DNA of 64,000 nt, taken from assembly GCA_965644295.1 (NCBI GenBank), contig CBFFRP010000024.1, positions 11,885 through 75,884 of the forward strand. The letters run 5' to 3'. The translations under genes were made by a program, and so were the position numbers. This stretch comes from Paraphysomonas bandaiensis. Taxonomy: Eukaryota > Protista > Chrysophyceae. Within the stretch, counting starts at the first letter, position 1. Each line of letters starts with the position of its first letter. The notes below the pieces were generated by a model. That model saw only the letters and a program-made list of their open reading frames with translations. It made no database searches and was not told the origin of the DNA. This document shows, in pieces, positions 1-64,000 of the stretch.

Positions 1-188
1 TCACTCTGCGTGCTTCATACAACACGCAAGAACTATATATGTGGTATATGATGTGAATATATTACTCTGTGCTCTTCATGCAACATACAGGGACTATATA
101 TGTGTTATATGGTGTGTAGTATCACACTTTGCCCCTCATACAACACGCAAAGACTATATATGTGGTATATGATATATGCGTTCACTCT
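1..188 (-). repeat. Left arm of a long inverted repeat (continues left of the window)
   Basis: 1-188 is the reverse complement of 1428-1615, with one mismatch seen by eye. It is built of ~55-60 bp subrepeats. Confidence 0.92.
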
Positions 189-189
189 A

Positions 190-411
190 GGGATGTATTA
201 TTTAACCTAGTCGAAATGGTTGAACTACCTAGTCACACCAAAATTGGTGTAAAAACCTAGTTAAGTAGGTGAAAAGTTTAGTCATTTAATAATTCATATT
301 TTCAGTTTACAATGACTAGGTTGACTAGGTGTTTTAATGTATTCACCTAGTCAAAAATAATAACTTCTACTCAAACATGGGAGCATACTCTAGCCATCAA
401 TTAATGCAAAT
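190..411 (+). mobile_element. Non-autonomous DNA element/MITE fragment (GGGAT-start, CTAGTCA-rich family), copy 1
   Basis: Shares GGGATnnnTTATT..ACCTAGTC..TGGT...AATGACTAGG with 14557-14675 (-) and 21410-21608 (+). The GGG terminus next to TA/TAA resembles PIF/Harbinger (Tourist) MITEs. Confidence 0.6.
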
Positions 412-484
412 GCATCTATTGTACACATGCAATGCATCACATTTCGTCTTCGCAATCGAACGAGAAATGCGCAGTTTCTCGTGA

Positions 485-1080
485 TCAAGTCCGGTGGTGT
501 TCGACAGCCTCCTTCATTTCATGGACATCGAACCCAACAATCTTAGGGTGTGGAAGTATGTCATCAGGGGCATCCGAGAACCGACACTGCCATCGAAGGA
601 GTTTTTGATTCTTGTGATTCGGCACTACGCGGTAATCTACGCACATACCATTCAGGTACTGGGGGTGACGAACGTACGTATTCTTCCAGTTCCCTGGCTT
701 GAGGGCCATGACATCAATGGATTCATCATTGATTAAAGCTTTGGCTGCATTGCGAGGCCGGCCGCGTTTCCTAGCAGGCCTGATTGAGCTGGACATGTGC
801 TTCACATCAATGTCCCCTGGTGGTAATATTAAGAAATATAATTAAGAAAGAAATGTACTACCCATACCTCTCAAGTGATGTACTGCTAGCGAGTGGGGGC
901 GGTATCGACCATTGTCCCAAAACCTAGGGCAGCTACAAACAAGAGAGGTACAGGTCTTGCGCTTCACTTTGTAGGGAACCTCTCGAACAACATACATACT
1001 GAGTAAACACATACATCGGGGCGATGGAAGTAGCGTATCATATGGTGGTGGTAGCACGCACAGCGTATGGTTAAGTTTGA
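485..1080 (-). pseudogene. C-terminal remnant of a Mutator-like (MULE) transposase (degenerate SWIM finger + AT-hook)
   Basis: CSCPRFWDNGRY(R)PH is a SWIM CxC..CxH motif with a C>R change. A GT-AG intron at 867-817 joins it in frame to GDIDVKHMSSSIRPARKRGRPR. It lies between long inverted arms. Confidence 0.65.
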
Positions 1081-1187
1081 TGTTGCTGATTTTTATATTT
1101 GAACACTCTAATCCACAGTGCACGCTTGTTTTAAGTTTTTAATAGATAACGTAGTTTTTGCTTTAAGGGTTTACTATTTACTATTTA

Positions 1188-2070
1188 CTACACGTCATAT
1201 ACCATAAATTGAGTGCTTGTGTACTGTACGAAACGCACATAGTAAACATACAGATCACTAAAAAAACACTTCAATAGTCTCTCTGTGTTATATGAACCAC
1301 AGAGTGCAAAAATACACATCATATAGCACTTAAATAGTCCTTTTGTATTGCATGAAGAGCACATAGTGAATACATAATACATACATCATACAATACTTAT
1401 ATAGTCCCTGCGTGTCGCATGGTGCGAAGAGTGAACGCATATATCATATACCACATATATAGTCTTTGCGTGTTGTATGAGGGGCAAAGTGTGATACTAC
1501 GCACCATATAACACATATATAGTCCCTGTATGTTGCATGAAGAGCACAGAGTAATATATTCACATCATATACCACATATATAGTTCTTGCGTGTTGTATG
1601 AAGCACGCAGAGTGAATATACAGACAGTCTCTGTGTGCGGTGTAAAGCACACACAGCGAACATACAGATCATATACCACATATATAGTTCTTGCGTGTTG
1701 TATGAAGCACGCAGAGTGAATATACAGACAGTCTCTGTGTGCGGTGTAAAGCACACACAGCGAACACACAGATCATATACCACATATATAGTTCTTGCGT
1801 GTTGTATGAAGCACGCAGAGTGAATATACAGAGCACATTTCACATATACAGTCTCTGTGTGCTGTGTAAAGCACACACAGCGAACATACAGATCATATAC
1901 CACATATATGGTCTCAATGTGTTGTATGAAGCACATACAGAGAACATATACCACATACATGGTCTATATATGTTGTATGAAGCACACAGAGCGAAAACAC
2001 AGAACATATACCACATATCTAGATCTTGAACTGTTGCATGAACATGAACACACGGAGTGCATACATGTAT
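1188..2070 (+). repeat. Satellite-like right arm of the inverted repeat (~55-60 bp units; 104-bp higher-order repeat at 1564/1668/1772)
   Basis: Recurring ATCATATACCACATATATAGT...GTGTTGTATGAAGCAC units. Outer boundaries are approximate. Confidence 0.85.
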
Positions 2071-3018
2071 AGCTGGTGAATAGGTAATCTATGCTGATAT
2101 GCCATAAGATGACGACTTCAATATTCGTGAAAACACAGTCTTAAAATATTGTAACGAGAATACGAATAATAACAAGGTCATGTGTAGCACTAGCATCTAT
2201 AATCATGTAAACAAGCAGCAGAATGCAACAAGAGACAATATAACACACTTATATACTCTTCCACTCAAACACCTACACTTCAACACAGATGACACAAACA
2301 CAATGAAGCCATATATCGCATAGATTCGATATATATCCGCAAATACACTACAAATGAGACTAATAATGAAGTGAGGTCTGCGCATGGAAGACTCGCTATT
2401 GTCTACATAGCAGCTGAAGGATTATCTCCCCTAAAAATACAAACAGTGAGCTTACAGGAAGCGGCAACAACGCTGAGTGCATCACCAGGTTCAGAGGACC
2501 AGGAATACATCCCTCTCACTCCCCATCATCTGATATTTCAACCAGATATCAGTGTTGATGTGACTAACCACAGGAACTATCCATTCTTATGTATTGGTGT
2601 ATTTATTATGACAGGAGTGTACAAATATGATGATTTTAAAGGAATATACATACATGTATATCTATATGAAAATCCAAATCCAAGCAATTCTGATGATAAA
2701 AAACACACTAAAGAATGGCACCTCAAAAAACAGCGGCACCGGAAAACGGAGCGAGTGGTATACGAACTATATACTGTACAGCAGTAGCTGGGGGATACCA
2801 CTATACAGCAGTATATATATATGTATGTAGTATGTAGAGTATTACTGTCATGTATGGATGACTGACATATTGCCCACTCTCTCTATACATACAATTATAT
2901 ATATTTCCTGTGTTCTCTACCTCATAAGAAAGAGAACTCTTTCCCATAGAATCATATAACTTCTTATCATGATATTACTATTCAAATTATCAGCATAACT
3001 CTATACAATCACTCCTCT

Positions 3019-6000
3019 ATGAAATTCATTCTACAGTTAGTTATTAATGTAGCCATGTCATTTATGTCTGCTATAACAAAATTTATTGCTGGTTATAAAC
3101 ATGGTGAAAATGATATCTATTTTTTTATATGTGGGATACTGTTACTAATCAGTTTGTTCTATCCATGGGTATTAATACTAGCATTTCTTGCATTGTTGCC
3201 CTCTTTTCATGAGCAATTATCTTTTAATCCTGAATTAGTGAAATCTGCACATTCGTCAATGGAAGAAAGGTAGAAAACTTTATTGTAATTATAAATTATA
3301 TTGTAATGTTGTATTAGGGATGGTTTACAACCTGATGAGGATGAAACACCTGATAGCCACCCCGCCACAACAACTGTTTATCTTCCATGTGATGTTGTCG
3401 ACGATCCTAGTACATCCTCATCCCACCAACCTACTCCAAATGACACACCAAAGGCAAGTCCTTCTCGTCCAAAGCCGAAGAAAATTCGTAAAATGCGTCC
3501 CGCTAAAGAAGAGTGGGGTATGCCAACTCTTAGGGTTCTTGATCAGAGTGGTAAAATTATCCCCGTAAATTCCGAAAAACCTGTACCAATCGAGTCGGAG
3601 TATTTCAAAGGGTGTATTTTGATCATGGTGAAATGCGATGGAGATTTGAGTGAATACAATAGACATGCGAACCATTTTCAAGGCAAGCAACGCAAGTTCG
3701 AAGTTCAATTTCAGGTACTTGCAGTTTATTTTGTGTGTCGCTCAATCATATTAATAATTAGGGACAAATGAAATTTCTCCCTAAAGGCGAAGTCATGCTG
3801 GGTGGCGAGTTATTTGATAAAATGCAAATTAGCTTCGTGACACGATCTCTTCTATCGTTTCTGATGAAATTTGCTATGAGTCTTAATCCTTTTCTTCACT
3901 TTGGATTTGGAGAGGAACACCGCAAGGATGGTATGTTTGAATATCCTCACCTGACGTTTCCATTATTCCGAGTGATGGATCGTGTTGTGGTGACTCCTCC
4001 AGGTAATTATTCAAAGTTTCATCGTTGACGGTATATGTGCGTTATATATATGTATGCATTACCAGGCGGCGAACTCCCTACACTCGGAAAGGAGCTTCCA
4101 GAGGTGGACGCAGACCGAATTGCACGCAGAAGCGGAAAAGGACCCCATATGACGTTTCAGCAGGATCACACTTACAGCTTTTCTTTTCACTCTATGTATG
4201 TCGACTTCTCGCGGTGGTCTATATGCAACTTTCCTGGATACCGGGCTATTGACTTAAAGAACTTTTTAGGGCAGCAGAATATCAAGGTTGTGTGCTATGA
4301 GTTGGTACCGCCCGAAAATTCAAATTCTGATTCAAATAAGAGTTTACCACACTACAATGCGTACAAGAAGTATTTGACCTCTATGGAACTGACTCATGTG
4401 TCCATCATGACCCCAGAAGAAATTGCTGCCTCAACTAAGGAGCTGGAATACGTCGACGGTGAGCTACGTGTCAGTGACAGCGGCTGCGATCCGCCAGCAG
4501 GACTAGAGGACGACACGGCATCTGTAGATTCTGCAGAGAGCCGAAGCCGAAGCGAACTATCTGATGAGGCAATAGATAATGAGCGAAAACTGTCCAGTGA
4601 ATCCGTGGAGGGGTTTGATAGGACGAAGTTAGGCCGAATCACAAGTGGTTCATTCGATGAGGACGAAAACAGGGAGTGCGATTCTGAGCAAATTGATTCC
4701 ACTACATGTAATGAAGAGCCTCTTCTAGGTGCGCTCGGTACTGGCGCAGAATATGTGCCCGCAAATACGGTAGTATCTCTTATATCTTTGCCCCCTACTT
4801 GGGAGGCCAAGCCGAAAGCGACGGAAAATGTTGGAGACGAGAGCGAACTCAATGGCGACGGAGAATACTTTTTCGGTGACTGTCACGTGAGTATTGGCGA
4901 TGTTGGTGGAGTTGCAATGAGGAAAGAATGTCGAGATATTCCTATCGTCCGTTTTATCCGTGCAACCCCTCATTCGTCGTCTAGTGGTCAATCCTCCGTC
5001 TATCGCTATCCTCTGACCACATTGAAGAGATCGATCGTTGGGGGAGTACAAGCAGGAATGGGAATGCACTCTTCCATCTCCCACCGCCCCCCAGCCAGCT
5101 CTCCTGTTACCGTCCCCAGTACTCCGGGATATGAGTCTTTGCATAATATTTCTGATGGCTCGGCCTCAGTTAACGACCAGTCTCTCTTATGTAGTGGGGA
5201 CGAAGTCATGATACAGTGCGCCTCTTCAGGTCGGTATTTGACTGTACATCGCGGATGGTGGGTGAGCTGGACAGCTGAGGACACAGGATCGAAATGTGTG
5301 TTCACAATAAACATGATGAGTTCAACAGGACTTTCATATGCCCCGAAGGGATCAAGACTGATTGCTGGGAAGCCCTTTCGGCTTCGATCTGTGCGCTGGC
5401 CAGGATGGGAGGTATATTGAAAATCTTTGTTTACTCTTTCTTGTGTGATTGCGATCGATTTATTGTTGCTACGACTTATTGACAAATGTGATATGACAAT
5501 TTCGTTAGTGTTTGTGATTGTTGTACTTCAATGCAGATTGGGTGTTATGACTCCTGTCACGCTGAACGCATTGGACAGCCGGTAGTTCTATACCATAGCC
5601 GAATAGGTAGTGACCGCAGCGCAATCAATCACCCTGTGAAGTGGGGCAAGAACGGTAAACTTGTTAGTCCTGTTTGTCTCTGTGTTATGCCTGAGGTTAA
5701 TGTAACTTACCTCGAATCTGAGAGAGCTAAATCCCCCAACTCGATGTTTTATACACCGACAAGCAAACCGAAGACAATTGCTAATAATTCTGCTGGGGCC
5801 ACCCCTGTGAAGATGGAGAAAAACAAGTCGGAGACAACTGAGGATAGCGATACTTCTGCGCCGGCATTTTTTGATCTACAGATATCAGATGAAGAACTCT
5901 GCTCGGATACTCTGAATATATCAATTGTTGGATGGGCAGAAGTTTTGAATCGAAGGATGAATCGTCGACAGTTGGCGTACATAATTCATGCGAGCTATTA

Positions 6001-8389
6001 TATGGGCGATACCTTAAAACAGTGGACCACTCTCCGCACTCAAGAAGAACTTGAACGGATCATTAACTTAATCCCATCCGAGTATGGTGGGGGTTCTTAC
6101 GATGCCCCTTCACCATCCGCCTCTCATCACAACAGGTCCAAGAGACGGGGATACTACGGAGCAGTTTCGGGTTCAATGGTACCGGAAAGTCCCCAACTGA
6201 CGTCTCCCAAAAAATTAGAAATGTTGAAGCGAAATGTGAATTTCTCTACAATATCAGCTCGCCACCAGTGCTCTGCTGATCAAAGTGTTCATTTGATGGC
6301 GCAACGCATCCAACTGCTTCTGGAAAGAGATGCTCCAGCATCGACTGTAACAAGCGATTCTCCACCATCTCCACCCGCACCTACCATGTCAAATGACTCA
6401 TGGGGCGATTCACGGGAAGCCGTGGATGAATCTGGGTCTCAAACAGACGAAGCTGCTACAAAACTGGTGTCGTCTCCATCGGTGCGAGAAGCTGGGCAGA
6501 GTTTCGATAATATGGATGGCGAAGTAGGAGTGTCTTGTGATAAGGATGACTTATCTGAGCCTACCAGTGAAAGTTCTCCCCAAATATCTCCAAGTAATAT
6601 CTCTGTTAAGAGCACCGAAGCTGCGGAGAGTGCACCCGTGACTGCCGAACCCACTGATGATTCTGTGAACAGTATTTGTCCGCATGATGAAGACGCTGCG
6701 CCTTCAGCTGAAATTCACTCAAAGAGTGGTGAGGATGGAGGTGTGCGTGCACAATCTCCCGCCCGTGCAGTTTTTCTCAATGCCCTCATCAAACCTCAGA
6801 TTCTGGATACTTGGTTTTTGCATGAAGACGCAGAGAGGTATTTGGTTGCTCCGACATCACGCCGTGCACCACCTAGACAGCATGTTGCTATGGTTGCTCG
6901 TGCGTTATGGGACTCTCATTGGCGCGAAGAGATTGCAGTACTGTATCCGTCATATCTTGCATTCTACCCCTTGTTGGCCAAAAAGGCCTCTTGGACACTA
7001 TACCTACAGGAATTAATCGGTGTGTCACATGTTCCGGATGATAATTCACCACTACCTGGTTTTTCTGTGTTAAAAATCGAAACTATTGGACGGGTACATT
7101 ACATCGCTTTTTCCAATAAAGAAACTTGCAATCTTATGGCAGCCAGTGTATTAGAACACTTAACTACCATCACTTTTGACACTAGTATGCCGTCCTTTGG
7201 AGACATGACTGACCCACGTGATCGATTTGTATTAAAGAGTGGTCGATGGCGACCAGCGGGACGAAGACTAGTTCTGAATGCAAGGAAGTTTTCATTTGAT
7301 ATAGACCAGTCATCGTTTGCCACAGTTGAAGCAGATTCCTCTCGCACCCCATCTCCAAGTGGAGACCCAGCATTGAATCAGCCGAATACTGCACAAGAGA
7401 CATACTGGGCATTTTCTGCTCGTTTGCTCAAAACTGTTTTTCAGTTAGACTCAAGTAACAGCATACGGATCACACCGGAAGAGTTAAAACATCAGCGGGA
7501 GCTTTTGACGAACGAGTTTGACGGTGGAAGTCCGACGGGGGTATCATTTGGGACCAATTCGGATGGCCTGTTTCCAGGAAGGTAAGTGTTAACAGGGAAT
7601 TACGATAACTGAAATTTGGGCTGACATGTGTTGCATGTAGGGAGAAAATAATATCCTTTTTGGATGAAACTGTTAGGTTGAAGTTAATTAATATTCAGGA
7701 GGATATCGATTTAAATTCTCCGGAAGCACTCTGTTTCTTTATTAATATATATCACACACTACTCATCCATGCCAGGCTTGTACTCAGCCCACCATCAACA
7801 CAGGTAATATCCTTAAGTTGCAGCGTCTTATCTATAGCTAATTGTTATTATTTAGGATTGGGCAACCTTTTTCGAAAATGTGAGTTATGAAATCGGTGGA
7901 GACGTATTTTCCTTAGCAGAATTGGAGCACTGTGTCATTGGTGGCCGACTACATCGTCCTACAACCGTTCCACGAAACTTCTGTGCTCCTCCTCCCATTA
8001 GTGATGATCATTATGCGTATGCGCTCCAGTTGGCTGATAGGCGGGTGCGGTTTATCGTTAATTGTTGCTCAATATCAAACCCACCTGTGATTTACCTGAT
8101 GAAGCCGGAGAATATGTACATTCATCTAAACGAAGCCAGTGTGGCCCTTTTCGATTATTGTCTGCAAGTTGATATGCGTAAGCGCACTGCTATACTTCCC
8201 AAGATATGTGATACCTACAGATCTGACTTCGGCAGTAATTCCCAAGAAGTATTACGTCATATTTTGAGGTACCTTGGACGAGAAAATTGGGAGAAGGTCT
8301 CAATTCTTCTCACTGGCCAGAAACAACCGATTGTAAAATTTCAAGACATGAAGTGCCGCTCTCATGATAGTCTCCAGTTGATTGCGTGA
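3019..8389 (+). CDS. Multi-exon protein: N-terminal TM segments, DUF1769, central PH-like region, C-terminal DUF547
   Basis: FQGKQRKFEVQFQG...GEVMLGGEL...YPHLTFPLFRVMDRVVVTPPG (DUF1769-like). FFINIYHTLLIHA...YEIGGDVFSLAELEHCVI...DRRVRFIVNC (DUF547-like). GT-AG introns such as 3270-3317 and 3715-3761 join the ORFs in frame. Confidence 0.85.
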
Positions 8390-8572
8390 CATGTTTTGTG
8401 AGCGTGTATTGGAACTGTATTTTTATTATAAAAATGGAGTTTAATCGGGCTTATAAGTATATAGTATAAACTGACTTCAAGTTCTCCTCGATTTATTTGC
8501 TAGACTGTTTTATTGCCACACTGCCCTCCGCAAGTAGTTAAAATCGGATTCGTTTGACAGCTCCGTGTATAT

Positions 8573-9014
8573 TGTAGTAGTGAATGTCATATTATAGCAA
8601 CACGTGGTTAAGCATTAGAACTACTTTAGCATTGCAATTTAACTAACTTGTGTTTATATCGTACATCGTACTATGTAAAGCTACGAAAGTGCGACCATTT
8701 TCGCTCTATCACTCCAAGCGAACGCAGTGAGCAAGCAGAATGTGGATATACCTGACACCTTCTGACTTAAGTGTTTTTGAGTCCTTAAGGTGAGCAGCCC
8801 AAAGCCCAATACCCCGGATGCCCCTGAGGTTGTCTGTTTATTCGTCAAGGCCCAAAGACGTCTACACTAGTGTCCCTGTCCCTTGTACACACAAGCATGC
8901 ATATCCGCTGACTGCTGACTATATATGCGGCTCACGTTAGTTTTCCGGAGAAATATATCCGGTATTTATCCCCCTAAACACGACGAAGAGGTGCGAGTCT
9001 AACTTTGTTGAGGG
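8573..9014 (-). mobile_element. Ribozyme-headed SINE-like retroposon, diverged copy
   Basis: Homologous to 14037-14550 and 51262-51767. Imperfect TSD: TCCGTGTATAT (8562-8572) / TCCTTGTATAT (9015-9025). Confidence 0.75.
8929..9014 (-). ncRNA. Candidate HDV-like self-cleaving ribozyme (SINE 5' end)
   Basis: P1 CCCTCAAC/GTTTAGGG, L3 TCTTCGT, P4 CCGGA/TCCGG, J4/2 ..CTAAC, P2 CTCGC/GTGAG. P3 has one mismatch in this copy. Confidence 0.55.
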
Positions 9015-9531
9015 TCCTTGTATATAAGTTTTAAGAAAGATTTTTTCGTGTAAACTTTGCAAAGCACACACTTTGTACTCTGTAATATATGACCGCATAA
9101 ATATTTAGGTAACTAGCAGAAGAAAAGGATATGCGGCTGCATTGCTTAATATCTCAGACTCCACACATACTATCTACTATATAACACTATAGGCTGTTCA
9201 CTTTAAAGCTAAACCTAAAAGATTGGTATGTACGTATGTACATCACATATTGAAGTCTACTCAAATGCATGTAATTCAATAGGGGAGAATAATTACACTA
9301 TCGAATTAACCTCTCTCGTATTTATGTTCAGACCAAGCTACCTTATTGCGAATATTATGATGGCGTGACAACACTACACGCCATTTACTTCCACAAATAC
9401 AAAACTATTATTTATCAGCAGAACAATTGAAATCGATATACATGCTAGGTGATCACACAGCTAATACCCTATGAGATGAAATTGCAAATCACACACGGTA
9501 AACAATATTCTTACGTGAATGTATCATATCG

Positions 9532-10605
9532 TTACCACACGAATGACACAAGGCCACACAAATTCGCTCCAGTGAGGGCATCTTTTAGAGCGCATGTTGC
9601 TCCTCGCAAGACAACAGTCAGCGCACTCTGTGTGCCTTGATCCAGAGGTGGTACAGCAGCAGCAGTGACTTGTAACTTTTCTGCTAACTCCTGAGCCTTG
9701 TCATCAGATATACCAGAGCTGCTCGAGAAATCTAAATATACGAGAGAACGATTATACAGCACTGCTGTGTCTGCTTTGACTATCTTCGCCATTGGAGAGA
9801 CAACATCTGGAAACTCTTCTAAGCCATCTTTCTTGCGTTTCTTGTTAGCGTCTTTTATCGCCTTATTGCGATCATTAACCAGTTTTACAATACCTTTCAG
9901 CTCTCCCTCCAGCTCTGGAGTAACTGGAGTTCCTGAAAGTAGGGAATCGAGGCCAGACAATATAGAATTGATTGAAACTACATTATTCTTGACTGATAGA
10001 GTAGATAGTGAAATAGCTAAAGGTAATATCTCAAATAACTGCGTTATTCCTTCGTCCGAAACAACGTTATCAGATATATTAAGAGCTTCAAGGGATGCAT
10101 GATTTCTGAGTTCAATTCTACATTCCGAAATAAACTTATCACTCAAAGAATTTCCTTTGAGTGACAAGTATCGCAGCCCCGGAGATGAGGCGATAAGAGC
10201 TTTCAAGGATGAAATGAAAGTATCTTGATCACCAGAAAATTCCAAGTATTCCAACTTTAGGGATTCTATTCCGTCACTTGCTTTCAACAGCATCCCCAAA
10301 TCATCAAGATGTTGGGATGTAACAGTAACATTTACAAGACATATTTCTAATATCGCACTCGCAGGAGCAGCACATGTAACCATCATAGCACGCCAATTAG
10401 CAATATCCATGACACAATTAATAACTTTACATGAATACTTAGATGGTGTAACTTCCTCAAATTTCACCATTGGACACGGTACAATGCTTTGCTTTGAACA
10501 ACATGTTTGATAATCATTCAAACAAGATCCACTAGATGTAAATTTACCAAGTTCATTCCCGAAATTAGAGTATGTAATAGTTGAGTTAACGTCTGTGGAC
10601 CACAT
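9532..10605 (-). CDS. Leucine-rich repeat (RNI-like, LRRC71-like) protein
   Basis: 357-aa ORF with LRYLSLKGNSL, LEALNISDNVV, LSTLSVKNNVV and LVYLDFS repeats plus a basic KKRKK insert. Confidence 0.8.
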   Translation of the reverse strand: MWSTDVNSTITYSNFGNELGKFTSSGSCLNDYQTCCSKQSIVPCPMVKFEEVTPSKYSCKVINCVMDIANWRAMMVTCAAPASAILEICLVNVTVTSQHLDDLGMLLKASDGIESLKLEYLEFSGDQDTFISSLKALIASSPGLRYLSLKGNSLSDKFISECRIELRNHASLEALNISDNVVSDEGITQLFEILPLAISLSTLSVKNNVVSINSILSGLDSLLSGTPVTPELEGELKGIVKLVNDRNKAIKDANKKRKKDGLEEFPDVVSPMAKIVKADTAVLYNRSLVYLDFSSSSGISDDKAQELAEKLQVTAAAVPPLDQGTQSALTVVLRGATCALKDALTGANLCGLVSFVW

Positions 10606-11254
10606 GACTCTGAATAGACTGTGTATGTATGTGTATTCGTGTTATGGATGTAATTTCTATGATCTATAGATAGAAAAAGTGAGAAAGAGTTTGTTGATAA
10701 TGAATAGATTGTTTTTATAGGATAGTTTGAATGGTATTTAATGCTATAGTTTGTCTTGTGGTATGTATGTCTTGTGTGTGTCTTAAAGTATGAGATGTGC
10801 TGTAAGTGTGCTGTGCTATACATACATACACATACACTCATATATAAACATATAATAGACTACATACAAATACAGTGGAATACAGAGATTACATCTATAA
10901 CGGTTGCACTGTTGCACGTTGCACTTTTTAGGATGTGTATGTAGGAACTAGAATACAATGTATTCCACAAGAACCGTAAATTAGCAGTGAAATCCATAGA
11001 ATCTGTGGAATTAAAGGATTTATATACAGCAATAGTATGAGTTTTTTATAATATCCTCATTTTCTTGTTATTTTATAAGGGAATATCACCACAGCAGTAG
11101 TCACAGCAGAGTGTATGTCCCACTTGTAATGTACATACATGTACATACACTGCTGTATAGTACATACGTATATATATACATACTCATCTCATAATCTTGT
11201 AGCGTATTAGCACTCTATAGCCTCGTATAGTCTGTGGATATTATCAGTTGTGAT

Positions 11255-12139
11255 ATGTCGAATATATCTGTTCTGAACGATGATGTGATTCGTCTCATCA
11301 TCTCTATGATCCCACACACAGCTCTCCTTCCTGTGATTATGACTTGTAAGAGATTTCACGATATGGCTGATAGCATGAGAGATGAGAGAAGAGAGAGACT
11401 TGAGTCACATGTATCTCACTACTGTATGACCAACTCAATGGTCTCATGGGCTCTGTCTGTGGGCTGTCCATACATGCTGATGATGAATGGATGTGCACTA
11501 TACGGCAGAATACAGCAGATGAAACACCTCAGAAGACTTAATACACATCCACACGGCTCTACACACATATGGAATGAAACGACATGCAGTGCTGCTGCTT
11601 GTGGTGGGCACTTGGATATTTTGAAATGGCTTCACTCACAGGACCCTCCATGCCCATGGAATGTACGAACTTGTACAAGTGCTGCTACTGGCGGACACTT
11701 AGGTGTTCTAAAGTGGCTTCGATCACGAAACCCTCCATGTCCATGGAGTCACGCAACCTGCACTGGTGCTGCTAGTGGTGGACACTTGGATGTTCTGAAG
11801 TGGCTTCGTTCCCAGGACCCTCCATGTCCATGGAATGTACACACTTGTAGCGGTGCTGCTAGTGGTGGACACTTAGGTGTTCTGAAGTGGCTTCGATCAC
11901 GAAACCCTCCATGTCCATGGCGTGAATTGACTTGCACTGGTGCTGCTAGTGGTGGACACTTGGATGTTCTGAAGTGGCTTCGCTCACAGGACCCTCCATG
12001 TCCATGGGATGAACACACTTGTAGCGCTGCTGCTAGTGGTGGGCACTTGGGTGTTCTGAAGTGGCTGCGTTCACAGGAACCTCCATGTCCATGGAATGAG
12101 CACACTTGTAGCACTGCTGCAGAGACTCAATTGTTCTGA
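11255..12139 (+). CDS. F-box-like + 29-aa ankyrin-like repeat protein, copy 1 (6 repeats; a 7th is frameshifted)
   Basis: N-terminal LNDDVIRLIISMIP..LLPVIMTCKRF (F-box-like), then repeats TCxxAAxGGHLxVLKWLRSxxPPCPW. A 7-nt deletion near 12125 causes an early stop. Confidence 0.8.
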   Translation: MSNISVLNDDVIRLIISMIPHTALLPVIMTCKRFHDMADSMRDERRERLESHVSHYCMTNSMVSWALSVGCPYMLMMNGCALYGRIQQMKHLRRLNTHPHGSTHIWNETTCSAAACGGHLDILKWLHSQDPPCPWNVRTCTSAATGGHLGVLKWLRSRNPPCPWSHATCTGAASGGHLDVLKWLRSQDPPCPWNVHTCSGAASGGHLGVLKWLRSRNPPCPWRELTCTGAASGGHLDVLKWLRSQDPPCPWDEHTCSAAASGGHLGVLKWLRSQEPPCPWNEHTCSTAAETQLF

Positions 12140-14036
12140 AGTGGCTTCGATCACGAAACCCTCCATGTCCATATTACAAGCTCAAGGCTATCACGTATAT
12201 CGGATAAGCCATAATTCAAGTCACGTATATGTCATTTCAGTATGCAACGACGAAATCTAAGCAGAAAAGAGAAGCTTTACTTCTCTTTCCTTCGCCATTT
12301 GATTATGGTTAGGATTATCCGCTCTTAAGCTCATGCTTATTGAGAGGTAAGTTAAAAACATACATTACCCGATTCCGACAGTGTAGTCACTGTAAAGGAC
12401 CGTCTGCACATTCTGCAGGCAAGACATATAACGCTAAGATTGTGTGAGAGTCGCCTTGTCGGCCCGCAAGTATATATCTTAACGATTATACTGGAATTCT
12501 CGGGACTGCGTATGGAAATGCAAATATCGTGCAGAATCTAGAAAGTCTATGTGCTCTCCTTCTTTGACGAATAATACACGACAATTCTCGTAGCCATTTA
12601 TAACACTGGTTCTCTGGGAACACTGGTTGCAACAGGTAAGTGTATTGTTCGCATTTGTTGACCGATAATTTGGTTATGGTGTATTCGCTTGACTGACGCA
12701 GGCGGAGATGACAGATGGATGTGTATCTGGTGCCTTAAGAGCAAGGCCCTTCTTTGTCTGCAGAGCACGCATGCAGGTGCCGAAACTAGTATATGCCGAA
12801 ACTAGTATACTTATCTCTGTTGTTTGTTAGTTGCACATGTATGTGTTGTTGAGGCCTAGCAAATTTGGTTTAGCCCCCTTCTCCCTCATGAATGTGCAGG
12901 ATTTTCCGTAATTGTGTATTAATCACATATATGTACATCTTGTGTAGATATAGCTTGAACAAGCCTTGTGCCATACAGAAAATGCGCCAAGATTATCAGA
13001 AATAAGTAGCTATTAACTATTAGAAATAGGTAACTGAACTCTGAAGCAACACTCTCAATTAGTGAAAGTTATGCATTGCAACTAACTTTATTGCTTGTTT
13101 GTTCACCATCATAAAAAAAGCGCAATTCTTAATCATACACGCCACGGATGGACTGCTACAAGAAAAAAACTGCGCAAACTTCGTAGTACCCGCCATGACG
13201 GTAAACTACAGGTTAGATACTCAGTGGAAAACTTTAGTTTCTACAGTAGAAAACAATATGAAGTCTACTACAACTGGTGTCGTACTATCTGGTGTTAACA
13301 ATAGGCTTTTTATGTGCTTGAAAGCTCAACGTGAATATGCGATTTACAATGTCATTAGAAGTACATCAGTGTATGCATAGTACCGCATAAGTATTTTTTG
13401 ATTTTTTTCTCACGATTGCATAATGTTTACTTTCGTATATAGTGGATATATACAGCAGTGTTCTCTGTTGTATAAATATGCAACAGTATGTACAGCACTG
13501 TTTCCTATTGATATTATATGATATGGAAAATATCATACTATATAAAGAGACTGATGAGAATGACTGGTGAACATATGGTGTTTGAGTACAGATAGATGCT
13601 CACCAGTCACTCGTCATCAGTCTCACACATTTTTATAAATTATACATGTATATAGAGCATTCGTATTCAGTGCTTAGAAACAAGTGTGCGTGTTTTTGTT
13701 AGGGTATTTTAACTATTTAGTATTTAATACTGTGGCATGACCAAACCTGGTCAACTGCGGGCGACCTGGTCTAATGACAACTATTTTGCTAGAACCCTAC
13801 TTTTAAGAGCGTAGAACTATAATAAAATGTTTTCTATGCAAATGAGTGTTTTCTTTTAATTAACACTGAAAGCAAGGAATAAAATGGCAGTTGAGGTAGC
13901 TATATTGGCATCTAACGTAGTAGTTTAGTATTAAGTAATTGTAATAATTGAAATTGAGACAGCAAGTAAAAATTGCTATTATAGTTGACTACAACATCAT
14001 GCGTCAATTAATTGATATACGCAGCCCTGCTAGTCA

Positions 14037-14550
14037 TTTTGAAAGTCTTACTATATTAGCAATAGGCGTTAAAAACCAGCACCAACTTAGTAGCTAGATG
14101 AATGCTAGACAAACTAGTTAGACCTTTACCTGTAACTAATCAGCAGTACACACTTTTTTTATACTACTATTTAACGCTATGGAATCTGCTTGTGCATCGC
14201 CGCAGCACCAAGGTGCGACCACTTCAGCTCTGAGTTCTTAAGGTGAACATCCCGGATGCTTGACTTCAGCAGGCAGCCCAATACCCCGGTTACCCTTCAG
14301 GTGGGTCCTGTCCCGGATGCCCTTGAGGTGGGCCCTGTCCCGGATGCCTGTTTTTTCGTCAGGGCCCAAAGACGTCTACACAAGTGTCACTTATTGGTGT
14401 CCCTTGTACCACACAAGTAGTCGGCTATGAGTGGGCAGAAGAATATCTGCTGACTATGTTTGCGGCTCACGTTAGTTTCCCAGAGAGAATCGCTCCGGTA
14501 CTTATCCCCCAGAACACCACGAAAAGGTGCGAGGCCGACTTTGTTGAGGG
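14037..14550 (-). mobile_element. Ribozyme-headed SINE-like retroposon
   Basis: Perfect 13-bp TSD GCCCTGCTAGTCA (14024-14036 / 14551-14563). Near-identical copy at 51262-51767. No ORF. Confidence 0.9.
14464..14550 (-). ncRNA. Candidate HDV-like self-cleaving ribozyme (SINE 5' end)
   Basis: CCCTCAAC-AAAGT-CGGCCTCGC-ACC-TTTTCGT-GGT-GTTCTGGG-GGATAAGTA-CCGGAG..CTCTGG-GAAACTAAC-GTGAGCCG fits the nested double-pseudoknot layout. Confidence 0.6.
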
Positions 14551-14556
14551 GCCCTG

Positions 14557-14675
14557 CTAGTCAACCTAGTCATTGTAAACTGAATATATGAATTACTAAT
14601 TGACTAGGTTTTATACACCAATTTTGGTGTGACTAGGAAATTACACCAATTTGACTAGGTCCAATAAGAGATCCC
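14557..14675 (-). mobile_element. MITE family (GGGAT-start, CTAGTCA-rich), copy 2
   Basis: Reverse complement aligns with 190-330. Ends CCC|TTA on the + strand. Confidence 0.65.
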
Positions 14676-15090
14676 TTAATTATTGCGCAAGCTTGTTACT
14701 TATATATTATATATTACACATATTTAAATCGTTCTAAATTCTAAACAGTGTAAAACCTTGATATGTGTGCTATTTTTATTGACTTAATATTTATTGGCTT
14801 AACTTAAAAATATATTCAGGCAAGCTTTAGGAGTGCAATCTAATATCAATTTGATACAAATTTACTTTTAGGCAATTTTGTACCCAAACAATAAGAAACG
14901 TAATTCGATAAAACCACGAAATCTGTACCGACGAATGCAAGCCACATAGGAACGCTACATCTGTGAACTAGCAGTATATATATTCCACATATAGACGTGC
15001 AAATACTATTATTAGGTTAGCTCATTCGTCATATGATATCACCACTAGCTTTACATCAATGCAACAATTACAATGGATATAGAGAAAATA

Positions 15091-18000
15091 TTATAACTCA
15101 ATTGTGTACCCTCCAGCTGATGCTGATGCGATACCTGTACTCGGTGCTGCTACAGAAGGAGGCATACTATAATACTCTGGTTCTTCAGCGGGAAGTTCCC
15201 AAGCAGATTGACCGTTGGCTTCATTGTACCAATAGTAATTACCGCTGTCATCCTGTAGCTGTATCCAGTCACCGTGCCTAACCGGTTCGTCCGCAGGAAC
15301 ATCCGCTGCAGCAGCCGCTTCAGCGGAATCGGCCTCCGCAGGTTTATCCCAAGAGGCTTCACCAGTAACTACATTATAGTAATACACATTGCCATCCGCA
15401 TCGACCATCTCACTCCAGTCTCCGAATCGTGGGGTGTCTTCACATATTTGATTGTCAACTTCCTGCTTGCTTGGGGTAGGGGGCGCTCTAGGGGTTGGTT
15501 CATATCCTTCAACTCGATAGCGTAACCGAAGTGAAAATTCGCCACAACCAGTGACACCATCATCATCGTGCAGCTCTCCGCTCATGTCAGTCCATCCATT
15601 GGGCGCATCTAATAACTTACCCATGGACAAGCTTGCAGTCAAATTTCGTAATTCACCATTATCGCCTTGTTGTTTGACATGAATTACAAGTAAATCGGCA
15701 TGGAAGTGAGAGAGCGGAATTTTCCCAGTAAAATCCAGGTATTTCCAAGATGTAACATCATCAACAACTGGTTCTACTGTGCTACTCTGTTTCCACAATG
15801 CTCCTTCATCGACCATTAAATCAACAAATACATTCGTAGGGCCTGATATGACTCGTTAGTACACACTAAAAGATATCACATCCAAACTTACATGTCACAC
15901 GGAGGTTACTAACGGAAATGGACATCACATCAAGGAATCCGAACTCCGTGTCTGAATCTTCTTCAGTTTTCTCAGCATCTGACGGTGCTAAATCCACTTT
16001 ATCTACTGTGGTCTCCCCCTCAACATCAGTGCCTTCTTGTGGTTGCGCTACATCTCCTGTAGTTCCAGACTGCTCCGTTTCTTCATTACACTTCTCTTCA
16101 TTTTGACACTGTTCAGTCGATTCGACGGGCTCTTCAATGTATGCTGGATCTGTAGCACCGCCACCTTGAGTAGCGGTATGTATTACGCTTTCAGATTCGT
16201 TATTCAAATCGTCACCCTCATTTATAGCCCCACCAGGGTGATCTTCGCTTAGTTTCACCTCGTCAGCAGTATTGGATTGCCTTTCACTATCAGTAGGAGC
16301 CTCCACCTCACTTGGTTCAACTGTGGGTGACACCTCCAGTTCAGGTTCGCCTGATGGTACTTCAACAGGTTCATCATCGGAAGGCACATCATCATACGGT
16401 TCTTCACCCCCATATCGATACCTTATTCTAATGGAGTACTCCCCACATGTATCATCGCCATCAGTATCAATCAGATTTCCATCCAATGTCGTCCACGTAT
16501 TCGATTGGACAACCATATCAGTGAGAGAGAGGCAAGTTTCACCAAAAATCTCACCATCTCTATATACTCGCAAAAGCATGAAGTCTGACGTAAGTTGATT
16601 TTCTGACACCAGTCCCGCAAACGGCAGATCCTTCCACTTCACATGGGACGTAGAAGGTATTTGAACATCCGTCGCATGCTGCCAGTCACCCAAACTTAAT
16701 TCAGCAAAAATATCAGTGGGACCTGTACATACACTTACATATAATTGAGAAAAAGTGTGACCCATACCAGAAATCTGCAGATTCTGCAACTTGATGCGAG
16801 AAACTTCAAGGTCCCCTTTGACATCGGCTTCCTCTTCTGCTGTTGGAGCGGCTTCTGATTGTGCACCAACATCCTGATTATCTGAATTATCATTGTCAGT
16901 GGTAGGATGATCTCCATTCCTCGCTAATTCGTCCTCACAATCTAATACGTCACCATCCTTGCAAGAAGGATCTTGGCTCTCCAATCTATACCGCACCAAC
17001 ACAAAAAACTCCCCATTTCCAGCATCGCCGTCTTTGTTCAAAAGTCGACCTGTAAGCTTAACCCATGAATTCGTTTTCTCAGTCAGAGACGCAATTGAGA
17101 GCGAAGCTTTGCCCAAGAACTTATCGTTTTGTTCATGATGTTGCTTTACACGTAGAGCGAATAAATCGTGACAAGCCTGCGCGTGAGATACTCTTCCGGA
17201 ATAAGCGAGATCTTTCCATTTCAATACAGGGCCATTATTAGAATCTGTAGAATGCTTCCATGTAGTTCCATCCCCTAGCTTCAACTCCACGAATACATCT
17301 ACATAATACAGTTGACAAAACATACACCATACACTACACCACCTACCACTACAGTCCAGTCCAGTCAGCGTGATGTGAGAAACCTCTAAATAAGCATCTT
17401 CTGGCCCTGCGATATACTTCAGTTTCTCATGAAGGGCGCTGACTTGTTCTTCCAAAGTTGCAATATTTTTTTTGTAAACCTCGACTTCTTTCGCATGTTG
17501 CTTCCTTAACTTGGCCATATCGGCTTCAAATTGAGACCGATGCTCTTTCACTGCGGCATCAATAGCTTTCTTTTTGGAAACATCTTCAGGTTTAGTTTTA
17601 CTCTCTCTTAAAACTCTAATTTCTTCTTTCATGGCGGATATTTGGAGTTCATATCTCTTAATCGGCTTTTCAAATTCATTACCAGTTGTAGCAGAAACAG
17701 CAAAGACATCATCAGGGTCAAAACAAGGAAACTCGTCGAAAAAATCCGCACGAGAATCATTCGCGGAGCTTGGTTTCAGATATTCATCATACAAGCCCCC
17801 ACCAGGCAAATTAGACGTGTCCTCTGCCATTGTCACTGATTTTACTTGAAGCGGTCGTCGCTTGCGAGGCACTTCGCGAGGTGGGGCAAGTGATAGGGGC
17901 ATGGACACCAGCTTCTCAGTTAATGTAATTGGAGCCAAAGTTACATCCGGTCGTGCAGATGGTTTACCAACGTACTTTAAGATGCTTGTCAAATTTCCCG

Positions 18001-20218
18001 ATAAAGAAAACATCAACCACTGTTGTGCGATCTCAAACGATAGTGAGAAAGGGTCAACCTTGTCTTGCACAGCGTGAAGGAGAGGGCTCAAAGAACTTGG
18101 TACTGCTTGCACAACTGCTATGACCTCATTCTCAAAGTTCATGATTGGAACAGAGTAGAAAGGCTCTGACGCTGAGTCGATATCTACTTGAGGATTGAGC
18201 ACAGGATCCGAGCCAGGACTTGAAACGAGGTACGGCTTCTTCGTTTTTACACAATAGCCAGCAACTCCAGAGTGCTTCGGATTATAACAGCACGACAGAT
18301 TAGACGCTTTGCAGTTCATCATGGCGATTGCTTGTTGCTGGAGAGAAATCAAATCACAGTCATCTAATCCAATCGCTTTGGATAATATAAATGCTTTTGT
18401 TTTAGAGCATTTCAATGAATCGCGTACGACATTCTCAAGAGTATACAAAACCTCCTCCGAAAGCAAGTCATTAGCTGCACATAGCGTCTCCTTCTCAGGT
18501 AGAGCTGCGTTCAGCTTGAGAGGGGCTTGAATCATAGTCGATATGATGGCTGATTCACTCCACACTCTGCGAAAAAGAATGCACGTTGCACTAAGAGCTC
18601 CTGCAAGCTCCCCATAGGAAGTCGCGTACAACTCATCCACTTCTGAAAACTTATTGTTGTCGCGTTTGTTGAGAAAATGTATTGCTCCAATTACACGGCC
18701 ATTTCCATGCTCACGAATAGGAACCGAGAGAATCCGCTTTAGTCCAAAGTCCCCCGCCGCATCAATATTAGGATTGAAGAATAGATTCTTAACTTGCTTT
18801 AAGTTGTTGTATCTTCGAATCAATCCATTTCTGATAACATTTTCTGCAATGGACTCTTCCTCGCCCACTTTAATTTTCTCGATAGTTTTGGAACCAGTTA
18901 CGTACCGATGCATGGTATCTCCTCCTGGTTGAAGAATGAATACGGACAGCCTCTCCGTATCAAATAACTGGCACACACGCCGATGACACAAGTGAAACGC
19001 CACATCCGCTTCAATGAGATTACAAGGTGTTGCCGCAAGGTGGGCAACCATGCCATCCATATGCTTTATACCTTCCATCGGATCGAATGCATTCCTATTC
19101 ACCAATGCGCTAAGGCGAGTGTCCATTCGCTCTTTGCTTTTCGTATTTGATCCTGAATTCTCTCGCCTGTCAGAATTGTCGGCATTCTTCGAAGCTTTCT
19201 TTTCCGTGGGACCGAAAGCCATTCCACTCTCAAGGCTCTGAATCTCTCTCATTTCATCAAGTTCCAATTGCAACTGTCGGTTCCTACGCTCCGCATATCG
19301 CAAACTCGACCGCAAGCCTTGAATTTTGAACTCTAAGTTTTCCACATTTTTAACGACTCTGTTATGCTCCTTAGCCACTCGTAAAAGTCTCTCGCGAAGT
19401 TTTTCGTTTTTCGTGACAGATATTTCTTGCTCCGCATTGGCATGTTTGGCAACATTCTTTGAACTACTTGGACGAGGAATACTTGTTTTTCCAGGAGATG
19501 GGGGAGTTGAGCCAATTTCGTCCATCGGAGTTAATGGTCGCTGATCAGGAGAACCGCTTCTGCGTTGTGTCGGAGATGCACGCATTGTCTGATCACTCAA
19601 ATTATTTTTTCTTCGTTGCCGTTGACTAGCATGAATTGATTTTTTACTACTTCCATCAGTAATTAAAGCAAATGCATCAATAAGTGTTTTATTTGTTGAT
19701 GATAAACGTGAGATTGCTTTTGAATTACGTATTGCATAATTTTGTCGTGATTCTGCATCATCTTGAAGGGCTCCTAACTTCTCTTCTAACATTATAATTT
19801 TTTCACGAGATAATTCACATCGTTGTCTTAATTGTTCCATTTCAGTTAATTTTTTCTTATGTTCACCTTTCAATGCCATGAGTTCTAATTTTACAGCATC
19901 ATACTGTTTTTGTGCATTCTCTGCCGTAAATGTTGCCATATTAACAACACTTGTAACTCTTTCTCTTACATCATATGGCATTTTGGCAATAATTTTATAT
20001 AATGCATGCATACCTGATGTAGAGGATGTATATGATATATTCTTACGATAATCTAAATCCATACTATTTGAACGATATTGTGGCTCTAATGTAGTAGAAT
20101 AAGGATTATTACGACCTTGTGGTCCTGGTGATGGTGTTGTAGGTGGTAATGTAGGTTTTTTACCCATATTTTCTGTAAGTGATATTGATTTTTTTGGACC
20201 AGTAGGATATTTTCTCAT
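15091..20218 (-). CDS. Large signalling-type protein: coiled coils, two GAF-like domains, three C2-like domains, two WW domains
   Basis: ILSVPIREHGNGRVIGAIHFLNK and FYSVPIMNFENEVIAVVQ (GAF-like). Three LEVS.I.L..L...D.F.EL.LG repeats (C2-like). WSEMVDADGNVYYYNVVTGEASWDKP and WIQLQDDSGNYYWYNEANGQSAWELP (WW). Introns at 17299-17346, 16723-16767 and 15843-15891. Confidence 0.85.
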
Positions 20219-21409
20219 ATTGATTTGTGTATATAGAAGTAGAAGTTATTTGAAGTGAAAGAAAGTGTGGATTAGGATGAAGTGAAGTGTTTTATAGGGT
20301 TATACATGCATATGATACACTTCAATATATTCAAATACGAGAAGAAGTTAAGTGATCTTGAATAAGCGCAACTTCACTTCAGTTAATAGCACTGGTATGT
20401 ATTGCACACTGCTGTATGCTCTCATCAAGCCTCATTGTATCATATTAAAAACGACCAACCTAAAACGAGTGAAACGTATATACCGCCTGTTTTACCCAAT
20501 AACGCCTGTATACAATACTGTATGTATACTCTGTATGTAGATGTACAAAAGGATAAGCTGCTGAAAGTCTTGAAATCTATGACAAAAATCTTGAAAATAG
20601 TGCATTTTGGTGTTATTGTGGAGGTTGAGGTACTCTGAACATACAGTACATACATGTACACAGTAGATGTGTGTAGCTAGTAAATATGACATGGGTTTCT
20701 TTCATTACAATTCTTCATGAATGTAATTGTTGAGAGTAGAATGTTATTATTGCTGGTGTTGTCAACAGATGCAAAGCTATTAATGCTATGGCTCTAGACC
20801 GTAACGATGGTTTGAGGGTCTGTGACATGTCCACTGGAAAATTAACAGAGTATGTGCTTGTTGCTGGGTCACCTATCAGTGATGTTGCGATTGAAGTCGA
20901 GATAGCGAGCGCGCATGGGTGAGAAGTATTAGGGAGTCGTGTGTCGTGCACTGCTGTGACACCCATGGCTATGTACGGAGTGAAGTCAGTATCTACTATT
21001 GTCTTTCTGTGGTGGGGGCATATGTTGTTCCCTATTCCATCAAACCAGTACAATGAGCGTCTTGTGGATGCTAATACTACAACTCGGCGCTCACGTTTTG
21101 TTCCTTCTACCATATCGTGTGGCCTGAAGCCTAGGCATTATGTTTGTAATCTTGTAGGTTGTGTTTCCTTCAGGGAAGTGGGTTAATTTAGCTATGTGGT
21201 AGGGAATGTTTGAATTGAGCATTACACTCAAGTTACCCTTTCTCTACACGTAAACCTTAAACTTGCTTTGTTGCACACAAGTACTTTCAAGAAAGAATTA
21301 GAGTTACATTACGAGTTGGTTTCACCTCCTGCACACTATATTAGCTCGATTCAATTGCACATTATATGTCGTGTCATCAACTGCATGTGTTAGTGGCGAG
21401 TAGACATAC

Positions 21410-21608
21410 GGGATATATTATTGGACCTAGTCAAATTGGTGTAACTTCTTAGTCAACAGGTGGAAAATCTAATCATTAAATAATACATATATTCAATTTA
21501 TAATGACTAGGATGACTACGTGCTTATAGTATTTACCCGGCCATCAATTAATGAATGCAGATATTGAATTATTTAATACTTAGACTAGATTTTTACACCA
21601 AAATTAGC
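21410..21608 (+). mobile_element. MITE family (GGGAT-start, CTAGTCA-rich), copy 3, diverged
   Basis: GGGATATATTATTGGACCTAGTCAAATTGGTGT...AATGACTAGG...GCCATCAATTAATG matches copies 1 and 2. Confidence 0.6.
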
Positions 21609-22237
21609 TTCACAGTGCAGGAGATGAATGTACTGCCATTTCGTATTAGATATCCAGCTGTTAGGCTGTTCAATAGGGATGGTTGATTGCCATTATCATT
21701 TATCTATCATTCAGATGTACTTGCAACTTGCTTCCATATCAATGTTACAATGAAACAATTATCTATGATCAACAGATATATTAGTTATTCGAAAGCCTTG
21801 GTATTAAAAATATTACAATTAATTGCAATTGGTTGAAGAAACTTTTGATTAATTATAATTGCAATTCTTTTCTATTCTAGAACATACGTGGGTACAAGAG
21901 TGCCCGCACTCTATATTGGGAAACGACATTACGGAGGGTGTAGGATGGTAGAGATGTGTAAACTAATTTCTTCCATTTCGTCGTCGTGTTTGTTTATTAT
22001 AATAAAACTATATCATACACAGATATGAAAGACTACAATATAGTGAAAAGCAATATAGGGCGTACTTGGATTCAAACAAAACAAGACGCGGTTATCATGA
22101 TATTATAATCATCCTTTTCCGTATACAAATTTGTATATGTTCTACAAATGAAGCCACTTCAGAACATCCAAGTGGCCACACTACGCAGCATAGTAGTGTC
22201 CCTTCAATCCATGAACATGGAGAGTCCAGTTAATGAA

Positions 22238-23671
22238 CTACAACATTAATTTCATAACGTCTCTACACATAGCCATAGCACTGCAATTCTCTATATGCCC
22301 TGGACATGGAGGGTCCTGTGAACGAAGCCACTTTAGAACCTCCAAGTTCTCACAAATAGCAGCGGCTTTCAGAGTGCCTTCATCCCATGGACATGGAGGG
22401 TTCTGTGAACGAAGCCACTTCAAAACATTCAAGTGTCCACAGAAAGCAGCATTTGTGCAAGTTGCTTCATCCCATGGACATGGAGGGTTCTGTGAACGAA
22501 GCCACTTCAAAACATTCAAGTGTCCTTCACATGCAGCACTAATGCAGGTGCCTTCATCCCATGGACATGGAGGGTTCTGTGAACGAAGCCACTTCAAAAC
22601 ATTCAAGTGACCTTCACATGCAGCATCATTGCAAATTCCTTCATCCCATGGACATGGAGGGTTCTGTGAACGAAGCCACTTCAAAACATCCAAGTGCCCA
22701 CCACAAGCAGCCTTACGACAAGTGCCTTCATCCCATGGACATGGGGGGTCCTGGGAACGAAGCCACTTCAAAACATCCAAGTGCCCGCCTCTAGCAGCCA
22801 CTAAGCATAAGTATTCATCCCATGGATCTGGAGGGTTTTGTGAACGAAGCCACTTTAGAACATCCAAGTGTCCACAGAAAGCAGCTTCACTGTAAATGCC
22901 TTCACCCCATGGACATGGAGGGTTCTGTGAACGAAGCCACTTCAAAACATCCAAGTGCCCACCACAAGCAGCCTTGCGACAAGTGCCTTCATCCCATGGA
23001 CATGGAGGGTTCAGTGATCGAAGCCACTTTAGAACATTCAAGTGTCCTTCACATGCAGCCCTGCGGCAAGTAAGTTCCCCAAATATATAGGAAGGGCATT
23101 GTGAACGAAGCCACTTTAGTGCATTCAGCTGTCCACCCTTAGCAGCACTGTCGGAAGCCTTGTAACAAGTTTGTACACCCCATGGACATGGAGGGTCCTG
23201 TGAACGAAGCCACTTCAGAACAATTAAGTCTCCATTCTCGGCAGCAGCACTACAAGTGTGCTCATTCCATGGACATGGAGGGTTCTGTGAGCGAAGCCAC
23301 TTCAAAGTATCCAAGTGCCCACCACAAGCAGCAGCACTGCATGTCGTTTCATTCCATATGTGTGTAGAGCCGTGTGGATGTGTACTAAGTCTTCTGAGGT
23401 GTTTCATCTGCTGTATTCTGCCGTATAGTGCACATCCATTCATCATCAGCATGTATGGACAGCCCACAGACAGAGCCCATGAGACCATTGAGTTGGTCAT
23501 ACAGTAGTGAGATACATGTGACTCAAGTCTCTCTCTTCTCTCATCTCTCATGCTATCAGCCATATCGTGAAATCTCTTACAAGTCATCATCACAGGAAGG
23601 AGAGCTGTGTGTGGGATCATAGAGATGATGAGACGAATCACATCATCGTTCAGAACAGATATATTCGACAT
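22238..23671 (-). CDS. F-box-like + 29-aa ankyrin-like repeat protein, copy 2 (12 repeats)
   Basis: Intronless ORF. The first ~130 aa and ~100 bp upstream are nearly identical to copy 1. A further degenerate repeat lies beyond the stop (~22145-22227). Confidence 0.85.
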   Translation of the reverse strand: MSNISVLNDDVIRLIISMIPHTALLPVMMTCKRFHDMADSMRDERRERLESHVSHYCMTNSMVSWALSVGCPYMLMMNGCALYGRIQQMKHLRRLSTHPHGSTHIWNETTCSAAACGGHLDTLKWLRSQNPPCPWNEHTCSAAAENGDLIVLKWLRSQDPPCPWGVQTCYKASDSAAKGGQLNALKWLRSQCPSYIFGELTCRRAACEGHLNVLKWLRSLNPPCPWDEGTCRKAACGGHLDVLKWLRSQNPPCPWGEGIYSEAAFCGHLDVLKWLRSQNPPDPWDEYLCLVAARGGHLDVLKWLRSQDPPCPWDEGTCRKAACGGHLDVLKWLRSQNPPCPWDEGICNDAACEGHLNVLKWLRSQNPPCPWDEGTCISAACEGHLNVLKWLRSQNPPCPWDEATCTNAAFCGHLNVLKWLRSQNPPCPWDEGTLKAAAICENLEVLKWLRSQDPPCPGHIENCSAMAMCRDVMKLML

Positions 23672-24733
23672 ATCACAACTGATAATATCCACAGACTATA
23701 CGAGGCTCATAGAGTGCTAATACGCTACAAGATTATGAGATGAGTATGTATGTATATACGTATGTACTATGCATATGGTGTACACAGTGCTATTCTAGTA
23801 ATATATCGAGCATACGAAGTGATGTTGAATGATACGAAGTGACTCTCTGTCATGTTCTTTGAAGTGTTGTTGATATTAAAGCAATACAAAAGTATGTCAA
23901 TGAAGAAATACAGAAAATATATAGAAAGTGTTTATTAAAACCCCAATATTTAATACAAAATCCAGTATTTTATCAGAAAAATGGGTTTTCGTATCTAGAT
24001 AGTTGAATATCTTCATTACGAAGGTGTTGTATGGGGAGATCAACAGTGAGATGCTCCTTCCAGCCATTGCAATACTATATCTATGTAAAGGTTCAACACA
24101 ACACTATAGGGTCTACCAGAGGCTAATGAAACCCCCTTGTACCTGCTGATTTACTGTCGTAGAAAGACTTCCATATTATCTTAATGTCTCAGAGTACATG
24201 CATTCATTGAGCTGAATACACGACCATGTCACAGCTAACTGACTGTTTCATTACAATGGCTAAGAACTATTTAACTTGGACTGATTTCCTTTTGAAGATA
24301 CGTCGTCATTCATGTATGAATTTGAATACAGTAAACAAGACTGTGGTCCTCTTCTGTTTTCATTGAGATCCCCTTACAGCAGTGGTGGCCAGTAATGGAG
24401 AGTGCATTATACGCGCTGCAGTAGCTAAAAAGGTGGAGTATTTCATTGGGCTGAATGTTACGAGATTGAGTGCCTTGTATATAATCATAGTGGCGCTAGT
24501 ATTATTATATATATTGTAACGTATAACATCTGTCTGTTGACGTTGAACACCGAGATCTGTATTTACCGAGATAGTACGTATACAGTGACCAATAAACGCC
24601 AGCTTGTGCCGAGATAAATTACTGGGCACAGAAAGATTTAATGTATCACTTGTAGAAAGTTGATCATACAACTGATATGAATAGATACAGCCTAATTCAG
24701 TGTTTATATTAGCATCTCATAATTTAATCAGCA

Positions 24734-27108
24734 TCATAATAATGGGCTACATAGTCTACCCAGTAAGAGGTCAGCATGATTTGTGTTCAAAACAGACGAC
24801 AACTTAGCAAATACACCTTCGTGATACTTATTGATCCAAGCAATGTGAGCATCGTCCAACATTTCTGTAACAATCATATCTCTCTGGAACGGCACACAAG
24901 TCAAAGGTTCAAACGCCAGGAATCCATTACTTTCTGAAACCTTGTCTTCAAAATGCTTCTCTGTTGCATCAACAACAGAATATAAATTCTCCAGTCTGAT
25001 ACCGTAATTTCCGGATTCGTAGTAGCCAGGCTCAATGCTCACGATCATTCCAGGAAGCAAGGCCTGGACGGCCTGTGGAGTACCAACCATTGAGCTAATC
25101 CGTTGAGGGCCTTCATGTACGTTCAATGCTGCACCGACTCCATGCCCCGTGCCTATATCGCAGAAAATCAGTAAAACATATTTCACACTCCAACATAAAG
25201 CAGAATGAACGTGCTAAAACGTTTAGCGTAAACATGTACAGTACCGTGACTGTAATTCGACGCTGCTCTCCACAGATGGGTTCGTGCCAAAGAGTCCAGC
25301 ATACAGCCTGGGGTACCCTTAGGAAACACACACCGAGCCAAATCAATATGACCCATCAACACACGGGTGTACATTGCTTTCTACACAGAGATTATTAGTT
25401 GCATGGATATTATAGTCAGATGGTATGAACTGTACCTGCTGTACAGAAGGCTCTCCAGTACAAATCGTCCTCGTGACGTCTGTCCACACGTATTTAGTAA
25501 ATAGAGAAAGAGTTTATGTGTTAACGGAAGCATACCAGTTGTTCCATCTATATATTGTCCGCCAGAGTCAAGAAGAAGGATACCATTACCTATAACACTG
25601 CACGTTTCCTTCAGGGCCCTGTCGAATCATACTAATTACAGATCAAACATTTAAAATAACATGAAATAATGCCTGTAGTGTATAATTGCTCCATTAGGCC
25701 CAAAGCCAGCAATTGTCGGAAACGATGGCCCTATAAATTTTTCTTTCGAATAGGATTTCCTGATGGATGTTAGAATGATGTCTATATCATACTCAGTGAT
25801 CTTTTCTTGTTTCTCTAGCAGCTCCTGTAAAACAGCTAGAAAGTGAACACAAGCCGCTCCATCACGCACATGGCAAGCTTTCATAGCATTAATTTCACGA
25901 CGATTTTTAATTGCTTTCATAAGAGCAATAGGAGACTGAGCCAAAACCCTCTTCTCATGCGGAATGAGGCTGCGAAATTCGTAAGGTATACACAATATCA
26001 CAGACGATAATATACCTAGATACCGCATCAGTAGTTCCGTCCTCATCAACCACAAACCTAATATCATCTGATTCATCAACGCGCCGTTTTAGGTCACCTA
26101 TAAATGCGTCGTAGGGTTGAACAGAAATATCATTGTCTGCAAGATACTGACAAACTTCGGGATTCACTTTCCTATCATCAATATGAAAAACAACTTCACC
26201 TGATGCAAAATTACTTTAACACCAACTAAATAATGGAGCATACTTAGAGTGATTGTCACATACGCAACAGCTACAGGGTTACAGGGTATATCTGCCCCTC
26301 GTATATTCAGAACCCACGCTATCTCATCCAGCAGGGTAACAATGAGTGCACCCTTTTCCCCGCACTTATCAACTATATACTCTCTAATCTTGTGTAGCTT
26401 ATCTCGGGTGGATAAGCCTGCAAAAGCAATGTCATGTACTCGAATAGGGGAAGCTGGAGGTGAAGGGCGATCATTGCCCCATACTTTGTCGACAAGGTTG
26501 TCAGATAAGGCTTTCAAATGTATATTGTGGGATGATAGATCCACACGGGCAGTGCTAATAAATTTTGATGAATGGAGGAGTGGATCGTAACCAACAGCAG
26601 AATTTCTTGGCAGAGACATTTTTAAAAAGGTTATGTAGTCTGGAACACCCTGTCAAACGAAAAAATGAATCGCACAACAACGATTTACAAGTAAGTCCAC
26701 ATACTGGTTCTCCAGATTTCATCAATGTCCATTCGTTCGAATCTAGTTCCTGTTCGGCCTGACCGTAATACCTACATATAACAACGATGAAATCAATGGA
26801 AAATAAGACAGAGTTATATACCTGCCGTCTGTCCATAGAAAAGCTGCTGAAGTGGTAACAATTGCAGTGCCTGCAGATCCAGTAAAGTTTGTCATATACT
26901 GGCGACGATCAAAACAAGATGCAGTATACTCGCTCATATGAGGATCTCCTGATGGAATAATATATGCATCAATTCCATTAGTTGATAATTGTTCTCTAAG
27001 TAGTCGTAGTTTAGAGCATGTAGATGCATATCTATAACGTAACGGTAATCGGCTTATAGTAATATTGCAAAATCTATTAGATCGAAGCATATGTCGAGAT
27101 AACACCAT
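24734..27108 (-). CDS. Xaa-Pro aminopeptidase (aminopeptidase P, peptidase M24B), multi-exon, probable mitochondrial presequence
   Basis: DAYIIPSGDPHMSEY, FTGSAGTA, LDEIAWVLNIRGADIP, FPTIAGFGPNGAIIHY, HGTGHGVG..LNVHEGP, SIEPGYY..YGIRLEN. Confidence 0.93.
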
Positions 27109-28350
27109 ATTGATCCCGTTATAAAGGTAGCATTACTAACAACACCAAGTGTGGATCTGAAGAGCTAGTGCAGCTGTGCAGTCTTTCCTGCTGTGCGTTC
27201 TTATATATATATACGCTACTGTACTGCTATACCATATGCATATATATGCAATCAAACAACAAACTTTTGAGGGCATAAATATAATGCGATCTAATTTTAG
27301 AAACTCAAAATAAGGGTTTTTTATGCATTTGGTGATAATATCAGAGTTTTAGGATATCTAGCTGAACCGTGTCCAAAAAAACAAGCCCAACACTCCAGTT
27401 ATACCCACATACAGCATACTCCTGTATATATAGCAGTATGTACCACTTTTGTCCATATGATTTAACCATATCTTTATGGTTATACTTAAACTAACAGTAG
27501 GATGAAAAGAGATAGAAGATATCTACAACCGTCATGATGCCTTCAATCCTTCCACTGGAGGGATGCATGTTCATTGGGTGACTGTTAATTGAGACATACT
27601 GTGTCTACGTATAAAACCCATAAAAACTCCTTTACGATATAAAAAACCAGTATTTTCCAATATCTTGTAAAAACTCAATGTGCCAACTCCGGAACTCTCT
27701 GCTGTGTCCACATTCTGTACATACAGACACTCCGCTGCATATCTACCACTTGACTTCTATATATTACAGTCATAAAACTATTAATCTTAATGATGATTGT
27801 TGAATTAATTCATTGAGATGAATGTGTTCTTCCAGCTGCTCCGTCCTTATCTATCATCCTTCCATGATATGTGCAACCGTTCATTCTCTTATCAGTGAAA
27901 ATAATCTTGAGTGTACTGAAACGTTCATGATGGTGTGCATACAAGTGATTGCATTTATGGTACAGACCTGCAGACTAGTACTACTGTCAAGCTCATCATA
28001 TCAGTGCAAAGCAAACTAGACATTGTAACTGATAGTTCAAATGGTGAAAACTCGAGCGGAGAGTGCCCGTATAATCGTGATATTATACAGATGATTAAAA
28101 CTTAAAACTATAGAACAAGATAATTCATTTTTTGGCCATTGTGTAATATGTTCTACTGTGTATCTAGATTTTATTTTTGAATAGGGTTAAAATTACTGAG
28201 CTTTGAACTCATTTAATTATCAATTTATTGAAGCAGTGATATATATCTCTCATCATTCATTGTCGTTTGCCATTTACACTGTAATATATATGTAGTAAGC
28301 GGCCGGCAGAAGCAAGCACACTTATTTCGGAAACAATCTTCCTTGCCCAC

Positions 28351-28509
28351 TGCTATTATATATGTGTATGTCCACTGGTCTTATATATGTGTATGTCTAC
28401 TGCTTTTATATATGTGTATGTGTACTGCTCTTATATATGTGTATGTCTACTGCTCTTATATATGTGTATGTGTACTGCTCTTATATATGTGTATGTCTAC
28501 TGCTCTTAT
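28351..28509. repeat. 25-bp minisatellite, ~6.4 copies
   Basis: Tandem TGCTCTTATATATGTGTATGT(C/G)TAC units, alternating C/G in the later copies. Confidence 0.9.
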
Positions 28510-29453
28510 CTCGACCACACCCCCACCACGCCACACAGCGGCATCTCCGCCATAGAGTTACACTCTCACCTACATATCGTCCCATCCACTCCCCAACACT
28601 GTAGTTCAGGTCCGCCGGACACATTGCCCAAAGGTAGACACCCCGACTAACCTCACAACAAGGGGCGTTTGCACCATGGTGCTCGTAGCGATGCGCAAGT
28701 AGTCTCCAGAATAAAGAATTGATCTTAGGAATAGTAACACAATGTTGTGATTATTAGAGTGTAAAGTAATGAACACGATAGAGTGAGAATTATTGATCAT
28801 GTATCTTCAACAAATACACTCTCCAATTCAGTTCATGATATATTACCAGACGGTTGATTCATCATAGCAAACCAAGCTAGTAAGTCTATAGATATATACA
28901 TAGACTCTAGTCACAACCGTTCTCATGTAGTAATCAGATATTCTTATATGTAATAAGCGAAACTCAACGCTGCGGCCGAAATATTTGTATAGGCGGGGCA
29001 TTTCGAATGTAAAAAAAGTATCAGAGCACTTAGACAAACGTTGTCTGTGCTCTCCTTAATGCCATTTAACAGCACGTATAAACCTGCTGACTCACAAAAC
29101 ATAACTATGTGCTTGGTAAGTTGTTAGGCCAAGAAATTGATTTGTGATATGATGCTAACAGCTACAATGGAACTTTTTAACTACCTGCCAAGTAAAAAAT
29201 ATTTAATTCAGTTCGTCAAATTAGCTCTGTTTGCTTGCTTCTGAAAACATTTATCATTAGAATCTAGGAGATTATAGAAACATACTAGAATCACGCAAAA
29301 ACAAATCAATTGTAGTAATATTTGTATATCTAAAACTTAGTGAGACGGCCAGTAGAAACTAACCACCAAGACTGCTACCTCGCTTACTTGATCTGAACAG
29401 AAATAATAAAAATATATCAGCATATATATAGTATAAAGCTTATAACCAGTAAC

Positions 29454-32400
29454 TCACCGTGTGAGCATGCTTTCCATGCTCCTCCTTTGGGTAAACTTAA
29501 ACTTCTCGAAGCGCTTCTGAACATCACTCCCAGTTCTCTCTAATTCTACATCCGCGACACGCGCGTCCGATACATACTTTTCACAGACAACCTCACTTGA
29601 ACTTGACACAACATTATCTTTCTGTGGATTGTTGTGCCAAGTGGTCTCTTCATCACGAACATCTGTGGAGTCTTCACATGCACTTACACTGCATTTCAAC
29701 TCACTGTATGATTCATTTCCCTCATGAGATCGTGATTCCATCGCACTACTTTCAGCACTACTACAATCCCTATCATCGTTATGGACGCTTCTACTGTTAT
29801 CATTATGCATCATTTCACATCCTGATTCCACGTCATGATGTAACCTACTCGCTGCCATTTTACTCAGAGGAGAATTGACACAATCGGACGGATCAGAAGA
29901 ATGTAGAAACGATACCTCGCTGCTGTTTTGTATTATATGTTCGTCAGCAGGGGTTCTGGCAAGGGAATACTTCACTATGTAATACGCAATAACTAATGCA
30001 CCCACAAACGCTACAACCCCTATATATAAGGGGTTATCCCTTAAAATCACCCATACAGTGAGCACAAGTGCCACAACTATAGGCTGGAGACTGCGTACAA
30101 CAAGGCGTTGCAAAGGGGGGGGAAGAGCACCAATCCATTGCAGAAAAAAGATAGCTGCCGCAGTAAGTGAGAACCGCTCAGTTCGAGAATACAGAGAATA
30201 TCGACCAGTGATGGGAAGGGCGTGAGTTGTATTCCATTTGTATCCTATCTCGCCTGGAAAGTATGACCTAAAAGATCGTACTATTGAACTTTCAAACGTG
30301 TGTGGATAGGCCATTGCTACTCCAGTTGAAACGAAAAAATACCGTGGAGCATCAAGAACAATTTCCCCAATGTACTCATCGTCGTTTCCACAGGCCGATG
30401 AAATAGTTCTACGCAGAGCTGTTAACACAATCTGCACTTCGTTTTTCGCTAAGCTTGGAATAACGTACTGAATAATGCAGCACTCTGATGTCTACAAGCA
30501 AGAATCTAAAGTGTAGAAATTAACAAATATAGTGGCTATACCTCGAAGAACAAAATTTCCACCGCAATTTGAATAAGGCAAGCTGTTACAAACATTTTCT
30601 GCCAACGCTTTCCTCTTTCAAGCCCGCGAAGCATTGAGAAAAACACAAAAAACAGGTTTATCAGAATAACAACTACCCAGCTCAACACTTGAACCCACTT
30701 ATTTACAATCCATCTGTTACTGAAGCTGCAACAAATGTTAAATAAAAACACCGTGATGTACTGTAATGCTAAGTATACACACTTTTGCACTATTACTTAC
30801 TCATATTCCGACTTGTTCTTAAAAATCTTCGCCACAACAGTATCTCTCTACAGAGGAAGAAACCCGTCATCGTCAAGAACGTTAATACGATAAAATCAAC
30901 ACCCTACCCCAAGAATGTCGAGACAAAATAGTTGTATAATTTCCATTCCTATATGGGCACTTGAGGCGTTGACCAAAGATGCAGATTTTTCTTCCGTGGC
31001 CTTCTTCACATATAAAAGCTCAGATTTGATTACTTCCTCGCACTGCTTATTGGTAATATTTTGGCAACACATATATCTATAACTCATCACCGGATCTGAA
31101 GAAAGAAATTCACAGTGTGCATTAATTCTATACTGTTCAATCAGAAGAAGCAATAATGAGATATTTATCTATCCTGTACCTCCACTTCGAGTCGAATGCT
31201 TCTAACAAATGTTTTTGTAGTAATTTTCGCTGGTCAACAATATCTACCATAAGTTCTGCGAAGAGCAACTCTACCGCCGCTTCGTCGCCTTCAACTGCCT
31301 GCATTGAATCTATTGTGTTTTTTGCACAACTGAGTACGGGGATATAATCAGAACGATCCTGTGAGACAAGTTACCACGTATAGTATTTCTCTGTCAGAAA
31401 CTTACGCCTACTTCTACCAATGACTGCTGCCGCTCTATTTTTCTTCTGGAAATGAAGCCATCGTTTGTTTGACGAATTGAAGGAATGATATTCTTCGACG
31501 CTGCAGTCGCCAGTATATGCGACTCTTGTACGCGCGGAGGAAGATGTTTACTACTTCGTAGAGATATAAATGTTCCAGACGATTGGCGATTGAAATGAGA
31601 AGATATAGCATTTGTCAGCGACTGTGTAGCAGACGAAGCTGCATTAGAGAGGCGACGCGCAGTGGCAGAAAGTCTTCGTGTCAGTCTATTCACAAAGCCA
31701 TTTCGGTCAAACTCCTCTTGATGTAATGACTCTTGTGTGGGAGATGATAACAACTCAAACAAGAAATCGACAAATAAATTCATTGGGGCTGTGAACATCG
31801 CAACAACTACGGAGAATAAAACGACAACCTTCAAATACCTTGTCATGGAACCGCTCATCCAAATAAGCAAGATTACCTCTATAGTCAACTCAGGGTCTGA
31901 GTAAACACACCGGGGCGACCCGTCTTCTTCATGTACACTTGAATCATGTCGTTTCCAGGAACACATTGACCTTGACATGTCGTATGGCAGGGTAGCTTCC
32001 GTACAGTCTTCCTCGGTGGTATAGTTTTTGCACTCACCGTTGTCATCCGGAAACTAAACAGTAAAAATGTGAATATAAAATAAAATATGTTCATATACAT
32101 ACCTCAGTATCATACAAAACAGCAAGCAAAAACATTAACATTGACTGAATAGTAAGCACATACAATACAGAGAGAACTTTGATATTAACCGAATTGTCAC
32201 CGAGGTTGGAAAACACCAAAAAACACCGATGATGTCTCAACAATTCCTTACTTAACTTGGACAGAGAAGATCCACACCGAAACACTTCAGGGCAAACTGA
32301 ATTCACATACGCCAATAGGATATCATATATTTCATCTTTCGAACACGAATCCTCTCGTTTTAACGACTTGCACATAGCAGTGAGTGTATCAAAACTTATT

Positions 32401-35400
32401 TCCGCTTGCGTACTCTTTGCGTTCCATATGATAACAGCTATTGCAAAAAACCCAATGGCCCACATAATGCCGAAGAGTAATACTACATGTAAACTATATT
32501 CAACATCCGATTCAGAATCAAAATTACGAGCAGTAATTACAGTGTCCTCAGCTTTCTTCAGTTCTGTCGATGTGATTACCCCTACCTCCATTACGCCCGA
32601 ATCTTGAAAGGCATCCAGACGACGCTCATCGGAACGGGGTACGATCTCCCTATCGGTGGTACAAAAACAAGTCGCATTATGCGATGAATAGCTCAACGTT
32701 TCGCACCTAACACTAGCACTATTCAACACTTTGCACCTCGGGATAAGTGCTCTTTGTGGGCATACAGATGTCTGTACAAGGTCGCTTCCATTGCAATAAT
32801 GAACAATATCATGCCCGGTATTGTTCTCACAAGAATAGTAGTACGTTGCAACCTCATTTCGATTGCACTCTGTCGTAAATGATATCGGGTTTTCACTGAT
32901 TGTGATATTTACGAAATCATTGTACTGAATGGAAAATATCACCGGTGATGCAATTGTGACATTAACTTCACCTTTTATTGATAGACGAAGAACATTCGAC
33001 ACTAATGATAGATTGTATAGTTTAGACTGCAATGACAAAAGGGAAACGCTGAGCTCGTTTTGACCAGATATTATCGTGCATGTTGATGGTATTGATACAA
33101 CGGCGGCCTCCAGATCAGTCCGAGGAACACTTAGTGTCAAATTTTCGTCATTGAGTAGCACCTTTTGAGTAACGAGCCGATACGTTTCCTTAATAGCATA
33201 CACCGATTCTTGGCCAACAAGCATGTCACTCAACACAATATTTATCATTTTGTCTAGCAAAGTCAATGATGAAGTGCTATTCTGCGGATATAACCCATGT
33301 GAACTCGTGGCGGAATCAATAGCGTCCATCACACTCCAAATATCACGATAAAACAAATTATAGTTTGCACTCTTACTTAGCACAACGTCAGACACGTTGC
33401 GTGAGACAACATTCCCAGCTTCTCCAATTGCATATGAATTGATTACGACAGAGGACTGTAAATTAGACCACGATGTAATACTATCTTGGGTCGGATCATC
33501 AATCTGGACAAGCTGGTTGAGAGCATCTAGCATTGCAGTAACTGTATCAGATATTACAATCGAACTTGCAGATGTATATTCACAAGCTAGTCCACTGTAA
33601 CCCAAATCACATATACATTGTGTTGTACAGGTTGGGTCTCCAAGGAGACATATATCTATGGTCATCCCCGAATCATTATTTACAAAAGTGCACTTTCCAT
33701 GACTTGAGCAGTTGTTTGCACAATGAATTGTCTCCCTTACGCACTGTTGATCAATGCAGCTTTCCCATGCTGAACATTCAATATTATTACTACAAGAACC
33801 TCCCAGCTGAGACACATCTTGTGTTGGTATGCACTCTGTGTTATCATCTCGCTCAGTTCCAACATAACTATCAAGACATTTTCCACATGTATGAGCAACC
33901 AAAGTGCAGGGGAATCTATTCAATTCTGAACAATTGGGGGAGTTGAAGCATGGGACGCTATTCACAATAACAGATGACACTGAAATAGTTTCACGAATTG
34001 TATCTGTTTCAATCCCGTTGTCGAATTCATAGGACAAATCTGTTGAGAACGGATACACATATATATCTGCACTGGTTCTGGAGAAGGCATCCAGAGAATC
34101 ATACACGTTAGCGGAACATGTAACTCTCCACAAGCTTGAATTTTTACCTGATGGAAAATAAGAAGATGTATACGTTTTTTCTGACCGGCCATGAACAACT
34201 AAAAATATATCGTAATCTGTACGAAATCCAAATTCGTATGAAAGTAAAAGATCGTCGTCTGTGTACTGAGATGCTGATAAAACAAACGAAGTGCTCATTT
34301 CATACCCACTGGATGGGTTAATTTTAAATATCCCAGGAGCAGGTGGCGTATTCATAGAAACCAAAATGGTGACAGCGTTGTTCTCACATTGCAAAGTGAA
34401 TGAGTATGCGGACATTTTACTCATCAATGACCTAGAAGCGATTACCAAATTCATATCATTCACACCAGGATGTAACTGTTTGTCTATGGAAGTTAACGAT
34501 AAGCCAGATAAATCTAATCCATCATCAGAACGCCATGATGCAGTAACAGTACTATTCACTTCAACAACACCAAGAATAGCTATCTCACTCTGTGGATTAA
34601 CTTTAACAACATTTTCATCAGAATTTTGCACGACAATTCGGGCTGATGACGAAGGAAGTATTGTTACAAACACGTGTGTCTCGCTTTTTCGACTTGAATC
34701 AGAGATCTGCAACGTTATCTTGAGCATTGTCCCAACCTCATTGGAATTACTGACATGAATCTGAAGTTCACCACTTTCGGTAGTATAGAGCTCCGCCCCA
34801 CAATCAGAACTCAGGACAGGCTGTTGTCGATAGCAGGACCATAAAAAATTCAAGTGAGAAATCCCGGGAGCATCCTGGTCATAGCTCTTACCACCACTTA
34901 GTATCAGGGAATCTCCCAACTTTACGGTTTGATAAGATGACCCAGATATAATAGGTACTATCCTCCCACTTTCCACAGTAACATACACTGAGGCCGATGA
35001 AACGTAGTTCGTATTGAAAGCATTGACTAGCACATCAAATCTATACACCGATCCAACTTGCATGCTGTAAGGAGAAAGCTTAAACTTCATATGATCAGGA
35101 GATATCGAAGTCAATGTAGTCAGAAGATCATTTTCCCATACAGACCACGTGTAAACTAAACTACTACTCATAGTATTATTGTTCCAACTACATGGTGCAA
35201 AAAACGCCTGTGCCTTCAAATTCAAGCTTCGTATGGAAATAATACGCCTCGTGTGAGCGCCAATAATGCTGACAGTGGGCAAAGGCTCTGACAGAACATG
35301 CAGATAGTAGGTTGCATTTCCACATGCCCCAAGAAAATTACAAAGCCGTATAAAGAAAGAGTACGATCCTGCTTCCAGTTTGTCACTGGACAGTTCTGTA

Positions 35401-38400
35401 GGAGGCGATATCTCGTAAGAGTTTTTAAAAAATGATTCAATATCATTCACAACAGCACTACCATTGACCTGTCCACTACCAGGAGAGTAGTTAATATTTA
35501 CAGTAAGAGACCCCCAATGTCTCCCACCGTCCCCTACAGAAGCTGTTAAGTCCAATATGAGTGGCTGACAAATCCCAAGTGTTGACGGAGCTGACACTGC
35601 AACATTAGGAGGAATTAGAACAACTGGAGGTGTTGTGTTAACAGTCAGTGCATCCATTGTGCTCCAGTTACCACACTCAGCACTGCTGTATGTACATTTC
35701 GCTCTGATGAGACAACAATTAACACCAATTGTATCTCCTACAACAATGAGGTCGTCAGTGCTTTCAACATCACGGTACCTCACCGCAACATATTTATCTG
35801 AGAGCCATTCACATGAAGCATACTTCGCTCCCCTAAAAGCGAAGAGGGTATCGCATGGGAAGGGAAGCGACTGGCGACCTCTATCTGTAGCGGAGTCGAA
35901 AACTATTTCGAGTAACTCCCCTGTGGTGGAAAACGTAGCCGATAACAACTTCGGTATCGGTGGTTCTGAATTAACCTCGTACACAGAAAGTGTGGTCTGC
36001 TGAAAAACTGCTTCGTATTCATTTGCGGAATCTCCAGAGAAATCGACCACTAACTCATAATCCCCAGCAACCGGTCTATTTAAATCAAAGTAACGGGGCT
36101 CCGACCAATCTTGTGACGTTAATGTTACATTAGGGGGAAAAAATGGATAAAATAGCTCCGTGCTCATATTCCCATCAACGCGAACAGCACTCACAGAAAC
36201 CACTACAAAATTTGACGGCCTACTGTTACCTGTTAGAATTAGAGCATTCTCAGTAATTAACAGCGCGGGATACTGGGTACTTGAAAATGAGAATAATATT
36301 TCCTTACAACAAAGAGTTTGCGCTCGCTTCGTAGTTTGAAGCATGTACTCATAGGTATAGATATCACTCGCTGATGTGCAATACACGTTGTACCAAGTAA
36401 ATGGATAAAGTGCTGATATATGTACTACACCAGACATTGCATAGTGCTCTTCCACTAAAACAGCAGTTTTCGACAAAGGAATTGTAGTATTCGTCTCATA
36501 CGCAGAACATAATATCGGCTCAACGTCAGCAACGGAAACAAAAATACGTAGTCCTTGTCGACAGCTTTCTATTGCTATAATTGACAGCATTTCTGAAGGG
36601 CGACTAGAAGGAAGAGCGGATGGAGTAAACGTAGGGTCCATGCTCCATAAAAACGAAGATGGCAGTACTGTGGGGTGTGGTGGCCAATGAATAGATGGCT
36701 GTGATGATGGGACACTTGTTAGAGGCGTTATCTCACAGACGTAGCCCTTTTGGTGGTTCACTTCTTCGATTTCCCACAATCCATCTTCCATCATAATAGC
36801 TGCGTTGCCATTCTTGAGATCAATACCAACTTCAAAATTAGTGTAATCGGACTGGGGTTCAACATCGTTATCCCACATCCAAACGCCGTCTGAATCACTA
36901 TCGGAAAACCCAATGTAGACGCCATTCGTACTCTCACATCCAAGCGCATCACCAACAGCTTCCACCAGATAGGAATTCTCATCATCGTCCTGAACTGCAA
37001 CTAAGTATCCACCAAGCGAATTGCAATATGACTGAGCTGTTATGTAATTGTAAGGGTTGGATTGAACCTGATAACAATGGCCGCCGTAGAGACTGAAACC
37101 TGCTGGACATTTTACTGTTGTGGAAATAGAACATGGAACGCGTGAGGCTTCACAAGTATACGTATTTTTTTCCTCGCACGAGCAGTCTATCCAATCCCCA
37201 TTTTCGATAATACAAGCACAGTCCATGTTTGTGTCATACTCTACCCAATTGGTATAATTCCCAGTCCCAGATCCATCTTCCCACAGCCAAATCCCTTCTG
37301 TTATGGAATCTGTATACCCAATAAATCCTTTCCACAATAAGCAGGAATTAAAATATGCACTCCACGCTACATCAAACACACTTTGCTCATTCGCAGTATT
37401 TATAGAGACTATATATCCGCCATTTTTCGAACACTCCGACCTAATGTCTGTGAAACTTTTTTTCGACGAACTGAAGTAGTAGCAATAGTCACCGTCATTG
37501 TATGCATGAAAGCCAGGTGGGCAGCAATACTTGGATGTTGTAGGAGATATTGTAGGATACGACGATATAAAATTGATCATAGACGCATTCGGACCTAAAT
37601 TATAATTTACTCTAACCTCATCGTCACTCAGGGCACCGTCCCAAATGCGAAACTCATCGAATAAACCAAGCAAGCCGTCATTCTCCCTACTGAGAGAATA
37701 CAACGCCTGGTCACTACTGTGCGGTATTGGTATACCATTCATAGGTAGTTCACCCGTTAGTTCTCCATTTATATACAAGCGCATCGTATCAGAAAACTCA
37801 CTGCAAACCAAGGCAATGTAATGCCATGAGTTGTCGAATACAACATACGATACTACATTGACATATTGCTTGCCATCATCACTGCATATCGAACAATACA
37901 GTGAGCTAAAAAGCTGTCTCCGCGAGCAGAGAATATAGGGGCAAGTATCATCACTGCTCCCAAATTGAAACACCTTTGCATTACCAGAATTTTCACCGGC
38001 GTAAACCCATGCTTCAATAGTGACAGCTTTCAGGGAATCCAAGAGTGTATTAGGAAGCTTCACAAACTGATTCACATCATCAAAATGAACCTTACCATCA
38101 CTTATATATGCACTATTGAATAGCTCCCCATTGAAATCAGTCCCCCCTACAGAGTCAACTACTACGTTACTGTAGTTTGTTGTAAAGGAGTATCGATGAA
38201 TCAGTGATGCCCCTGTTATCTAACATCATACAATCATATTCCATAATAAATAACACTAACCGATAGAACTTGTCCTGATTTCATCTTTACCATCACTATT
38301 CAATAACTGATGAGAACTACTGAACTCATTACCATGAACTACGTCCTGTGACTGCAATGAGGCCAACACAATGCATCGATAGAGTGATAGATAACATAAA

Positions 38401-38438
38401 ACAAGAATAATTAAGAAACATGAAGTGTGTTTATACAT
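29454..38438 (-). CDS. Giant polycystin/REJ-like surface membrane protein: signal peptide, LamG-like, two C-type lectins, PT/PS linker, REJ, EGF-like, GPS-like, multi-TM C-terminus
   Basis: TIEAWV...LYINGEL...FDEFRIWDGALS (LamG). Two CYY/CYQ..C...GGY.V.I...IG.SD...G.W.W (CTL). SYDQD...NFLWSC, NTPPAPG...PSSGY (REJ). CSSHGKC...CDLGYSGLAC (EGF). Hydrophobic TM exons at 32.5-29.9 kb. Confidence 0.85.
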
Positions 38439-38797
38439 ATATAAAGATTAAAGTTCACCAATCAGCATTGTGGATGATTCAGTATCTTAAAGGGACCAAG
38501 TTATCTAAACTTCATTTCTAATATATGATATGTACAATGCATGTCCTGGATGTCACATAATACATATGTGAATATGCATAACCATCACAAACTACATAAA
38601 ATAAAGTTCGGACTACGGAGTATACAGATGGCGTATTCCTGTATTATTATGGAAGGAAGGAAGGGTGTGGAAGACTTGTATATGTATATATGTAGCATGT
38701 TAGTCTATCAGCTATACAGTGTTGTGTCAATGCAAGTCAAAGAGAAGTGATCATAATAAGGAGTAAGAAATAATAATAGGACTAAAACTGCATTACG

Positions 38798-39702
38798 ATG
38801 GTCAGTTTTAAAACAGTTTATTTAGTTTCTCTGCTATTCTTTGCAGTTTCTGCGAAGAAGCCGACTAAAAAGCCCTCAAACAAAGATGGACCCCACATTG
38901 CATGTGACGTGTGTAACAATGCAGTGGATAACTTATTTGAGGCTGTAAAAGATGCTCGTAGTAAAGCTCCTTATCAGAAACTAGATGAAGGAGAGATTCA
39001 GGATATAATTGATTCCATTTGTAAAAATGATGACCCCAATGGGGAGTGGATACGCCGACTTGACATAGTGGAGAAACTAAAAGAAAAGGGTACTTTTCTC
39101 GAGTTAGATGAGCCTGGAGGGGTATCTAAGTGTGGTGTGGAATGCCAAACAATCACAAAGAGCTGTGATGATTTGTTTGAGAACGACATTGATGCAGACG
39201 AATTGTCCGCTATGCTGTGGAAGAATAAATTATCCAAGAAGGAAGCGAAGGTACTGTTGTGATGGTATTGCTAGCCTCACTTATCGTTGAATAAAACAGA
39301 AAACGGTATGCAGAGAGTGGTCCAATAGATGCTCCAAAAAGGCAAAGCCAATTACCTTTGTCAGAGAAGATGAGCAGTTCGTTGAAATGTCGGACAAGGA
39401 TCTCCAAATGGAACAGTTAATGGCACAGATGAATGCAGCGGGTATGATAGTGTGATTTATTTTATATACATGTAGTGAGAAGTGATCTAATTACAGGAAT
39501 GGGTGGTATGAGCATGTATAACCGAGACGATATGGAGGATATGGTGGCGAATGGGGGGTTTGGCGGCATGGGTGGCGATTATGATGATTACGGAGATGGT
39601 GGACTTGATCCAGAGATGGCTGGGGGCTATGGTGGTTTTGGGGATATGGGTGCAGGATTTGGAAATGCAGATGACCTGCAGAATAAGGGATACGAGCTTT
39701 AA
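38798..39702 (+). CDS. Secretory-pathway canopy/saposin-like protein (3 exons)
   Basis: Signal peptide, IACDVC, CGVECQTITKSC and an exon-2 C...C. Gly/Asp-rich tail ends GYEL, a KDEL-like ER-retention signal. Introns at ~39251-39299 and ~39443-39497. Confidence 0.7.
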
Positions 39703-40147
39703 ATGGGTCGAGGATGTATAGCTCGTAGTTAAGTTTTAGTATCTGTAGATAGATGGTGCGATTCGTTGCTGCTATCACCTTAAAATCAATACATTCTCAT
39801 ATTAACATATCGTCGGTATGTATCAGTGATAGCTCAACACGCATAAGTGTGTCACTTCTCAATTCTCAACATCATCTATTTCTGAATACTGGCTGTTGCC
39901 CTTTGTGACTGCTGCAATATCTGAACGACATCAGATAACTTTTGTGTTGCAATATCTCGGATTCGTGACTGTATCAAATAAATACTGGATTTAGTTATTA
40001 TATATTACGATAATAATGATGTAACCACATCTCGTTGTCGCAGTGAAACACCAAATAAAGGAAAACCTATGTCTCAACGAACAAAGACAGAGCAAACTCT
40101 ATACCGATGCATTATAAATGTAAACAAGAATCCCCAATGCGTAAACA

Positions 40148-40801
40148 CTACGGATGAAAACTTGCTTTATTAAATTCAGTGGCTCCAAGCGACATAGCCA
40201 AGGCCCGAACACCACTGATGTTAACGTCGGGCCGTTCCACAGCAGTACATTCCACTTCTAATCCAGCTTCCACACATGCAATCACAAAAGAACAAACATC
40301 GCCAAACTTGGCATCGGTAGTAGGCTTCATAATTTCCTGATGCTGCTTTGGGTTGTCACTGTTAAGGCTAATGCACATTTTATCGATCCCTGAATCACGC
40401 AGTCTTAATGCAAGATCGGATGCATCAGAACTAGACACGAGACCATTGGTTTTTATCCGCAATGGAACACCATGTCGTTTATCTTTAATCATGGTAGCAG
40501 CATCACATATAACTTCAGCTCTAAGAAGTGGTTCTCCATATCCCGCAAAGGTTACTTGTTCCGAATCCATGGAGCTGACCGCAATTTTACCAGCCTCGAA
40601 AGCTTGATCAACAGCATCAAAAATCATATCACTGGTGGGTTCAAAATCCGTGTCATTTTCATAACTCAGTTTACAAAATCCTGATTCTGAAGGCATAGTA
40701 AACGACGGTCCACGTAACACCACAGGTGACAGAGAGTTCACTCTGTTGGTCACTGACACATAGAGATTGCCTCGTAACCAGTAGGTAAGTCCACGTATCA
40801 T
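40148..40801 (-). CDS. TatD-associated radical-SAM-like protein lacking the CxxxCxxC motif
   Basis: LTYWLRGNLYVSVTNR, VTFAGYGEPLLR, LRIKTNGL, ISLNSDNPKQHQEIMKP, VECTAV. Confidence 0.75.
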   Translation of the reverse strand: MIRGLTYWLRGNLYVSVTNRVNSLSPVVLRGPSFTMPSESGFCKLSYENDTDFEPTSDMIFDAVDQAFEAGKIAVSSMDSEQVTFAGYGEPLLRAEVICDAATMIKDKRHGVPLRIKTNGLVSSSDASDLALRLRDSGIDKMCISLNSDNPKQHQEIMKPTTDAKFGDVCSFVIACVEAGLEVECTAVERPDVNISGVRALAMSLGATEFNKASFHP

Positions 40802-41072
40802 CAATCTTTATCGTGGCATAATATACGTCTACTCTCCAATTGGAATAATAGTTCCGAGCTGAGAGCTGTCAGAATCATACATGACTGTGTGTTGAGCTCT
40901 GTACAATGCGATATGGCGATATATATACGTATCACTGTGCTGTATGCTACTGTATACTGCATACTCCTGCAGGATTTTTTTTGGTTTGCGACACCACTCA
41001 GTAGTTCTTATTGTAGTTTATTGTATTATCGTGTATACCATTTACTACTCGATCCTGTAAAGATACACGCAT

Positions 41073-41359
41073 CGTAGAGGAATGAGAGGATGTTCTTTTC
41101 AGTTTAGTACTTGAAGTGACTGTATAAGATATGCATAGGGCACATAGAGGTGTATGGTGTTATGTTATGCAGTGTGTAGTGTACGGCTGTAGAATAGAGG
41201 CATAATTTCCTCTTACTGAGAAGTTCTGTAGTAACGATAAAGAGAACCTTGCTTTGACTACCTGTAGTGTAGACTGTGTGAAAGCAACGGGGGTATTCCG
41301 TCCGTTTATTGATTTGTAACATCCGTAACATTCGACCGAGTACCGTATTTTTCTCTGCG
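41073..41359 (+). repeat. 5' LTR of the copia element
   Basis: Direct repeat of 45771-46057; starts CGTAGAG, ends CTCTGCG. Confidence 0.95.
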
Positions 41360-41371
41360 TAAGAGGAAATT

Positions 41372-44300
41372 ATGAAGAAGACAACGAACGACAAGCCAAC
41401 AAGATTTGCAAGATTCGGCAAGAAACCGAGCACCGATAGACCAGAACATGTACCGACTTTAAGATATGGTGCCAACTCAAACTTCGCCACATTCAAACAG
41501 AGGCTTGTAGTGGTGGGCATGCAAAAGTACGGTGATCTTGCACGCCTAGTAGAGCTGGACAAATATTATGAGCCCGATGCGATAAACCCAGAGGATTTTG
41601 ATTTGGAAGACGACCCCTATGGAGTTAACCTCGACCTGATGAAGGACAAGACCAAGACCAGAGGGAGATTAATAGACAAGATGCGGAACGATAGATCGGC
41701 ATTCTACTCATTCATGGTAGACCATCTGAGCCACGAATCAATGGATGCAGTCAAGCTATTAGATGAATACGAGCTCATGAACAGGACTAAGGATCCTCTA
41801 CTACTATGGCTGGCTATCAAACAAACCCACAAAGTATCCACTAACTCCAGCGTAAGTACAGTGGTACGAGCAGAAGCGAGGAAAAGGTACAAAGACGCTA
41901 AACAGGGAGCATATGAGAGTATAGTTACTTATAAGGAGAGGTTTGATCATCTATTAGAAGCCTACAAAGACATGAACAACGCGGAAATGAATGAAGAGGA
42001 CATCGCGATGGATTTCTTCGAAGGGCTGGACGACACGAGATATGGCGAGTTCAAAACTAGCTATCTCAACGATCTAACAATGGGAACGCAAACAGCACCT
42101 ACACACGTAAATGAAATATATACTAAAGCATCAAAATATCTAACGCCGAAGAGAGCAACGAGAGCAGGCGGCGGATCTGCATTCGTGAGCAAATCGAAGT
42201 CTGAGAAAGGCAAGAAATCAGCAGATAGCGATGATACACCAGAGCAGCAACAAGGGAACGACACGAAGTCGCACAACAGCAAACGTGGTCAGAAAAAAAG
42301 GCAGCTCATATGTTGGGGCTGCGGTGAGCCAGGCCACAGAATGAACGAATGTCCCGACAGCAGTCAAGAATCAGAAAACAAGCACTGCACGACAACAATG
42401 TTGAACGCCTTCACGTCAGGAAGCGAGCCATTCCAATGGTACGAAGTATTACTCGACAATCAGGCGGATGTCTCGGTAGTACACCCAAGACTACTGAACA
42501 ATGAAAGACCGGCGTCCAGAGGATGCACCGTGGCGGGATTATCGGGACACGCACTGGAACTACCGAATGTAGGCGAGCTAGACCAATTCTTCACCTGTAA
42601 GACAGCAGATGAGCTAAGGGCAAGCGTACTATGTCAGGCGGACGTAGAAGACATATATGAAGTGACATATAGGCAGGGAGAGTCTTTCACTGTGCACTTA
42701 CCTGACAGTGATTTGACTTTCTATCGAAAGAACAAGATGTATGTGGCCGACATGCGCGACTGGGCGACGGCCAAAGTCAACGTAACGACTGTAGCGGAGC
42801 GCGAAGCCCAATATTCGAAAGTAGAAGTCGCGAGAGCGCGAGAAGCACGAGACCTGATCCGAAACTCGGGCTTCGACTCGGAGAGAGATGCTGTGCAGCT
42901 AGTGAGCGACGGAAACGTTACAGGGGTGCGACTTACCCCGAGTGATATCAGAAGAGCTTTTGACATATATGGGAGACCGTTCGAAGCGGTGAGAGGCAAG
43001 CAGACGAATAAGAAAGTCAGCCGGCAATACGCGGATCCGGAACTGAAGGCAGAACAGCAGAAGGAGCAAAGGCTGTACACAGACATCTTCAGTGTGAGAC
43101 AGCAATCGTTCATGCTCACACTAGCGGAACCATTGGGACTAACCATCGTTACTTCACTCGAAAACGAAACAACGGATCAGTTGGGATTGGCCTTACAGGA
43201 ACAAGTAAACCTGTTAAGAAGCTACGGATATATACCGACAGTTACCTACCTGGACCCTCAGCCGGGATTCAAGGCCCTGAGAGGCAAAATCTCAGGGATG
43301 GAGATTGACGTGGCAGGGGCTGGAGATCACCTGGACAAGATCGACGCGAAGATTAGGCGACTCAAAGAGACAATACGCAGTGTACATTCAGGGCTACCAT
43401 GGAACCTACCAGATGCCAACGTCAGAGACCTGGTGAGATACGCCAACAGCCGCATGAACTTGAGGAGGCCATCCACCAATGGCACAACTGTAGCACCGCG
43501 AGTGGCATTGACTGGTCGGAAACCCAATTATAAAAAGGAACTGTCACTGGCTTTTGGGGACTACGTAGAATGTTATGACCCGAAGGTCAAGAGCAATAAC
43601 GCGGAGCAGGCCAGAACAGAACCATGTATCGCGCTGTATCCATCCGGCAACGCAAACGGGAGTTGGATATTTTTAAACCTTAAAACAAATAAATATGTGA
43701 GTAGGACCAACTGGGTGAAGATGGTGACCACGCAAATAGTAATAGACGCCGTGAACAGAATATCGTCATTGCACAACAAGTCACACTCACCTGTCACGAC
43801 CAGCGAGAATGAGAGTCGAGAGATCGAGGATACCACGCCACCAGCTGAGAATGACGAGATCGATAAGCCGAAGGAGCCTCACGAGGAGGGGCAGATGACA
43901 GCCATTGACACAGACGAAGGGCACGGCCACACAGAAGAGAGAGAGAGAACAAAAATCACGGAACTAGTCGACGATGATGGCGACAGGGCTGATGGGCCGA
44001 GCGAACAGGAACCGGGCGCTGCAACACCCAACGACATCGACGATCCGGAAATTACAGGGGTGGAAACTACAGGGATGACACACAATACAAGCGAAGTACT
44101 ATCATCACCATCAGCCGGAGCAAGGATAGCGGCAGGCACAAGAAGAAAGCCCGTAATGTATCGAGCCTATCACACAAGCGTAACCAAAGGTTTAAAGGAA
44201 CACGGCAAAGAAGCCTACCTGGCGATAGTACGGGAGCTGAAGCAGCTGCTGCATGAAAAAAAGGCGATAGTTCCAGTACACCGGAGTGACCTGTCAAAGA

Positions 44301-45754
44301 CTCAACTCAAACGAACAATTCGATCGCTGATGTTTTTGAAGACGAAATACGACGGACTCGGAAGGTTCGAGAAAATCAAGGCGAGGCTGGTTGCGAACGG
44401 GGCACAGCAGGATCGGAAACTGTACCCAGACACGTCGTCACCCACTGTGGACATACAGTCAGTATTTGCATGCCTAGCAATAGCAGCGAGAGAGGGGAGA
44501 CATGTATCGACAATTGATATAGGTGGTGCATACCTCAATGCGGAGATGTCAGGCGAAGAGGTAATAATGGAATTGGAGCCGATGTTGGCCACAATACTCA
44601 GAAAACTAGACCCCACAATCCAGCCGTATGTTGATGAAAGAGGCAAAATATTGGTGCGCCTAGACAAAGCGTTATATGGATGCGTGCAGAGCGCCAAGCT
44701 CTGGTACAACACGATAAGAGCTTACCTGGAGAGCATTGGTTTCGTGGCTAACCCGGTGGATCAGTGTGTTCTCAATAGGACTGTCAACGGCAAGCAGTGC
44801 ACTATAACACTACACGTGGACGATCTGCTAGTGCTATCACAAGACAAGCGTGACACCGAGTGGTTGGTGGAACAACTAAAGAAACAATATGGTGAGGTAA
44901 AATACTGTGATGAGAAAGACATGTCGTATTTAGGTATGCATGTGAGCATGATAGATGACAGGGCAGTGGTGTCAATGAGGGCTTACCTAGACGGAGTGCT
45001 GGAGGAGGCAGCGGTCACTGGCAGAGCAGCATCTCCAGCGACATCATCACTGTTCGCAGAGGGCGCAGGACAGAAATTGGGGAGGAAGGAGGCTGCCAAT
45101 TTCCATTCAGTGGTGGCCAAATTGCTATATCTGTCAATAAGAGTTAGACCAGACATCCTGCTCAGTATAGCGTACCTCACAACAAGAGTGAAGGGTCCGA
45201 CAATCGGAGATCAGCAGAAGTTGAATCGAGTGCTGAAATACCTTGCGCACACAAGGGATCAAGATCTGCAGCTGAAGATTGGAGAACAGCTGCGGGTAAG
45301 AAGCTTCATCGACGCTTCGTTCGCCACCCACGAAGACGGAAAAGGGCATACAGGCGTAGTTGTACAGCTTGGAGGGGCCACAGTACTATGCCGATCAACT
45401 AAGCAGCGAATCGTGACGAAGGACTCGACCGAATCCGAGCTGGTCGGCCTATCTGATATGATGTCTAATGCAATGAGATTACATGAGTTTGTGTGTGGGC
45501 AGGGCTATGCGCTTGACCCACCTGTTATTTATCAGGACAACTTGTCGAATCTCAGTCTCGTAACGAAAGGAGGAGGCAAATACCGATCGAAATATCTACG
45601 AGTAAGGCAGGCTTTAGTCGAAGAACACCATGATAGGGGAGACGTGAAGCTTCAGTACTTACCTACAGGAGAGATGTTGGCTGATGTGCTGACTAAACCC
45701 CTACAAGGAAAATTGTTTCGTCATTTGATATGTCTGATCGTTGGGAACGAGTAG
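41372..45754 (+). CDS. Copia Gag-Pol polyprotein (gag, CCHC knuckle, protease, integrase, RT, RNase H)
   Basis: CWGCGEPGHRMNEC, LLDNQADVSV, integrase before RT, KARLVANG, DIGGAYLNA, KALYGCVQSA, LHVDDLL, FIDASFATH, ADVLTKPL. Confidence 0.97.
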   Translation: MKKTTNDKPTRFARFGKKPSTDRPEHVPTLRYGANSNFATFKQRLVVVGMQKYGDLARLVELDKYYEPDAINPEDFDLEDDPYGVNLDLMKDKTKTRGRLIDKMRNDRSAFYSFMVDHLSHESMDAVKLLDEYELMNRTKDPLLLWLAIKQTHKVSTNSSVSTVVRAEARKRYKDAKQGAYESIVTYKERFDHLLEAYKDMNNAEMNEEDIAMDFFEGLDDTRYGEFKTSYLNDLTMGTQTAPTHVNEIYTKASKYLTPKRATRAGGGSAFVSKSKSEKGKKSADSDDTPEQQQGNDTKSHNSKRGQKKRQLICWGCGEPGHRMNECPDSSQESENKHCTTTMLNAFTSGSEPFQWYEVLLDNQADVSVVHPRLLNNERPASRGCTVAGLSGHALELPNVGELDQFFTCKTADELRASVLCQADVEDIYEVTYRQGESFTVHLPDSDLTFYRKNKMYVADMRDWATAKVNVTTVAEREAQYSKVEVARAREARDLIRNSGFDSERDAVQLVSDGNVTGVRLTPSDIRRAFDIYGRPFEAVRGKQTNKKVSRQYADPELKAEQQKEQRLYTDIFSVRQQSFMLTLAEPLGLTIVTSLENETTDQLGLALQEQVNLLRSYGYIPTVTYLDPQPGFKALRGKISGMEIDVAGAGDHLDKIDAKIRRLKETIRSVHSGLPWNLPDANVRDLVRYANSRMNLRRPSTNGTTVAPRVALTGRKPNYKKELSLAFGDYVECYDPKVKSNNAEQARTEPCIALYPSGNANGSWIFLNLKTNKYVSRTNWVKMVTTQIVIDAVNRISSLHNKSHSPVTTSENESREIEDTTPPAENDEIDKPKEPHEEGQMTAIDTDEGHGHTEERERTKITELVDDDGDRADGPSEQEPGAATPNDIDDPEITGVETTGMTHNTSEVLSSPSAGARIAAGTRRKPVMYRAYHTSVTKGLKEHGKEAYLAIVRELKQLLHEKKAIVPVHRSDLSKTQLKRTIRSLMFLKTKYDGLGRFEKIKARLVANGAQQDRKLYPDTSSPTVDIQSVFACLAIAAREGRHVSTIDIGGAYLNAEMSGEEVIMELEPMLATILRKLDPTIQPYVDERGKILVRLDKALYGCVQSAKLWYNTIRAYLESIGFVANPVDQCVLNRTVNGKQCTITLHVDDLLVLSQDKRDTEWLVEQLKKQYGEVKYCDEKDMSYLGMHVSMIDDRAVVSMRAYLDGVLEEAAVTGRAASPATSSLFAEGAGQKLGRKEAANFHSVVAKLLYLSIRVRPDILLSIAYLTTRVKGPTIGDQQKLNRVLKYLAHTRDQDLQLKIGEQLRVRSFIDASFATHEDGKGHTGVVVQLGGATVLCRSTKQRIVTKDSTESELVGLSDMMSNAMRLHEFVCGQGYALDPPVIYQDNLSNLSLVTKGGGKYRSKYLRVRQALVEEHHDRGDVKLQYLPTGEMLADVLTKPLQGKLFRHLICLIVGNE

Positions 45755-45770
45755 ACACATCACAGGGGTG

Positions 45771-46057
45771 CGTAGAGGAATGAGAGGATGTTCTTTTCAG
45801 TTTAGTACTTGAAGTGACTGTATAAGATATGCATAGGGCACATAGAGGTGTATGGTGTTATGTTATGCAGTGTGTAGTGTACGGCTGTAGAATAGAGGCA
45901 TAATTTCCTCTTACTGAGAAGTTCTGTAGTAACGATAAAGAGAACCTTGCTTTGACTACCTGTAGTGTAGACTGTGTGAAAGCAACGGGGGTATTCCGTC
46001 CGTTTATTGATTTGTAACATCCGTAACATTCGACCGAGTACCGTATTTTTCTCTGCG
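45771..46057 (+). repeat. 3' LTR of the copia element
   Basis: Direct repeat of 41073-41359. Confidence 0.95.
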
Positions 46058-47004
46058 CGCATAGTGGTACTTAACTCACACATATGATGCAAGGTATGTG
46101 TATATTAAAGTGTTGACCTCATTAATGTATTCATATTCTATATCGACAAGATAGCAGTACTGTTTTTCAAGTTGACTGTATGCTACATATACATATGAGT
46201 GTATCGAGGACTAATCTATTCGTATATATATCTGATCACACCACATGCAATCGATAGCATCAATAGAGGAATCAATAGAGGAGTCTTTAGAATTACCCCG
46301 CTCCATAAAACATTCGAAATCCTGTATGTCAAGAATGGAATCGAAAAGATGCATACTCCATACATAACACAACTGAAGCTTTTGTTTTACTCTCAGACAT
46401 CTAGTTGTGGTAAACTTAGAAATGATTTCACCACATATATCACAATTTCTATATATTTTCAATACAACATAGTCTTAATAATCACCAAATTCTATAACTG
46501 AACTCGCTCATAAGTGATGTTGTTTCAATCTCAGTGAAAAGAACTCATAGTAAAGTAGGCAAACTTGTGTCGTAGTTATAAAGGAATAAAAGTCTTTTAC
46601 AAAGACATGCATCATTGTGATCATTTAGGGGTTGAGCTGCGAGCATATGATAACCAAAGAATGACTGAATAACAGATGTCCACCAGCTAGTGTACGAAGC
46701 AATGTAATATAAATTGCTTGGATCAATAATAACATTTTTTTCTTAACAAGTATTAAGCATGGTATACCACAAAGCAAGTTTAAGGATACATAGTAAGAGG
46801 ATACAATGCATTCATTTCCACCATAATCGGAGGGGGTAGCGAAGTATTTAGTGTACTATGCGCTTCCATCTTTTAATTACGGCGGCAACAATAAGTACAA
46901 CTACACGAATACTCAACTAATTCCGCCCATTATAATGTAGCAAACAAGTACTATAGCACACCCTAATTACGCAGTTACCTATTCATACAAATTTATAAAA
47001 TAGA

Positions 47005-49465
47005 TCAAGACAAGCACTTATAAGACATCCGCATTCTCGTCGTGCACTGCAGCTTCGCACTGGCAGAATTTTGCGGATTTACAATATCCAACAAGTCCCG
47101 CCTTATACCGTCAAATTCATTTGAAACATTAGCTCCAAACCCTGATAAACTATACGAGCACTTTTTGCATGCTCCTCGAGTCCCATTCCATCCTAGAAAC
47201 TTAGATATTAACTGGGAGTTGTAGTGGCACCCAAAGTGCCACGGTCCTTGAGATAAATGTCTTGATGATAGAAATAGAGGCTTCAATAATTCAGAAAACC
47301 GAAATACCTAGCACAACATTTCATACTCCGGAATTCAAGTACAAGAATCATACCTCAAAATATATTATGCCATCAAGCCGCTTAATAGAAGAGTGTTCGA
47401 TCGAGTTTGGAGCTGAAGGAGTGGCACTGATGACAGAATTACCCCCAGCGGGTAGATCAAACAAGTCCAGTCCATTTCCTTCCCCACTGTTTGATTCAGT
47501 AAAGTCGTCATCGCCATTATTCACCTTGCTCTGAGAATCATTCGACATATGTTGTGCTCTATTCGTAATAGCGCGGTCCACCTATACAGCACCCTTACTC
47601 TGGAAAAAGGCAACATAAGCTAACCGCACCTCACAGAGTGTTAGGCGTAACTTCATCAAAATTTCTGAGCGGTTAGGGGGTCGTCGTGGTCGAAATAGTA
47701 ACGTATACAGCCCATATATCCCCCCTCCTGCCCGAAGTATATATAAGTGCGTGTAATCGAGGTTATATTGAATCATACCCATTATCGCAATTCCAGGAAT
47801 AGCTGCGGTGACAGCCATTGTCAATTCATTCGACCTCAGCACCTAAAAGAAATATGTTAAAAGGTATCTTCCATTACAGCAAATTGCTGTATTCTCATCA
47901 CCTTGTCCATTGTTAGCATTGCAGCCTCCATGTGAACTTTTAACTTCTGCATCTGACAAACAGAAACACATATTAGGACTGTCAGTATACATTGAAAGTA
48001 AAGTACACCTGAATAAGCATGGCAGATATTAAATTCCCAAATAGCAAGCTTCTCACGGGGTTAGACAACTCCTGATGACAAATATTATAAAACTGTTACA
48101 TGGGGAGCTGGTAAAAACAAACCGCTTCATAGCTTTTCATTAGGTTTTCCATAGCAGCATCATCAAACCCCATATCTGGACGATAAAGTTGTCCCGGAGT
48201 TCCTAATTATATAGCACTCAATACTGCACCACAGAATACGAAACTGAAATCTCACCAAGAACACGGGATGAATAATCATATAGCATTCGCTTGAGAGTCT
48301 CCCGACTCTGGTTTAGATCTTCAACAGTCACAATTTCGTCTCGCCTATATGCAGTATACATCTAACCATAACGTTTGATATGCAGAACACACAAACCTGC
48401 GAAGGGTATCGACAAGCTCATTCACTAAAGCAGCTACAGACAATAATACGATGATTTCATAAACGGAACACAAATTTAACAAGAATCCCACCAACCTATC
48501 GGATCCATTACATGTTCTTTAACATTCGATTGTACTATAAGGACAACTTTATCAATAAACCGACTCATGTTGCCATTCAAAGTGTGGCGGATTCCGTTCA
48601 CAGCGACGTATGCAGAAAATGCTCCTATCACCGCATATCTCATCCAATAACGCTGAAAATGGGTCGGACGACGAACAAAGTTGGCCATCACAGTGGCTGG
48701 CCATTCAGACTACAACAAGTCATATATTACATTATACAAGAGCTATAAAAGAATCACCTCTGCTTCACAGACCGTGCGCCTCGCCTGATCACATTTCTCC
48801 GCCAAGTCGGCACACGGCGACAATATCTCATGATGTCTCTTGACTGATGATGAACCATCCTCAAGGTTCAGGTACGGCTCATCTAAAGCTCCCAATCCTG
48901 CGATAAGCGTGTCCAGACAATGTGCAATATGCTCTTGACTTGATGAGTAAAACCTCAGTTTTGCATCATGTGACATTTTACTACCAGACGTAATTTCTTC
49001 AGACGATTGCGCAAATGATCGACTGGGAGATTTGCTAGTAGCAATAGCATAGTCAGTTGATATCTTTCGTAGTTCTGCCCCACAATGATGCAAGGAGCCT
49101 AACAATGCTGCAAAACTATTGAATGTAGAATATAATATTGATAATCTCAAGTCAACAGTCCCATCATCACTTGGAACTGCTTTTTCAAAAAGACAACGTC
49201 GAAGCATAGAAAGAAAATGTAGTGGTCCTTGATAAAGAAAATTGATACATACACTTTCAAATGGTGTGGCTTCAGCAACAGCTCTCCAATATTCAATTTC
49301 ATGAAATATAACAAGCATTTCACGATTAATTAAATCAACACTTCTTTGTAAAAGTTCAAATGTTGTACTACATATATATGCTAGATTAGTATCTTGTCGA
49401 AGTTTAAATACAATTTCTTTGGCCATAAAGATATCAATACCAGCAACTGGTATAGTTAAACTCAT
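47005..49465 (-). CDS. NCA2: Nuclear control of ATPase protein 2 (NCA2-like), multi-exon
   Basis: RRPTHFQRYWMRY, GNLISAMLIQ|MQKLKVHMEAAMLTMDK|VLRSNELTMAVTAAIP spread over short GT-AG exons. Confidence 0.8.
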
Positions 49466-49975
49466 CTTTACTATATGAATATATATGTGTATATGTGTAT
49501 AATGAGATCTATATAATTATGAATATGATGCGTGTCTATCTACTGAACTCATCATTGTTCTTTCTAGGTATGTCTGTGTGTATGTATGTATATCCATATT
49601 GGACACTTCATAACATTATTGTAAACGAAGTGATTTGTTGGACTTCAGAATCAGATTTTTTCTTCACTTCATATACTGCTGTACGTGTATGTACTCTGTA
49701 TGTGTACCATATATAGGAGACAATATACTGGACTTTTTATATGGATATCTGATACACTGGTGTATGTGTTGCATAATATTATGAGTGAGAGTGGTGCAGG
49801 ACCTGCTGTATTCTGCTGTATTTTGTATCATAAAGAATTCTACGTACAGTATATTCTTCTCATTTCATATCGACAGAAAACCCCTAATTTATGAATAAAT
49901 ACTTGATTTCGTTCTTGTGGTGAAGAAATAGCAGTAGTTTTTGTGCGAATGGACAGTTATGTGGACGGAACTGTT

Positions 49976-50430
49976 GCAGGAATGATACTCGAGAAGTAAC
50001 AGTGTTGTCTGCAGGAGTGATACTCGAGAAGTAACAGTGTTGTCTGCAGGAGTGATACTCGAGAAGTAACAGTGTTGTCTGCAGGAGTGATACTCGAGAA
50101 GTAACAGTGTTGTCTGCAGGAGTGATACTCGAGAAGTAACAGTGTTGTCTGCAGGAGTGATACTCGAGAAGTAACAGTGTTGTCTGCAGGAGTGATACTC
50201 GAGAAGTAACAATGTTGTCTGCAGGAGTGATACTCGAGAAGTAACAGTGTTGTCTGCAGGAGTGATACTCGAGAAGTAACAGTGTTGTCTGCAGGAGTGA
50301 TACTCGAGAAGTAACAGTGTTGTCTGCAGGAGTGATACTCGAGAAGTAACAGTGTTGTCTGCAGGAGTGATACTCGAGAAGTAACAATGTTGTCTGCAGG
50401 AGTGATACTCGAGAAGTAACAATGTTGTCT
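49976..50430. repeat. 35-bp minisatellite, 13 near-perfect copies
   Basis: GCAGGAGTGATACTCGAGAAGTAAC(A)(G/A)TGTTGTCT x13 head-to-tail, no spacers. Confidence 0.97.
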
Positions 50431-51261
50431 GTTGCTGATCTCAGTGATATGGAGTACACTCCTGAATAGAGTATAATACAGATAGAGACTATGAGAGGGA
50501 TCTTGCGGAGCATATACATCCACTAAATACTGTACAGTGGTGTGTGAATAGTAATTGTAGAGGGAATGAGTAGAAGAAAGCGTATGTAACTGTCCATTGT
50601 TGCTGTGTTTAGTAATACGACCACTGCAGTATTAAAATCATGTGGAATTTGGATTCTTATGGTAAAGTAGTGATTATTGATTCTTACTGTCATACGATTT
50701 TGACTGTACCAGCATTGAATTTGAAGGCCTTTGGTGTGTTGTTGAGCAAGAGTTTAGGATGTCTGTTCTGGGGGCCGCTATGGAGATTTAGTAATACGAC
50801 AACTTTTGCATATAGTGCATCAGCTGTATTATGTTGGTAGTAGGGCCTTAATTGAGTGTGATAATGATGTTCCTATTGAACTAAAAAGTATAATTTGTTC
50901 CTACTTAATTTTGCAGATGTTCCTACTAAACTTAAATGGCAGTTGTGCCATATTTAAGTATAGTAGAATCGATAAAAATTTAGCTTAGTTGGAATGTATG
51001 CAAAATTTAGCAGGCTCAGCTGCCATTTTTATTTTAGTAATAACAAATGAAAAATTTAGTAGGGACTAATATATTTTCGCAAGTCAGAGTTATGGTGCGA
51101 ATACGAGTGCTATTGTACCATTGGCACCAATACAGTGTAATACTGCAGCACGGTTATTTTATATTTTCACATTTCTTAACTTTACCAACTGATTCAGCTC
51201 ACAATAACTGAATTAACAAATTAGAGTATTGTAGTAATATTGTTTATAGTCATTATATATA

Positions 51262-51767
51262 TTGAAAGTCTTATTATTAGCAATATGCGTTAAAAACCTG
51301 CACCAACTTAGTAGCTAGATGAATGCTAGACAAAGTAGTTAGACCTCTACCTGTAACTAATCAGTACACGCTTTTTTATCCTACTATTTAACGCTACGGA
51401 AGCTGCTTGTGCGTCGCCGCAAGCACCAAGGTGCGACCACTTCCGCTCTGAGTTCTTAAGGTGAACATCCCGGATGCTTGACTTCGGCAGGCAGCCCAAT
51501 ACCCCGGTTACCCTTCAGGTGGGCCCTGTCCCGGATGCCCTTGAAATGGACCCATTCCCGGATGCCTGTTTATTCGTCAGGGCCCAAAGACGTCTACACA
51601 AGTGACACTTATTGGTGTCCCTTGTACCACACAAGCATTCGGCTATGAGTGGGCAGAAGAATATCTGCTGACTATGTTTGCGGCTCACGTTAGTTTCCCA
51701 GAGAAATAACTCCGGTACTTATCCCCCAGAACACCACGAAAAGGTGCGAGTCCGACTTTGTTGAGGG
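51262..51767 (-). mobile_element. Ribozyme-headed SINE-like retroposon
   Basis: Perfect 15-bp TSD TAGTCATTATATATA (51247-51261 / 51768-51782). Roughly 90-95% similar by eye to 14037-14550. Confidence 0.9.
51682..51767 (-). ncRNA. Candidate HDV-like self-cleaving ribozyme (SINE 5' end)
   Basis: Same fold as 14464-14550; the P4 loop differs while the P4 stem is kept. Confidence 0.6.
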
Positions 51768-52199
51768 TAGTCATTATATATACAAACATATAAACGATCA
51801 CCGTGTCAAACCATACATATTCTCTAGATCTTGAACAGACACTATTACCTCATACAGCTACTATACATCTATACATTGCTTATTATTTTCAAGTGTACTC
51901 AGTATATATTTTATATTGTCTTTTGTACTGTATGTAGCATGTATACATTTGCACCTTAACGGCTATTTCTATGCAGGGCTGGGAAACAATATATTGCAAT
52001 ACTATTGTTAGAGAGCGTTCCATCAATAGTATTGATGGAGGCTTTAAACAGGCCCAACAATACAATTACACTATATTGCAATATATTAGCATGACTATAT
52101 ATGAAAGTCTGATTATTACATGAGTACGGTTGCGTACAGAAACTAGTTTATGTCTATAGACTAGCTAATAACTAGATTTGCTATATACTACTAGTGGCG

Positions 52200-55100
52200 T
52201 GTAACGCTGTGGCGTTCAACTATTATTCCATCGTACTCTCTATTCTCTAGCGGGCATATAATGGACTACGGATGTCGAGAATGAGTGTGACTCACACCAG
52301 CGCTGCAGATAGAAGGAATTAGATATCAATATAGTGCACTCATATTCATCCATACCTTCTGCTACCTCTATATGGTATGGTGTACACGTGCTTGTATAAG
52401 ATCCAAGTCTTGTCATAAGCACGATCTGCATATATACATGACATGAATATGACGTATGTATGGTATATGTACACATTGTATCGCCTGAGGGTCCATTCAT
52501 CTTGTCATGAGGCCATTGGTACTCTCTGTGTGGTCTTCATATTCCTGTGGAGCGCAGTGGACTCTAACTCCTCGTGTTCATGATGTTTGGAGCCGTGACT
52601 TGCGTCGGACGTCTGTCATTATGGACTTGACTAGGGTGCCAAGTTTCATCGTCTATCTCTTACTGGTTATGGAGCGTTGGCATGTATCTGCAATGAGCGT
52701 TAAGAGCATCATCATCTTCAGTCTCTTCTCAACTGTTGTTTTTATCGTATGCTGTATTTACTGTATTTGCTGTATACTCCTGGATGCTACTCTGGTATGC
52801 GGGATGTATGAGACCTTGTACTCTTCTGTATATACGATTGTATGATGCTGTATATGATTCCGAGTATACAGTATTGTGCTGTTGTATATCTGTATATGGT
52901 CTATAGTACAGTGACGGTATATTGTTGAGTACAAGCATATGATTGGACAATATTCTCATTTTGGTGTGCTGGTGTTGGTTGGAGTTGGTCTTCATAGCAT
53001 TCTACGGGAGTGTTCCAGAAAACTGATATGTCCACATAATCAACCAAATCTTGTACAATCTTTTGTAGAATATTGTTCTAGATGTTATTGTGTGCTTCTA
53101 GATAGCTTGTAGAACATGAGTGGTTCTTTATGAGTTATTTTGTGTTCTGCTTGCTGTTCAGATTTATGTTATAGTGCCTTACACCTTAACACGTAGTTAG
53201 AGGTGTCTAATTATAAGAGCTTGGGGGTGCCTGAGCTGTTGTAAGGCTTAATAACAAACATATTCTTCTTCTTCTTTTCTTTTCTTCTCTCTTACATTTC
53301 CTTATTATTCATATATAGTGGCTGCACCCGGTGTTATACCTCGGGTTAGCAATAGTAAATTTACTGTGACCAAACCAGATCCAAGAAGAGTTTTGTTCAT
53401 CTCAGCAGGAGCTTGGTATGGAACCTAAGGCATCTATGGTTCAGGAGGATGGCAATTCAGCCTCGCGGGTGTCAGTTCCAGGGACAGAGACAATCACTGC
53501 TAATGCTAAGCGGCTTCCTATCCATGTCCGAGTTCAAGGGGTACAGCAGCTCCGGTCCTCTCAACGTGAGATGATTTGTTCCAGTCCCGGGAAGTCCAGC
53601 TTGGTCCTAACTAAGAAGTCTTTCCTCCCCAACCCTGTACAGGGAATAATGGGTGATTTCCGGAATATTCCAGGATTTAACCGGCCTTATACTTGGGTGA
53701 TGGCAATTTTTGAGGAACATGGTCCTGGGCCGCCACCTTGGGTCAGACTAGAGTGTTGATTCACAATTTGGGCTGTTACAGAGCCTCTAGATGCAACTTC
53801 GGCGGACTGGCTCTGATTTTTGGTGTGCATGGAGCAATGACTCTCATACCCCGGAATCCCCTACATTGCAGCGCGTGCATCACCTACTGAGTTTGAGTAG
53901 CTAGAGATTTTTAACAGATATTATGAAGAGGAGATCGGGAGCATATGGTATCATGGAGCATTTTCTACTAGAAGATTCATCAGGGCATGATTTTGCTTGA
54001 CTTGTCATTAGGGATTTTTGTGTGGGAGTTCTATGGACTGTTCATATTGATAACAACTATGAGAAGGAGAGAGAAGAGAGGGCAGTGTACAGCGGCGCTG
54101 CAACAACTGATCAACGGCATCCAACTGTAAAAGAGGAAAGCAAGGGTAGTGTAACGCTGTGGCGTTCAACTATTATTCCATCGTACTCTCTATTCTCTAG
54201 CGGGCATATAATGGACTACGGATGTCGAGAATGAGTGTGACTCACACCAGCGCTGCAGATAGAAGGAATTAGATATCAATATAGTGCACTCATATTCATC
54301 CATACCTTCTGCTATCTCTATATGGTATGGTGTACACGTGCTTGTATAAGATCCAAGTCTTGTCATAAGCACGATCTGCATATATACATGACATGAATAT
54401 GACGTATGTATGGTATATGTACACATTGTATCGCCTGAGGGTCCATTCATCTTGTCATGAGGCCATTGGTACTCTCTGTGTGGTCTTCATATTCCTGTGG
54501 AGCGCAGTGGACTCTAACTCCTCGTGTTCATGATGTTTGGAGCCGTGACTTGCGTCGGACGTCTGTCATTATGGACTTGACTAGGGTGCCAAGTTTCATC
54601 GTCTATCTCTTACTGGTTATGGAGCGTTGGCATGTATCTGCAATGAGCGTTAAGAGCATCATCATCTTCAGTCTCTTCTCAACTGTTGTTTTTATCGTAT
54701 GCTGTATTTACTGTATTTGCTGTATACTCCTGGATGCTACTCTGGTATGCGGGATGTATGAGACCTTGTACTCTTCTGTATATACGATTGTATGATGCTG
54801 TATATGATTCTGAGTATACAGTATTGTGCTGTTGTATATTTGTATATGGTCTATAGTACAGTGACGGTATATTGTCGAGTACAAGCATATGATTGGACGA
54901 TATTCTCATTTTGGTGTGCTGGAGACTCTTTTGGTTGGAGTTGGTCTTCATAGCATTCTACGGGAGTGTTCCAGAAAACTGATATGTCCACATAATCAAC
55001 CAAATCTTGTATAATCTTTTGTAGAATATTGTTCTAGATGTTATTGTGTGTTTCTAGATAGCTTGTAGAGCATGAGTGGTTCTTTATGAGTTGTTTTGTG

Positions 55101-55306
55101 TTCTGCTTGCTGTTCAGTATTTTGTTATAGTGCCTTACACCTTAACACGTAGTTGGAGGTGTCCAGTTATAAGAGCTTGGGGGTGCCTGAGCTATTGTAA
55201 GGCTATAATAACAAACATATTCTTCTTCTCTTTCCTTATTCATTCTTATATTTAATTATTATATTCATATATAGTGGCTGCACCCGGTGTCATACCTCGG
55301 GTTAGC
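52200..55306 (+). mobile_element. Non-autonomous LTR-type element: ~1.15-kb direct repeats (52200-53350, 54150-55306) around an ~800-bp interior with no recognisable retroelement ORF
   Basis: Repeats start TGTAAC. Purine tract AAAAGAGGAAAGCAAGGGTAG precedes the second repeat. No TSD found. Confidence 0.75.
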
Positions 55307-55309
55307 TAT

Positions 55310-56824
55310 ATTATGTGGTTTTAAATCTATCCTTATAGATTTCATGGATTTCTCTCACCCTCCTTTGTAAAGATTCGGGACCAGAGATTTTAGTTGGTAA
55401 CGTAGTACCTTCTACTTTTTCCTGAGTATTTGTAACTATTTCTTCTGGGATTGACTCCAGATAGTTATCTCTAATCTCGCCTATATCTTCCTTTTCATAT
55501 GATCCAATTCTATACGCATGGATGATATTGGAGGTGAATACATAGTACTACAATCCAAGCTATTACTTGTAAGTAAATTATTATTATAACTAAGGTGTTC
55601 CTTAGCTTGGCGCCTTAATGTTTCCATGTTATTATAACATGTGGCTCTCTCACTAATATGTTCTGAGAGAAGCTGAGTCTTCAGCATGGCCCGCGGCCGT
55701 AGCTAGCATTTTCCTTGCTAACTCTCTTTCCATAAAGTGAGATGGAAAATGATCAACTAATCTATATTTCTTGATAGTTTCTCTACCAATTATGATATCA
55801 AAGGTGCTATCTATTATCAAACATTGCAACTCAATATCAAGAGTATTGTTATACTCATCAGTTAACTTTATAAGTTATTATCATATATTGCTTGCTACTA
55901 CAACAAGCATTATCAAGCGCACTACAAATTTTAAATGTTACACTCGTGCAATGGAATATTATACCTAGCAACTAACATATCAGCAAGTTCTTGGTTAATG
56001 AAATTATTCCCAGTAGCCCCCGTGTCCAATAAGGCTTTAGCCCTTAGATTTTCCTTTACCTGTTGTACATTGACATCAGCTTTAGGACATACAAAGACAT
56101 CGAGCATATCATTATTCATGTCAACAGCATTTTATATATAAACACTTAGGGCATGATAACTTACTTGTTTTCGATCTCGGAGGACCATCAGGATTCTCCA
56201 CATAAGGGCAGGTACTCCAACCCATAGCCGCATATTTTTTGCCCTGTGTGGAATCTTTCCATGGCTTCTTTTCATGGTTAGCCCATGCACAGGTTTTACG
56301 GGTGCAGTCACCTTTATGAAGATTTCTACTGCATATCCAACATGCTTCCTTAGTATCAGTTGTTGCTTTAGTACTTGAGGATGAGCTGGAGGATGAAGCT
56401 TTTGTAGTCTTAGACTTGTTAGACTTAGACGTTTCTTTGGAATCCAATTTAGTTTCCATCCCTTACTTTTCTCACAGCTTGACTATAGTCATTGTTGCCG
56501 CACCTTTCTACAGAATGCTCCGAAATCTTTTGGTGCAGATTGACCTTGGCCTATATCCGCTATAAATTTCTCTTTGGCATCCTTTCTGAAGGAATGTCCG
56601 CCCACAAGTTTAATGTTTTTCTTGAGGGTTTTGACTATGGTATCCGAGGCTACCTCTGTGAGACTTGCCTCCGGAATGAGCTTATAAAGCTCATTCAGAC
56701 GTCCATATTCTTTTAAGAATACTTTAGGAACATGAATATCCACCTTAACCTTTGGTCCAATGATATTATCTATGAACCTAGGAAGAGGCTCCAATGTATC
56801 AGAGTATCGCTCCTCTTCCTCTAG
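55310..56824 (-). pseudogene. Decayed Ty3/gypsy gag-protease fragment, interrupted by a younger gypsy LTR
   Basis: CWICSRNLHKGDC (knuckle-like), ALLDTGATGNNFI (aspartic protease), FDIIIGRETI; several frameshifts. Confidence 0.8.
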
Positions 56825-57349
56825 TGTGACGTAACCCGGTTTGAAAACCGAAATCACGGCTCGCAGTATATGTATACCACAAAAACACGCAAGTGTAATA
56901 ACAATGTATTATTTATGTTGTGACTACTCTAAGCAATAACCTAATGCCCGGTTAATGATTTCCGCCAGAAATCACCACGCAGGTAACACCGCCAGTGCAA
57001 CAAGATCGTTGGCACCAAGCACTTCGGTTACTTCAACAAGTGCATAACACCATAGCATACATGTTACACCCACTCCTACTCCTCAACAACATCACAACAC
57101 CCTGCAACGTCATCACTACCCACAGAAACGTGTTTATTCTATAAACTGAATACACACAGCAACCTAGAGCAATAACGTATAACCGCATACTAATAGTACA
57201 CTACATCCTACGTTTTACTTTCTACCTAAATTCCCTTACAAAAACAGTATACCGCCACTTTGGTGTATTTTAGCATTCAAGAACCCAAAATCCCTAATAT
57301 CCAGGTTATGCGTAAATACAACCTTGCATACCAGGTATTACATATCACA
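56825..57349 (-). repeat. 3' LTR of the minus-strand gypsy element (525 bp)
   Basis: TGTGA...TCACA termini, preceded on the minus strand by GTGGGGGAA (PPT-like). It cuts the older gag frame at 56824. The partner LTR is outside the window. Confidence 0.7.
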
Positions 57350-60300
57350 ATTGATTCCCCCACTGAGTCTGGTATGAACACTCGTACACCCCTCGAGTAT
57401 ATAATATCCATTCTCCGTTGATGTGATATGTACTTGCCCCCCTATAGGGTAGTATGAGTAATGCCAGTACGTATTCCTATGGAAGTATACACTGCAACTG
57501 CTACACTGGAATACTGACCCACATAACTTTATTATAAATTTGTGGCAGGTTTCACATTGCGTGAAGTCACCATCAGCAGATCATAGTGTACATCATCATC
57601 GGCAGATAAAGTGGACATCACACCTGAACGTTGATTCCGTGGTAAGTACATCATAGCTCGTTACCCCATCTTAATGAGTATAACATAGAATATGCATCCA
57701 GATATAGGGTCCTGATGATATAATGTTCTTGATATAGGGTCCTAAGCTAATATCACAGGGTCCTGAATGGGCAATGCATGCAGTTCTGGTACTATAGCCA
57801 CGTAGATAGGGCATAGGAAATGCCACGTGGTCACACTGCCTCCCCCCCTCGTTTTTGTGAGAAATCCATGGTCGCACACATGTCAATGGGACTAGGTTTG
57901 AAATAGCCATCCAAACGAACCACCATGGAGTATTATTATCATATTATAGATGTAATTCGGAGAATACTGAAAAATTTCACATCGTAAATTGTAGAGTAGG
58001 AACACTTTATACCGACTGATTAACTTGTGGAAATTTGCTGGCAAATTCCTCGTTCACAAAGACCATTGTAGAAGAATCAAATTCTTTATGGGCAAAACAA
58101 TGGATATGGTAATTATCAAGTCGGAAAGTTTGTTTAGTCATCACATTTTTAGTTGAGAGTATCCGTTTGGAACTTTTATGATACCAATGTGTGAAGACAA
58201 AACGTGCAACATAAGTAATAAAATGAGAATCCGGTAACTCCAGGCTTTCATAAACACAGGTCCCCGAAAACTCTTAAGTCAACATAAGCCTCATCACCTG
58301 GCTGAAAACTAGTGATAGGCTGCTTACGGATTTTTGCAATATATTCCTTTGCCTCTTTAACCGGATAAATAAGATGATATAAATATCTTTTCTTAGAACA
58401 GAAATCGGCATATGGAATAGAGTCAAAATATCCTTACTGAATGGAAATGTCACGAACATCACCATCCTGAAATTTCACAGTGAAAACTAGAGAGGTTCTT
58501 GGTGTCTCTATCACCTCTGTAGTATAGAATCGTGTCAATCACATGCTGTTCATGGTCTCTAAGCAAGCCATGTTATACGCTGTGTCTTGATCACCCGCAA
58601 AAAGTTTAACCTCCCGCACATCGATTCTACAACTTGTCCTGTCACCAAATGTCTGCAATTAACGTTACGTATATTGAGATATGACTTTGAAAGGACCCAT
58701 ATAGCGGTGAGACATCTTAGGATGGACTTTAGCACCCTTGTCGAACAAAACAAGATCTCCCGGCTGATATCTGTTCTGCTTGTCGGCCGGTATACCTTGG
58801 CTAGCCCGCTCTTGCACAAGACGCTGTTGATAAGCATGCGAAGCTGCCCTGAGCTCACGAAGGGTTATCATTAAAACGTTTAAGTCGTGCATGCGCATCC
58901 TGGGGAAAGAGAGTCGGTGTCCACGTTAAAATAACGCTTATCCTCCGATCCAAAAGTCAACTCGAATGGTGAGAAACCCGTCTCAGATGACACTTCAGAG
59001 TTAAGAATGTGTTGGACACTGGCGATCCAGCTAGGATCTTCAAAAACATCTGTGCGCTCTTGACGCTCGCTAGCATCATATACTAGAGCTCGTAGGTGAC
59101 GTACTACCTCACCTATGATACGTTCTGAGCCATCTGCATGCCGGTTGGCTATACTGAACGTATGGCGCATTCCCATGTATTCCGTTAGCTGTTGGGATAG
59201 ATCCGAAGTTAAATCCGGACCCTGGTCTGGAATCACGACATCCGTGTGACCGTAATAGGACCAATACTTCCACATGCATTCGCTAAATTCAAAGCCGTTA
59301 CTCCTTTTACTGGTTCCAGAAAAACGAGCTTTGTGTGAAGGTTCACTATCACATTGATATGAGTGTAACTGTCCTTGCCATGTGGAGTAATCTCCACTGC
59401 ATCAATTCCACAGCACTGCGAGCCCCCGGTGGTTTTAGGTTGCGCACTATGGGAATAAGTGCTTCCTTCATGGCTAACCGGGTTTTTACGCAAGTTGGAC
59501 AGTTGGATATATATTCTGCTACCACCTGATATGGTATTCCATGCCCTGGAAAACGTTTATTGAGACGAATCCAAGTAGCTTTCCTCCAAGATGACCCACG
59601 CGAGAGTTGTGTACCTCACGCAAGCATTCCTCACGAGATATATTCATGGAAGGTTGTTCTTGGTCACCGAGATCCGATTTGGCCCATAAAATTTCCTAGG
59701 AATGAGAAATACTCAGAATCCTGACAGTCCTCTCCCAGAAAATAGGCATCATCCCACATAGAATCATCCAAGAACATGCCCGACAGATAAGCCAGTTGGT
59801 GTTCCCTGGATAACCAGTCTGCTAACCAATTCTGTGCTCCCGAAATATGTCGGATTTTAAAAATTGAATGATTGCAAGAATATTCTCCATCTAACAATTT
59901 TTGGTACCTCAGACGCTTCCATCCAGAGCAATTGTTATGGTCTGTTTCTATTGTAAACTGCTTTCCAACTAAGTAATACGCTAGCTGTTTAACCGAATAG
60001 TAGATACCATAGCCCTCCTGCTCTATAGTAGCCCATTTCATTGCTTGCTCTGAAAACTTTTTAGAGATAAAAGCAATAGGTTGCAATTATATTTCTCCTT
60101 GACGGTAATATCTTCCGTTGTAGTAGCACAGAACCTATACCTAGCTCACTTGCATCAGTCCGTAAAATCCATCAACTCATAATCAGGGTAGAAGAGCTCA
60201 CAAGCATCTTGTAAACCTTTTATGAAACGTTTGTACTCAGCTTCATAATCATGACGCCAAGTAGATTTATTCCAATTGAAAGATTTCTTGGGTGAGGTCC

Positions 60301-61984
60301 GTTAGATGACCTACTAAGTCAGAGTACTTTGCGTGAAGCTGGAAAAGAAAACTCCCTTGCCTAGCAGAGATCTAGCTTGTTTAGTCGATGATGGCATGGG
60401 TATGTTTGCCAGCGCTTCCTTTTTATCCGACACACTTCATACGATTTGTGTTTGCACACATATCCAAAAAAATTAACCTTTTAAAACCAAGCCAGCTCTT
60501 AGCCATTTTCAACTTTATGTTTCTCTCCAGACATCTGTCAATAACTCGTTCTAACTTTTCATAAGCATCCTGGGGATCGTTGGCTAGCATTAGCATATTA
60601 TCAAAAATGACGATGGCCCAGTCTGAAAAATCAGCAAATATCTCCCGAACAACCTCTTGCAGTACACCAGCAGTATGTGCTATACCCTCTGGCATGAAAT
60701 TAGGTGCAAACTGTCCCCATGGCGTTTGAATGGACAATTTCTCGGAAGTTTCCTCATCCAAAGGTATTTGATGAAACGCATTTGTAAGATCTATATCCAA
60801 ATAATATGGAAAATTAATGATCTTGTCAAGTTCCATGTTTGACATTGGGAATAGTGTAGTTTCCCACATGCATATGATCATTTATCTTAACGTAGTCCCC
60901 ACAAAATCGAATGGGCGGAGGTGTAGCCTTGGCGCTACTACAAGGCAAGAAGCCCATGGCGATCTACTCTTCCGGTAAAAATACCCACACAGACGACGAA
61001 ATTCTTTCTCTGATGCTTCCCATAGCCGGGTTAATAGGCCTCGCTTTGGGTTTGATCCGATCCGAAGTATCTTTCCACTTAATTTTTAAAGGTTCAACAC
61101 CTTTTACACCAGACCACTCATCTGGTACAAAGACTTTAACTGCTTTAGTTCGTAGGATGCATCACATTAGTTTGTTCCTTCATCTCACTATTAACATGGG
61201 TCTCCAACAACTGCTCATAGTCTTTTAAAGCTTCCACTCTAGTCTTTCCTAAGAATACCAAAGCTTCTTTAAATTGAACCGGCAATTCGGAATCCTCTTC
61301 CTCCGGTGCAATTTGAGTACTCGCTTTAGACCATGGTTCCACTATTTGTCCATGCTCTAAGCCAGACAAATCATGACTCGAAATCTTCTTGGTATCGCTT
61401 TCTATCTCATAAGATGTTTGTTCAAAAGCATGCCTCATCAATTCACACATAAAGGGATACAAAGTACCAGTAAGTGCCGGCAATCCAAGTATGACATCAT
61501 TATGTTTCATGTCAATAATTAGGAAATCCCCTTTGAACTGATACTGTTTTCCATAAGGGTCAGCCAACAAAAGATTGAGTCTGACTCCTTGTGTGACTGT
61601 TTTTATAGTAGTACTATCCGCCAATACTACTCTATGATTCGCATCGTATAAAAATTCGGGGTTTAGCTCTGGCATTAAACTCTCAACCAGACCCCTAGAC
61701 ACGTAGTTGGCTGAAAGCGCTCCCGTATCGCAAAGTACGGTGATCAATTTTTCCGAATTCTCTCTCAAATTATTGTTCATTATTAGCCTTGCTACAGTAT
61801 GTGCTGATGTCATTTTTCGCGTACTAGGAAAACAAGCATACAGCTTAGCTTGCCCCTCGGTTTGCACAGAACACAATGCCGCCGTGAATGTAGACTCTTC
61901 AAATTGTAAGCAACAATCGTCATCCCCGTCACACCCATTAACTACACTGACATCCTGCGCTCCCCGCACGCAATGGTCCTTCCA

Positions 61985-63697
61985 TCAAGGTCGGGAATCG
62001 CCGAAGCGATCCCTTCTCAAGATAGAAGTTGGATTGGTTCTACCAGTGGAACCATCCTCAGCCTTCAGGAAAGCATTGAGCTTATCCCTCATCTCAACAG
62101 CCGAGGTTCTCAAGCACTGAGAATTGTGGTTGTATTTGCACTGTGGCTTGTTGCATTTTCCATACAACATCTGCCTCAGGCAACCGAATTTCTCAACTCT
62201 CGAACCCGTATCACCAGCAGGTTTATCCTGAGAAGAAGCCATAAAAGAAACCTCTTGCTCATTAACAACTGCTGTAGGATCAGGTTCCAGATCCTGCGAT
62301 GAAGTAACGTCCTTGGCTGAGCCACGACGTAAATCCACGTTACCCTCTTCATCATCTGAAGAACTAGGGTATTCGAGATTTATCTGCTCCGGACCTCGAT
62401 CAAAATCCGAATCATCAGAAACATATCCATCAATGTGAGTGAGAGCATGTGAATCTCTGTTATTCCGATGATCATAGTCCTTGTAAGAAGTAGACCGCAT
62501 CGGAGACGGAAGTTTCTCATTATTCTTGGAAAACAAATCCCTTTTCCGTTTGTTGTACTCATCAAGTTTGTTTTTAGCCTCAATGTTAGCCTCAAACGGT
62601 AACTGACGAGCTGCTAAGCAAATCTGATAATGATCTACTAAAATGGCCGTAAATTCATCGAAAAACTCGTTCATCGTGTCAAACTGTAGTTTATTCATGC
62701 ACCCAAAGACATAACGAACATAATCCCTATCGTTCAAGTTTTTGAATAGTCTTACGAGCCCATATTCTTTGTCATCTACTCTGGGACACCAATCCTTATT
62801 AAACTCCAGCATTATGGATAACATGGTTCGAAACAAATCAATAAGTTTCAACTGTTGGAAGTAAAACTGTTCGAACGTGACAGTTGTCACTTTCCTCCAC
62901 TCCATAATCTTTATGTGTCTAAGAGAATCTCGTAGCTCCTCATAGAATCCCACACAATTAAAAACCCGAGTTTCCTTGGCTATTACACGCAGTAGGTCGG
63001 ACAAATCCATCTCTGAAATCTCCGCATGACCGAGATGATACACTTCTCTTAGATGATCTCTTAGTTCACCAGAAACAACCTTTTGTAGACGCACAGTGGT
63101 CTGTTCCTCTTCTTGAAAATCCAAGATTTGTTTGACAGCTCTAGCCACTTTAGAAAGCTTTAGTTCATTGATACGAACTTTGCAAGTCCTTTCCTCACGC
63201 ATTACAACAGTCTGTTGCACATTTGGAAGGTTGGCATTCTTTTTCAATTCCCTGAACAGCTTCCCAGGTTTCTTGCCTCCTAACAAAGCTTGAGTTCTAG
63301 TAGGGAATTCAGAAGCCACCTGCTGATCACCATCTTCCTCAGCATTGCCATTTGACTGAGCAGTAGAAGTATCTTCCTCCTCCAACAATTCTCTTACAGA
63401 CTCATCCCGCCAAGGAGTGCGATAGTGCTCCGCTAAATTATGCAGAGTAGAGTATCTCCTTGTATCACGTTTCTTTACCGGTTTCGGCAACGTGTCAGGA
63501 ACAGTAGGTGTTCCTTTCGTAACTGATTCATCTGCCCCTGGGATATTTTGATCTTCCCTTAAAATCGTGGGGCTCGGCGCTCTAGAGCCGACAGGTGTAC
63601 CTCTACGTGAGGCTCGCTCTTCGAGTCGCGTGACTCTGAACGTTAAGTCATCTATTCTCGTATCGAATTTCCTTTCCAAGGCATCGAAACGTGCCAA
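61985..63697 (-). CDS. Gypsy Gag protein (570 aa; true start may lie further upstream)
   Basis: Long ORF upstream of the protease, ending in a C-x7-C-x4-C-x3-H motif (CLRQMLYGKCNKPQCKYNH). Confidence 0.8.
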   Translation of the reverse strand: MARFDALERKFDTRIDDLTFRVTRLEERASRRGTPVGSRAPSPTILREDQNIPGADESVTKGTPTVPDTLPKPVKKRDTRRYSTLHNLAEHYRTPWRDESVRELLEEEDTSTAQSNGNAEEDGDQQVASEFPTRTQALLGGKKPGKLFRELKKNANLPNVQQTVVMREERTCKVRINELKLSKVARAVKQILDFQEEEQTTVRLQKVVSGELRDHLREVYHLGHAEISEMDLSDLLRVIAKETRVFNCVGFYEELRDSLRHIKIMEWRKVTTVTFEQFYFQQLKLIDLFRTMLSIMLEFNKDWCPRVDDKEYGLVRLFKNLNDRDYVRYVFGCMNKLQFDTMNEFFDEFTAILVDHYQICLAARQLPFEANIEAKNKLDEYNKRKRDLFSKNNEKLPSPMRSTSYKDYDHRNNRDSHALTHIDGYVSDDSDFDRGPEQINLEYPSSSDDEEGNVDLRRGSAKDVTSSQDLEPDPTAVVNEQEVSFMASSQDKPAGDTGSRVEKFGCLRQMLYGKCNKPQCKYNHNSQCLRTSAVEMRDKLNAFLKAEDGSTGRTNPTSILRRDRFGDSRP

Positions 63698-64000
63698 GAA
63701 TGATTTCGAGCATTGAAGGCTCTAGATCATCCATAACACTGCCTTCAGAACGAGAGTGGCTCTTGGGCTACTCCTACTAACGGGAGTTTGCATCTTCCAC
63801 CTTAGTTGCTGTTACACTCTTTAGTTTATATACCCACACGATTTTTCACCTCAGAGAATTTACTGCTAGCTCCCTTGGCTTCAGAGACTAACAAAGATCG
63901 ACAAGGAGGGAATTTTAAATTCGCTCACAGGTCTCAATGAAATAACTCAAATCCAGTCCCAAGTCCCCCGGAAGAAACTGACAAATCCACAGACCTGCGT

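Follow-up and report, generated by a model that had tools for sequence, protein, structure and literature searches.

A copia-type LTR retrotransposon of ~5 kb (4985 bp), lying at 41073-46057 of the window (the whole 64,000-nt stretch of DNA that was analysed), probably supplies the primer for its own minus-strand DNA, as Tf1 does. The stretch of LTR at which its RNA is predicted to begin is the exact complement of a stretch abutting the downstream end of the same LTR, and these two places pair with one another, each time through a different sequence, in nearly all of its relatives. An earlier note on this DNA had proposed such priming, in which a primer derived from the LTR pairs with an abutting site and no tRNA is needed, and had named co-variation of site and LTR complement among related elements as a check; the co-varying pairing described below supports that proposal.

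The element, which the same note had taken for an intact copia, is indeed intact and recently inserted, with identical LTRs, a TSD and one uninterrupted ORF. Its features (window coordinates, strand, description) are:

41068-41072, +: 5' copy of the TSD, CGCAT; the same 5 nt flank the element at 46058-46062
41073-41359, +: 5' LTR, 287 nt, 100% identical to 45771-46057; within it, predicted U3 (41073-41200) and predicted R plus U5 (41201-41359)
41201-41202, +: predicted transcription start, CA, based on the CA at this boundary in relatives and on a Chaetoceros contig
41201-41216, +: predicted self-primer (5' arm), CATAATTTCCTCTTAC, at LTR positions 129-144; exact complement of 41359-41374
41241-41246, +: AGAGAA, partner of 41351-41356 in a second helix (predicted fold and alifold; the element's subclade only)
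41351-41356, +: TTCTCT at the 3' end of U5, partner of 41241-41246 (predicted fold and alifold)
41359-41374, +: predicted primer-binding site (3' arm), GTAAGAGGAAATTATG, complement of the 5' arm; contains the start codon
41372-45754, +: single gag-pol ORF, 1460 aa
45762-45770, +: putative polypurine tract, ACAGGGGTG, adjoining the 3' LTR
45771-46057, +: 3' LTR, 287 nt, with a second copy of the 5' arm at 45899-45914
46058-46062, +: 3' copy of the TSD, CGCAT, matching 41068-41072

The LTR termini are CG...CG, with an imperfect inverted repeat (CGTAGAG/CTCTGCG). In relatives the LTR ends in ...TTTCT(A/C)AC(A/G), several elements have CGTTGA...TCAACG termini, and 5-bp TSDs are found as well (ATTGA in L030, TTGGT in L097); the junction ...CACAGGGGTG/CGT(A/T)GAGG, as seen at the 3' LTR of the element, is common to L001-L003 and L085-L095. 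No solo LTRs or further copies of the element were found within the window, which carries long intronless ORFs, has a GC content of ~40% and is thus unlike human DNA.

The sole significant Pfam domain in the ORF is an RVT_2 reverse transcriptase (RT) at residues 983-1218 of 1460 (E = 1.2e-26, 94 bits vs. a cut-off of 31.6). A CCHC zinc knuckle (gag) lies at about residues 314-328 and the C-terminus of the polyprotein shows conserved motifs of RNase H type, while Pfam recognized neither protease nor integrase in the ORF, even at E <= 1, and found no chromodomain there. An early gag zinc knuckle and an RT near the C-terminus fit the copia order (gag-protease-integrase-RT-RNase H). Judged by its RVT_2-type RT and 5-bp TSD, the element belongs to Ty1/copia (Pseudoviridae); membership of the Tf1/sushi chromoviruses (Ty3/gypsy) was considered and ruled out by the copia-type RVT_2 domain and the failure to find a chromodomain.

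Positions 41201-41216 and 41359-41374 are exact reverse complements over 16 nt, as the earlier note had read them, and the pairing extends to 19 of 21 positions between 41201-41221 and 41354-41374. This arm pair is the longest inverted repeat within 41073-41420, and when the upstream sequence was shuffled 200 times with its dinucleotides preserved, a complement of such length to the zone around the ATG never appeared. The LTR partner lies 142 nt upstream of the site, whose first base is the last base of the LTR (G41359) and which extends into the ATG at 41372-41374. The note was also right that no TGG-type tRNA site follows the LTR: TGG is absent there, and in no element examined was there a TGG at the site or an alternative primer site adjoining the LTR (TGG or any conserved sequence). 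RNA beginning at 41201 has a predicted fold of -52.7 kcal/mol (z = -3.56), in which the 16-bp duplex closes a multibranch loop.

Comparative evidence comes from 45 distinct relatives (protein identity 29-75%), drawn from marine and freshwater plankton metagenomes and from the transcriptome of one diatom, Chaetoceros sp. GSL56. An exact complement of 10-18 nt links the same two places in 42 of them, each with its own sequence; in L008 and L031 it was found after allowing for a misassigned ATG, and it is absent in L071, in L077, where just 8 nt match, and in L027, whose LTR is incomplete. The pairing is present in both major clades of the tree, in which the Chaetoceros relative and the element share one well-supported clade. 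Substitutions in one arm are answered in the other: the arms of L003 (68% aa identity; CATAATTTTCTCTTAC / GTAAGAGAAAATTATG) differ by one compensated change, and those of L096 (59% aa identity; CATAATTTTCTATCAC / GTGATAGAAAATTATG) by three, with none uncompensated. The median complement between a site and its own LTR is 15 nt, vs. 7 nt between a site and the LTRs of other elements (95th percentile 10 nt), a control whose upper tail includes the 10-11-nt arms of some relatives. Since the arm search counted exact Watson-Crick runs only, arms free of G-U pairs and mismatches follow by construction and add no independent evidence.

Both edges of the duplex are fixed in position. At all seven loci where the end of the LTR is established by two LTRs (and at four of these additionally by a TSD), the 3' arm starts at -1, 0 or +1 relative to the first post-LTR base, and CA stands at the 5' edge of the arm in 33 of 38 elements, against a background of 15.6%. 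The distance in cis from 5' arm to site ranges from 62 to 314 nt across elements, and the duplex forms part of the minimum-energy fold in 35 of 38.

Among the contigs looked up, the only clear transcripts are L099 and L100, which come from one Chaetoceros assembly and have the same ends. The first base of L099 lies 3 nt short of the end of its arm, and the poly(A) tail (5 A) is added 14 nt downstream of the arm, giving a very short R of 17-29 nt; the 5' end of the contig, 12 nt short of the start of the arm, is thus evidence only of an RNA that extends into the arm. As an assembled sequence, this transcript supports a placement of the homologous arm at the U3/R boundary, the start of R. No poly(A) end was detected in other contigs by a scan for runs of at least 6 A or for 18 A in the last 25 nt, thresholds too strict to flag L099. 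L098 is an internal fragment. Contigs from Logan, Tara and JGI are assemblies of DNA, circularly permuted and overlapping by a k-mer at their ends, so that these ends are uninformative as to where transcription starts. An MMETSP transcript fragment of 98-99% identity shows that the family of the element is expressed.

By analogy with the self-priming mechanism of Tf1 (PMC7175516, PMC10085805), transcription would start within the 5' LTR, at the CA of 41201/41202, and the first 15-16 nt of the RNA would fold back over ~140 nt onto 41359/41360-41374, right after the LTR. The element's RNase H would then cut the RNA after A41215 or C41216, where the paired stretch has its 3' end, and the freed 3'-OH would be elongated across U5 and what remains of R, yielding strong-stop DNA that would transfer to the 3' R. 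We further propose that the RNA primer, still attached, is copied during plus-strand strong-stop synthesis; every cycle would thereby rewrite the site from the copy in the LTR, which would keep the arms perfectly matched.

The same pairing might instead be a structural RNA element that serves translation control, packaging or dimerisation by closing the leader, the true primer being something else. The stability of the leader fold that the duplex closes is in keeping with this, as is the fact that in the element the duplex holds the AUG and the cap-proximal bases and would hinder translation. A purely structural role nevertheless sits poorly with a helix of which one edge falls within 1 nt of the LTR end and the other at a CA motif, with an AUG that lies outside the duplex in most relatives, and with the lack, in every element, of another primer site next to the LTR; we regard it as improbable. 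Quite improbable, too, is self-priming from a different copy of the arm, rather than from the 5' end in cis; the source would be either the copy in the 3' LTR, close to where the RNA ends and a few nt upstream of the poly(A) site, or a co-packaged second RNA. What suggests it is the Chaetoceros transcript, in which just 14 nt separate the arm from the poly(A) site and most of the arm is missing from the assembled 5' end. However, RNA-seq assemblies usually lose ~12 nt at their 5' ends, and the 5' copy in cis takes part in the minimum-energy folds described above. The Tf1 precedent likewise uses the 5' end (PMC7175516).

It is very unlikely that the primer bound at the site is an internal piece of a host tRNA, comparable to the half-tRNA-Met of copia and Ty5, and that the LTR complement of the site is incidental. 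Within the site of the element, TTATGA weakly resembles the complement of a Met anticodon loop. Half-tRNA priming is, moreover, known in copia lineages (PMC6317226). Yet ~40 different site sequences are each matched by their own LTR, and since a shared tRNA primer would conserve the site, this diversity argues against a tRNA primer; in addition, there is no Rfam match in 40900-46200, and no tRNA gene was found in the window or in any relative locus examined. A chance inverted repeat would be favoured by the AT-richness and low complexity of the region, but chance is refuted by the comparative data: the shuffles never reproduced the match, and the same layout recurs in the relatives with different sequences.

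Self-priming from the element's own LTR, the reading that we prefer, has been described in the Tf1/sushi group of Ty3/gypsy chromoviruses (Tf1, Tf2, Tosmo, Tcry1, Tj1, sushi, Tcn1), where the site comes immediately after the 5' LTR and is complementary to the start of the element's own RNA, as proposed here; as in the present lineage, there is no tRNA site, and the pairing is kept in related elements (PMC7175516, PMC10085805). The element differs from this group in superfamily, having RVT_2 near its C-terminus and no chromodomain found. The paired stretch measures 14-18 nt in most elements of the present lineage vs. 11 nt in Tf1 and, unlike that of Tf1/sushi, often takes in the last LTR base; fission-yeast elements have CA at the LTR end, in contrast to the CG...CG termini found here.

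Nor is self-priming unprecedented among copia elements: the plant families Houba and Osr-1 have been proposed to use it, and a prediction to this effect exists for the TAR lineage of plants (PMC6317226), a precedent to which the element adds. Like these plant elements, the element has in its LTR a complement of at least 10 bp to the sequence that starts within 0-5 bp of the LTR end, by which self-primers are recognized in silico (PMC6317226). TAR hosts are land plants, whereas the present lineage is known from plankton metagenomes and a diatom transcriptome, and the two are likened here by description only. Fungal GalEa copia elements resemble the element in having no tRNA site and a conserved structure at that position, but their Conserved Hairpin Site is a local palindrome or hairpin for which its authors found no LTR complement (PMC5445492); a site of this type was rejected for the element, as the present lineage has no hairpin there and its partner lies upstream in the LTR. 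Non-TGG sites are also found in Osser, Bryco and some Gymco-II (half tRNA-Met) and in Bianca (half tRNA-Ile) (PMC6317226); such half-tRNA-primed sites are conserved owing to the host tRNA primer, whereas those of the present lineage differ in nearly every element and match no LTR but their own. The CoDi copia elements share a diatom host with at least one relative, some of them lack TG/CA LTR ends, and their lengths range from 5182 to 8062 bp, making the element slightly shorter (PMC2806351); the likeness is by description only, and primer-binding sites were not analysed in the CoDi paper. In the literature searched, no account of self-priming was found for copia elements of diatoms or stramenopiles or for CoDi.

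Tf1 needs extra 'pretzel' helices, whereas in the present lineage a second 'pretzel' or U5-IR-like helix lacks family-wide significance (38 elements; median z = -0.33, Wilcoxon p = 0.09). Two stems that the earlier note had named, TTGCTTT/AAAGCAA (41249-41255 / 41281-41287) and GAGAAG/TTTCTC, both occur in the predicted fold of the element, but the latter is not conserved within the subclade: it is confined to the element and L002, with L003 and L096 using AGAGAA/TTCTCT. That helix (41241-41246 / 41351-41356) is conserved within the subclade (alifold of the element, L002, L003 and L096). The note's suggestion of a buried start codon similarly holds for part of the lineage. The ATG lies inside the duplex, a difference from Tf1/sushi, only in this subclade and one other element (the element, L001, L003, L096 and L026 in all); elsewhere it is found 1-48 nt beyond the duplex.

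Priming without tRNA in a large plankton lineage would change how such elements are annotated, as tools that search for tRNA complements would report 'no PBS', and the pairing of the arms provides an in-silico means of locating the U3/R boundary. The very short R of the Chaetoceros transcript and the start codon within the duplex are testable oddities. Together with plant TAR, the present lineage would constitute a second, phylogenetically remote copia case, bearing on whether self-priming is ancient or has evolved repeatedly; the idea of ancestral hairpin priming is mentioned in PMC3601003. Copia-type elements are the dominant transposons in diatom genomes (PMC2806351). A joint reading, which we offer as possible but doubtful, combines near-universal, ancestral self-priming of a major plankton copia lineage with private barcodes and, in the subclade of the element, a fold switch. 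If it is true, self-priming would be ancestral in an entire major lineage of copia elements from diatoms and other planktonic hosts, and rewriting of the site from the LTR in each cycle would give each family a private, fast-evolving primer/site 'barcode', insulating families from one another and from host defences based on tRNA fragments. In the subclade of the element, the duplex would hide the cap-proximal bases together with the start codon, so that one fold would decide between translation and replication.

The window contains a complete copia-type LTR retrotransposon, hereafter WIN (41073-46057), whose LTRs have the termini CG...CG (CGTAGAG at 41073-41079, CTCTGCG at 41353-41359) rather than the canonical TG...CA.

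41073-41359 and 45771-46057: LTRs of WIN, 287 nt each, 100% identical
41068-41072 and 46058-46062: 5-bp target duplication CGCAT, flanking both LTRs
41372-45754: single ORF of 1460 aa, between the LTRs

The only Pfam match in the polyprotein is RVT_2, the copia-type reverse transcriptase (residues 983-1218); a CCHC zinc knuckle resembling those of retroviral nucleocapsids is found at residues 314-328, and the C-terminus carries conserved D/E motifs typical of RNase H. No Pfam protease or integrase family was matched even at E <= 1 (window 42362-43771, residues ~330-800), these domains being too divergent for Pfam, unusually so. Positions in the same stretch, e.g. D362, D571, D628 and H653, are invariant over 21 relatives. 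Rfam gave no match within the element, and neither a further copy nor a solo LTR was found in the window. The family is expressed, as indicated by a transcript fragment from MMETSP (L098) with 98-99% nucleotide identity to WIN (window 41907-43440). This fragment lacks two internal stretches (element positions 1526-1624 and 2260-2335) and its halves lie in different reading frames; the gaps may represent deleted copies or spliced forms.

Next to WIN lie long ORFs that lack introns (GAF, REJ/C-type lectin, ankyrin), whose best database relatives are plankton proteins (53-59% identity); the host is a protist.

15866-20218, minus strand: intronless host ORF of 1450 aa, GAF domain
32091-38075, minus strand: intronless host ORF of 1994 aa with LamG, C-type lectin and REJ domains
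49975-50431: 35-bp unit repeated in tandem (13 copies, 99% identity), bordered on both sides by degenerate copies (49870-50536)

As the best relatives of the GAF protein are just 59% identical, the host genome is poorly represented in databases. The array overlaps minus-strand ORFs at 49884-50523.

An earlier note, made from the sequence alone, had reported that no TGG follows the 5' LTR of WIN, and that the position of the primer-binding site is instead an exact 16-nt inverted repeat of LTR sequence; both observations were confirmed. The predicted self-primer, or 5' arm (41201-41216, CATAATTTCCTCTTAC), is the exact partner of the predicted primer-binding site, or 3' arm (41359-41374, GTAAGAGGAAATTATG), with 19 of 21 bases paired on extension, and a 16-nt complement was reached in none of 200 dinucleotide-preserving shuffles. 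The 3' arm runs from the final LTR base through the last base of the start codon. RNA from 41201 to 41384 has a predicted fold of -52.7 kcal/mol (z = -3.56), in which the arm duplex closes a multibranch loop containing the stems named in that note.

Relatives of the WIN polyprotein are numerous, nearly all on ~5-kb contigs from Tara and other marine or lake metagenomes; one cluster derives from transcriptome data for a diatom, Chaetoceros sp. GSL56. Most of these contigs are circularly permuted, and the region between the stop and start codons, LTR included, was rebuilt via end overlaps or two LTRs. The overlaps (L002, L004, L005, L008 and many more) are k-mer-sized (30, 55, 99, 123, 127 or 141 nt), and the permutation is the assembly loop expected from an LTR element. 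In eight contigs (L021, L026, L031, L037, L057, L067, L080, L101) the LTR runs into the start of a second element, which indicates tandem copies or circles.

The pairing is retained in these relatives while its sequence changes, which was the co-variation that the earlier note had proposed looking for. Within the WIN subclade, relative L003 (68% protein identity to WIN) has the arms CATAATTTTCTCTTAC / GTAAGAGAAAATTATG, with one compensated change, and L096 (59%) the arms CATAATTTTCTATCAC / GTGATAGAAAATTATG, with three; neither has an uncompensated change. A third relative, L002 (75%), retains a 14-nt pairing, with its ATG shifted 7 nt past the duplex. L003 may be a chimeric assembly of two families that are closely related: upstream of its LTR (L003:1-170) lies an ORF end that resembles relative L001 and differs from L003's own 3' end. 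In this contig a continuous ~300 nt spans both the LTR and the primer site.

Across 38 distinct elements, the zone before the ATG holds an exact complement of 10-18 nt (mostly 14-17 nt, its sequence private to each element) to an LTR site 62-314 nt upstream. Two further elements (L099, L101) show the pairing, as do L008 and L031 after allowing for a misplaced ATG, which makes 42 of 45 and leaves as exceptions L071, L077 (8 nt only, in the correct place) and L027 (LTR incomplete). Each site was also paired, in a control preserving both composition and relatedness, against the LTRs of the other elements: complement length fell from a median of 15 nt with the element's own LTR to a median of 7 nt (95th percentile, 10 nt). 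The search counted exact Watson-Crick runs only, so the lack of wobble pairs within the arms follows from the scoring and is not independent evidence. In a rapid maximum-likelihood phylogeny based on RT-RH, the pairing is present in both major clades, and WIN and the Chaetoceros element share one well-supported clade.

Both edges of the duplex are constrained. At all seven loci where two LTR copies fix the LTR end (WIN, L096, L097, L006, L007, L030, L077; four also by target duplication), the 3' arm starts at -1, 0 or +1 from the first post-LTR base. The LTR end follows a conserved pattern, ...TTTCT(A/C)AC(A/G), and its final base usually lies within the duplex; in relatives such as L099, L004 and L010 the termini vary, several having a perfect terminal inverted repeat, CGTTGA...TCAACG, and others terminating in ...AACA. 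No element has TGG at the primer site, and 35 of 38 leaders include the duplex in their minimum-energy fold. At the 5' edge of the 5' arm, 33 of 38 elements carry a CA dinucleotide (typically tc/A, tca/N or /CA, the slash marking the edge); the rate expected given these sequences is 15.6%. Py-A is the usual start dinucleotide of RNA polymerase II, and the pattern is as expected if complementarity is kept for transcribed bases only. A recurrent motif, ATAATT or the palindrome ATAATTAT, opens the 5' arm in WIN, L007, L010, L036, L057 and L068 and the primer site in L014, L018, L026 and L028, and directly follows the arm in L099; it may act as a promoter or initiator.

The Chaetoceros sp. GSL56 element L099 is a 5111-nt transcript contig that begins with AACATAATTTGTGAACA, followed by U5, and ends in ...gctcaCTTTTTAAAGTAAACATAATTTGTGAACA, followed by A's. 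Its LTR ends in ...CTTTCAAC, and the primer-binding site, (G)TTTACTTTAAAAAG, comes immediately after. The LTR partner, CTTTTTAAAGTAAAC, ends 3 nt into the contig's first bases and the poly(A) site lies 14 nt past the arm, which places the U3/R boundary at the arm. R is very short, 17 nt as observed (L099:1-17, shared with the 3' end before the poly(A), L099:5090-5111), or 29 nt at most if transcription starts at the tcA opening the arm; after primer removal, just 14 nt would serve the first strand transfer. The contig lacks the first 12 nt of the arm, and a 5' loss of ~12 nt is common in RNA-seq assemblies. L099 thus shows RNA reaching into the arm, with no start far upstream, and does not place the start at the arm's first base. 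The isoform L100 belongs to that assembly too and is not independent. In L099 and another relative, L084, the polyprotein stop is a TGA within the first six bases of the LTR (GTG/CGTTGA, the slash marking its start), the ORF thus extending into the 3' LTR, and hardly any internal sequence is non-coding; the WIN stop codon lies 16 nt before the 3' LTR.

The best-supported reading, and in our judgement a quite probable one, is that WIN self-primes reverse transcription in the manner of Tf1, the Ty3/gypsy element of Schizosaccharomyces pombe. The core of the earlier interpretation, an LTR-encoded self-primer pairing with a site that abuts the LTR, has strong comparative evidence and one transcript in its favour; each step beyond the pairing of the two sequences is one that we infer. 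In this scheme the 5'-terminal 15-16 bases of the RNA would anneal to 41359/41360-41374, and a cut after A41215 or C41216 would leave a primer extending from the LTR end, as originally proposed. Plus-strand strong-stop synthesis would then copy the attached RNA primer, so that every cycle would rewrite the site with the LTR's version, by analogy with retroviral primer sites, which are restored from tRNA; such rewriting would account for the long exact runs.

Other parts of the earlier account apply more narrowly. The start codon lies within the duplex in WIN, L001, L003, L096 and L026, but 1-48 nt downstream elsewhere, so the suggested switch between translation and replication is a subclade feature at most. 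The adjacent GAGAAG/TTTCTC helix is confined to WIN and L002, whereas L003 and L096 instead pair AGAGAA (41241-41246) with TTCTCT (41351-41356). The central duplex of Tf1 lies in a three-duplex 'pretzel' (PMC10085805); over 38 elements, a helix between the U5 end and the post-primer region was not significant (median z = -0.33, Wilcoxon p = 0.09), and the pretzel is therefore not demonstrated in this lineage.

WIN resembles Tf1 in its predicted mode of working but does not belong to the Tf1/sushi chromoviruses: its copia-type RT lies near the C-terminus, and Pfam found no chromodomain in the polyprotein. The fungal GalEa copia elements likewise lack a tRNA site, but theirs is a local hairpin without a partner in the LTR (PMC5445492), whereas the partner in WIN is in the LTR. 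The earlier note had regarded tRNA-independent priming as a departure for copia; self-priming had, however, already been proposed for the plant elements Houba and Osr-1 and predicted for the entire plant TAR lineage, using as criterion a complement of at least 10 bp starting 0-5 bp past the LTR (PMC6317226). WIN has such a complement. The paper defining the diatom CoDi lineages, some families of which lack TG/CA ends, did not analyse primer sites (PMC2806351), and the full-text literature searched (outside subscription journals) contained no description of self-priming for copia elements from diatoms, the CoDi lineages or other stramenopiles. The mechanism is of a known kind, in a lineage from which it seems not to have been reported before: for specialists, a neat and useful finding, though not a startling one.
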